Assembly (NCBI GenBank): GCA_964016885.1
Contig: OZ024748.1
Span: 33,418,001 to 33,482,000, forward strand
DNA length: 64,000 bases
Source of the DNA: Eledone cirrhosa
Lineage: Eukaryota
Reading direction: 5' to 3'
Part shown: positions 1 to 64,000 of the stretch, one piece after another
How positions within the stretch are numbered: the stretch's first letter is position 1
Layout: each line of letters begins with the position of its first letter
Position numbers and translations under genes: made by a program
The notes under the pieces: model-generated
What the model saw: only the letters and a program-made list of their open reading frames with translations
What the model was told of the DNA's origin: nothing
The model's database searches: none

Positions 1-199
1 CTATCATCTCCTCTCCTGGTGACATGTCAACACCGGTTTAACATATGCATATATAAATATATATACACACACACACATATATACATATACACATATATAT
101 ATATACATATATATATATACAGGGTGAGACGATATTTACATATACATATACACATTATATGTACATATACACATATACATTTACATATATACATATATA

Positions 200-908
200 T
201 ATGCAACTTTTACAAACAATTACAATGACAGAGGACGGAGACATCGTTATGCTAGCAGGGGACTTCAATGGTCATGTTGGACAGCTCCAGGATGGTTACT
301 TTGGGGTACATGATGGGCACGGTTACGGCTCAAGAAATGAAGGAGTGAGACTTCTTGAATTTTGTGATGCAAGTACATTGACTATTTGCAACACTAACTT
401 CCAAACACCTGCCAACCCCACCTAATAACCTACAAATCTGGGGAGCACATGAGCCATATTGACTTCTTACTAGATAGGCAGCGGGACAGGCAGGTGGTGG
501 CAAATACCAAGGCATACCCTGGGGAAGAATGTACCCCACAGCATAGGAGCGTCGTTAGTGCTATCTCAGTAAGCAAGAGATGGAATGAGACATACAGGAA
601 GGTGTGTAAAAGAAAGGTCTGGAAGCTAAAGACCTTTCACTAAAATACAAATTTAGGAAAGCCCTTCAAGATGTGTGACATAGATAATAACTGGAATTTC
701 TTCAAGAGGTATGACATAGATAATAACTGGAATTTCTTACGTGACAACTTACTGCAGGCTACTGATGAAACTTGTGGCTGGAGCAGAACTCCAACCAGAC
801 AGAGAGTGACCTGGTGGTGGAACAGCACAGTAGATAAGGCCATTAGAGAAAAAAGACTAGCACGGAAGGCTTGGAAAAAGGGTGGGAGTAGGGAAGGATA
901 TACAGCCA
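200..908 (+). mobile_element. RTE-clade LINE fragment (APE endonuclease C-terminus and linker), pre-duplication
   Basis: GDFNGHVG, IDFLL and RVTWWWN motifs in fragmented ORFs. Orthologous copies at ~28429 and ~63499. Confidence 0.88.
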
Positions 909-932
909 CTATGTGTATGTATATATATATAT

Positions 933-1887
933 ATATGAAAAAGTGAGTCCTTCATCAGTGACCCTCCAACCGTCCTCGGCTTTAAGGGCCATATGCCTCA
1001 GGTTGGTGCGAACAACGGCTAAAAAAAGTCGTTGGGACACGTAAATAAAGGGGGACGCTAGAGTAACAACAAAAAGGTTTAAGCAACGGAAAGTGAGTAG
1101 AAATAGACAAGTCCCAGATCTCTATGAATATAAACTCTGTGAAATCGTGAACAAGAGACGAAAGACCATCAAACCTGGTTGAAATGTGAGCAAGGAAAGA
1201 ATTTCGCCCAAGTTTGACGGGAGGGAAAAAAGAGAGAGAGAGAGAAAGAAAAAGGAGAGAAGAGGAAGAAGAAGAAGAAGAAGAAGAAGAAGAAGATAAG
1301 GGGGTCTGGTCTACGAATTCGGTAAACGCAAGTTTTTGTGAAGTCGCAGACGAAAGAGAGAGAGAAAAAAATTCCATACCAGCTCGGTCAAGACTGCGCG
1401 AGAAAAGAATTACACACAGGTCAAACTTGAAGGAGGAGGAGGAGAGGTAGTGACAGAGAATGAGTGAGTGAAAGTTGAGGAGAGAGTAACAGAGAGGGAG
1501 ACTGCTAGAAGTGGTAAAGATACAAGGAACGAAACAGACGAAGGCAGCATGGAAAAAATATATGTGTAAATATGATGATAATAATGGAGCTGCGGCGTTG
1601 CAAATGGGATACATATGAAAAAGTGAGTCCTTCATCAGTGACCCTCCAACCGTCCTCGGCATTTCATCGCTTTAAGGGCCATATGCCTCAGGTTGGTGCG
1701 AACAACGGCTAAAAAAAGTCGTTGGGACACGTAAATAAAGGGGGACGCTAGAGTAACAACAAAAAGGTTTAAGCAACGGAAAGTGAGTAGAAATAGAGGA
1801 CGGTTGGAGGGTCACTGATGAAGGACTCACTTTTTCATATGTATCCCATTTGCAACGCCGCAGCTCCATTATTATCATCATATTTAC

Positions 1888-1888
<1 letters not shown>
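933..1888 (-). mobile_element. Non-coding element with Penelope-like partial-tandem plus inverted terminal structure
   Basis: Direct repeat 933-1107/1613-1797 (10-bp indel). Perfect 93-bp inverted repeat 1565-1657/1796-1888. Flanked by (TA)n. Diverged homologue at ~50870-51400. Confidence 0.6.
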
Positions 1889-1919
<31 letters not shown>

Positions 1920-2059
1920 ACATATATGTATATATGTGTGTATATATATTTATATATGTATGTATATATTTATATATATATATATATATATAGGTGTGTG
2001 TGTGTGTATATGTATGTGTGTATATACACTTATATGGTATGTGTATGTATATATGTGTA

Positions 2060-5000
2060 TGCGTTTGTGTATACTCAGAATTTGTCAACTATTATTGATG
2101 GTCACTCGCTCGTTCAGTCTACTTCCAAGAAATGTAACGTACATATCTCATTTTCTTCTCAACTCTCCACCCAACCCTTCGCTTCATTCATCTATATATC
2201 TTACAGTCCCCCAGAATCAAAAATCGTATTCATAATTGTCTTTTTATAATTCTGTCTCACTGTTGTTCTAAAAAATAAGTCTGCTCCTCACGAACTACCC
2301 AATACCCCTCCCTCCCGCCCCCACTCACCACATTATTATTTGGACCAATCACAAGTAAACGACCTATGCTAGCACTTCTGGCTGCTTTTCGATATGATGG
2401 ATGAACTAGGGAATTCCTGGAGAGTAAGAAGAATCTGGACACCCGAAGACAATGCAAAAGATAACGACAAATTCACCTCATGCTGCCGGACGAAAGGGCA
2501 AGGCCCCCACCCTCTCAGTTGCGGCCGCGGATGGCCAACATAACCCCAACCCCATCTCCCTGCACCCCATCCACCAAACGCAATCCAAAATTTCAGAGTT
2601 GGTACCATGAATGTAGGGACCTTAAAAGGCCGCTCTAACGAGGTTGTAGAAATGCTTGAACGTAAGGAGGTTGATGTCTGCTGTATCCAAGAGACCAGGT
2701 GGAGGGGCGGGTCTGCTAGATTCATTGTGGGTAAAAAACGATGCTATAAGCTTTTCTGGGTGGGAAATGACAATGGGCTGGGTGGAGTAGGAATCATGGT
2801 AGCAGAAAAATGGGTGGATAAGATAATAGACGTAAATAGAGTAAACGACAGAATAATTAAAATAAGACTTGTTCTAAATAGAACTACTGTGACGATAATA
2901 TCTGCGTACGCGCCCCAATCCGGACTGCCTGGCGCTATAAAAGACACTTTCTATGAGACACTGATGCTCACTACCTCCCAAATAACCGACAGTGACTATA
3001 TTATTATTGCTGGCGACCTAAATGGTCACGTTGGACAACATTGTGACGGCTATGATGGAATCCACGGAGGCTATGGGTTTGGTACTAGAAATGAGGAAGG
3101 CTCCAGAATCCTGGAATTCTGTGACGCAAATAATCTAACAATCTGTAACACTAACTTCAAAAAACGAGACAATCACTTGATCACCTACAGATCAGGGGAA
3201 CATACCAGCCAGGTAGATTATATCCTTACCAGAAGACGTGACAGAGTGTCTGTTGTAAACACCAAATCCCTCCCCCATGAAGAATGCACCTCCCAACATA
3301 GACTGATAATTAGCGACCTCATAGTCAGGACGAGACGTACCCGACAACAGAAGAGGACTATCCTCAGGAAAAAAATACGGAAGCTAAAGGACCCTACAGT
3401 CAGAAATAAATTTCAAAGCATATTACTTGATGCTTTCGACAGTAAGGAAGAGCATTTAGAGTCGTACAATATAAAGGAACAGTGGGAATTCCTGAAAGCA
3501 AACCTGCTGATGGCGGCAGACGAAGTCTGTGGCCGGAGCAGGCCTATAGTCAGGAGGAGAGTAACATGGTGGTGGAACAGTAAGGTGGAGGAGGCGATTA
3601 AGGCCAAAGAGCAAGCTTGGAAAGTATGGCGGGATGGGGGGAAGTAGAGAAGACTATCAAGTGGCCAGGAGGGAAGCTAGGAGACAAGTGTACTTCGCAA
3701 GAAGGGAAGCAAAGGAAAGAAAGTTCAAGCATGTTCTACAATGCGAGGACCAAAAACGTGAGGTGTTCAGGATTGCTAGGCAATGTGTCAAGGAAAACCA
3801 TGATATTGTCGGGGAGAAGTGTGTACTAAATGATGATGGCGTACTTGCCATCACTGACGCTGATAAGAAGGTAGCTTGGAAGTGTCACTACGAAAGGCTA
3901 CTAAATGAGGAGAATAAATGGGAGAAGGATAGTCTCCCCCAGATCGATCCAATAGAGGGACCAGCAGTGTGAGTTGAAGGTAGTAAAATAAGTAAGGCAA
4001 TCAAAGATATGAAGACGGGTAAGGCGGCTGGGCCTTCGGAAATAGTTGCTGAGATGCTGAAAGCCTCTGGAACGGTGGGACACACCATGGTCACCCGGAT
4101 AGTAAACCAAGTCATACAGAATGGGGTTGTTCCGAAGTACTGGCGTAGCAGCATCATCATTAACTGTTACAAGGGTAAAGGAGACGCCCTAGATAGGAGT
4201 AACTATAGAGGCATTAAATTAATCGACCAGGTCATGAAGGTCACAGAAAAAGTAATAGTGCAACTAATCAGAGAGAGAATTGATCTAGATGAAATGCAGT
4301 TCGGGTTTGTGTCAGGCAAAAGTACCACAGACGCTCTTTTCATTGTACGACAACTACAGGAGAAGTACCTAGCTAAAAGTAAACCCCTATACTTAGCCTT
4401 TGTCGACTTGGGAAATGGGAAAGCGTTCGACAGAGTCCCCCGTTCCATTATCTGGTGGGCTCTTAGAAAACTAGGTGTTGATGAATGGCTTGTGAGAGCT
4501 ATACAAGCCATGTATGAAGAAACAGTCAGCAAGGTTAGAATTAACAACGAATATAGTGAAGAGTTTAGCGTAAAAGTTGGTGTTCATCAGGGCTCTGTTC
4601 TTAACCCCCTACTATTTATTATTGCCCTACAGGCTATAACAGTGGAGTTCAAGACCGGCTGCCCATGGGAACTCCTATACGCAGATGATCTAACGCTCAT
4701 AGCTGAATCAATGGCCGAGCTAGAGAAGAAATTCCAAACATGGAAGCACGGCCTAGAATCAAAAGGCCTTAAAATTAACCTGGCTAAGACTAAAGTTCTA
4801 GTTTGTAGGAAAGAAAATAAGGCGCCGGTCCCTTCCAGGAAATGGCCATGCTCAGTGTGTAGGAAAGGCGTAAGTAGAAACTCCATTTTATGTCCCAAAT
4901 GCAAAGTATGGGTGCATAAAAGATGTAGTGGGATCACAGGTAAGCTAACTAAGAACATAGATATTACATGTGGCTGGTGCTCTGGTGCAATAAGTAGCAG

Positions 5001-6105
5001 CAAGTGCCCAAAAATACTAGCTCTTTCAATTGCGCAGAGGGTTCTATAGAAATAGTGGACAGCTTCCGTTACCTGGGTGACAAAATCAGCAGTGGGAGTG
5101 GGTGCTCAGAAAGTACAGTAGCTAGAGTCAGAACTGGATGGAAAAAGTTCAGAGAGCTTATACCACTATTAGCCGCTAAAGGGTTCTCCCTAAAAATGAA
5201 AGGCAGGCTGTATGATGCCTGCATACGAACAGCAATGTTGCATGGCAGTGAGACCTGGGCATTGTGTGCAGAGGATATACGCAGACTAGAGAGGAACGAA
5301 GCTTGCATGCTCCGCTCGATGTGTAATAGTAATATACGCGAACGGCAAAGCATAAACGAACTAAGGGAAAAATTAGAAATAAGAGGGATCAGATGTTGTT
5401 TAGTCGAGAGAAGGCTACGTTGGTATGGTCACGTGATGCGCATGAAAGACGACAGCTGTATAAAAAAGTGCAGGGCAATAAAGTTAGACGGTAGCCACGG
5501 AGTAGACAGACCCAGAAAAACCTGGGACGACCTGATAAATTCCGACCTCATACACTTACACCTCTCCAAGACAATGTCACAGGACCGAGATCTACTCAGT
5601 AATAGAGAAGACCCGCCTTACCTGAAATACAAAGTAAAACCTACTACAGTCAGTAGGCATCTCTAACAAAACACACCCCCGCCCCACTCCATCCACACTG
5701 CCCCTTTCAATGTAAAGTTATGTTGGTGCCGAAACAAATGAGATCGTGTAGGTGTCATGACAAAAAAAACACACAGTCCACGCTGTAATGTGGCCGTGTA
5801 GGCAACACGATAAAAACCTCCCAGTCCCACACTGTAAGTGTGGTTGGTGTTAGGAAGGGCATCCAGCTGTAGAAATCCCGCCAGACAGTCCACGCTGTAA
5901 TGTGGCCATGTAGGCAACACGGTAAAAACCTCGCAGCCCCACACTGTAAATGTGGTTGGTGTTAAGAAGGGCATCCAGCTGTAGAAAACCCGCCAGACAG
6001 TCCTATGCGAGCAAGACAACCACTCTTGCCTCAAGTGGAAAACTCCCGTCCAAACCCATGCAAGCGTGGAACATGGACGTTAAATGATGATGATGATGAT
6101 GATGA
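2060..6105 (+). mobile_element. Near full-length RTE-clade LINE (subfamily A), frameshifted
   Basis: APE domain (NVGTL, CIQET, SAYAPQ, GDLNGH, SQVDYIL) in ORF 2607-3647. RT (YRGIKL, QFGF, GVHQGS, LYADD, YLG) in 4009-5666. Internally repeated 3' UTR and (GAT)n tail at ~6084-6105. 5' boundary approximate. Confidence 0.95.
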
Positions 6106-6147
6106 TATATATATATATATGTGTGTGTGTGTATATATATATATGTA

Positions 6148-6212
<65 letters not shown>

Positions 6213-6213
6213 T

Positions 6214-6266
<53 letters not shown>

Positions 6267-6510
6267 ATATATATATTTACATATATATGTGTGTGTGTGT
6301 ATATGTATATATATACATGTGTGTGTATGTATGTATATGTGTGTGTATGTGTGTATATATGTATATATATATGTGTATATATATATATATGTGTATGTAT
6401 ATATATATATGTGTATGTATATATATATATATATATATGTGTATGTATATATATATATATATGTGTGTATGGGTATATATGTATGTGTGTATGTATGTAT
6501 ATATATGTAT
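6106..6510. repeat. Compound (TA)n/(TG)n microsatellite
   Basis: Directly visible. Source of the spurious Y/I/C/V/M ORFs. Confidence 0.97.
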
Positions 6511-7720
6511 ATCATCATCATCACCGTTTTACGTCCGTTCTTCCACGCTAGCATGGGTTAGACGGGTTGTCCTGTTGTGGGCAGTGTCTGGTCGGCTGAC
6601 CATGCCTTGCTCATACAGGAACTGATCTGGCTTGATTTCTACAGCTGGATGCCCTTCCTAACACCAACCTCATTTACAGTGAGTGCTGGGTGCTTTTTCG
6701 TGGCGCCTACACGTCCACTTTACAGTGTGGGCTGGGTGCTTTTTTGCCGTGGCACCTCCACGACCATGGGAGGTCGGGTACCCTGTATTACTGCGTGACG
6801 CCAGAAGTCACGGTCGTGTGTCATTGACTTTGAGAGGTGTAGTTGGGTAAGGTCGGCTTTTATCACCTCATCCCAAGTCATCTTGGGTCTCCCCACTCCG
6901 CGGTTTCCATCAACTTCTAGTGCTCTGCACCTTTTTATGCAGCTGTCATCCTTCATACGCATCACATGTCCATACCAGCGTAACCGCCTCTCCTGCACGC
7001 AGCATTTGATTCCTCTTATGCTCAGTCTCTCTCTCAATTCCTTTATGCTTTGTCGTTCACGTATATTACTGTTACACATCCATCGGAGCATGCAGGCTTC
7101 GTTTCTCTCTAATCTACGTAAGTCTTCCACCTTCAGCGCCCAGGTCTCACTACCATGCAACATCGCTGTTCGGATACACGCATCATACAGTCTGCCTTTC
7201 ATTCTGAGGGAGAAGCCTTTTGCAGCTAGCAGTGGTAGTAGTTCCCTAAACTTCTTCCATCCCGTTCTTACCCTAGTTATTGTACTTTCTGAGCACCCAC
7301 CTCCGTTGCTAATTCGGTCACCTAGGTAGCAGAAGCTGTCTACTGTTTCTACAGGGCCCTCCCAGAGATTGGTGGTACTTGTTTCCTGTGGCTGTTTGCT
7401 TGCTGTTTCAGCACAGCTGCTGCATGTGAATCCTACATTCTTAATTAAGCTTCCTGAGATCCCGCTACATCTCTTGTGTACCCATTGTTTGCATTTGGGG
7501 CAGAGAATGGAGTTCCTACCTACACCTTTCCTACATACTGAGCAAGGCCATTTCCCTGAGGGGATCTGGGTTCTGTTTTCTCGTCTACTTATAAGGACCT
7601 TAGTCTTTGTCATGTTGACTTTGAGGCCCTTTCTCTCTAGTCCCTGCTTCCAGGTATGGAATTTCTTCTCTAGTTCTACCATAGATTCAGCTATGAGTGC
7701 GAGGTCATCAGCATACAGGA
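6511..7720 (-). mobile_element. 5'-truncated RTE LINE (subfamily B)
   Basis: LYADD..PHD-like finger..YLG..MLHGSETW..RRLRWYGH in ORF 6720-7949, with (GAT)n tail at the left end. Near-identical to 24561-25603 and to the 3' part of 30625-34882. Confidence 0.94.
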
Positions 7721-8096
7721 TATATATATATATGTATATATATGTATATATATATTTATATATATATATATATATGTATATGTGTATATATATATTTATA
7801 TATGTGTGTGTATATATGTGTATGTGGGTGTGTCTATGGGTGCGCGCGAGTGTGTGAGTGAGTGTGTTTTGTGAATGTGTCTGCTGATTTTGGCATATAG
7901 TTGAATAGTTTAAGAGAAATTTGAGGACAATTGTAAGATATGCACTCAATATTTTGAATTTGTCTACAGAATTCTCTAAACCTTTGTCACTTAGTAAAGA
8001 ATTTAGCTTTTAAAGAATCTCCCTTTCCTTCTATCTACCATGACTGACCCCCACTGATTTTATAGACACCTGTTAGCTTAAGAGAAACTTAATAAT

Positions 8097-8148
8097 TGTT
8101 TCTACTTTTGGCACAAGGCCAGCAATTACCCAGTGCTTTACTGGTACT
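8097..8148 (-). mobile_element. 5'-truncated SINE tail with 19-bp target-site duplication
   Basis: TSD ttaagagaaacttaataat at 8078-8096 and 8149-8167. The insert matches the 3' end of the SINE at 41157-41341. Confidence 0.85.
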
Positions 8149-8496
8149 TTAAGAGAAACTTAATAATAAGGATTGGCATGCCATCCTGAACCTGTTTATA
8201 GAAGTCTTTCTGCCTTTGTTACTCTAAAAATAAAAATAAACTATAACTTTGTAGAATTAGCTTTTAATGAATTCTATCAACCAATGACCTACACCCATCC
8301 CACTCCCCACCCTCTCCTACCACTTGTAGAGACCTATATATACCATACTTATTTTTTGATACCCAGATTCCTGATGATTTCTAAAGAATGAAACAGTTCT
8401 AGTCCTGTAGAATCTCATCTATATTAAAACTTTTATACTCTGCTATGTATTGAGTACCTTACTTACTGTGGTTACCTCCGACTCAACCCGGAATAA

Positions 8497-8633
8497 TGTA
8501 TATATATATACATATATATACATATATATATATACATATACTTATATATATATATACATATATACATATATATACATATATATATATATACATATACATA
8601 AATATATATATATATATATATACATATACATAA

Positions 8634-8685
<52 letters not shown>

Positions 8686-8721
8686 ATATATACATATACA
8701 TAAATATATATACATATACAT

Positions 8722-8755
<34 letters not shown>

Positions 8756-8909
8756 ATATATACATATACATAAATATATATACATATATATATACATATA
8801 TATATATATATACACATATATATATATACATATACATATATATATACATACATATATATACATATACACATATACATATATATACATATACACATATACA
8901 TATATATAC

Positions 8910-8940
<31 letters not shown>

Positions 8941-8943
8941 CAC

Positions 8944-9002
<59 letters not shown>

Positions 9003-9117
9003 TATATATATATATATATACATACATATATATATATATACATACATATATATATATATACATATATACATATATATACATATATATATACATATATATA
9101 TACATATATATATATAC

Positions 9118-9164
<47 letters not shown>

Positions 9165-9170
9165 TACATA
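8497..9170. repeat. Long (TA)n/(CATA)n compound microsatellite
   Basis: Directly visible. The orthologous tract at ~38598-38788 is much shorter. Confidence 0.97.
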
Positions 9171-10290
9171 CATGGCTTGTATAGCTCTCACAAGCCATTC
9201 ATCTTACCTAGTTTTCTAAGAGCCCACCAGATAATGGAGCGGGGGACTCTGTCAAAGGCTTTCTCCAAGTCAACAAAAGCTAAGTAGAGGGGTTTACTTT
9301 TAGCTACGTACTTCTCCTGTAGTTGTCGTACAAGGAAAAGAGCGTCTGTGGTACTTTTACCTGACACAAACTCAAACTGCATTTCATCTAGATCAATTCG
9401 CCCTCTGTGACCTTCATGACCTGGTCAACTAACTTAATGCCTCTATAGTTTCCTCCATCTAGAGCATCCTCTTTACCCTTGTAGCAGTTAATGATGATGC
9501 TGCTACACCAGTCCTTTGGTATGACCCCATTCTGTATTACTTGGTTTACTATCTGGGTGACTATAGCATGTCCCACCATTCCAGATGCTTTCAACATCTC
9601 AGCAACTATCTCCAAAGGCCCAGCTGCCTTGCCTGTCTTCATATCTTTGATTGCCTTACTTATTATACTACCTTTAACTTGCACTGCTGGTCCCTCTATT
9701 GGATCTATTTGGGGCAGACTATCTTTTTCCCATTTATTCTACTCATTTAGTAGTCTCTCGTAGTGACACTTCCAAGCTATCTTCTTATCAGTAAAAGTGA
9801 GAGAAAGTACACCATTACGTACACCCTTCTCTCCGACAATATCACGATTTTCCCTTGACACTAGCAATCCTGAACACTTCATGTTTTTGGTCCTCTTGTT
9901 GTAGAAAATGCTTTATCTTTCTATCCTCTGCTTCCCTTTTTGCAAGGTACACTTGTCTCCTAGCTTCCCTCCTGGCCACTTGATAGTGTTCTCTACTCTC
10001 CCCCATACTTTCCAAGCATACTTTTTGGCGTTGATTGTCTCCTCCGCCTTACTGTTCCACCACCAAGTTACTCTCCTCCTGCCTATAGGTCTGCTCCAGC
10101 CACAGATTTCATCCGTCGCTTTCAGCAGGTTCACCTTCAAGAATTCCCACTGTTCCTATATATGCTACGTCTCTAATTGTTCTTCCTTACTGTCAAAAGC
10201 ATCAAGTAATAAGCTTTTAAATTTGTCACTGGCTGTGAGGTCCATCAACTTCCATATTCTTCTCCTGAAGATAGTCTTTTGTTTTATGTT
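9171..10290 (-). mobile_element. Degenerate RTE LINE internal fragment (pre-duplication)
   Basis: RVTWWWN, KAAGP, YRGIKL and [10 protein letters not shown] motifs. Orthologue at 38790-39905. Confidence 0.9.
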
Positions 10291-10348
10291 CATTGTTCAT
10301 CACACACACACATATAATTGATATTCTCTTTGGAATTATTGATGAAAC

Positions 10349-11170
10349 TTGTTAGTGACACAACAAGAGAAGTTCCTAGCCAAGATTAAGTTGCTTTATT
10401 TAGCTTTTGTAGATCTAGAAAAGGCATTTGACAGAGTACTTCACTCTGTTATCTGGTGGTCTTTCAGAAATTTAGGTGGAGAATGGCTTGTGAGAGCAGT
10501 GCAAGCCATGTACTGAGGAGCTGTCAGTAAAGTGAGAGTAGGAAGGGAGTTTAGTGAGGAATTTAATGTACAGGTAGGTAGGTTCAGTTCACATCACAAC
10601 CCACTGCTGTTCATCATAGTTCTCCAGGCCATAACCAATGAGTTTAGGACTGGCTGTTCACGGGAAACAGTCTATGTGAATGATCTGGTCCTTATAGCTG
10701 ACTCCATAAAAAAACTAGAGAATAAGTGACTCTACTGCATATGTAGGAAAGAAATAGACATAAACTGCACACAATGATAGCTTCCGCTCTCTAGGTGGAG
10801 AGAAATGGAGCGACCATGCTTTGTTGGATGTGTAACGTAAATGTGAGAGGAAGGCAGAGCTTGGATAAATTGAGGAAGAAATTGGACTTCAGAAGAAACC
10901 GAAGTGATGTGCAAGAGAGAAGACTGCTTTGGTATGGATATGTGATATCCATGGATGATGATCGCTGGTTAAAGAAGCGACAGGGAATACCATAGTAGAG
11001 GTAGACCTAGGAAGACCAGGGTAGATGTGGTGAGAGCTGATCTCAAATTGCTGTGACTCACAAAGGAGATAACGAAGGAACAATGGAGTGGGGAGATGTT
11101 GTGCTTAAAAGGACCCATCCAACCCATGCCAGGATTGAAAAACGGAGGTAAAACTATGATGATGGAGATG
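10349..11170 (+). mobile_element. Degenerate, internally deleted RTE LINE 3' fragment (pre-duplication)
   Basis: [30 protein letters not shown] with a GAT-type tail. Orthologue at 39972-40805. Confidence 0.87.
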
Positions 11171-11493
11171 AAGTAAATTAAATCAAAACAGATTTAGACT
11201 AAAGGTAGTGAACCACGTAAGGTAGTGAACCACATAATTAAAAAGATGGAGGTAATTTAAATAATAAAGATATCTTTAAATTACTTCAAGCAATAACAAA
11301 GTACAGCTAAATATAAACTCTATTTTATAATGTAAGGTAGCGAACAAGATAATCAAATAGACGGAGGTATTTTAAATAATAAAGAGTCATGATAAAAATA
11401 TATTTTATATCACATGTAACAGTGGAATCTGCTTAATTACTGGATCGTTGTAGGGTTCACATATAGACATTAAGTAAATCTTTGTCAACTTAC

Positions 11494-11694
11494 CTCCTTC
11501 AGATATAATCAATGTGTTGTGTTGTTAGTTTTTACTAAACAACCAAAGAAATAATCTCTTTGTTATGAAATTAGAAGTTTCAAAGATGTTATCAGCTTTA
11601 TTTCACGACATTACGTTGGTATATCTTCTTCATCTTTAGTCATAAATTGATATCTTGTCAGAATGAAGTTGTGAGGCTGACTTCATGTCTTTAG
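11494..11694 (-). other. Candidate non-coding upstream exon of a ZNF transcription unit
   Basis: Minus-strand acceptor ..ttcctatcaaatctgtag| at 11695 and strong donor GAG|GTAAGT at 11493, in non-TE sequence shared by both units. No transcript evidence. Confidence 0.35.
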
Positions 11695-12464
11695 CTACAG
11701 ATTTGATAGGAAATATATATATATTAGGTTGATATGTGGTCTAAAATATATATATATTGTCTATAAATGACTGATAGCATATGTTCTGGTGAAATAGTAG
11801 TTTTACTACTACAAGATTGTAATGGAACTCTTAGTAGACACAATTGTAAAGTAAGAATAGATATGACAGTGTAAGACTGATGTCGGGGAAAGAAAATTGT
11901 GATATATATATATAATTGTTACACAAGAGATATAATTAGATTAATTAAATTAATTAAAGTTATAATGAAGACAGCAGGTACTCGGTGTCGTTGGGAATGT
12001 TTCAACTCCGTTACCGGTGTAAGTTAAAAGTTCCTGATATAATTTAATACATTCAGACAGTTCCCATCGTATTTAATTGATCGTAAATCAGAAAGTATCA
12101 CTCAGTAAAATATCAATTATATATAAATAACACCTCTACGTAGTCTCTTTAAATGCTAGAAATAACAGTGATAGTATCCATTACAACTTAGTTTTTCTGT
12201 TTAAAATCTCCAAAATTTAGTTATACAATCAACAGCAAATCTTTTGTATAGACTTCGGAATAAACTGGAAGACCGTCAGAATATCATTCTCCCTCTTGTA
12301 TATATATATATATATATATCATATATATATACATTTAGGTTTGTTGGTTCACCACTCGATAGAACTGGTCATTCCGTATAGTCAACCTTGATGTAATATT
12401 AGGGAGAGCACTCAACGTAATCCTATATTTCAGGTTATTGTTATCATAACTGTCTTTATTATTT

Positions 12465-12815
12465 GGAGGTATCGGTAGAGAGTTGGACACCATGTTTTCC
12501 AGCATAGTTACGTCCCTTTACAATCTGAGTTCAAATCCCGCGGAGGTTAACTTTGCCTTTCATCCTTACGGGGTCGATAAAATAAAGTACCGTTAATGCA
12601 CTGTGTAATTGCTGGCCTTATCCCAAAAGTAGAAACAATTATTTAAAATACCTCGGGCGATGGATTGGCAGTATTGGTAGAGCCATGCTTTGAAACATAG
12701 AGTTACCTCCCTTTATAATCTGAGTTGAAATCCCGCTGAGGTTAACTTTGCCTTTCATCCTTATGCGGTCGATAAAATAAAGTACCAGGCCTTGTGCCTA
12801 TATAAGAAACCATTA
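12465..12815 (+). mobile_element. Two tandem tRNA-derived SINEs (octopus OR-SINE-like)
   Basis: A-box-like tggcagtat(t/c)ggtagag, B-box gagttcaaatccc, shared body ttgcctttcatccttacggggtcgataaaataaagtacc. Orthologues at 48368-48782. Confidence 0.85.
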
Positions 12816-12875
12816 TAACTTTAATTAATCTAATTATATCTCTTGTGTATCAATTATATATATATATATATATAC

Positions 12876-15031
12876 ATTCAACTTGCAAACTATGGGCCAA
12901 ATCCCTAAAAACTTTTTTACAATTCTCGATAAGCATTTCCCACCTAACCACAAATATCGTCAAATCTTAAACAGAAATACAGTAAAATTTTCTTACTCTA
13001 CATAGAGCAATATACAACAAAAAATATGTGCATATAACATCTATAAATGTAAAAAAGCTCCATCTATACCACACACAATAGCACACCACACACAAGATAA
13101 CTATGGTAATACTACAACATGTAACCAGAATATTACTGCATACCCACCTGCTACATCCGCTCACTCACCTCACCAGCACAATACAACAGCCTACAACCAA
13201 CTACCATCTTCCTCATCCTTAATAGGGACTAAGACTTACATACCCAATCTAACCAATAGCTTCCAAAACAACCATGATTCTATAAACGCTATATCCAGTA
13301 TAATTTCACCAACTAACAACGATTCGGGCCGCAACCACCCAACCGTAAACCCTTCTCTCCCAAATAAAAAGGTAAACACAAATACTAGCACTATTATTGA
13401 GAATATGGATAGCACATCTGAAACCCTATATGCAAACGGTTGTAATTGTAGAATAAAAGATAATTGCCCCTTAAACGGAAATTGCTTAATTAATAATATA
13501 GTATATAAATGTGTAATCACCACTAAGGACTCTAATCAATCCTATATTGTATCCACTTCTAATCCATTTAAATCGAGATTTTATGCACACACCCACAGTT
13601 TCCGAAACACAAAATTACCAAATACCACTTCTTTAGCAGAAGCAGTTAATAATTGTAAAAAGAGGAATATTAAATATAACGTAACTTAGAAGATTCTTAA
13701 GAGAGCTATTTCTTATCAGGGCAATAGAAGGGAGTGTGGACTGTTCCCAAGAAATTTTTGAAATTACTAAATCGAAGGAAACTCTATTAAATAAAAGACA
13801 AGAATTAATTATAGTATGTAACCATAAAATTAGAAGGACATTCAAATATTATAAATACAACTAACAAATATAGAAAATGATATAGGTGAAAAAATGTGTG
13901 TGTGAATATGTATATGTGTGTGTGTGTATATATATGTATATGCATAAGTGTATGCCTATATATATACATGTGTGAGTGTACATGTATATGTGTGTATGTA
14001 TATAGTATGTGTATGTGTGTGTGCATGTATATATGTGTGTATGTATGTGTGTATATATATGTGTATATATATGCGTGTGTATATCTATATATACATATAT
14101 ATATTTTCTGCTACTAGAATTAATCCATAGATTTAATCCTATATCTCATCCCTATAACTGTTTTATGTAATTAACTATAATTTAGCACTATAGATTACAT
14201 TATGTTCAATAATCTAACAACATTTTAAACTAATATCCATTTAAACCTCCTTTTTTTAAAAAAAACAACAGATTATTAATGTAGATTCTTATTCGAAAAT
14301 ATAATTCCTTACAGGGAAAACTTCATTCTAACCACTCTAACACATTAGAATACTTACACAAACTTTAGTATTTTCTTACCTATATAATATTTTATCTATA
14401 TTATATCTAAATTTCACTTCTATTTGGTTTCATTTATATTCCTCAACTTATTATATTATATATTTTTAGAACAAATTATTCCTCATAACAAAGAAATAAC
14501 TAATTATTCCTCATAACAAAGAAATAACTAATATTTTAAGATACCATTTTCTATACCATTCTACTTGATGTAAGACACTAATCTCTGTACCCCTTTTCCT
14601 CCAACCATAATCTTCTTTGACCATTAACACTTTTATGTCTAAATTCATTTACACTAGCAACTTTCATTTCTTTTCTTAAAAGTCATTTGATACCTCATCA
14701 CCTGACAGCCTATTTATTCATCTACTACTACCAACTTTAAGGATCTATACTGCCCCTTCCTATTCTTACTATTGGTCAATTTCAACCTGGTTATAAAATG
14801 TTACTTATTCATATATGTTTTTTTGTATTCTTCAATAAACAAAACTCATTATTTCTGAAGACAGCAGCTAGTGAAGCCCTATGTATTTTTTCTTACTATG
14901 ATATTTTGTAATATATTTTACATAAATCAATAATTGAATGGTCATACGGGGAACTACCCCCCCAGAAATGATCGTAAAATAATGAGTTTTAATTTTAATT
15001 AACCATTTTGTGTTTAATTTCATTGTTTTAA

Positions 15032-15035
<4 letters not shown>
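12876..15035 (+). mobile_element. 5'-truncated Penelope-like element (Naiad-like), unit 1 only
   Basis: CxCx5C linker (CNCRIKDNC), GIY-YIG-like NIVY..YIVST..FKSRFYAH and terminal LLNKRQELIIVCNH. Long AT-rich 3' region ending in a hammerhead. Both ends lie in (TA)n. Empty site at ~48820-48855. Confidence 0.8.
14841..14990 (+). ncRNA. Type I hammerhead ribozyme motif (family B) with long helix II
   Basis: 14-bp perfect helix I aaaactcattattt/aaataatgagtttt. CTGAAGA at 14855-14861, GAAA at 14965-14968, helix III a-tgatcg-t, GTA triplet at 14974-14976. Base of helix II is mismatched. Confidence 0.8.
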
Positions 15036-15080
<45 letters not shown>

Positions 15081-15086
<6 letters not shown>

Positions 15087-15572
15087 GGAAAAAATGAAAC
15101 GAAATTTCATTTCCCACTCTTAGTACGGCTGTTACTTAAATATAAGTATGTACACGTACATACATATATGTATACAGATGTACAGTAGTATGTATATATA
15201 TATATACATACATGCACACATATATATGTACGTATGGATTCACCGAACATTTATTATAATGCTCGGTGTAAACAAACATCCCGTATTAAGCCATAGTGTC
15301 CAGCAACCATCGTTGCTCGTTTGTTCAACACTGACAAAGGAATGCTGTACTAGTTTCAAGCTTATTAGCTATCGTCAGCAACGTATGCCTTCCTGCCAGA
15401 TTGTTGAACGTATATACTTACCTTATGCATATTAACGGCTGAGTAGCCCAATTTGCATATCGAGTGGGTTAATCGGCCGGGTGCACCGAAAACGATAAAC
15501 GGAAAAAATGAAACGAAATTTCATTTCCCACTCTTAGTACGGCTGTTACTTAAATATAAGTATGTACACGTA
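15081..15572 (-). mobile_element. 414-bp non-coding monomer with 78-bp terminal direct repeats (retrozyme-like or solo PLE pseudo-LTR)
   Basis: Identical repeats at 15081-15158 and 15495-15572. Contains a hammerhead. Embedded in (TA)n. Unit 1 only. Confidence 0.7.
15331..15399 (-). ncRNA. Type I hammerhead ribozyme motif (family C), core intact
   Basis: Minus strand reads gttg CTGACGA t agct-aata-agct t GAA ACTAGT A cagc, with outer helix I ctggca/tgtcag. GTA triplet and palindromic helix III. Confidence 0.85.
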
Positions 15573-15729
15573 TATATATATATATACACAATTTTCTCTC
15601 CCCTACATCAGTCTTACACTGTCATATCTATTCTTACTTTACAATTGTGTCTACTAAGAGTTCCATTACAATCTGTAATAGTAAAACTACTATTTCACCA
15701 GAACATCTGCTATCAGTCATATATGTATA

Positions 15730-16083
15730 TAAAAGCTAAACAGAAATAACAACACAATCAGAACAGTATATGGAAGGGATATATTAGGTTAACACTTGAT
15801 ATAGCAGGAAGAGGGTCTTAACGTTTTGGACGCTAGTCCTTCATCAGAAGAAAGAATGAGAAATAAAATAGATTGAGGGGACGGGCGGGTTGGAATGGGA
15901 AAAAATCTCTTTAGATAAGAATATCTATGTAACGTAATGTAATACAGCCAAAAGGGCAGATAATGGGAAAATACCTTGAAAGGAAGTTGATTCTGAAATG
16001 GGAATACAAATGGAATAAAATAAGTTTTGAGTAAATCCGAGCAGGTTTTCCCGAGATATGGGGTTTCTGGGGTACCTTCATAA

Positions 16084-16085
<2 letters not shown>
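15730..16085 (-). mobile_element. PLE-like terminal remnant carrying a family A hammerhead
   Basis: Homologous segments at 22650-22796+24011-24095, 48995-49350 and 60565-60790. All are flanked by microsatellite. Confidence 0.6.
15816..15851 (-). ncRNA. Minimal type I hammerhead (family A), G12A lesion
   Basis: Minus strand reads tctt CTGATGA a ggac tagc gtcc AAA acgt t aaga. Confidence 0.75.
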
Positions 16086-16153
<68 letters not shown>

Positions 16154-16518
16154 GAAGAGAGAGTGGTTGTGACAGAATAGATTGAAAGAGAGACATAGAG
16201 AGACAAAGAGAGAGGGAGAGAGATCTGGTGGTGTTGTGTATATATATATATATGTGAGTGTGTGTATATATATGTATATGTGTGTGTGTCTATGACCAGT
16301 ATATATAGATCACAGACACACACATATATAGATCACAGACACACACATACATATATATATGTATATACATACAGACATTTATATATATATATTCACACAC
16401 ACGTATATATATATATATATATGGGCCTTCCAGTTTTACATTATATACATGTCTGTATAAAATTATTTTGAGGTGAAGGTTACCCAACGGGTCACAGGTG
16501 GTCTACATATATATATAT

Positions 16519-19318
16519 AAAAAAAAACGTGAAAACCACTTGATCATCTATAGATCAGGGGAACACGCCAGCCAGATAGATTATATCCTTACTAGAAGAC
16601 GGGACAAAATGTCTGTTGTAAACACTAAATCCCTCCCCCGTGAAGAATGCACCTCCCAACATAGCCTAGTAGTTAGTGACCCCATAGTCAGGAATAGACG
16701 TACTCAATGACAGAGGAGGACTACATTGAGGAGAAGAATATGGAAGTTGAAGGACCCCATAGCCAGAGACAAATTTAAAAGCTTATTACTTGATGCCTTT
16801 GATAAGAAAGAGCAATTAGAGACGTGCGATATAGAGGAAAAGTGGGAATTCTTGAAAGTGAACCTGCTGAAAGCAACGGATGAAATCTGTGGCTGGAGCA
16901 GACCAATAGGCAGGAGGAGAGTAACTTGGTGGTGGAACAGTAAGGTGGAAGAGACAATCAAGGTCAAAAAGCAGGCTTGGAAAGTATGGCAGGATGGGAG
17001 AAGTAGAGAACACTATCAAGTGGCCAGGAGAGAAGCTAGGAGACAAGTGTACCTTGCAAAAAGGGTAGCAGAGGATAGACAGTTCAAGCATTTTCTAGAA
17101 CAAGAGGACCAAAAACGTGAAATGTTCAGGATTGCTAGACAATGTGTCAAGGAAAATCATGATATTGTCGGGGAGAAGTGAGTCCGTAATGATAATGGTG
17201 TACTTGCACTCACTGATACTGATAAGAAGATAGCTTGGAAGTGTCACTATGCGAGACGATTAAATGAGGAGAATAAATGGGAAAAAGATAGTCTGCCCCA
17301 AATCGATCCAATAGAAGGACCAGCGGTGCAGGTTAAAGGTAGTATAATAAGTAAGGCAATCAAAGATATGAAGACAGACAAGGTAGCTGGGCCTTCGGAG
17401 ATAGTTGCTGAGATGTTGAAGGCATCTGGTATGGTGGGACACACTATGGTCACCCGTATAGTTAACCAAGTAATACAGAATGGGGTCATACCGAAAGACT
17501 GGCGTAGCAGCATCATCATTAACTGCTACAAGGGTAAAGGGGATACTCTAGATAGGGGAAACTATAGAGGCATTAAGTTAGTTGACCAGGTCATGAAGGT
17601 CACAGAGAGAGTTATATCGCAACTAATCTTAGAGCGAATTGATCTAGATGAAATGCAGTTTGGGTTTGTGTCAGGTAAAAGTACCACAGATGCTTTTTTC
17701 CTTGTGCGACAACTATGAGAGAAGTACCTAGCTAAAAGTAAACCCATCTACTTAGCTTTTGACAGAGTCCCCCGCTCCATTATCTGGTGGGCTCTTAGAA
17801 AACTAGGTGGAGATGAATGGCTTGTGAGAGCTATACAAGCTATGTATAATGAAACAGTCAGTAAGGTTAGAATTTAGTGTAAAAGTTGGCGTTCATCAAG
17901 GCTCTGTCCTTAGCCCCCTCTTATTTATTATTGCCCTTCAGGCTATAACAGAGGAGTTCAAGACTGGCTGCCCATGGGAACTCCTATATGCAGATGATCT
18001 AACGCTCATAGCTGAATCAATGGCTGAACTAGAGAAGAAATTCGAAACATGGAAGCATGGCCTAGAATCAAAAGGCCTTAAAGTTAACCTGGCTAAGACT
18101 AAAGTTCCAGTTTGTAGAAAGGAAAATAGGGCACAGGTGCCCCCAGGGAAATGGCCATGCTCAGTGTGTAGGAAAGGAGTAGGCAGAAATTCCATTTTAT
18201 GTCCCAAATGCAAAGTATGGTTACATAAAAGATGTAGTGGGATCACAGGTAAACTATCTAAGAACGTAGACTTTATATGTGACCAATGCTATGGTGCAAT
18301 AAGTAGCAAGTGTCCAAAGGATACTAGCTCCTTCTATTGCCCAGATGGTTCTATAGAAATAGTGGACACCTTCCGTTACCTGGGTGACAAAATCAGCTGT
18401 GGTGGAAGGTGCTCTGAAAGTAAAGTAGCCAGAGTCAGAACGGGATGGAAAAAGTTCAGAGAGCTTATACTGCTGTTGGCCACAAAAGGTTTCTCTCTAA
18501 AAATGAAAGGCAGATTGTATGATGCCTGTATATGAACAGCAATGCTACATGGCAGTGAGACATGGGCATTACGTGCAGAGGACCTGCGTAGACTGAAAAG
18601 GAACGAAGCATGCATGCTCCGTTGGATGTGTAATAGTAATATACGTGAACGGCAAAGCATAAATGAACTAAGTGAGAAATTAGGAATAAGAGGGATCAGA
18701 TGCTGTTTACTTGAGAGAAGACTACGTTGGTATGGTCACGTGATGCGCATGAAAGATGACAGCTGCATAAAAAAGTGCAGGGTAATCAAAATTGATGGTA
18801 GTTACGGAGTAGGTAGACCCAGAAAAACCTGGGATGATCTGATAAATTCCGACCTTACACACTTACATCTCTCTAAGACAATGTCTCTGGACCGAGATCT
18901 TTGGCGCTACGCAGTAATACAGAAGACCTGCCTTGCCTATGTACAAAGCGAAACCTACAGTCAGTTGGCACCTCTTAACCAAATATACACTCCAATCCAC
19001 TACCCCTACCCTATCCTCCCACTCACACCAACAGCACGAGATAATGAGATCAAGATCGTGTAGGTGTCACGACAAAAAACACACAGAGTCCACGCTGTAA
19101 TGTGGTTGTGTAGGTAACACAGTAAAAAGTTCCCAGTTCCACACTGTAAATGAGTTGGTGTTAGGAAGGGCATCCAGCCGTAGAAAACCTGCCAGATAGT
19201 CATATATGAGCGAGACACAGTCACCCGACCAGCCTTGCCTCAAGTGGGACAACTCCTGTCTAACCCATGATAGCGTGGAAAATGGACGTTAAACGAAGAT
19301 GATGATGATGATGATGAT
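16519..19318 (+). mobile_element. 5'-truncated RTE LINE (subfamily A-like), unit 1 only
   Basis: SQIDYIL through RT and thumb, with stops and deletions, ending in a (GAT)n tail at ~19298-19318. Confidence 0.94.
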
Positions 19319-19391
19319 ATACTCTTTTACTCTTTTACCTGTTTCAGCCATCCGGCTGAGGCCATGCTGGGGCACCGATATATATATATAT

Positions 19392-19722
19392 ATCATCATC
19401 ATTTTATGTCCGCTTTTCCCTGCTTGCAAGGGTGGGATGGGAACTGATTCTGGCTTGATTTCTACAGCTGGATGCCCTTCCTAAACCCAACCTCATTTAC
19501 AGTGAGTGCTGGGTGCTTTTTTTCCGTGACACCTCCACGACCACTTTGCAGTGGAGTGATAGGGACCCCAGTCCTATCATCTCATTTCTACGGCTGAGTA
19601 AACTGGAGCAATGTGAAATAAAGTGACTTGCTCAAGGAAACAACACATCACCCGGTCTGAGAATTGAACTCACAACCTTTCGATTGCAAGGCCAATGCTC
19701 TAACCACTAAGCCATGTGCCTC
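19392..19722 (-). mobile_element. tRNA-derived SINE with CORE-like body and RTE-derived 3' tail
   Basis: Minus strand: tggcttagtggttagagc (A box), gagttcaattc (B box), ccttgagcaagtcacttt body, then ggaagggcatccagctgtagaaatcaag..(GAT)n shared with RTE 3' UTRs. Further copies at 21540-21866 and 55025-55458. Confidence 0.85.
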
Positions 19723-20049
19723 CATATACATATATTTATATCAAGCAAGAATTTGTTGGTCATTCCTCTTTCTCTCTCTTCCACAGAATCTCTGTATTGG
19801 ACAACAAGACTCAGGACAGTGTCTCCTTCATATGTTGAACTACCTCAACACCAACGATCCTCTCACAGGTAAGTACATATCCATCAAAGCTGGAGGTGAA
19901 CCAATTATCAAAGTACTTCAACATCTTTTTAACTGCTTTATCACTACAGGAAAAAAGCCCAGACATGTTCAAGAAAGCATTGATAGTTGTACTCTACTAA
20001 AAAGGTAGCAGACTTGATTGTGGGAATTATTGTCCTATCAGCCTATTAA

Positions 20050-20190
20050 CCCTTTAATGTTCAAACCGCCCAAAACTGGCCAGAATTCTCCACCTTTTTG
20101 TATTGAAAATGGCTGTAATTGGTCACTCAAACTGATGTTATGGTATTGTTCTCAAAATAAATACTTTCAAAATCTCATAGATTCGATATT
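20050..20190. mobile_element. piggyBac-like terminal fragment
   Basis: TTAA|ccctttaatgttcaaaccgccc resembles the terminus of the element at 22797-24010. Confidence 0.55.
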
Positions 20191-20580
20191 ATGTAAGATA
20201 AAACCGTTACTGTGAAAATACAATAGTATATAGAGAGTAATGTAATGTTATGTGAGATATTATGTGAGGTAAAGCCTTTACTGTGAAAATACAATAGTAT
20301 ATAAAGAGTAATGTAAATGTTATGTTAGATATGTAAGATAAAGCCTTTACTGGGAAAATTCAATAGTATATATAGAGTAATGTAAATGTTATGCGAGATA
20401 TTATGTGAGGTAAAGCCTTTACTATGAAAATACAATAGTATATATAGAGTAATGTAAATTTTATGTGAGATATTATGTGAGGTAAAGCCTTTATTGTGAA
20501 AATACAATAGTATATATAGAGTAATGTAAATGTTATGTGAGATATTATGTGAGGTAAAGCCTTTACTGTGAAAATATAAT

Positions 20581-20761
20581 TGTTTCTACTTTAGGCACAA
20601 GGCCAGCAATTATCCAGTGCATTACTGGTACTTTATTTTATCGACCCCGTAAGGATGAAAGGCAAAGTCAACCTCGGCGGGATTTGAACTCAGATCGTAA
20701 AGGGACGTAACTATGCTGGAAAGCATGGCGTCCGACCCTCTACTGATACTGCCAATCCACC
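20581..20761 (-). mobile_element. tRNA-derived SINE with 13-bp TSD
   Basis: TSD gtgaaaatataat at 20568-20580 and 20762-20774. Confidence 0.9.
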
Positions 20762-20799
20762 GTGAAAATATAATAGTATATATAGAGTAATGTAAATGT

Positions 20800-21172
20800 T
20801 ATAATAATAATAATAATGAAAAGATTGTGTACAGTGCTCAGGTGAACTACAACTGTGTATGTATAGTATTATACAAAAGTGTATGTATAGTACATAGGGT
20901 AATGTACGAACATCAGGAAAATGAACAGTGCATGAGTCATGATATACACGTGTGCATGTGTATGGAAGGGAGACATCAGGTGTAGTTTTGGTGAATTTCG
21001 GGAAGCATGAGGGTTTTAAAGGATGCAGTGTCTCGGCAGCTAACAACTGACGCAGGCAGTTTATTCCATGCTTCAGCAAATCTAAGCGTGAAAAAATGAT
21101 TCTGAAAGTCATGGGAGCTGTTTTCTGACTTTGTCCACGTGTGTTAGACACATGGAGATCAAAAAGGTGTAA
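20800..21172 (-). mobile_element. CR1/L2-type LINE 3' fragment
   Basis: Minus-strand NTRGQ..FFTLR..EAWNKLP-like C-terminus across frameshifts, with (ATT)n tail. Absent from unit 2. Confidence 0.7.
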
Positions 21173-21539
21173 AGTCTTTACTGTGAAAATACAATAGTAT
21201 ATATATAGAGTAATGTATATGATATGTGAGGTAAAGCTTCTCTTCCTCTCTCTCTAGAAAGCTAGATCCTTTCTTAACCATGGAACCATGTATTACTTCA
21301 TGTCCTGTTTAGGGGTCACAAACTGTCAGATTTCTCTGACCCTATACTTTTGCTCATCATCAAGATAAAGTCTCCCTTCATTTATATCCCTGCTTTCTGT
21401 GGTTGGTGTTAGGAAGGGCCTCTAGCTGTAAAATACCCAACAGTCCTCACCAGAGCAAAGCGCAATGGGGGCCAACTATGGCCAGACTTGACCCAGATTC
21501 TGCCTCCTTCACTGTGTTTATCACCAGAACTATCATCAT

Positions 21540-21866
21540 GATCATCATTTTACGTCCACTTTTCTCTGCTTGCAAGGGTGGGACGGGAACCGATTCTGTC
21601 TTGATTTCTACAGCTGGATGCCCTTCCTAACACCAACCTCATTTACAGTGAGTGCTAGGTGCTTTTTTGCCATGGCACCACCATGACCACTTTGCAGTGG
21701 AATGATAGGGACCCCAGGCCTATCATCTCATTTCTACAGCTAAGTAAACTGGAGCAATGTGAAAAGTGTCTTGCTCAAGGAAACAACACATCACCTGGTC
21801 TGAGAATTTACCTCACAACCTTTTGATTGCAAGGTCAATGCTCTTACCACTAAACCATGTGCCTCC
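21540..21866 (-). mobile_element. tRNA/CORE-like SINE with RTE tail (pre-duplication)
   Basis: Same family as 19392-19722. Orthologue at 55025-55458. Confidence 0.85.
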
Positions 21867-21889
21867 ATGTATATATGTATATATATATA

Positions 21890-22260
21890 CATAAAAGATA
21901 AAAAAAAAGATGGTATGTTCACAGACACTCTATGAAGAACCGTAGACTAGAGAACTCAACAACGCTGGCCAATAAAATCTGGCAGCTTAAGGACACAAAC
22001 CAGGAATATGGGATTAACTGGTCGAAATTTAATTACCACCCACCTCCACATCTTGTGTATATAACACAGCCATTTGTTTCTCTATATATGCCTGTGTCTA
22101 CCGTTCCTTCATAAACCAGTTCCTAGAACATGATCACAACACCGTCATCCTGAAATACCACATCCACCAGATGCAGAAGAATGCACACGTCATGTTAAAA
22201 GCTGGTCAAATCCAATCAGATCAAGTCCTCATGAAGAGTCTGTTGCACAAGGTAAATAGT
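21890..22260 (+). mobile_element. Degenerate PLE GIY-YIG fragment (pre-duplication)
   Basis: KRWYVHRHSMKNRRLENSTTLANKIWQLKD..INWS. Orthologue at 55495-55865. Confidence 0.65.
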
Positions 22261-22735
22261 ATGCGTGCTTGTGTGTATATATATGGGTGTGTGTGTATAT
22301 GTGTGTCTGTGTGTATATATGTGTGTATGTATATATGTGTGTGTATGTGTGTATATATGTGTATATATATATATGTGTGTGTGTCTGTGTCTGTATATAT
22401 ATAAATATATATAGTTAGAGAGGTGTGTATATAATAAATAATGTATATAATCTACGCCTAATCGTGATTATAACTTCTACTTTGCAGTTTACAACTGTAG
22501 CTGGCAACTGTGATGTTGACAAGAATGTAGTACTCAATATAGGGTGCATGATAGAGAGTAGCATTGAGGAAGAGGAAAATACATAATGAAAAATACACCA
22601 ATATATATATAGTATATATACATACATACTATATATATATATATATATATAAAAGGTAAACAGAAATAACAACACAATCGGTAGACTTTATGGAAGGGAT
22701 ATATTAGGTTAACGATTGATATAGCAGGAAGAGGG

Positions 22736-22771
22736 TGTTAACGTTTCAGACGCTAGTCCTTCATCAGAAGA
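22736..22771 (-). ncRNA. Minimal type I hammerhead (family A), catalytic core intact
   Basis: Minus strand reads tctt CTGATGA a ggac tagc gtct GAA acgt t aaca (G-U at the helix II base, one helix I mismatch). Confidence 0.78.
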
Positions 22772-22796
22772 AAGAATGAGAAATAAAATAGATTAA

Positions 22797-24010
22797 CCCT
22801 TTAGCATTCGCATTCATTTTCAAACGTCATGTTTATCTGTTAAAGTAGAAACAATTATTTTCAGTTAATCAGAGTCGGACGCCATGCTTAACTTTGCCTT
22901 TCATCCTTACGGGGTCGATAAAATAAAATACCAGTAATGCACTGGGTAATTGCTGGCCCTGTGCCAAAGTAGAAACAATTATTTTCAGTTAATCATACTC
23001 AAAAGGGTTATCAATTTTATTTGTTTGTAATTTTCTTAATTTTCTATGTGCAGGCTTCAAATTTTGTCAGTAGATGTTTAAATATCAATAATTTACAATT
23101 ATATAATTTTACCTGATTTTTTTGGTCAAATTTGACTTTTATGGGCAGGTGAAATTAATTAATAGGGGCATTTGAAGTATCAACCAGATGCAAATACTAG
23201 TTTAATTTTAAATACATTGTTTTCGGCATAATACTTGATATATAAGAATCACTAAACCTTATATCAGTATTCCAGTAATTCCACAGTCTTGGAAATTGTT
23301 TTATACCGAACATAATATTTACGCTAAAAAATGCTTGCATTTCTGCAGCATCTGTTGGTCGCCATAACAGATCGTGTTTTCCTCGATTTGAAATCTGTTG
23401 TTGGGCATATCGATTAATCTCTTCTGCCACAACATCGAAGAAGGTTTGTGGTAAAAACAAAAAGAAATAATCCAGTGCTTTAGCATCGGGAGCTAATGTG
23501 TGTTGTGGACCAGTATTTTGAATAAAATAGGGAACATATATTGGTGTGGTATTTTTCAACCACATGGCTGTAATATTTTCAATGGCGCCCTGGAGACCTC
23601 CTTCGTTTTCACTTTCAAAACAAAAATCATCGTCGGATGAAATTTCAGAAATATAAACATCAGATTTATTTGAAGATAAATCACTAATATTATCATTTGT
23701 TTCTTGTTTATTCTGAATGTCATCATGTGTAAAACCTTCAAAGTCAGTATCGCTAATTTCATAAGCCATGTTGATACAAAAGAAAAGTTTGTTGCACTTT
23801 CAAAGTTAAAAAAACACTTGTTGTTTTAAGTTGTTCCACTATATTAAGTGTTAATTTTCGCGGTAAGGGCCTAATCTCGCAGCAGTCTCGAATTGACGAG
23901 ATTTTGATGATGGTTTGTTTATTTTTAGAACAAATTTTTAGTGTGAGTGTTTTCGGGCGGTTTAAACAAAAGAAGGGGAAATAATTTCGGGCAGTTTGAA
24001 CACTAAAGAG
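22797..24010 (-). mobile_element. Internally deleted piggyBac DNA transposon, unit 1 only
   Basis: TTAA at 22793-22796 and 24011-24014. Imperfect TIRs ccctttagcattc/ctctttagtgttc. Contains a SINE fragment at ~22845-22982. Empty site at ~60706-60712. Confidence 0.88.
23197..23769 (-). pseudogene. piggyBac transposase N-terminal fragment (PGBD-like)
   Basis: Acidic N-terminus, then ALDYFFLFL..VAEEINRYAQQ..WRPTDAAEMQAFF..G..P..NYW. Truncated before the DDD core. Confidence 0.85.
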
Positions 24011-24095
24011 TTAAGGGGACGGGTAGGATGGAATTGGAAAAAATGTCTTTAGATAAAAATAATAGGTCCATTCATGTTGACATCTCTTGCAAAAC

Positions 24096-24130
<35 letters not shown>

Positions 24131-24138
24131 ATATATCA

Positions 24139-26103
24139 ATGAAAGTACAGTAGCTAGAGTCAGAACGGGATGGAAAAAGTTCAGAGAGCGTATACCACTA
24201 TTGGCCGCTAATGGGTTCTCTCTAAAAATGAAAGGCAGGCTGTATGATGCCTGCATACGAACAGCAATGTTACATAGCAGTGAGACCTGGGCATTGTGTG
24301 CAGAGGATATACGCAGACTGGAGAGGAACGAAGCTTGCATGCTCTGCTGAATGTGTAATAGTAATATACATGAACGGCAAAGCATAAACGAATTAAGGGA
24401 GAAATTAGGAATAAGAGGGATGAGATGTTGTTTACTTGAGAGAAGACTACGTTGGTACGGTTACGTGATGCGCATGAAAGACTACAGCTGTATAAAAAAG
24501 TGCAGGGCGATAAAAATAGACGGTAGCCACGGAGTAGGCAGACCCAGAAAAACCTGGGATCATCATCATCATCATCACCGTTTTACGTTCTTCCACGCTA
24601 GCATGGGTTAGACGGGTTGTCCTGTTGTGGGCAGTGTCTGGTCGGGTGACCATGCCTTGCTCATAGAGGAACTGATTTGGCTTGATTTCTACAGCTGGAT
24701 GCCCTTCCTAACACCAACCTCATTTACAGTGAGTGCTGGGTGCTTTTTCGTGGCGCCTACACGTCCACTTTACAGTGTGGGCTGGGTGCTTTTTTGCATG
24801 GCACCTCCACGACCACCTTGCGGTGGGGGGTGTGGGGGCATATTGTTTATATGCTTCAGCTTGTACCCATGGGAGGTCGGGTACTCTGTATTACTGTGTG
24901 ACGCCAGAGGTCACGGTCGTGTGTCATTGCCTTTGAGAAGTGTAATTGGGTAAGGTCCGCTTTTATCACCTCATCCCAGGTCATCTTGGGTCTCCCCACT
25001 CCGCGGTTTCCATCAACTTCTAGTGCTCTGCACCTTTTTATGCAGCTGTCATCCTTCATACGCATCACATGCCCATACCAGCGCAACCGCCTCTCCTGCA
25101 CACAGCATTTGATTCCTCTTATGCTCAGTCTCTCTCTCAATTCATTTATGCTTTGTCGTTCACGTATATTACTGTTACACATCCATCGGAGCATGGAGGC
25201 TTCGTTTCTCTCTAATCTACGTAAGTCTTCCACCTTCAACGCCCAGGTCTCACTACCATGCAACATTGCTGTTCGGATACACGCATCATACAGTCTGCCT
25301 TTCATTCTGAGGGAGAAGCCTTTTGCAGCTAGCAGTGGTAGTAGTTCCCTAAACTTCTTCCATCCCGTTCTTATCCTAGTTATTATACTTTCTGAACACC
25401 CACCTCCGCTGCTAATTCGGTCACCTAGGTAGTAGAAGCTGTCTACTGTTTCTACAGAGTCCTCCCAGAGATTTGTGGTACTTGTTTCCTGTGGCTGTTT
25501 GCTGCTTGCTGTCTCAGCACAGCTGCTGCATGTGAAGCCTACATTCTTAATTAAACTTCCTAAGATCCCGCTACATCTCTTGAGTACCCATTGTTTGCAT
25601 TTGATGACTTGATAAATTCCGACCTCACACACTTACACCTCTCCAAGACAATGTCACTGGACCTAGATCTTTGGCGCTACACAGTAATACAGAAGACCCA
25701 CCTTGCCTAAGTGCAAAGCGAAACCTACAGTCAGTAGGCACCTCTAACAAAAATACACTCCTGTCCCACTACCCCCACCCCATCCACACCACCCCCTTCA
25801 ATGTGAAGTTATGTTGGTACCACAACATCCAGTCCGAAACGAATGAAGTCGTGTAGGTGTCACGACAAAAAAAACACACCCAGTCCACGCTGTAATGTGG
25901 CTGTGTAGGTAACACGGTAAAAACCTCCCAGTCCACACTGTAAACGTGGTTGGTGTTAGGAAGGGCATCCAGCCGTAGAAAACCCGCCAGACAGTCCTAT
26001 ACGAGCAGGACAACCAATCTTGCCTCAAGTGGGAAAACTCCCGTCCAAACCCTTGCAAGTGTGGTAGATGGACGTTAAACGATGATGATGATGATGATGA
26101 TGA
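24139..26103 (+). mobile_element. RTE LINE 3' fragment (subfamily A) interrupted by an antisense RTE
   Basis: ESTVARVRTGW..RPRKTWD|DLINSD resumes at 25603, with a (GAT)n tail. Empty site tcaatgatattaat at ~60861. Confidence 0.92.
24561..25603 (-). mobile_element. RTE LINE 3' fragment (subfamily B), nested antisense
   Basis: ORF 24856-25632. Near-identical to 6511-7500. Confidence 0.93.
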
Positions 26104-26122
26104 TATTAATAAATGGAAACAA

Positions 26123-26221
26123 TATTTATAAAACCATATTTATTCTATTATATATATTTCAAGGGTACCAAAACTTCGGTACGCTCTCATCAGATGAAAT
26201 ACAAAGTTTGTTTTATAAATA
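26123..26221 (-). ncRNA. Type I hammerhead ribozyme motif (family E) 3' of the ZNF array, core intact
   Basis: Minus strand reads tatttataaaac..tatttcat CTGATGA gagcgtaccgaagttttggtaccctt GAAA tatata T A atagaata..gttttataaata. 12-bp outer helix I, long helix II, palindromic helix III, ATA triplet. Confidence 0.8.
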
Positions 26222-26529
26222 GTGACATACCTAGGAATGATACCTTAACGGTTCAAGTTTCTCCTGGATAGTGAAAGGAAAGAGAGAAAAAGAGAAGAAA
26301 GGAAAAAACAAATATTTCAAATTATTTTCATGAATATGCAGATGATAATTTACCACAAATATTACAGTGATATGGCTTTTCTCCAGTATATATATATGTT
26401 TCTATGTAGTTAATGTAGCAATGAAAGAGAATAATTTCTCCCCAATATCACAGTGGTATGTCTTCTCACTCATATAAATGTCTTTGTGTTTAATTAATTC
26501 AGCATTTTGAGATAAGAGATATGACTTTG

Positions 26530-27752
<1,223 letters not shown>

Positions 27753-28074
27753 GACTTTTTCTTCAACAGAATATACAAATGTTTTACTTGTAATATTTCT
27801 TATATCTTATTCCTAAAAATATTTCTTCTTCTATATTTCCCTCAACTGTGATTTCAGTTAATATCTGAAGATAATACAAACTTACGTTTCACCCAAGTTT
27901 AGTTAAAATACAAATCCATCTGATAGTGAAGAAAATAAACTCACCTCTGAGGAAATATGAATAAACAGTGTTATATAAGTACTGTTTAAAATGTTTTAGT
28001 CTTCAAATGATGATAAATAGAGGTGATGTATCCGAGATTGAAAATAATAATTTATCTCAATGTCATCTGGTATT

Positions 28075-28094
28075 CTGAAAAGAAAAAGAAACAG
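28075..28094 (-). promoter_or_regulatory. Splice acceptor of the ZNF coding exon
   Basis: Minus strand ctgtttctttttcttttcag|aata. Conserved at 63280-63299. Confidence 0.65.
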
Positions 28095-28428
28095 TATGAG
28101 ATAATAGAGAATACTTTAGAAGAAGCGATAGATTTAACAGTGGAAATTTTATATTTCTATATTGGTAAACTGTAGATATCAACTTTCCTGTCCAAAGCAA
28201 TTCTATCCAATGTAAGCACTGGTATTCAAGCAAGCTCTATAAATTATATCCTTCTATCTCTTGGGAGTGAAAAATTCATTCTGATAGCACTTTCTAACGT
28301 AGCTATCATCTCCTCTCCTGGTGTCATGTCAACACCGGTTTAACATATACATATATAAATATATATATGCACACACATACACACACACATGTATACATAT
28401 ATATACATATATATATGTATATATATAT

Positions 28429-29700
28429 ATGCAACTTTTACAAACAACCGCAGTGACAGAGGACGGAGACATCGTTATGCTAGCAGGGGACTTCAATGGT
28501 CATGTTGAACAGCTCCAGGATGGTTACATTGGGGATACATGGTGGGCACAGTTACGGCTCAAGAAATGAAGAAAGAATGAGACTTCTTGAATTTTGTGAT
28601 GCAAGTACACTAACTATTTGCATCACTAAATTCCAGAAACCTGCCAACCACCTAATAACCTACAAATCAGGCGAGCACATAAGCCAGATTGACTTCTTAA
28701 TAGTTAGGCAGCGGGACAGGCAGATGGTGTCAAAATACCAAGGCATACCATGGGGAAGAATGTACCCCACAGCATAGGTAAGTCGTTAGTGCAATCTCAG
28801 TAAGCAAGAGATGGAATGAGACATACAGGAAGGTGTGTAAAAGAAAGGTCTGGAAGCTAAAAGACTTTTCACTAAAATACAAATTTAGGAAAGCCCTTCA
28901 AGATGTGAATGACGAAAAAGAAGAAGATTTAGAGATGTATGACATAGATAATAACTGGAATTTCTCACGTGACAACTTACTGCAGGCAACTGATGAAACT
29001 TGTGGCTGGAGCAGAGCTCCAACCAGACAGAGAGTGACCTGGTGGTGGAACAGCACAGTAGATAGGGCCATTAGAGACAAAAGACTAGCATGGAGAGCTT
29101 GGAAAAAGGGTGGGAGTAGGGAAGGATATACAGCCGCTAAGAGAGAATCTAGACGTCAGGTGTACTTAGCACGCAGGGAGGCTGAGAGTAGGAGGTTTGC
29201 CAATGTTCTGCGACGAGAAGATCAGAGGCGTGCGGTGTTCCACATTGCGAGGCAGTGTGTCAATGCAAATCAGGATGTTGTTGGAGATAAATGTGTCCGG
29301 GATGATGCCGGTGTACTTAGTGTCACGAATGATCAGAAAAAGGAGGCCTGGAAATGTCATTACGAGAGACTGATGAATGTGGAGAATGAATAGGAGAGAG
29401 AGAAATTACCCTCAGTAGACCCGACAGAGGGACCAGCTATTGAGATTGACGAATATAGGGTCCAAGTGGCAATTAAGGAAATGAAAAATGGTAAGGCTGC
29501 TGTACCGTCGGGGATAGTTGCTGAGATGCTGAAGGCAACAGGAGACGTAGGCACTAAACTGGTTGCATGCATCATCAATCAGGCTATATATGGTGGTGTC
29601 ATACCCAAAGACTGGTGCAGCAGTATTCACATAAATTGCTACAAAGGTAAAGAGGATGCTCTGGAGAGGAGCAATTATAGGGGTATAAAACTGATGGATC
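28429..29700 (+). mobile_element. RTE LINE internal fragment (pre-duplication)
   Basis: Orthologue of 200-908, extending to YRGIKLMD. Confidence 0.9.
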
Positions 29701-30624
29701 AGCTTCCAATGGTGGGACGGGTCTTATTCAGCACAGCATCTCTCCACTTGTCACGGTCCTTCGTCATCTCCACCGTGAGCTTCAGTAATCTGAGGTCTGT
29801 TCTCACCACCTCCGCCCATGTTTTTCGTGGTCTACCTCTAATACGTCTTCCTGCAACTGGCATTTCCTGGCACTTCTTCACCCATCGGTCATTCTCCATG
29901 TGCATCACATGTCCAAACCACCTCAGTCTCCTCTCCCGTACACTACATTCTATCCCTCTCAGACACAGTTTCTCTCTCAACACATCCATGCTGGGTCATT
30001 CACACACATTGACACTGCACATCCAATGGAGCATGCTTGCCTCATTTCTCTCCAGCCGTCGCATATCCTCTGCAGTTGCTGCCCATGTCTCACTACCATG
30101 CATCATTGCACTCCTCACACGGGCATCATATAACCGGCCTTTCATACGTAGGGAGAAACCCTTTTTCGACAGCAGACGAAGCAGCTCCCTAAACTTCTTC
30201 CAATCCGTCCTTATTCTAGATACTATGGCCTCGGAACACCCCCGCCTCTCATGCTAATCTGATCTCCTAGGTACCGGAAGCTATCCACCACTTCTATAGC
30301 ACCCGCCTGCATTTGAAAAATGTGTCTATTACTGCGACCTCTACTGTCTAATTCCCTTGTACATCTACTGCATACGTATTTCTCTCTACCTGTTAGTTTG
30401 CCTTCTATCCCACTACATCTCTTGTGTACCCATGATCTGCATTGTGTGCATTTTATAGAATTTATGCCAGTTCCATATCTGCATATCGAACATGGCCATT
30501 TCCCTGACAAAATCAGAGTTTTGTCCTCTTTTCTACTCATCAACACTTTTGTCTTAGCTAGGTTGACTCTCCATCCTCTTAATTCCAACTGCTGTTTCCA
30601 TAGCCAGAATTTATTCTCTAGCTC
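29701..30624 (-). mobile_element. RTE LINE 3' coding fragment (another subfamily)
   Basis: VNLAKTK, KWPCSIC..HKRC..CSRC, YLG and ERRLRWFGH motifs. Confidence 0.9.
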
Positions 30625-33600
30625 GCCCTACGAGTCTCGACAAATGCCCAAAACTCCGAGTTGGTACCATCAATGTAAGCACAATGAAAGGAAGAGCAGG
30701 AGAAATCGTAGAAATGCTAGAGCGAAAGGAAATTGATGTATGCTGTGTGCAAGAGACTAGATGGAGATTAGAGTCTGCTAGAGTCCTTGTAGGAAAAAAT
30801 CAGTGCTACAAATTTTTCTGGGTGGGAAATGACGATGGGTTGGGTGGTGTAGGTATACTACTAGCTGACAAGTGGGTAGGAAAAGTAATCTCAGTGTACA
30901 GGGTAAATGCAAGAATCATTAAACTCAGACTAGTCCTGAATAAAACAATTACCTCAATAATATCAGCTTACGCACCCCAATCGGGGTTGCCAGACGAACT
31001 TAAGGATAGGTTTTACGAGTCCCTAATGTACGGACAGAGGATGGTTACAGTGACTGGTTTGAGGTGGTTACTGGCATGCGTCAAGGTTGCTCGCTCTCTC
31101 CAATTCTCTTTGCCTTAGCCATTGATTGGGTACTAAGAAGAGCGTCTAAAGACCAGGGTATATCTTGGGTGGGAGAGCAAAAGTTGTCTGACCTGGACTT
31201 TGCGGACAATATTGCTGCACTTGCAGAGCACAGGTGACCTGCAAATCATTGTGAACAATATCAATGTCGAAGCAGGAAGCTTAGGTCTCAATATCAGTGC
31301 CAAGAAGACCAAAAGCATGTTATCTGGGACACACTCATCACCAACTAGTGTCTTCATTGAACAGGGGGAGGTGGAGATAGTGGACAACTTCACCTACCTA
31401 GGAAGCTCCATTAACAATGAGGGCACCATGGACAGTGAATTGCAATGTAGAATGGGAAAGGCTTCAGCAGCATTTAACCAGCTTGACAAGATCTGGAAGA
31501 GCAGGAAGTTCACCCTCAAAACAAAGATGAGATTCTACAACAGCAACGTGCTGTCCACACTCTTGTACGGAAGTGAAACATGGCACCTTAAGACCAGCCA
31601 AGAGAAGAAGTTGGACGCATTCGATGCCAGGTGTCTGCGAAAGATCATGGGGATTAAATGGAGTGGCCATGTAACAAACCAGGAAGTCAGGAACCGCACC
31701 AAACCAGCAGCTAGTCTCTTCTACCATCTGCAAGCGACGCCTGGGCTGGTGTGGACATGCTTTGAGACTTCCCCCGGAGAGACTGGCGAACGAAGTACTT
31801 AAATGGAGCCCACAGGAAAGCAGGCGGAGAGGGCGACCCAATATGAAGTGGGGCCAGAGAGTTCAGAGGGACCTGCGAGCGACAAACAGACAATGGCAGG
31901 ACACTGTGTAACTGGCTGCTGACCGAACGCGATGGAACATTATGATTGCTTCATGCGTTGCAAGACGCGGGAGCTTCTGAGTCTGAGTAATGCACACTAC
32001 TGCTCTAACAAACGACAATGACTTCCTAATCATCGCAGGAGATTTTAACAGACACATAGGTAAACACTGTGACGGCTTCAATAGAGTCCATCGAGCCCAC
32101 GGGGTTGGCACAAGAAATGAAGAAGGATTCAGACTTCTAGAATTCTGCGACACCAATGACATGTCGATATGTAACACAAACTTCAATAAACCCGACAACC
32201 ACCTGATCACCTATAGATCAGGGGAGCATTCTATTCAGATAGATTTTATCCTCATCAGAGGACGTGACAGATGGACGGTCGTAAACACAAAAGCCTACCC
32301 TAGTGAGGAATGTACCTCCCAACATAGCTTAGTTGTCAGCGACCTCACGGTCAGAACTAGACGAACCTGGAAACAGAGGCCAACCTGGAGAAGAAAGATC
32401 TGGAAGCTGAAAGACCCCTCAGCCAGTAACAGATTTAAAGATATTTTACTCAACGCCTATGACAGTAAAGAAGAACAGATACAGACATTCAATGTAGAAG
32501 AGCACTGGAAGTTCCTAAAAAATAACTTACTAGAGGCGACGGATGAGATCTGTGGCTGGAGTAAGACCACAAGCAGCAGGAGAGTGACTTGGTGGTGGAA
32601 CAATAAGGTAGATGAGGCAGTTAAGGCCAAGAGACAGGCATGGAAAGAATGGAAGAACGGGGGGAGCAGGGTACATTACATAGAGACCAAGAGGGAAGCT
32701 AGGTGACAAGTATAATTAACTAGGAGGGAAGCAGAGGATAGAAAATTCAAGCATGTTTTGCAAAGTAAGGACCAGAAACAGGAGGTGTTCAAGATTGCGA
32801 GGCAGCGTGTCAGAGAGAATTATGATGTCATTGGAGAGAAGTGTATCCGGAATGATAAAGGTGAGCTTGCCCTCACAAGTGCTGAGAAGAAAGATGCATG
32901 GAAGAGCCATTATGATAGATTACTAAATGAGGATAATGCATGGGAAGAAGAGACCCTACCCCAAGTAGACCCTATAGAGGGGCCAGCAGTACAAGTCAGC
33001 AGCTGCGTAGTAAGTAAAGCAATCAAAGATATGAAGATGGGGGAGGCAACCGGTCCATCGGGTATAGCTGCCGAGATGCTGAAGGCATCTGGGTCTGTAG
33101 GTCACACTATAACCACACGTATTGTTAACCAGGTAATATTAGAAGGTGTCATACCAAAAGATTGGTGCAGTAGTATCATTGTCAACTGCTACAAAGGTAA
33201 AGGTGATGCACTAGATAGAGGAAACTATAGAGGTATAAAGCTGATGGACCAGGTCATGAAAGTAACAGAAAGAGTTATAGCACAGTTGATTAGGGACCGG
33301 GTGAAACAAGCTGAAAAAGTAAGCCACTCTACCTGGCATTCGTCGATCTCAAAAAAGCTTTTGATAGAGTTCCACGTGCTGTAATCTGGTGGGCTCTTAG
33401 AAAACTAGGAGTAGAGGAATGGCTTGTGAAAGCTGTACAAGCCATGTATAGGGGAGCAGTCAGCAAAGTTAGGATTAGCAATGAGTATAGCGAGGGATTT
33501 AGCGTACAGGTTGGTGTCCACCAGGGCTCTGTTCTTAGCCCTCTCCTGTTCATCATAGTCCTGCAGGCAATAACGGAGGAGTTTAAGACCGGATGCCCAT

Positions 33601-34882
33601 GGGAACTCCTGTATGCTGATGACCTCGCACTTATAGCTGAATCTATGGTAGAACTAGAGAAGAAATTCCAAACTTGGAAGCAGGGCTAGAAAGAAAGGGT
33701 CTCAAAGTCAACATGACAAAGACTAAGGTCCTTGTAAGTAGACGAGAAAACAGAACCCAGATCCCTTCAGGGAAATGGCCTTGCTCAGTATGTAGGAAAT
33801 GTGTAGGTAGGAACTCCATTCTCTGCCCCAAATGCAAACAATGGGTACACAAAAGATGTAGCGGGATCTCAGGAAGCTTAATTAAGAATGTAGGCTTCAC
33901 ATGCAGCAGCTGTGCTGGGACAGCAAGCAGCAAACAGCCACAGGAAACAAGTACTACCAATCTCTGGGAGGGCTCTGTAGAAACAGTAGACAGCTTCTGC
34001 TACCTAGGTGACCGAATTAGCAGCGGAAGTGGGTGTTCAGAAAGTACAATAACTAGGGTAAGAACGGGATGGAAAAAGTTCAGGGAACTACTGCCACTGC
34101 TAGCTGCAAAAGGCTTCTCCCTCAAATTGAAAGGCAGACTGTATGATGCGTGTATCCGAATAGAAATGTTACATGGTAGTGAGAACTGGGCGCTGAAGGT
34201 GGAAGACTTACGTAGATTAGAAAGAAACGAAGCCTGCATGCTCCGATGGATGTGTAATAGTAATACACGCAAACGACAAAGCATAAATGAATTGAGAGAG
34301 AGACTGAACATAAGAGGAATCAAATGCTGTGTGCAGGAGAGGCGGTTGCGTTGGTATGGACATGTGATGCATATGAAGGACGACAGCTGCATAAAAAGGT
34401 GCAGAGCACTAGAAGTCAATGGAAACCGAGGAGTGGGGAGACCCAAAAGGACCTGGGATGAGGTGATAAAAGCGGACCTTACCCAATTACACCTCTCAAA
34501 GGCGATGACACATGACCGTGACCTTTGGCGTCACGCAGTAATACAGAGTACTCGACCTCCCATGGGGACAAGCTGAAGCATATAGACAATATGCGCCCAC
34601 ACCCTCCCACTGCAAGGTGGTCGTGGAGGTGCCACGGCAAAAAAGCACCCAGCCCACACTGTAAAGTGGACATGTAGGCGCCACGGAAAAACCACCCAGC
34701 ACTCACTGTAAATGAGGTTGGTGTTAGGAAGGGCATCCAGCTGTAGAAATCAAGTCAAAATCAGTTCCTGTATGAGCAAGGCATGGCCAGCCGACCAGAC
34801 ACTGCCCACAACAGGACAACCCGTCTAACCCATGCTAGTATGGAAGAACGAACGTAAAACGGTGATGATGTTGATGATGATG
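30625..34882 (+). mobile_element. Near full-length RTE LINE (subfamily B) with nested insertion and internal deletion
   Basis: APE 30684-31028 resumes at 31990. RT with a deletion near 33305. ORF 33674-34576, 3' UTR and (GAT)n tail. Confidence 0.93.
31029..31987 (+). mobile_element. 5'-truncated RTE-clade LINE lacking the PHD insert, nested
   Basis: GMRQGCSLSP..DLDFADN..FTYLGS..LLYGSETW, (ctgagt) tail, TAATG duplicated at 31024-31028 and 31988-31992. Confidence 0.88.
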
Positions 34883-35376
34883 AGCTCCTCTACTGATTCT
34901 GCTATAAGAACCAGATCGCCAGCATAGAGAAATTCCCATGGACAGCCAGTCTTAAACTCCTCTGTTATGGCTTGGAGGACTATAATGAACAAGAGCGGAC
35001 TGAGGACTGAGCCTTGATGTACTCCTACTTGTATCTGGAATTCCTCACTAAACTCCATTCCTACTCTCACTTTACTGACGGCACCTCTGTACAAAGTTTG
35101 CACTGTCCGCACAAGCCATTCCACAACACTTAGTTTCTTTAAGGACCACCAGATGACAGATCGAGGTACCCTATCAAAGGCCTTCTCTAGGTCAACAAAG
35201 GCTAAGTATAGTGGCTTATTTTTCTCTAAGAACCTCTCTTGTAATTGTCTCACCAAGAAGAGGGCATCTGTTGTACTCTTCCCAGGCACAAAACCAAACT
35301 GCATCTCATCTAGTTTAACCCTTTCACTAATTAGTTGTGCTAATATCCTTTCTGCCACTTTCGTAACCTGATCCAC
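34883..35376 (-). mobile_element. RTE LINE RT fragment
   Basis: [26 protein letters not shown]. Confidence 0.9.
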
Positions 35377-35592
35377 ATATTTATATATATATATATATTT
35401 CGTTTCTGGATTTGTTTAGCAAGATTCTTTATCTGAAAACGTGTGTTGAAACCGATATTGTTATACTTTGGGAGGGTCATGTTGCCAATAAGAAACACAC
35501 GCACCAGTTGCTTTCACTTCAATTTATTATAATAAATTTATAAATTTCCGGTTGGTTGGTTGGTTCCACAACCAGATGGTTGTTTATATATT

Positions 35593-35635
35593 GTCAAAGT
35601 TCTTTCGTCACACATTCTGTGACCTCTTCAGTGAC
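35593..35635 (-). ncRNA. Minimal type I hammerhead (family D) in PLE pseudo-LTR
   Basis: Minus strand reads gtca CTGAAGA g gtcaca gaatg tgtgac GAAA gaac T T tgac. Confidence 0.8.
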
Positions 35636-35819
35636 TGGGGATTCTTTTCTTTGTTTTTGTGCCTCTCCTTTGTTCTGTCCTATGCCATCTTGTTTCTGTG
35701 TGTGCGTTTATTTATTTGTTTATTTACATGTTACTGGTTGGTTGTTTGTTTTATGTGCATGTGTGTTTCCATTTTGTTCTTAATTGTAAGTTGTGATGTT
35801 GCTGTTCCACTCATGTTTT

Positions 35820-37400
35820 CTATTTAATTTTGGTTGTAATTCTTTTGTTTATTGCCTCTGTGATTTGTCTAAACATTGCGCCTTTTCTGTGTGTAGTTTC
35901 TATTTTTATTTCTATGTTCTCTAATTTACCCTTATGTTCTATTTTAGCATGTTGGTAGAGTACAGATGATTCTTTACTATCTTGAAGGTCTCGCCAGTGT
36001 TCATTTATCCGTTCCCCTACACTACGAGCTGTCTCACCTATGTACACTATATTTTTATCTCTACATTGTCCTCCAGTACATCTTATGCTATATACTACAT
36101 TTCTAGTTATACAGTTAATATGGGGGCTTAATTTACAGGTTATACATTTCTTATCTATACAGGAGGCTCTTTGAAAAGGGTATGTCTTGCTAATAAGTGT
36201 TTTTATGGAGGTACCTGGTCTTTCTACTATCTTACTATTGAGTTTATGTTTATCTAGGGCCCTTCTAAATTTGTAAGCTAATTCACCTCTCGGGGTTGTA
36301 TCGATGAACATTACACTCTGGTATTTATTGCTATCATACCATGAGTTTATTCTATTAGCCTTATTCCTAGTTCTTTCTATTCTATTCCAAAATTTGCTCC
36401 TATACAAGGGGCAGGTCCCATTTATGTCATTATTTACCATTTTTTCCCATTTGGTTCTGGCTCCTTTATACACTCTGATTTTATCTCTCTGATTGTAACC
36501 AGAGAACTGCATACGGTGGATGAAGTGTTGTATGTGTCTCTCTAGTTCTTCGGGGTTGCACATGCGGGACACGTTTCTCATCACCCGTACCAAATCCGCA
36601 ATCAGTATGTTGATTTTGGTATGGTCCGAAACAGCTGCGTTTCGGTGGATAAGATATTTGGAAGTCATGGGTTTGGCATAATGGGAATGGAGGATTTGTC
36701 TTTTGTTATTAATGGTATCTAACCAGAGCGCTGTGTCTAGTACAGGTAATCGATGGTTGGGGTGTTTGCTTGGGTAGTCTATAGTAACTCTAATACTCTG
36801 GTGGATGGAGTTAGCTATTTGCTGGATGCTTTCCATTGTGTTTTTCTCTAGCTCCTGACTGTTCTCTAGTGGGGGTGTCTTAACTACGATGTTTATATCA
36901 TCAACGTAGCGGGAGTACATTATCAGGGTTAAGGGGTCTTCTAATTGTTCTTTAAGTTTAAGTTTAAGTCTACTGTCCCACCATACCATGAATAAGTTAG
37001 CTATGTCGCCTGCAATGATAAGACCAATGGCTGCTCCCTCCTCTTGGGCATATGTTTTTCCATTAAATTTGAACATATGTTCCTTAAGGGTTAATTTTAT
37101 GCTGTCCCCCACCGCATGTGCAATCATTTTCTTTAGTTCATCGTGGTTTTCGGGGGTCCGTATGGCTCTGGTCCACCCATTCCATCTATCTGTGTGGGTT
37201 TTCTTGGCCATTGAGGTAATGGTAGGTGGTCTGCCTCTTGCTGGTCTTGTAGGGCACAGGTTGCTAAGGTCATATGTGTCTAGATAATTATTACTATAGG
37301 TAAGTTTAAGTAGGAGTCCCAGCTCACTGGTATCAATCCCACGGAAATCAACATTGCTCTCACTGATCATTTCAATGCATTTCTCCACAGCAAAATCCAC
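35820..37400 (-). CDS. PLE reverse transcriptase-GIY-YIG endonuclease (5'-truncated, terminal frameshift)
   Basis: QEEGAAIG, YSRYVDDI, LPVLD, Cx4Cx2C linker, NVVYSIRC..YIGETAR..ERINEH. Confidence 0.9.
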   Translation of the reverse strand: MDFAVEKCIEMISESNVDFRGIDTSELGLLLKLTYSNNYLDTYDLSNLCPTRPARGRPPTITSMAKKTHTDRWNGWTRAIRTPENHDELKKMIAHAVGDSIKLTLKEHMFKFNGKTYAQEEGAAIGLIIAGDIANLFMVWWDSRLKLKLKEQLEDPLTLIMYSRYVDDINIVVKTPPLENSQELEKNTMESIQQIANSIHQSIRVTIDYPSKHPNHRLPVLDTALWLDTINNKRQILHSHYAKPMTSKYLIHRNAAVSDHTKINILIADLVRVMRNVSRMCNPEELERHIQHFIHRMQFSGYNQRDKIRVYKGARTKWEKMVNNDINGTCPLYRSKFWNRIERTRNKANRINSWYDSNKYQSVMFIDTTPRGELAYKFRRALDKHKLNSKIVERPGTSIKTLISKTYPFQRASCIDKKCITCKLSPHINCITRNVVYSIRCTGGQCRDKNIVYIGETARSVGERINEHWRDLQDSKESSVLYQHAKIEHKGKLENIEIKIETTHRKGAMFRQITEAINKRITTKIK

Positions 37401-37411
37401 GTCAATCCCAC

Positions 37412-38197
37412 ATGTGCAACCCCGAAGAACTAGAGAGACACATACAACACTTCATCCACCGTATGCAGTTCTCTGGTTACAATCAGAGAGATAAAATCAG
37501 AGTGTATAGAGGAGCCAGAACCAAATGGGAAAAAATGGTAAATAATGACACAAATGGGACCTGCCCCTTGTATAGGAGCAACTTTTGGAATAGAATGGAA
37601 AGAACTAGGAATAAGGCTAATAGAATAAACTCATGGTATGATAGCAATAAATACCAGAGTGTAATGTTCCTCGATACAACCCCTAGAGGTGAATTAGCTT
37701 ACAAATTTAGAAGGGCCCTAGATAAACATAAACTCAATATTAAGATAGTAGAAAGACCAGGTGCCTCCATAAAAACACTTATTAGCAAGACATACCCTTT
37801 TCAAAGACGCCCCTGTATAGATAAGAAATGTATAACCTGTAAATTAAGCCCCCATATTAACTGTATAACTAGAAATGTAGTATATAGCATAAGATGTACT
37901 GAAGGACAATGTAGAGATAAAAATATAGTGTACATAGGTGAGACAGCTCGTAGTGTAGGGGAACGGATAAATGAACACTGGCGAGACCTTCAAGATAGTA
38001 AAGAATCATCTGTACTCTACCAACATGCTAAAATAGAACATAAGGGTAAATTAGAGAACATAGAAATAAAAATAGAATCTACACACAGAAAAGGCGCAAT
38101 GTTTAGACAAATCACAGAAGCAATAAACATAAAAGAATTACAACCAAAATTAAATAGAAAACATGAGTGGGACAGCAACATCACAACTTACAATTAA
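37412..38197 (+). CDS. PLE thumb-linker-GIY-YIG fragment (inverted copy)
   Basis: Near-identical to the C-terminal half of ORF 35820-37400, and keeps the intact end QPKLNRKHEW. Confidence 0.88.
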   Translation: MCNPEELERHIQHFIHRMQFSGYNQRDKIRVYRGARTKWEKMVNNDTNGTCPLYRSNFWNRMERTRNKANRINSWYDSNKYQSVMFLDTTPRGELAYKFRRALDKHKLNIKIVERPGASIKTLISKTYPFQRRPCIDKKCITCKLSPHINCITRNVVYSIRCTEGQCRDKNIVYIGETARSVGERINEHWRDLQDSKESSVLYQHAKIEHKGKLENIEIKIESTHRKGAMFRQITEAINIKELQPKLNRKHEWDSNITTYN

Positions 38198-38398
38198 GGA
38201 CAAAATGAAAACACACACGCACATAGAACAAACATCCAACCAGTAACATGTAAATAAACAAATAAATAAACGAATATAAACACACACAGACACCTGGATG
38301 TGGCGCATGCGCAGACTGAGCATACAACACACACACAGAAACAAGATGGCGTAGGACAGAACAAAGGAGAGGCACAAAAACAAAGAAAAGAATTCCTA

Positions 38399-38441
38399 GT
38401 CACTGAAGAGGTCACAGCATGTGTGACGAAAGAACTTTGAC
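38399..38441 (+). ncRNA. Minimal type I hammerhead (family D)
   Basis: gtca CTGAAGA g gtcaca gcatg tgtgac GAAA gaac T T tgac. Confidence 0.8.
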
Positions 38442-38789
38442 AATATATAAACAACCATCTGGTTGTGGAACCAACCAACCAACCAACCGGAAATTTATAA
38501 ATTCTTAAATTTATAAATATATTATAATCAATTGAATTGAAAGGAACTGGTGCGTGTGTTTCTTATTGGCAACATGACCCTCTCAAAGTAGAACAATATA
38601 TATACATATATATATATACATAAATATACATATATATATATACATATATATACATATATATATATACATATATATATATACATATATATATATACGTATA
38701 TATATACATATATATATATACATACATATATATACATATACACATATATATATATACATATACATTTATATATATACATATACATATAA

Positions 38790-39905
38790 ATGGCTTGTAA
38801 GCCATTCATCTACACCTAGTTTTCTAAGAGCCCATCAGATAACGGCGCGGGGACTCTGTGAAAGGCTTTCTCCAAATCTACAAAAGCTAAGTAGAGGGGT
38901 TTACTTTTAGCTACGTACTTCTCCTGTAGTTGTCGTACAAGGAAAAGAGCGTCTGTGGTACTTTTACCTGACACAAACTCAAACTGCATTTCATCTAGAT
39001 CAATTCGCTCTCTGTGACCTTCATGACCTGGTCGACTAACTTAATACCTCTATAGTTTCCTCCATCTAGAGCATCCCTTTTACCCTTGTAGCAGTTAATG
39101 ATGCTGCTGCTACACCAGTCCTTTGGTATGACCCCATTCTGTATTACTTGGTTTACTTTCTGGGTACTATAGTATGTCCCACCATTCCAGATGCTTTCAA
39201 CATCTCAGCAACTATCTCCAAAGGCCCAGCTGCCTTGCCTGTCATCATATCTTTGATTGCCTTACTTACTATACTCCCTTTAACTTGCACTGCTGGTCCC
39301 TCTATTGGATGGATTTGGGGCAGACTATCTTTTTCCCATTTATTCTACTCATTTAATAGTCTCTCGTTGTGACACCTCCAAGCTCTCTTCTTATCAGTAA
39401 CAGTGAGAGCAAGTACACCATTATCATTACGGACTCACTTCTCCCCGACAATATCATGATTTTCCTTGACACATTGTTTAGCAATCCTGAACACTTCACG
39501 TTTTTGATCCTCTTGTTCTAGAAAATGCTTGATCATTCTATCCTCTGCTTCCCTTTTTGCAAGGTACACTTGTCTCCTAGCTTCCCTCCTGGCCAGTTGA
39601 TAATGTTCTCTACTTCCCCATACTGCCATAGTTTCCAAGCCTGCTTTTTGGCCTTCATTGTCTCCTCCACCTTACTGTTCCACCACCAAGTTACTCTCCT
39701 CCTGCCTATTGCTCTGCTCCAGCCAAAGATTTCATCCATCGCTTTCAGCAGGTTCTCTTTCAAGAATTTCCACTGTTCCTCTATATTATACGTCTCTAAT
39801 TGCTCTTCCTTACTGTCAAAAGCATCAAGTAATAAGCTTTTAAATTTGTCACTGGCTCTGGGGTCCTTCAACTTCCCTATTCTTTTCCTCAAGGTAGTCT
39901 TTTGT
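38790..39905 (-). mobile_element. Degenerate RTE fragment (orthologue of 9171-10290)
   Basis: Colinear homology with the same junctions. Confidence 0.9.
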
Positions 39906-39971
39906 TTTATGTTCATTGTTCATCACACACACATATATAATTGATATTCTCTTTGGAATTACTGATGAAAC

Positions 39972-40805
39972 TTGTTAGTGACACAACTACAAGAGAAGTT
40001 CCTAGCCAAGATTAAATTGCTTTATTTAGCTTTTGTAGATCTAGAAAAGGCCTTTGACAGAGTCCCTCACTCTGTTATCTGGTTGTCCTTCAGAAATTTA
40101 GGTGGAGAATGGCTTGTGAGAGCAGTGCAAGCCATGTACAGAGGAGCTGTCAGTAAAGTGAGAGTAGGAAGGGAGTTTAGTGAAGAATTCAATGTACAGG
40201 TAGGTGTTCATCGTGGTTCAGTTCACAACCCACTGCTGTTCATCATAGTTCTCCAGGCCATAACCAATGAGTTTAAGACTGGCTGTTCACGGGAAACAGT
40301 CTATGTGAATGATCTGGTCCTTATAGCTGACTCCAGAAAACAACTAGAGAATAAGTGACTCTACTGCATATGTAGGAAAGAAATAGGCATAAACTGCACA
40401 CAATGATAGCTTCCGCTATCTAGGTGGAGAGAAATGGAGCAACCATGCTTCGTTGGATGTGCAACGTAAATGTGAGAGGAAGGCAGAGCTTGGATAAATT
40501 GAGGAAGAAATTGAACTTCATAGGAAACCGAATTGGTGTGCAAGAGAGAAGACTGCTTTGGTATGGATATGTGATATCCATGGATGGTGATCGCTGGTTA
40601 AAGAAGTGCCAGGGAATACCAGAGGAGGGAAGCCATACTAGAGGTAGACCAGGGTAGATGTGGTGAGAGCTGATCTCAAATTGCTGAGACTCACAGAGGA
40701 GATGACGAAAGAACAAGCGAGTGGGGAGATGTTGTGCTTAAAAGGACCCATCCAACCCATGCCAGGATTGAAAAACGGACGTAAAACTATGATGATGATG
40801 TAGAT
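39972..40805 (+). mobile_element. Degenerate RTE 3' fragment (orthologue of 10349-11170)
   Basis: Colinear homology with the same internal deletion. Confidence 0.88.
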
Positions 40806-41156
40806 GAAGTAAATTAAATCAGAACAGATTTAGACTAAAACGAACAAAACTTCCCTGAAACAACAAGGTACAGCTAAATATAAACTATATTTTATAATGT
40901 TTATAATTAAATAGACGGAGGTACTTTAAATAATAAACATATCTTTAATTTACTTAAAGCAATAACAAAGTACAGCTAAATATAAAAAATATTTTATAAT
41001 GTAAGGTAGTGAACAAGATAATTAAATAGATGGAGGTATTTTAAATAATAAAGACAGTCATGATACAATATATTTTATATCACCTGTAACAGTGGAACCT
41101 GGTTAATTACTGGATCGTTGAAGAGTTCACGTAATTATATTATTTACACACAGATA

Positions 41157-41341
41157 GCGGTGGATTGGCAGTATCGGTAGAGGTTCGGACGCCATGCTTT
41201 GACGCATAGAGTTACGGCCCTTGCCATTCTGAGTTCAAATCCCGCCGAGGTTAACTTTGCCTTTCATCCTTACGGGTCGATAAAATAAAGTACCAGTAAT
41301 GTACTGGGTAATTTTCTGGCCTTGTGCCAATAGTAGAAACA
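41157..41341 (+). mobile_element. Full-length tRNA-derived SINE with 18-bp TSD, unit 2 only
   Basis: TSD attatttacacacagata at 41139-41156 and 41342-41359. A and B boxes present. Confidence 0.92.
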
Positions 41342-41723
41342 ATTATTTACACACAGATATAATCAATGTGTTGTGTTGTTAGTTTTTACTAAATAACCAA
41401 AGAAATAATCTCTTTGTTATCAAATTAGATATTTCAAAGATGTTATCAGCTTTATTTCAGGACATTAACATTGGTGTATCTTCTTCATCTTTAGTCATAA
41501 AGTGATATCTTGTCAGAATGAAGTAGTGAGGCTGACTTTATGTCTTTAGCTACAGATTTGATAGGAAATATATATATATTAGGTTGATATGTGGTCTAAT
41601 ATATATATATTGTCTATAATGACTGATAGCAGATGTTCTGGTGAAATAGTAGATAGTTATGACAGTGTAAGACTGATGTCAGGGAGAGAAATTTGTGTAT
41701 GTATATATATATATTTATATATA

Positions 41724-42223
41724 TGTAGCGACGTGGTTAGTCAGTCTAGTCACTACTTCTGATCAGATTCGGGAATAGCCCCTAGAAGGACTCTTATCGC
41801 ATACAGTCTGATCAGATCTGAAGATAGCCCTTAAAAGGACTGTTGTCGCATATAGCCCTTAAAATAACTGTTGAGGATGGACAGACGAAAGCACAAGTTG
41901 AAAGGACGAAGCAAGGCGAGATGTAAATTCGATCAGCTATTTATTTTCACATGAAGCGACGATACGAGGTACAAGGCGTGTGAGAGTGACAAAGCGTGGT
42001 AGAGTAAAGGAACAACGATGCGCTAGCTGACTCTGCCAAAAGTCGACTGGCGAAAGTGTTTGGAACCACTCTATTTATATAGAAACAATCGTTTGATGTT
42101 TAGTCGATGTGTAGGCGTTTATTCTGGTAGGATCTAAGGGTTCTTTTGTTTCACGTTGAAGTAGCTAGCTAACAGGTAGATGGCGCTGTATATTTCACAG
42201 ATGTTATTTCCGGTGGCTGTACA
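41724..42223 (-). repeat. 3' LTR
   Basis: 500 bp, TG..CA termini, adjacent PPT at 42224-42236. Confidence 0.95.
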
Positions 42224-43129
42224 TTATCCCCCTGCCAGTTCTTTTGTACAACAAAAGAGCGAAATATCGTATAGTAATAGCCCCAGGAGTGTCCAGCACG
42301 TTGTGAAATTTTGTGATCATCGAGTACAGGACAGAGTCGATGTAGAGATGATATGGCAAGATGTGTGTGTCAGGAAGAGAAAAAAGAAATAAACTATAAA
42401 ATGACTTTGACCAGATTTATGCAGGCGTGATGAATGAGCCTGTTGCAATTTCGGTTGAGCTGCCTGTGAATTGCGTGGCAAAAAGTCTAACTGAGCAGTG
42501 AAGATAACCGTAATGTGTGAACTGAATGGCCGTAAGCATGCTGCCTAAAAGTAACAGTTTGCTCTACAGCATATGACTTGAGCGAATGCATGTGGTAGAA
42601 AAAAATAGCGAGGCATTCTCGAGCTATTGAGTGAATGTGTACGTGAAAAAAGAAGGCCACTGTTTTGAGGTTGCGATTTGTGAAGTGCGTGATCAAAGAG
42701 AAAACATTTTGTAGTGTAAGAGTTAGAGGGACACAAATATCTATTGCTCAGTGTATGAACTAAAAGGTGAAACAAACGTAGTTTTGTAGTGTGCATGAAA
42801 AACAGAATATGTACACGCCTTGTATATATATAAAAATTATGGCAATTACACAATCAATGTTACAGAACAAGAAAAATACAAATTTTGCAAAACAAGAGAG
42901 TGAAGAAAAAAAAATGTTATACACAATGATATAAACAATGTTTGTTCTTAGATAGAGTTTGTAATAAATAATGTTCATTATAAATAATGTTCTTCGTGAC
43001 ATGAGCACATGGTCACTAAAAATTGCAATTGTTCAAGCAGAAAGTTCATTGTATTTGAAACTAGAAATAGTAAACACAAGAGAAATGGAAATGTTTTGCA
43101 GGAAGAATGATTAAGAAACTCACTTGAGG

Positions 43130-46100
43130 TTAACGGTAATTCACATATTGTGCCAACTTGGCGGGCCAATGGACGCGTCGTCCGCTTCTCGTGACTGGAG
43201 ATGAAACAGGTGGCTCGCTGGGACAGCAATCTGTTGGAGTTTCTGGTGTAGGGACTGTAACAGTATCCAAGATAGCTTTTTTAAAATCTGTCCACGCTGA
43301 CAGAATTCTGTTTACCATCTAGATCGAGAATAAAATATTTCGGATATTTTTTTAGAACACGATAAGGGCCAGAATATGGAGGTCGAAGTTGAGCTGAGAT
43401 GGTGTCGTTTCGAACGAAAACGTGTGTCCAATCTTTAATGTCTGAAGGTACGTGTGTGGCCGTGTTCTGTTGACGGGCGCTTGCAGGAGCAAGGTGAGAC
43501 ATATATTGTCGAAGACGATGTACGTATGATCCTGGGTCTGGAACATCCTGAGGAGAGATGGGAGCAACCATCTCACCAGGTAGAACCAGGGTGGTGCCGT
43601 ACACTAATTCTGCAGGTGTGTGTCCGAATTCCTCTTTAACGGTGGATCGAATGCCCAGAAGGATGAGTGGTAGGTATTCAAACCAGTGGGTCTTGTCTGG
43701 ATATGCTTTTATTGCAGCTTTCAATTGGCGATGGAATCTTTCCACGAGACCATTAGCTTGCGGGTGATAAGCTGTCGTGCGGATGTGTTTACATCCTAAC
43801 AGGCGAGTCAGTTCCCTGAAGAGGTGGGAATCAAATTGGTGTCCTCTGTCCATTGTTATCCTCGCTGGGGCGCCATAACGTGATACCCAGTGTAAAATCA
43901 AAGTTTTAGCGACTGTTTCCGCTGAAGTATCATTTATGGGAAAAGCCTCAGACCAACGAGAAAATCGATCTATGCAGGTGAGCAAGTGTGTGTAGTTCTG
44001 TGATGGTGGTAGAGGTCCGACGATGTCGATATGCACATGATGAAAACATACATCAGGTTGCGCGAGTGTGCCGAGTGGAGTTTTGATGTGTCTGTGGACT
44101 TTGGCTTTCTGGCAGGCAATGCAGCTCCTGGACCAGTCGCGCACGTCCTTGTTAATGTTAGTCCACACAAAACGAGCAGAGATGAGTTTCTGTGTAGCCC
44201 GGATCCCCGGGTGAGACAAGCAGTGTAAAGCAGAAAAAACTTGTCGACGATGCATCTGTGGTACGTACGGTCGTTCATGACTGGTAGAAAGGTCGCACCA
44301 AATTTGTCCCGGAGAAGGAATAAGAACTTACTGAAACTTGAGGGATGGCGAATCTCGGAGCTTGATAAACTCTTCGTCAGTCTCTTGGTCAGCTGCGATC
44401 TGTTGAAGGTCGATGCCTGAATGCACATGTATTGCGTTCAGCTGGATTCGGGACAGGGCGTCGGCTGCTACGTTGTCTGATCCCTTGATATGCCGAATAT
44501 CAGTTGAATATTGGGAGACAAAATCCAGGTGTCGGAGTTCTCTCGGTGAATGTCGATCAGGTTTGGTACGGAACGCATAAATTAATGGTTTATGGTCCGT
44601 GTAGATCATGAAATCTGATCCTTCGAGCATGTGCTGAAAATGCTTAACCGAAAGATAGGTTGCCAAGTGTTCGCGGCCAAAGGTACTGTATTTCGTTTCT
44701 GCTGGTTGCAACCGCTTAGAAAAGAAGGATAAGGGTTGCCACACGCCGTCGACATGTTGTTGTAGAACGCTTCCAACCCCCGTGTCTGATGCGTCCACTA
44801 GCAGCGAAAGAGGAGTGCCAGACCCGGGGAAAACGAGCATGGAAGCGTTCGCCAACATTTCCTTCAGGCAGTTAAAAGATGTTAATTCTTCCTCGTTTAG
44901 AGTGATCTCTTCGTTTTTGCGAGTCCGGTTACGAAGAAGGTCTGTGAGGAGTCTGGCTGCGTCGGAACAATGAGGGATAAACCGCCTATAAAAATTCACC
45001 AGACCGAGGAATTCACGCAGTTTCCGAAGTGATGTAGGTGCAGGAAAACTGCGGATAGCTTCTACTTTCTCGGGAAGTGGACGAATGCCGTCTTTATCGA
45101 TGATGTGCCCGAGAAAGGACAGTGAAGGAACGCCGAGACGGCACTTGCTGGGGTTGGTGATGATACCGTACTCAGCCAAACGTCGGAAAAGGAGATCTAA
45201 GTGCTTCTCGTGTTGATTCTCGGAAGCACTTGCTACCAGTACGTCGTCAATATACGCGTATACGAAGGGTAGATCGCGTAACACGGTGTCAATGAACCAC
45301 TGAAAAGTTTGTGCAGCGTTGCGCAGACCGAACGGCATTCGCAGGAATTCGAATAAACCGAACGGTGTTGTGATTGCGGTCTTCGGAATGTCTGCAGGCT
45401 CCATAGGTATCTGGTTATATGCACGCACCAAATCTACCTTGGAAAAGATACGTGCGCCTTGCAGAGAGGCAGAAAAATCGTGCAGGTGAGGCACAGGGTA
45501 ATTATCGGGCACTGTAGAATTGTTAAGTGCACGATAATCCCCACATGGTCGCCAATCATTCTCGTTTTTTTTTGGAACAACGTGTAGGGGTGCAGACCAG
45601 TTGCTGGAGGAAGGCGAATGATTCCGAGGTCCAGCATGTGTTGGAACTCCTGCTTGGCGATTCTCAATCGGTCTGGGGGCAGTCTCCTTGGTCGGGCAGC
45701 TGTGGGTGGTCCCTTTGTCTCGATGTGGTGCGTGACACTATGCTTAATAGGACCATCCTTAAATACCGGGCGAGTGATGTCTGGGTATTTCTGGAGAATG
45801 CCGTTGTACCGCGAAGGCTCTGATTGGCAAATTACAGGGCTCACTGGATTGCGTGGTAAATATACCTCTCACAGTGAGGTTTGTGGTGGTGTCAATAAGC
45901 CTCCGGTTCTTCATATCCACCAGAAGGTTGAAGTGGTGGAGAAAATCGGCTCCTAGGATAGGGGTCGGCAGGTCTGCCACGACAAACACCCATTGAAAAC
46001 GCCGCCTCAGGCCTAAATTGAGGGTCAGAGACTTCTCCCCGAAAGTCGGAATTGACGATTGGTTCACTGCCTGCAGAAAGAACAGGGTTGGATGTCTTTT

Positions 46101-46280
46101 GCCCGAGATTAGTGAAACAGGAATAACACTAATCTGAGCTCCTGTATCCACGAGGTAACGGATGCCTGTCGCCTGGTCGTTAATAAAAAATAGACGACTT
46201 TTCTTTTCAGTACCAGGGGTGAACGTCGTCGCTAGGCCCTGGTCTGCCCGTTTCCCTGGGTAGTATTCTGGAAAGAGCAC
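43130..46280 (-). pseudogene. Gypsy pol (protease, RT, RNase H, integrase), frameshifted
   Basis: LVDTGA; [13 protein letters not shown]; VDASD, YTDHKPL; H..HPG..CIAC, HIDIVGP, NGLVER, PYSGPY. Split across several ORFs. Confidence 0.94.
46193..46256 (-). promoter_or_regulatory. -1 programmed ribosomal frameshift signal (slippery heptamer plus pseudoknot)
   Basis: G GGA AAC in the gag frame, 6-nt spacer, stem ACCAGGG/CCCTGGT and crossing stem GACGAC/GTCGTC. The -1 frame is the protease ORF. Confidence 0.85.
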
Positions 46281-47101
46281 GGGGCCCTACACTTAGATGC
46301 CCGAGTGCCGAACTCCTCGTGATACCAGCAGAGGTTACCAGACACACGATTTTGACTGGGACTTCTCGATCTTTGACGGTGAAAGGGTCTGGACCGACTG
46401 ATGCTGCACCGCCGGTGTGTTTGCAAGGTCAGGCTTTCTAATTGGTTTGAGAGGGCTTTGATTTGACCAGCCTGCTCTCTGATCATAGCCCGCAGCTCTG
46501 CAATCTCGGAGGTGGAGTCCGAAGACGCTACGTAAGGGTTCGTCCGACGATCTACCTGTGCTACTGAGGCAAAAGGGTTTGATACCTCAGCGATCTTATC
46601 TGCGACACTCGCCAGTTCCTCCGGGGTTGCTGACTCGCTAGTCGACGCCAGGATGCCCTGCATCGATAAGGGCAAGCGCTGTATGAACAACCGTTTCAGC
46701 AGATCTTCTGAAAGCGGCTGATCCTCCATCAGCTGTCTCATCTTTCGCAATAGTTGGGACGGTTTTCTGTCCCCCAATACTTCTGCAGACACGAGTTGGT
46801 TGAGTCGTTTCTGCTGTGACGCGGTCGTCCGCTTGACCAATTCCTTGCAGAATGATTCATATGACACCGTGCCTGGCGGTGCCATGACGAGGTCACTCAC
46901 CTCAGCCAAAACTTCTGGCGGAACAGATCCAATGATGTAGGTGAGCTTTGTGGAATCGCTCTTAATTCTGTTCGCGGGGAATTGCGCTTCTATGTGAGCG
47001 AACCACAGAGTCGGGTCGTTAGACCAAAATACGGGGACTTTTAATGTTAACGCCGCTTGTGTGGTTGGTATCTCGGCTTCTGTCGTTTGTGACATGTCCA
47101 T
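46232..47101 (-). CDS. gag: Gypsy Gag
   Basis: 289-aa open ORF with KVPVFW..DPTLWF, LGDRKPSQLL and CWYHEEFGTRASKCRAPC. Confidence 0.92.
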   Translation of the reverse strand: MDMSQTTEAEIPTTQAALTLKVPVFWSNDPTLWFAHIEAQFPANRIKSDSTKLTYIIGSVPPEVLAEVSDLVMAPPGTVSYESFCKELVKRTTASQQKRLNQLVSAEVLGDRKPSQLLRKMRQLMEDQPLSEDLLKRLFIQRLPLSMQGILASTSESATPEELASVADKIAEVSNPFASVAQVDRRTNPYVASSDSTSEIAELRAMIREQAGQIKALSNQLESLTLQTHRRCSISRSRPFHRQRSRSPSQNRVSGNLCWYHEEFGTRASKCRAPCSFQNTTQGNGQTRA

Positions 47102-47160
47102 GTTGATATTTTCTTAGGTGCTGTCTGGTTGCGCGTTCGACTCACGTTTGGGTCACCAAT

Positions 47161-47658
47161 TGTAGCGACGTGGTTAGTCAGTCTAGTCACTACTTCTGAT
47201 CAGATCCGAGAATAGCCCTTAGAAGGACTCTTATCGCATACAGTCTGATCAGATCTGAAGATAGCCCTTAAAAGGACTGTTGTCGCATATAGCCCTTAAA
47301 AGAACTGTTGAGGATGGACAGACGAAAGCACAAGTTGAAAGGACGAAGCAAGGCGAGATGTAAATTCGATCAGCTATTTATTTTCACATGAAGCGACGAT
47401 ACGAGGTACAAGGCGTGTGAGTGACAAAGCGTGCCAGAGTAAAGCTACAACGATGCGCTAGCTGACTCTGCCGAAAGTCGACTGGCGAAAGTGTTTGGAA
47501 CCACTCTATTTATACAGAAACAATCGTTTGATGTTTAGTCGATGTGTAGGCGTTTATTCTGGTAGGATCTAAGGGTTCTTTTGTTTCACGTTGAAGTAGC
47601 TAGCTAACAGGTAGATGGCGCTGTATATTTCACAGATGTTATTTCCGGTGGCTGTACA
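47161..47658 (-). repeat. 5' LTR
   Basis: 498 bp, followed on the minus strand by the PBS at ~47141-47158. Confidence 0.95.
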
Positions 47659-47707
47659 TATATATATAATTGTTACACAAGAGATATAATTAGATTAATT
47701 AAAGTTA

Positions 47708-47867
47708 TAATTGTTTCTACTTGAGGCACAAGGCCAGCAATTACCCAGTGCATTACTGGTACTTTATTTCATCGACCCCGTAAGGATGAAAGGCAAAGTC
47801 AACCTCGGCGGGATTTGAACTCAGATCGTAAAGGGACGTAACTCTATGCTCCAAAGCATGGCGTCCA
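47708..47867 (-). mobile_element. tRNA-derived SINE, unit 2 only
   Basis: Same family as 41157-41341. Empty site ttataatgaagacagc at ~11960. Confidence 0.87.
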
Positions 47868-48205
47868 AATGAAGACAGCAGGTACTCGGTGTCGTTGAGA
47901 ATGTTTCAACTCTGTTACTTAAAAGTTCCTGACATAATTTAATACCTTCAGACACAGTTCCAATAGTATTTAATTGATCGTAAATCAGAAAGTATGACTC
48001 AGTAAAATATCAATTATATATCAATAATAACACCTCTACGTAGTCTCTCTAAATGCTAGAAATAGCAGTGATATTATCCATTTCAACTTAGTTTTTTGTT
48101 TAAAATCTCCAAAGTTTAGGCATATCATCAACAGCAAATCTTTTGTATAGACTTCGGAATAAACTGGAAGACCGTCAGAATATCATTCTCCCTCTTGTAT
48201 ATATA

Positions 48206-48240
<35 letters not shown>

Positions 48241-48367
48241 TTACGCTTGTTGGTTCACCACTGGATAGAACTGGTCATTCCATATAGTCAACCTTGATGT
48301 AATATTAGGGAGAGCACTCGATGTAATCCTATATTTCAGGTTATTGTTATCATGACTGTCTTTATTA

Positions 48368-48782
48368 CTTGGCAGTATCGGTAGAGAGTTGGACGCCATG
48401 TTTTCCAGCAGAGTTACGTCCCTTTACGGTGTGAGTTCAAATCCCGTTGAGGTTAACTTTGCCTTTCATCCTTACGGTGTTGACAAAATAAAGTACCAGT
48501 AATGCAGTGTGTAATTGCTGGCCTTATGCCAAAAATAGAAACAATTATTTAAAATACCACGGGCGATGGATTGGCAGTATTGGTAGAGGGTCGGACGCCA
48601 TGGTTTGAAGAATAGAGTTATCTCCCTTTATGATCTGAGTTGAAATCCCGCCGAGGTTAACTTTGCCTTTCATCCTTACGCGGTCGATACAATAAAGTAC
48701 CAGTCACGCACTGAGGTCAATCTCATTGACTTTTCCCTCCCCCCAAAATTGCTGACCTTGTGCCTAAATAAGAAACCATTAT
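48368..48782 (+). mobile_element. Two tandem tRNA-derived SINEs (orthologues of 12465-12815)
   Basis: Colinear homology. Confidence 0.85.
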
Positions 48783-48817
48783 AACTTTAATTAATCTAAT
48801 TATATCTCTTGTGTAAC

Positions 48818-48862
<45 letters not shown>

Positions 48863-49080
48863 ATTTTCTCTCCCCTACATCAGTCTTACACTGTCATATG
48901 TATTCTTACTTTACAATCTGTAGTAGTAAAACTACTATTTCACCAGAACATCTGCTATCAGTCATATATGTATATACATATATATATATGTATATAAAAG
49001 CTAAACAGAAATAACAACACAATCGCTACAGTATATGGAAGGGATATATTAGGTTAACACTTGATATAGCAGGAAGAGGG

Positions 49081-49116
49081 TCTTAACGTTTTCGACGCTA
49101 GTCCTTCATCAGAAGA
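49081..49116 (-). ncRNA. Minimal type I hammerhead (family A), mutated
   Basis: Minus strand reads tctt CTGATGA a ggac tagc gtcg AAA acgt t aaga. Orthologue of 15816. Confidence 0.7.
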
Positions 49117-49590
49117 AAGAATGAGAAATAAAATAGATTGAGGTGACGGGCGGGTTGTAATTGGAAAAAATGTCTTTAGATAAAAAATATCTAAGTAATG
49201 TAATGTAATACAGCCAAAAGGGCACATATTGGGAAAATACTTTGAAAGGAAGTTGACCCTGAAATGGGAATACAAATGGAATAAAACAAGTTTCGAGTAA
49301 ATCGGAGCAGGTGTTCCCGAGATATGGGGTTTCTGGGGTACCTTCATAAATAGAGAGAGAGAGATAGAGAGGAAGAGAGGGTGGTTGTGACAGAATAGAT
49401 TAAAAGAGAGACATAGAGAGACAAAGAGAGAAAGAGAGAGAGAGCTAGTGGTGTTGTGTATATATATATATGTGAGTGTGTGTGTGTGTATATATATGTA
49501 TATGTGTGTGTGTCTATGACCAGTATATATAGATCACAGACACCCACATATATATATATACATACACATACATATATATATATATGTATA

Positions 49591-50693
49591 CTAGCATTAA
49601 AGCCCGGCGTTGCTCGGGGTCATTAAGTTACCAAAGTTAGGTTGCACCACCCATTTTATGGCAGCACTTTTTTGTCTGCCAGGCACTGAGTGAATGAATT
49701 GCAGACCTGGAAGCAGGAGCTGCGCCAGCAGTGACAATTGTAGTTTCGCCTATGGATATTATCTCTGTGCAAAAAAGTGTTGAAATTTATTGTTTCACAG
49801 TACTTGCGCAACACGCGCGTAGACGATGCCAGCCGAACAACAGAGCTGCGATGGAGTTGTTCTGCATGGTTGTCTGTGTGTTTTCTAAATTTAAGACAGT
49901 ATGGAGGGTTGTGATATTAGGGAGAGTTAGCTGTTGTTTCTAGCAGGTTTAGTGACCTCATAGAGGATATGTGTTTTCTAAATTTAAGACAGTAGGGAGT
50001 GGTGTGATATGGAGGAGAGTTAGCTGCTGTTTCTAGCAGGTTTAGTGACCTCATAGAAGATATGTTTTCTAAATTTAAGACAGTAGGGAGGGGTGTGGTA
50101 TGGGGGAGAGTTAGCTGCTGTTTCTAGCAGGTTTAGTGACCTCAGAGAGGATATTATTGTTTATCATTATCTATAAGAGGCAGATTGTTGTTGTTGTTGT
50201 TGAAGTGAGTGTGTGTTTGTATGCGTTTGGAAAAGAGGTTTTAAAAAAGATTTATCGCTTGTTGAATAAATGTATCTGTTGCTTTTGAATAATTGTCGTT
50301 TCGTATGAAATGTAATAATTTGAAGTATAAAAGAGAAAGTAGCAAAATGTGTGAGTTATAGATAGAGAGAGGAGAGCAGATGATACGAGAGAGTAAAACG
50401 GACAGTATCACCATCAAGCTTGGAAAGAGAAAGTAGCAGAAAGTATGAAGTTGTATAGATTTTGAATGGTATTGGAAAGAGTTTAGCAGTTTAAATGACA
50501 GAGAAAAATCGTAAAATATTGAGTTTTATCTATTTTTTGCGTAATTGTGGGTGAAATTGAAAAAATGAGATGTGCCAAGACGCAATCGAAACTATTTCGA
50601 ATACTGAATTGTAAATTTCAATTGAAGAAATTCTATATCGTAGATTTCTATAAGAAAGGAGCATGACCACACACTGATCTTTATAGATTATGA
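49591..50693 (-). mobile_element. Non-autonomous Helitron, unit 2 only
   Basis: Minus-strand 5'-TC and 3'-CTAG with subterminal hairpin cccgagcaacgccggg, inserted between A and T. Three internal ~92-bp tandem repeats at 49878-50152. Confidence 0.88.
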
Positions 50694-50869
50694 TACACAC
50701 ACACACATTTATATATATATATACACACACACACACGTATATATATATATATATATATATGGGCCTTCCAGTTTCACATTATATACATGTTTGTGTAAAA
50801 TTATTTTGAGGTGAACATTACCCAACGGGTCACAGGTGGTCTACATACATACATATATATATATTTATA

Positions 50870-51410
50870 TATATTCTCATGTTTTTTATATATATTTACC
50901 TCGGCTGCGTTTGTCTGTTTCTCTCTTACTGCTTCCCCGTTCTCTCTGTTGCTCTCACCTTCTTTCGCCCCCTCTGTCAGTTACACTTTCTCTCGACTGA
51001 CCTCTTCCTCGCACTTCCACTCACTCACTCTGTTTTTCCCCTTCTCACTTCCTCCCGTTTGGCTTGTAGTGGGTTCTCTTCTTGCTCACATCTCACTCAC
51101 GTCGGACGGTCTGTATCTCGATCGCTCATGAAATCCACCCAGTTTATGCTGACCGGATAACCATGTTGCTTGTTTATTCCTATCTTTGCGTTGCTTTCAT
51201 CCTTCTATGTTGTTTACTTGTCTCACTCGCTTTACGCGATTTACTTGTCCCAATAGCTTTATTTAGCTATTGCTCGCACCAACCTGAGGTATATGATTTT
51301 TAATGCGATGAAATATCAATGATGGTTGGAAAATCACTGACGAAGGACTATTTTTATCATATGTAACCCATGTGCAACCACGGAGTATTCTTCTTTCTTC
51401 TCATGTTTTT
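50870..51410 (+). mobile_element. Diverged copy of the 933-1888 non-coding element
   Basis: cgcaccaacctgagg..gcgatgaaat..ggttgga..tcactga(c/t)gaaggact is shared with the reverse complement of the 933-1888 element. Confidence 0.65.
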
Positions 51411-51429
51411 TATATATATATATACATGT

Positions 51430-52071
51430 GGAGGCACGTGTCCTAGTGGTAAGGGTGTTGGACTTACGATCATAATGTAGTGGGCTCGATTCCTCGGTTG
51501 CGTGTTGTGTTCTTGAGCAAAACACTTCATTTCACGTTGCTCCAGTATACTCTGCTGAAAATGAGTACCAACAATAGCTGGAGGTTTAATCCTGCGATGG
51601 ACTGGCGTCCTGTCCAGAGGGGCGTATTGTACTCTCAGTTGCTTAATATATACTTTACATAAACCTGCGCGATGGACTGGTGTCCTGTCTAGGGGGGAGT
51701 CTTGTACTCTCAGTTGCTTAATATATACTTTACATAACCTTGCAATGGACTGGTATCCTGTCCAGGGGGGAGTCTTGTACTCTCAGTTGGTTAATATATA
51801 CTTTACATAACCCTGCGATGGACTGGTGTCCTGTCCAAGGGGGGGTCCTTTACTCTCAGTTGCTTAATATATACTTTAAATAACCCTGCGATGGACTGGT
51901 GTCCTGTCCAGGGGGGAGTCTTTTACTCTCAGTTGCTTAATATATACTTTACATAACCCTGCAATGGACTGGTGTCCTGTCCAGGGGGGAGTCTTGTACT
52001 CTCAGTCGCATCATGCCATGAAACCGGGATAAGCACCGGCCAAATGAGCCTTCTGGCTTAAGACAGACTTT
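51430..52071 (+). mobile_element. tRNA-derived SINE with internal 73-bp tandem amplification
   Basis: tRNA-like head and ttcttgagcaaaacactt body. cctgcgatggactggtgtcctgtccagggggg.. occurs six times at 51591-52007. Tail gaaaccgggataagcaccggcc. Confidence 0.85.
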
Positions 52072-52348
52072 AGATATATATACATATATTTATATCAAGC
52101 AAGAATTTGTTGGTCATTCCTCTCTCTTCCACAGAATCTCTGTATTGGACACCAAGACTCAGTACACTGTCTCCTTCATATGTTGGACTACCTCAACACC
52201 AACGATCCTCTCACAGGTAAGTACATATCCATCAAAGCTGGAGGTGAATCAGTTATGAAAGTACTTCAACATCTTTTAAACTGTTTTAACACTACAGGAA
52301 AAAAGTCCAGACATGTTCAAGAAAGCATTGATAGTTGTACTCTACAAA

Positions 52349-54494
52349 ATGGTAGCTTGGAAGTGTCACTACGAAAGGCTTCTAAATGAGGAGAACAAAT
52401 GGGAGAAAGACAGTCTCCCCCGCATCGACCCAATAGAGGGACCAGCAGTGTTAGTCGAAGGTAGTATAATAAGTAAGACAATCAAAGATATGAAGACGGG
52501 TAAGGCAGCTGGGCCTTCGGAAATAGTTGCTGAGATGCTGAAAGCCTCTGGAACGGTGGGACACACCATGGTCACCCGGATAGTAAACCAAGTTATACAG
52601 AATGGGGTTGTTCCGAAGGACTGGCATAGCAGCATCATCATTAACTGTTACAAGAGTAAAGGAGATTCCCTAGATAGGTGTAACTATAGAGGCATTAAAT
52701 TAATCGACCAGGTCATGAAGGTCACGGAAAAAGTAATAGCGCAACTAATCAGAGAGAGAATTGATCTAGATGAAATGCAGTTCGGGTTTGTGTCAGGCAA
52801 AAGTACCACAGACGCTCTTTTCATTGTACGACAACTACAGGAGAAGTACCTAGCTAAAAGTAAACCCCTATACTTAGCTTTTGTTGACTTGGAGAAAGCC
52901 TTCGACAGAGTCCGCCGTTCCATTATCTGGTGGGCTCTTAGAAAACTAGGTGTTGACGAATGGCTTGTGAGAGCTATACAAGCCATGTATAAAGAAACAG
53001 TCAGCAAGGTTAGAATTAACAACGAATATAGTGAAGAGTTTAGCGTAAAAGTTGGTGTCCATCAGGGCTCTGTTCTTAGCCCCCTACTATTTATTATTGC
53101 CCTTCAGGCTATAACAGAGGAGTTCAAGACCGGCTTCCCATGGGAACTCCTATACGCAGATGATCTAACGCTCATAGCTGAATCAATGACCGAACTAGAG
53201 AAGAAATTTCAAACATGGAAGCACGGCCTAGAATCAAAAGGCCTTAAAATTAACCTGGCTAAGACTAAAGTTCTAGTTTGTAGGAAAGAAAATAAGGCGG
53301 CGGTCCCTTCCGGGAAATGACCATGCTCAGTGTGTAGGAAAGGCGTAGGTAGAAACTCCATTTTATGTCCCAAATGCAAAGTATGGGTGCATAAAAGATG
53401 TAGTGGGATCACAGGTAAACTAACTAAGAACATAGATTTTACATGTGGCCGGTGCTCTGGTGCAATAAGTAGCAGCAAGTGCCCACAAAATACTAGCTCT
53501 TTCAATTGCGCAGAGGGTTCTATAGAAATAGTGGACAGCTTCCGTTACCTGGGTGACAAAATCAGCAGTGGGGGAGGGTGCTCTGAAAGTACAGTAGCTA
53601 GAGTCAGAACTGGATGGAAAAAGTTCAGAGAGCTTATACCACTATTAGCCGCTAGAGGGTTCTCCCTAAAAATGAAAGGCAGGTTATACGATGCCTGCAT
53701 ATGAACAGCAATGCTGCATGGCAGCGAGACCTGGGCATTGTGTGCAGAGGATATATGCAGACTAGAGAGGAATGAAGCTTGCATGCTCCGCTGGATGTGT
53801 AATAGTAATATACGTGAACGGCTAAGCATAACCGAACTAAGGAAAAAATTAGAAATAAGAGAGATGAGATGTTGTTTACTCGAGAAGAAGGCTACGTTGG
53901 TACGGTCACGTGATGCGCATGAAAGACGACAGCTGTATAACAAAGTGCAGGGCAATCAAGATAGACGGTAGCCACGGAGTAGGCAGACCCAGAAAAACCT
54001 GGGACGACATGATAAATTCCGACCTCACACGCTTACACCTCTCCAAGACAATGTCACTGGACCGAGACCTTTGGCGGTACTCAGTAATAGAGAAGACCCG
54101 CCTTACCTAAATACAAAGTAAAAACCTACTACAGTCAGCAGGCATCTCTATCAAAACAGCCCCCCCCCCCATCCACACCGCCTCTTTCAATGTAAAGTTA
54201 TGTTGGTGCCACAACATCCAGGCCGAAACAAATGAGATCGTGTAGGTGTCACGACAAAAAAAACACACAGTCCACATTGTAAATGTGGCCGTGTAGGCAA
54301 CACGGTAAAAACCTCCCAGCCCCACACTGTAAATGTGGTTGGTGTTAGGAAGGGCATCCAGCTGTAGAAAACCCGCCAGACAGTCCTATGCGAGCAAGAC
54401 AATCACTCTTGCCTCAAGTGGGAAAACCCCCGTCCAAACCCATGCAAGCGTGGAACACGGACGCTAAACCTTGATGATGATGATGATGATGATG
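52349..54494 (+). mobile_element. 5'-truncated RTE LINE (subfamily A), unit 2 only
   Basis: ORFs 52313-54110. Very similar to 3870-6105, with a (GAT)n tail. Confidence 0.95.
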
Positions 54495-54705
54495 AAAGCC
54501 TTTACTGTGAAAATACAATAGTATATATAGAGTAATGTAAATGTTATGTGAGATATTATGTAAGATAAAGCCTTTACTGTGAAATTACAATAGTATATAG
54601 AGAGTAATGTAAATGGTATGCGAGATATTATGTGAGGTAAAGCCTTTACTGTGAAAATACAATAGTATATATAGAGTAATGTAAATATTATGTGAGGTAA
54701 AGCTT
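54495..54705. repeat. 72-bp minisatellite (~3 units)
   Basis: Orthologue of 20190-21240. Confidence 0.85.
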
Positions 54706-55024
54706 CTTCTTCTCTCTATCACACACTTTCTCTTCCTCTCTCTCCAGAAAGCCAGATCCTTTCTCAACCATGGAACCATGTATTACTTGATGTCCTGTTT
54801 AGGGGTCACAAACTGTCAGATTTCTCTGACCCTATACTTTCGCTCATCATCAAGATAAAATCTCCCTTTATTTATATCCCTGCTTTCTGCGGTTGGTGTT
54901 AGGAAGGGCCTCCAGCTGTAAAATATCCAACAGTCCTCACCGGAGCAAAGCGCAATGGGGGCCAACTATGGTCAGACTTGACCCAGATTCTGCCTCCTTC
55001 ACTGTGTTTATCACCAGAACTATC

Positions 55025-55458
55025 ATCATGATCATCATTTTACGTCCGCTTTTCTCTGCTTGGAAAGGTGGGATGGGAACTGATTCTGGCTTGATTTCTA
55101 CAGCTGGATGCCCTCCCTAAGACCAAACTCATTTACAATGAGTGCTGGGTGCTTTTTTGCCGTGGTACCTACACGACCACTGTACAGTGTGGGCTGGGTG
55201 TTTTTTTGCCGTGGCACCTCCACATCAACTTTACAGTGTGGGCTGGATGCTTTTTTTGACGTGGCACGTCCACGACCACTTTGCAGTGGAATTATAGGGA
55301 CCCCAGTCCTATCACCTCATTTCTACAGATGAGTAAACTGGAGCAATGTGAAATAAAGTGTCTTGCTCAAGAAAACAACACATCACCCGGTCTGAGAGTT
55401 GAACTCACAACCTTTCGATTTCAGGGCCAATGCTCTAACCACTAAGCCATGTGCTTCC
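55025..55458 (-). mobile_element. tRNA/CORE-like SINE with RTE tail
   Basis: Orthologue of 21540-21866, with extra RTE 3' UTR subrepeats. Confidence 0.85.
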
Positions 55459-55897
55459 ATGTATATATGTATATATATATATATATATACATATACATAA
55501 AAGATAAAAAAAAGATGGTATGTTCACAGACACTCTATGAAGAACTGTAGACTAGAGAACTCAACAACGCTGGCCAATAAAATCTGGCAGCTTAAGGACA
55601 CAAACTAGGAATATGGGATTAGCTGGTCGAAATTTAATTACCGCCCACATCCACATCTTGTGTATATAACATAGCCATTTGTTTCTCTATATATGCCTGT
55701 GTCTACCGTTCCTTCATAAACCAGTTCCTAGATCATGATCAGAACTCCGTCATCCTGAAATACCACATCCACCAGATGCTGAAGAATGCACACATCATGT
55801 TAAAAGCTGGTCAAATCCAATCAGATCAAGTCCTCATGAAGAGTCTGTTGCACAAGGTAAATAGTATGTGTGTGTATATATATATATATATATGTGC

Positions 55898-55947
<50 letters not shown>

Positions 55948-55988
55948 ATGTATGTGTCTGTGTGTATATATATGTGTGTGTGTGTGTG

Positions 55989-56021
<33 letters not shown>

Positions 56022-56204
56022 CTGTGTGTGTGTATATATGTGTGTGTGTATATATATGTGTGTGTGTGTATATATATATGTGTGTATATATATATATGTG
56101 TGTATATATATATATAGTTTGAGAGGTGTGTATCATCATCCTCATCATCATCTTCGTTTAACGACCGTTTTCCACGCTAGCATGGGATAGACGTATATAA
56201 TAAA

Positions 56205-59200
56205 CTAGCAGTTTAGCCCGGTGTTGCTCGGGTTTGTTCATTTGCTATGAAAAGTTACAAACAGGTAAACGTAGCTTGAAAGCGCATAAGCTTATCAATT
56301 AAGTGCATAAAGCAGTTGAACCGGTTATTAATAGTTACGAATCAATGAAGGGTTAATAATCTTCCAATAGCGAATTTAGTAGACCAAAGTTGCAAGATGG
56401 TGGCCCTGATGCCGCTGGGTGTCAGATATGTCCGCTATGGGTGACCCTACCAGTTTTCCAGACGGCATAGCTCCAACACCTGCACCAACATCTATAGCAC
56501 CTCTTTGTAGACGATATTGCGTGTCATCCCTTGAGGAGTGTAAGCAAAAAGTCCATTCCTGCTCCCTACGTGGGAACAGGCAACATAAAGTTGGCCATGA
56601 GAGAAGCATGGCTTCCCCAAATGGATGCCCGCCACCGACAATGTTTGCCCTTGTGACTTGTTAATGGACATGGCAAAACATGGTCTCACCGGAAATCAAA
56701 CGGGATATCTGACGCCGAGGGGAAAAGGTTCATCCTTGGAATGAAAACATTCTCCCCTCTCCCACACCCCGTTACAATGGTGGCCTCAATCAAGTGGGGC
56801 GTCAGTGACTTGATGACTATGCGAGTACCATTGCACTGCTTTGGTGAACGCAAGTTCCTTATTAGCATAATGGGACAGCCCACCCTAAGCTTAAGAATGT
56901 GAGGTGGGAGCCCTGGGGGCTCAAGGGAATTTAATAACTCAACCGGATAATTAACGATATCGTCGGGGTCTGACGTCCGGTCGATAGATTTGAAGATATG
57001 TTCTTTACCGGGAATTTTCTCAATCAGCTGCTCGTTAATAAAATTAACCATGGTATTTTTCGGAGCAAGGATGGCTCTTTCGCTGAGCCAATCGAGGTTT
57101 TTAAAGTTAGATGAGACATCAGGAAAAACTGCTTCCCAAAGGTCAGAAGGGCTGCTCACAATGTTGTACAGGAAGTCAATTGCTATGCAGCCCTTGTCAT
57201 CCCGCAGGGACCTTTCCCTCACCAAGTGCTAAAATATTCTGAGCAAATGCTGCAGACATGTCGTCACCATGCAAATGAGCACGCATATTTGTGCTCAAGT
57301 ACAAATTCTTCACCTGGAGCCACAACATGGACGACTTAAGACAGACACACACTTCATCAGCTCTTGTCCCTTTGGGGATGACAGGCAGCGTTTGCCGAAA
57401 ATCCCCTGATAGCAGAAGGGTTACGCCACCCATAGGAGCCGTAGAATCCCTAATGTCTTTCAGCGTCCTGTCGAATGCTTCAAGGGCACCCTTGTGTGAC
57501 ATTGCGCACTCATCCCAAACAATGAGGCAACATTTTTTGAGAACCAGAGCTTCGTGTGAACTCTTGCTGATATTGCATGTTGGTGTCTAAGTTTTTACTA
57601 AATCCAAGGGGAGTTTAAATGTTGAATGTGCTGTCCTACCTCCCGGCAGCAAAGTAGCAGCGATCCCGGACGATGCAATGGACAACACAATTTTGTTCTC
57701 CTGAAGAATCTTAGCGAGAATCAATTTCGTTACAGAAGTTTTTCCGGTACCCCCAGGACCATCAAGAAAGTAAATACCCCAGTCTGATTTTGAACCGCGT
57801 CAATGATAGTTAAATAGGCCAACCTTTATTCCGACAGAAGTTTGGGCTCATTTTCCTCTAATTATTGGGAAAGAGATTCGATGTCATATGCTGTTTCCCG
57901 CAACAAATCCGGGGCCAACGTGTTAGCTTCTTCTCTGACGGTTGACGGCAAGCCATACGTCGCCAACTCACACCCACCCATGTCGAAGAGGGCGTCCTCG
58001 ATATCAATGAGTGCCCTGTTGTAGATAATGTCACTGTAACCAACTTCCACTGAAGTATACTGCAGATGAGCCAGGCGCAGGAAGTCCTCAGACATGAAGT
58101 CTCTGTACTTGACCCATAAAGATTTGGGATCACCCAATTCACACTTTTGAAGCAAAATAGCAAAGAGTTTCCTTAGACCTTTAGGTGATTTCAACAAAGC
58201 ACCCTCTGCTAAAGTGGAATCCCATTGCGAATCATCTTCCAAAAGACGACGCTTAAAGCAGGCTTCCCGGTACGTATCACATATTTCTCTATCGACAGTT
58301 TTGATGTCCTGAAAACTTTGTGGGCCTACAACTTCATGCAGAAGAAGGCGGAGATGAAAGCACTCATGCTGACTTGGGGGTACAGTGTAAACCCTTCCAA
58401 GACAGCTGTCAAATTTTACACCAGGATATCTTTCAACAACCTGACCTGACTTTCTTCGCACCCAAGTGTTTTTCGACCATATAAAGTAGGATGGAACCTG
58501 GGGGTACACAATTGTTTGTGCAAATGTATCGAACTGGCAAAGTTTGAAGAAACCCGTCAGAGTGGTCTCTTTCGGATCGGCGGCCAACTTGGCGGCGGTT
58601 TAGTCTGTAAAGTAAACCCTTTGCCCATTTTCCAAATGTACCGCAAGCTGTATGATGGCGGAGTGACATTGGTGTAGGGGTAAACCAAATAGGCGCCAAA
58701 AAGCTTCATTGCTACTGATGTACCGCCCCGCCAGGTATTGTGACCTTGTCCCTACTATTTACAGCTTGGAATGCGAACATTGCGGCATCAGAGCCCTTAT
58801 TTACATATTTGCATATGTATTTTATTGACTTGACGGAGTTGCAAAACTCAACGTTGATGTGGGTGTTGAACATCTTCAAGAGAAGCGGGCAGTAAGGGAC
58901 CACTCATCTATTGTCAACTTGACCTCTCCTTACTGTTGTGGTGAAGCCACCGTTCTCGAGCCGTCTCCGCCTGTACAGGGGGTACTCGTCGCCACCAGTC
59001 TGAGTCTCGTCAACAAATTTTTTGGGGTATCCCTTACTGCACGACCCCCCCCCACCCACCCTTTCAGACACGTGCGATGTTCATTAGGACCCGATGCACA
59101 CGGACCATGAATCATGTTACCTTTGACGATGTCATGTAATTCCTGGTCAGTTGCTGGGTTAGGGATTTCAGCTGAAATGAAGCTGTCTATGGCATTTGAA

Positions 59201-60379
59201 TTGATTTTATCAGCTAACCAAATCAAAATGTGAGCATGTGGCAGCCTTCGTTTTTGCCAATCGACGGTGAACATGTCACATTTTACAGCCCCAAATACCT
59301 TAACCTTTTTGATTAAAGCCATGAGTTTAGCCAGTTTCAGTCTGAACACTCTGTCAATGAGGTCATGTCTGTTCGAATAATTTTGCCCAGGAAAAAGTTC
59401 ACGGGTTACATTCCGATTCATATGTCTATAGCATTAATCTGTTATATGAAGTGTTATTTTGCGGGCTGTTATTTGCAATAAGCCGATTGAAAATGCCCCA
59501 GATAAGCTGTATGTCAATACGGAACGCTCCACTGCAGTGTTGTCATATAGGGAGTGAAGAGCGACAGAGAGTTGGTTGTTTTATCAATTCATCTGTTGCT
59601 TTTGAATATTTGTTATTTGATGTAAAATGTAACTGTGTAAAATATAACGTTGAGAGAGCAGTATGTATTTAGTGTTATCGGCTTTTTAAATTTTGATATT
59701 TGATGTATGAGTGTCGTTATGACTGTTTGTTGTTGTATAAAATGATGTATTGCTTAGTTATCAAAGTTTTTTTCGCGGGATGATCTATTATATACAGAGA
59801 GAAGAGTGCCGGATAGAGTGAAGCTAGTGTTAAACCTCGAAGCATGAAGAGAGTAAAGCAGTTAAATTATAGAGAGGAGGAATAATCTATTGTAGAGAGG
59901 GGGAAGAGCGACGGAGAGAGTAAAGCTATGGTTGTTGTATAAATCGATGTGTTGCTTAGGTTTCAAAGTTTGTGTCGCGTTCCTTCAAAAGAATTTTGTC
60001 GTTGCTCTAAATTGTAATGGTGATAGAGTAGTAGACGGAGGCAGTAACCTTTTAAAGAGAGTTGCAGAGGAGATTGAGGGGGGAGTAGAGGAAAGGATGA
60101 ACCTTTTAAAGAGAGTTGCAACATGTAGTTTCATATATTTTTGATGGTAGTAGTGAGAGGAATGAAGCGTGTAAGAGAGAGGGTTACAGCATGTATTTAG
60201 TTTTATCGATTTTTTTTCATAGAAGCAGGAAACTTTTGCCAAAAATAATTATGCGTTGACCTGCCTCGTAAATTTGTAGCACATTGGAAAAAAAATCATC
60301 AAAATCGGTAGAGAAATGTGGAAATGCATAAAAATCATACACACACGGACAGACATCTACCGTTTTATATATACAGAGA
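56205..60379 (-). mobile_element. Helitron with decayed Rep-helicase, unit 2 only
   Basis: 5'-TCTCTGTATATATAAAA and 3' hairpin cccgagcaacaccggg plus CTAG. Exact empty site ataataaa|taatgtatata at ~22431-22449, with no TSD. Confidence 0.95.
56492..59421 (-). pseudogene. Helitron Rep/PIF1-helicase fragments
   Basis: HUH motif LPHAHILIW, KYICKYVNKG, FLDGPGGTGKT (~57740-57770), GDFRQTLPV, AMSINKSQGQTL and FSHGQLYVA. Many frameshifts. Confidence 0.93.
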
Positions 60380-60648
60380 TAATGTATATAATCTACGCCT
60401 AATCGTGGTTAAAAATTCTACTTTGCAGCTTACAACTGTAGCTGGCAGCTGTGATGTTGACAAGAATGTAGTACTCAATATAGGGTGCATGATAGAGGAA
60501 GGGGAAAATACATAATGAAAAACACCAATATATATATAGTATATATACATACTATATATATATAAAAGGTAAACAGAAATAACAACACAATCGGTACAGT
60601 ATATGGAAGGAATATATTAGGTTAACGATTGATATAGCAGGAAGAGGG

Positions 60649-60684
60649 TCTTAACGTTTCGGACGCTAGTCCTTCATCCGAAGA
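60649..60684 (-). ncRNA. Minimal type I hammerhead (family A), U4G lesion
   Basis: Minus strand reads tctt CGGATGA a ggac tagc gtcc GAA acgt t aaga. Orthologue of 22736. Confidence 0.75.
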
Positions 60685-60785
60685 AAGAATGAGAAATAAA
60701 ATAGATTGAGGGGACTGGCTGATGGAATTGGAAAAAATGTCTTTAGATAAAAATAACAGGTCTTTCATGTTGACATCTCTTGCAA

Positions 60786-60863
<78 letters not shown>

Positions 60864-60886
60864 ATGATATTAATAAATGGAAACTA

Positions 60887-60982
60887 TATTTATAAAACCA
60901 TATTTATTCTATTATATATATTTTAAAGGTACCAAAACTTTGGTACGCTCTCATCTGATATACAAAGTTTGTTTTATAAATA
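60887..60982 (-). ncRNA. Decayed hammerhead (family E), orthologue of 26123-26221
   Basis: Core reads CAGATGA and AAAA. Outer helix I and helix II are retained. Confidence 0.7.
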
Positions 60983-61287
60983 GTGACATACCGAGGAATG
61001 ACTCCTTAACGGTTCAAGTTTCTCCTGGATAGTGAAAGGAAAGAGAGAAAAAGGGAAGAAAGGAAAAAACAAATATTTCAAATTATTTTCATGAATATGC
61101 AGATGATAATTTACCACAAATATTACAGTGATATGGCTTTTCTCCATTATATATATGTTTCTATGAAGTAATGTAGCAATGAAAGAGAATAATTTCTCCC
61201 CAATATCACAGTGGTATGTCTTCTTACTCATATGAATCTATTTGTGTTTAATTAATTCACCTTTTGAGATAATGCGATATGACTTTG

Positions 61288-62971
<1,684 letters not shown>

Positions 62972-63383
62972 AATATTTTTTATATTATATTCCTAAAAAT
63001 ATTTCTTCTTCTATATTTCCCTCAACTGTGATTTCAGTTAATATCTGAAGATAATACAAAATTATGTTTCATCCAAGTTTAGTTAAAATACAAAACCATA
63101 TCATAGAGAAGAAAATAAATTCCGTTTTGAGGAAATATTTCACAGTAATTCAACGACAGATTTATATAAACAGTGTTATATACGTTCTATTTAAAATGTT
63201 TTAGTCTTCAAATGATGATAAATAGACGTGATGCATCCAACATTGAAAATAATAATTTATCCCAATGTCATCTGGTATTCTGAAATAAGAAAGAAACAGT
63301 ATGAGATAATACAGAATACTAAATGTTATCCTTCTATCTCTATGGCAGTTTAGCGAAAAATTCATTCTGATAAGACTTTCTAA

Positions 63384-64000
63384 CATCTCCTCTCCTGGTG
63401 ACAGGTCAACACCGGTTTAACATATACATATATAAATATATATACACACACATATACATATACACATATACATATATATATATATGTATATATATATATG
63501 CAACTTTTATAAATAACCGCAATGACAGAGGACGGAGACATCGTTATGCTAGCAGGGGACTTCAATGGTCATGTTGGACAGCTCCAGGATGGTTACACTG
63601 GGGTACATGGTGGGCACGGTTACGGGTCAAGAAATGAAGTAGTGAGACTTCTTGAATTTTGTGATGCAAGTACACTGACTATTTGCAACACTAACTTCCA
63701 GAAACCTGCCAACCACCTAATAACCTACAAATCAGGCGAGCACATAAGACAGATAGACTTCTTACTAGTTGGGCAGCGGGACAGGCAGATGGTGTCTAAT
63801 ACCAAGGCATACCCTGGGGAACAATGTACCCCACAGCATAAGTTAGTCGTTAGTGATATCTCAGTAAGCAAGAGATGGAATGAGACATACAGGAAGGTGT
63901 GTAAAAGAAAGGTCTGGAAGCTAAAAGACTTTTCACTAAAATACAAATTTAGGAAAGCCCTTCAAGATGTGTATGACGAAAAAGAAGACGATTTAGAGAC
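63384..64000. repeat. Start of duplication unit 3 (includes RTE fragment from ~63499)
   Basis: Homologous to 5-690 and 28307-28935. Confidence 0.92.

Follow-up and report, generated by a model that had tools for sequence, protein, structure and literature searches.

A hammerhead motif behind the zinc-finger genes of Eledone cirrhosa, most likely a neutral remnant of a Penelope-like element

Downstream of a C2H2 zinc-finger (ZNF) gene of Eledone cirrhosa lies a real hammerhead motif, designated HHR-1, which is most likely a neutral remnant of a Penelope-like element (PLE) carried along by a young segmental expansion of ZNF genes. The window in which we studied it is the entire 64,000-nucleotide stretch that was analyzed (contig OZ024748.1, positions 33,418,001 to 33,482,000), and its features are collected in Table 1. 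As we picture the history of the motif, a PLE terminal repeat bearing the hammerhead was likely inserted once behind a ZNF gene, through what would have been target-primed reverse transcription into AT-rich DNA, the 5' end being lost. Segmental duplication in a fairly quick burst, to judge from a star-like tree, would then have given rise to tandem units of 28-35 kb and to copies on other chromosomes, and most of the duplicated ZNF genes would have become pseudogenes. The ribozyme was likely copied passively with the gene, without selection for its retention. Judging from the literature, its original role would have been in the PLE's own RNA, where it probably acted as a dimer or was aided by the protein of the element; at the ZNF loci its cleavage would be weak or absent.

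Table 1. Positions of the principal features in the window
Feature	Position	Strand	Remarks
HHR-2, minimal PLE-type hammerhead	22735..22772	minus	core start 22767, predicted cut after 22740
Downstream flank that most paralogues have straight after the PLE and its (TA)n	24011..24100	minus	in 25 of 30 other paralogues
LINE fragments	24130..26104		inserted later at the (TA)n run that follows the PLE, window copy only
PLE 3' end (pLTR part), 5'-truncated, 246 nt	26100..26345	minus	contains HHR-1
HHR-1, type I hammerhead motif	26123..26221	minus	core and three helices from sequence
AATAAA inside helix I	26139..26144	minus	5 nt 3' of predicted HHR-1 cut; motif match only
ATTAAA, candidate poly(A) signal upstream of HHR-1	26489..26494	minus	motif match only
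C2H2 zinc-finger gene, unit 1	26530..27752	minus	frameshift near 27650, further stops before 324-aa stop-to-stop frame (27504-26530)
Unit-2 copy of PLE fragment and HHR-1	60864..61106	minus	U4>A (60956), G12>A (60924), 3-nt deletion in helix I

Structure and position of the hammerhead motif

HHR-1 is on the same strand as the ZNF frame, and the distance from the ZNF stop codon is 309 nt to its 5' end, 381 nt to the cut and 407 nt to its 3' end. The original prediction of a sense-oriented hammerhead about 310-410 nt past the stop was therefore correct. The 3' UTR location stays putative, as the prediction had termed it, with an ATTAAA upstream of the motif at 26494 and a frameshift near 27650 in this ZNF gene. 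The motif has the attributes of type I, namely CUGANGA, GAAA and UH arranged around three helices, with its ends in helix I. The core is made up of CUGAUGA (26193-26187), GAAA (26160-26157), U16.1 (26150) and A17 (26149), and the predicted cut site is 3' of A26149. All 12 pairs of the distal part of helix I are present, and an internal loop separates it from the proximal part, which is paired at seven of eight positions (there is a C-A mismatch at 26196). Helix II is paired at 10 of 11 positions, with a single C-C mismatch, and helix III is the palindrome AUAUAUAU. These assignments agree, at the level of the sequence, with what had been described earlier: a 12-bp distal helix I, a helix II of about 10 bp, intact CTGATGA and GAAA, and a cut after 26149. 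At 10.1-11.1 the window copy, like most others, has a G-U pair and not G-C.

The motif is beyond chance expectation: the window was block-shuffled 200 times, and no shuffled version contained one as good. Its folding z was -2.7. A search with Rfam returned no match in the window at the gathering score and no hammerhead family at the HHR-1 locus at E values up to 10. As a monomer the window copy is predicted to misfold: in the minimum-energy structure GAAA is hidden by pairing with the 5' strand, the first pair of helix I has a probability of 0.002, and the active-like fold is predicted to lie 4.2 kcal/mol above the minimum. Homodimer folding gave a minimum of -47.9 kcal/mol in which the palindrome was unpaired, in models of a kind that leave hammerhead cores unscored.

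A second copy of the motif, in the other ZNF unit of the window (unit 2), had been said to keep its stems and to bear two core mutations. The mutations are there (U4>A and G12>A); the claim for the stems does not hold in full, in that the 3-nt deletion leaves proximal helix I with five of its eight pairs.

A Penelope-like source

The HHR-1 segment is part of a dispersed PLE family. When 26500-26105 was used as a query against the animal's own genome, 40 of 4470 candidates were scored; among these 40 matches were 30 loci that included the ZNF part and 10 that covered only 26345-26105. At 26345 the PLE fragment meets a degenerate ZNF repeat, with a few bases of microhomology. At the 10 loci lacking ZNF sequence, a discrete 246-nt segment, matching at 91-93%, runs on upstream into sequence that these loci have in common, and a 24-nt pattern taken from just 5' of the segment marked at least 84 places of the free element in the same genome. 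Two loci (L035 and L031) harbor an element of about 3 kb with a long frame upstream of the terminal repeat. The nearest Atlas clusters to this frame were of the HTH_animal, GIY-YIG and RVT_1 families (score 0.93-0.95), and a GIY-YIG-like stretch, read by eye, follows it in shifted frames; Pfam left the PLE frames of both loci unrecognised. Copies of the element end at (TA)n runs or go on into a common tail, which is present in five free copies; several copies are arranged as inverted pairs, and inverted partial ends are present as well. Because the upstream RT/GIY-YIG frame, the (TA)n ends or tail and the inverted pairs all match PLE anatomy, we identify the HHR-1 segment as a PLE terminal repeat (pLTR), that is, as a repeat downstream of an RT and GIY-YIG frame (L035, L031) with dispersed, 5'-truncated copies.

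Much about HHR-1 is familiar from the metazoan PLE hammerheads, as they are described by Cervera and de la Pena (2014, PMC4209133), where hammerheads of metazoan pLTRs are reported to cleave poorly alone. Like them, it is of type I, has a large helix II and a small palindromic helix III, lies in a terminal repeat and comes from a family in which truncated elements have left numerous solitary copies, with some inverted pairs. It departs from them in having G-U for G10.1-C11.1 (a pair that the same paper gives as highly conserved, not invariant), in having no extra unpaired base after A9, in a helix I composed of 8-bp and 12-bp parts, and in having a copy that was multiplied with a host gene. 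The resemblance extends to PAc (Poseidon, Anolis; PMC11167929), likewise a pLTR hammerhead of an RT and GIY-YIG element with AT-rich targets and an optional tail after the pLTR. A difference is that the PAc hammerhead was assayed in vitro, where its cleavage was assisted by protein and was dispensable for insertion. Finally, HHR-1 is a PLE-related type I hammerhead, as are those of animal non-LTR retrozymes (bioRxiv 10.64898/2026.07.22.740005), although it is single and not in a short tandem array, and its family has coding copies. As retrozymes that overlap exons tend toward 3' UTRs according to that preprint, the placement of HHR-1 past a ZNF stop codon is not unusual.

On the neutral reading, then, HHR-1 is ordinary, one more PLE hammerhead. 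A literature search by title and opening of the abstract, with subscription papers and bioRxiv supplements outside its reach, brought up no paper on a ZNF-linked PLE hammerhead in octopuses.

Other sequences of this kind were also seen. Diverged relatives (82-87%) of the HHR-1 pLTR, with helix II paired differently, are found near ZNF-linked copies (L007:2905-3037 and L013:1097-1278). Within the window, hammerhead-like cores at 35631 (minus) and at 38403 and 62795 (plus) lie beside RT/GIY-YIG-like frames (35820-37451 and 37367-38197) and probably represent a third Penelope-like family, in an inverted arrangement.

Copying together with the zinc-finger genes

The motif had been expected to accompany other paralogues, and indeed it does. 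The pattern of the ZNF-PLE junction recurs at 29 places on chromosomes C7, C8, C9, C12, C18, C26 and C27, and when the junction pattern and the genome search are taken together the ZNF-linked loci number 31, on these seven chromosomes and with one common junction. We aligned 94 copies, consisting of the 31 ZNF-linked ones and 63 free copies drawn from 60 loci (10 from the genome search and 50 of the 84 pattern places), and built a tree from 89 of them, five short copies being excluded. The 28 ZNF-linked copies in the tree formed one branch, with support of 91/88 (not starred). The tree of these copies is mostly star-like, and its end branches, near 0.02, are as in the free copies. Given the common junction and the one branch, a single insertion that was copied with the gene, and copied fairly rapidly, fits best; the modest support for the ZNF-linked branch counts against it. 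The PLE fragment is a convenient marker: it ties together the 31 copies of a young ZNF expansion that spans seven chromosomes, and gives that expansion a date. The ZNF-linked copies on C7 and C26 are at most 0.4 Mb from a contig end.

How were the copies made? The original prediction had raised the idea that the PLE end enabled retro-mobilisation of ZNF sequence. Spread over seven chromosomes, joined in a star-like tree and broken for the most part, the copies have an appearance that retrotransposition of the ZNF gene, driven by the PLE end, could produce, and similarity to the window copy does stop exactly at 26100. Copies of a retro-mobilised gene should, however, end at the PLE 3' end in unrelated flanks, and 27 of the 30 other paralogues have downstream DNA in common (25 with the flank listed in Table 1 and two with sequence further on); the remaining three had nothing collinear within the 4.7-5.1 kb compared. 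Alignments break off at 26100 because LINE fragments, which we take to be RTE-like, were inserted in the window copy; the other paralogues pass through (TA)n into the very flank that recurs in the window at 24100. Some copies have much longer stretches in common. Five loci on other chromosomes were compared over about 50 kb each, and downstream collinearity extended for some 16-19 kb (C26 with C9), 15-17 kb (C27 with C18) and 10 kb (C7 with the window), the sparser chains among which may include chance repeat matches. Upstream, collinearity extended for some 3-5 kb, with ends that differ between copies, and the tandem units in the window are 28-35 kb apart. Because the common DNA continues for kilobases past the PLE end, the ZNF-PLE copies appear to have arisen by duplication at the level of DNA, and we judge retrotransposition of the gene to be extremely improbable.

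Many of the paralogous units also have in common a short tandem repeat with a period of about 70 nt (20185-20583 in the window). In unit 1 a DDE_Tnp_1_7 transposase fragment (23197-23799, minus) lies between the PLE flank and a second hammerhead, HHR-2.

HHR-2, which the original prediction had overlooked, is present in 27 of the 31 paralogues, in the sense orientation with respect to the ZNF gene and, in most of them, about 130-190 nt downstream of the PLE end; the window copy has been displaced by 3.3 kb by insertions. It belongs to another hammerhead family, dispersed genome-wide. A coding partner was sought at 10 free loci and found at none (there was one weak, unrelated RT match). HHR-2 decays too: 17 of 27 copies retain an intact core, and changes occupy 13 of 295 core cells versus 140 of 4153 flank cells, one of the core positions being a CpG. 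Members of the HHR-2 family occur in the window at 22767, 15847 and 49112 (all minus), with two insertions of the family in the duplicated ZNF unit.

Decay of the ribozyme and the state of its host genes

Among the ZNF paralogues the HHR-1 core decays at a neutral rate. The 12 core positions of the ZNF-linked copies bore eight substitutions in 346 cells, as compared with 216 in 6878 cells elsewhere in the segment (p = 0.52), and the core changes in these copies were each confined to a single copy. With CpG sites left out, eight single-copy changes were observed in the ZNF-linked core versus 5.2 expected at the flanking rate, and 10 versus 8.2 expected in the core of the free copies. The core was intact in 21 of 28 untruncated ZNF-linked copies (three others are truncated within HHR-1) and in 43 of 61 free copies. 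Variants found in four or more free copies occupied 32 of 124 columns 5' of the ribozyme versus 10 of 99 inside it, and this shortage of common variants within the ribozyme therefore points to constraint while the element transposed. Thus, HHR-1 was likely constrained during transposition and not after its insertion beside the ZNF gene. Of the readings put forward in the original prediction, the neutral PLE remnant is the one upheld, with a neutrally decaying motif located in the pLTR of a dispersed family of PLEs; the prediction had itself listed such decay among the outcomes that would speak against a functional role, and the core mutates no less than its flanks. A point against our explanation is the youth of the family (end branches of about 0.02), as a result of which selection that is weak, or confined to one or two genes, could be missed.

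The host genes are in poor condition. The unit-1 gene is likely a pseudogene, and a ZNF frame that runs uninterrupted between the leader and the usual end is found in six of the 31 paralogues, the other 25 being broken. Pooled dN/dS for the ZNF leader and last finger was 0.63 (p = 0.03; the last-finger alignments may be mis-anchored), and since this value shows some purifying selection, some members are probably real, functional genes. Fully paired copies of HHR-1, as defined by thresholds of our own, accompany one of the six uninterrupted and 10 of the 25 broken genes (p = 0.38), so that the association between intact ribozyme and intact ORF looked for in a survey of the paralogues did not appear. 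Large losses from HHR-1 showed a different trend, affecting three of the six uninterrupted versus three of the 25 broken genes (p = 0.07 in a post hoc comparison). The trend, which is our sole hint that the host is affected at all, would fit harm rather than strict neutrality and runs opposite to retention for regulation.

These results bear on the proposal that HHR-1 has been exapted as a regulator, in which selection would keep on and off variants that tune the ZNF subfamily and paralogous mRNAs would cleave as dimers. The motif is found in nearly all paralogues and its helix III is palindromic, as the proposal would have it. Its presence, however, follows from common descent, its core is unconserved and changed in single copies, and most of the host genes (25 of 31) are broken, with no association with ORF integrity. 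We therefore hold exaptation to be very improbable; with neither core conservation nor a link between intact ribozymes and intact ORFs, the ribozyme-controlled ZNF subfamily with on/off variants that had been suggested finds no backing. A ribozyme that is merely inherited, and so is present in every paralogue, can mimic a conserved UTR element.

The rodent Clec2 hammerhead offers an instructive comparison (PMC2950038). HHR-1 is like it in being sense-oriented and in following a stop codon. The Clec2 hammerhead is discontinuous, occurs in known transcripts, has been found in several mammals and is active in reporters, whereas HHR-1 is continuous, transposon-derived, unconserved and mostly situated behind broken genes. 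Two properties of a ribozyme of the Clec2 type, core conservation beyond the neutral rate (here, among paralogues) and an intact host gene, are absent from HHR-1.

The trend in large losses invites another explanation, namely that the ribozymes are harmful passengers. HHR-1 and HHR-2, if included in ZNF transcripts, would remove the poly(A) end, so that genes keeping them would be weakly expressed and would decay and functional genes would tend to lose them. Both hammerheads are in the sense orientation, AATAAA follows the predicted HHR-1 cut by 5 nt, a fully paired HHR-1 is found with one of six uninterrupted ORFs, and large losses (three of six versus three of 25) are distributed as expected of harm. 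Moreover, the 3' UTR hammerhead of Clec2d can lower reporter expression by 80% (PMC2950038). The p values are nonetheless 0.38 and 0.07, picked post hoc (the latter becomes 0.04 with a four-finger gene classed as broken), and ATTAAA, upstream of HHR-1, is a candidate poly(A) signal. Furthermore, metazoan PLE hammerheads are reported to be poor cutters by themselves (PMC4209133) or to depend on the protein of the element (PMC11167929). We thus regard harm as unlikely. A bolder proposal, which we consider decidedly unlikely, is that two transposon hammerheads behind the founder gene cut the mRNAs of a 31-member ZNF family, so that duplicates are born dampened and survivors are those that shed the ribozyme, which would thus filter the birth and death of genes. 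Should ZNF mRNAs indeed be cleaved by these ribozymes, the paralogues would constitute a natural allelic series for testing PLE hammerheads outside their element.

Finally, we note two further elements on the minus strand of the window. Gag-, protease-, RT- and integrase-like frames, recognized by eye, occupy 43281-47113 and presumably belong to an LTR retrotransposon. Broken Rep/helicase-like frames at 56686-59433, which we take to be Helitron-like, are found in unit 2 only.
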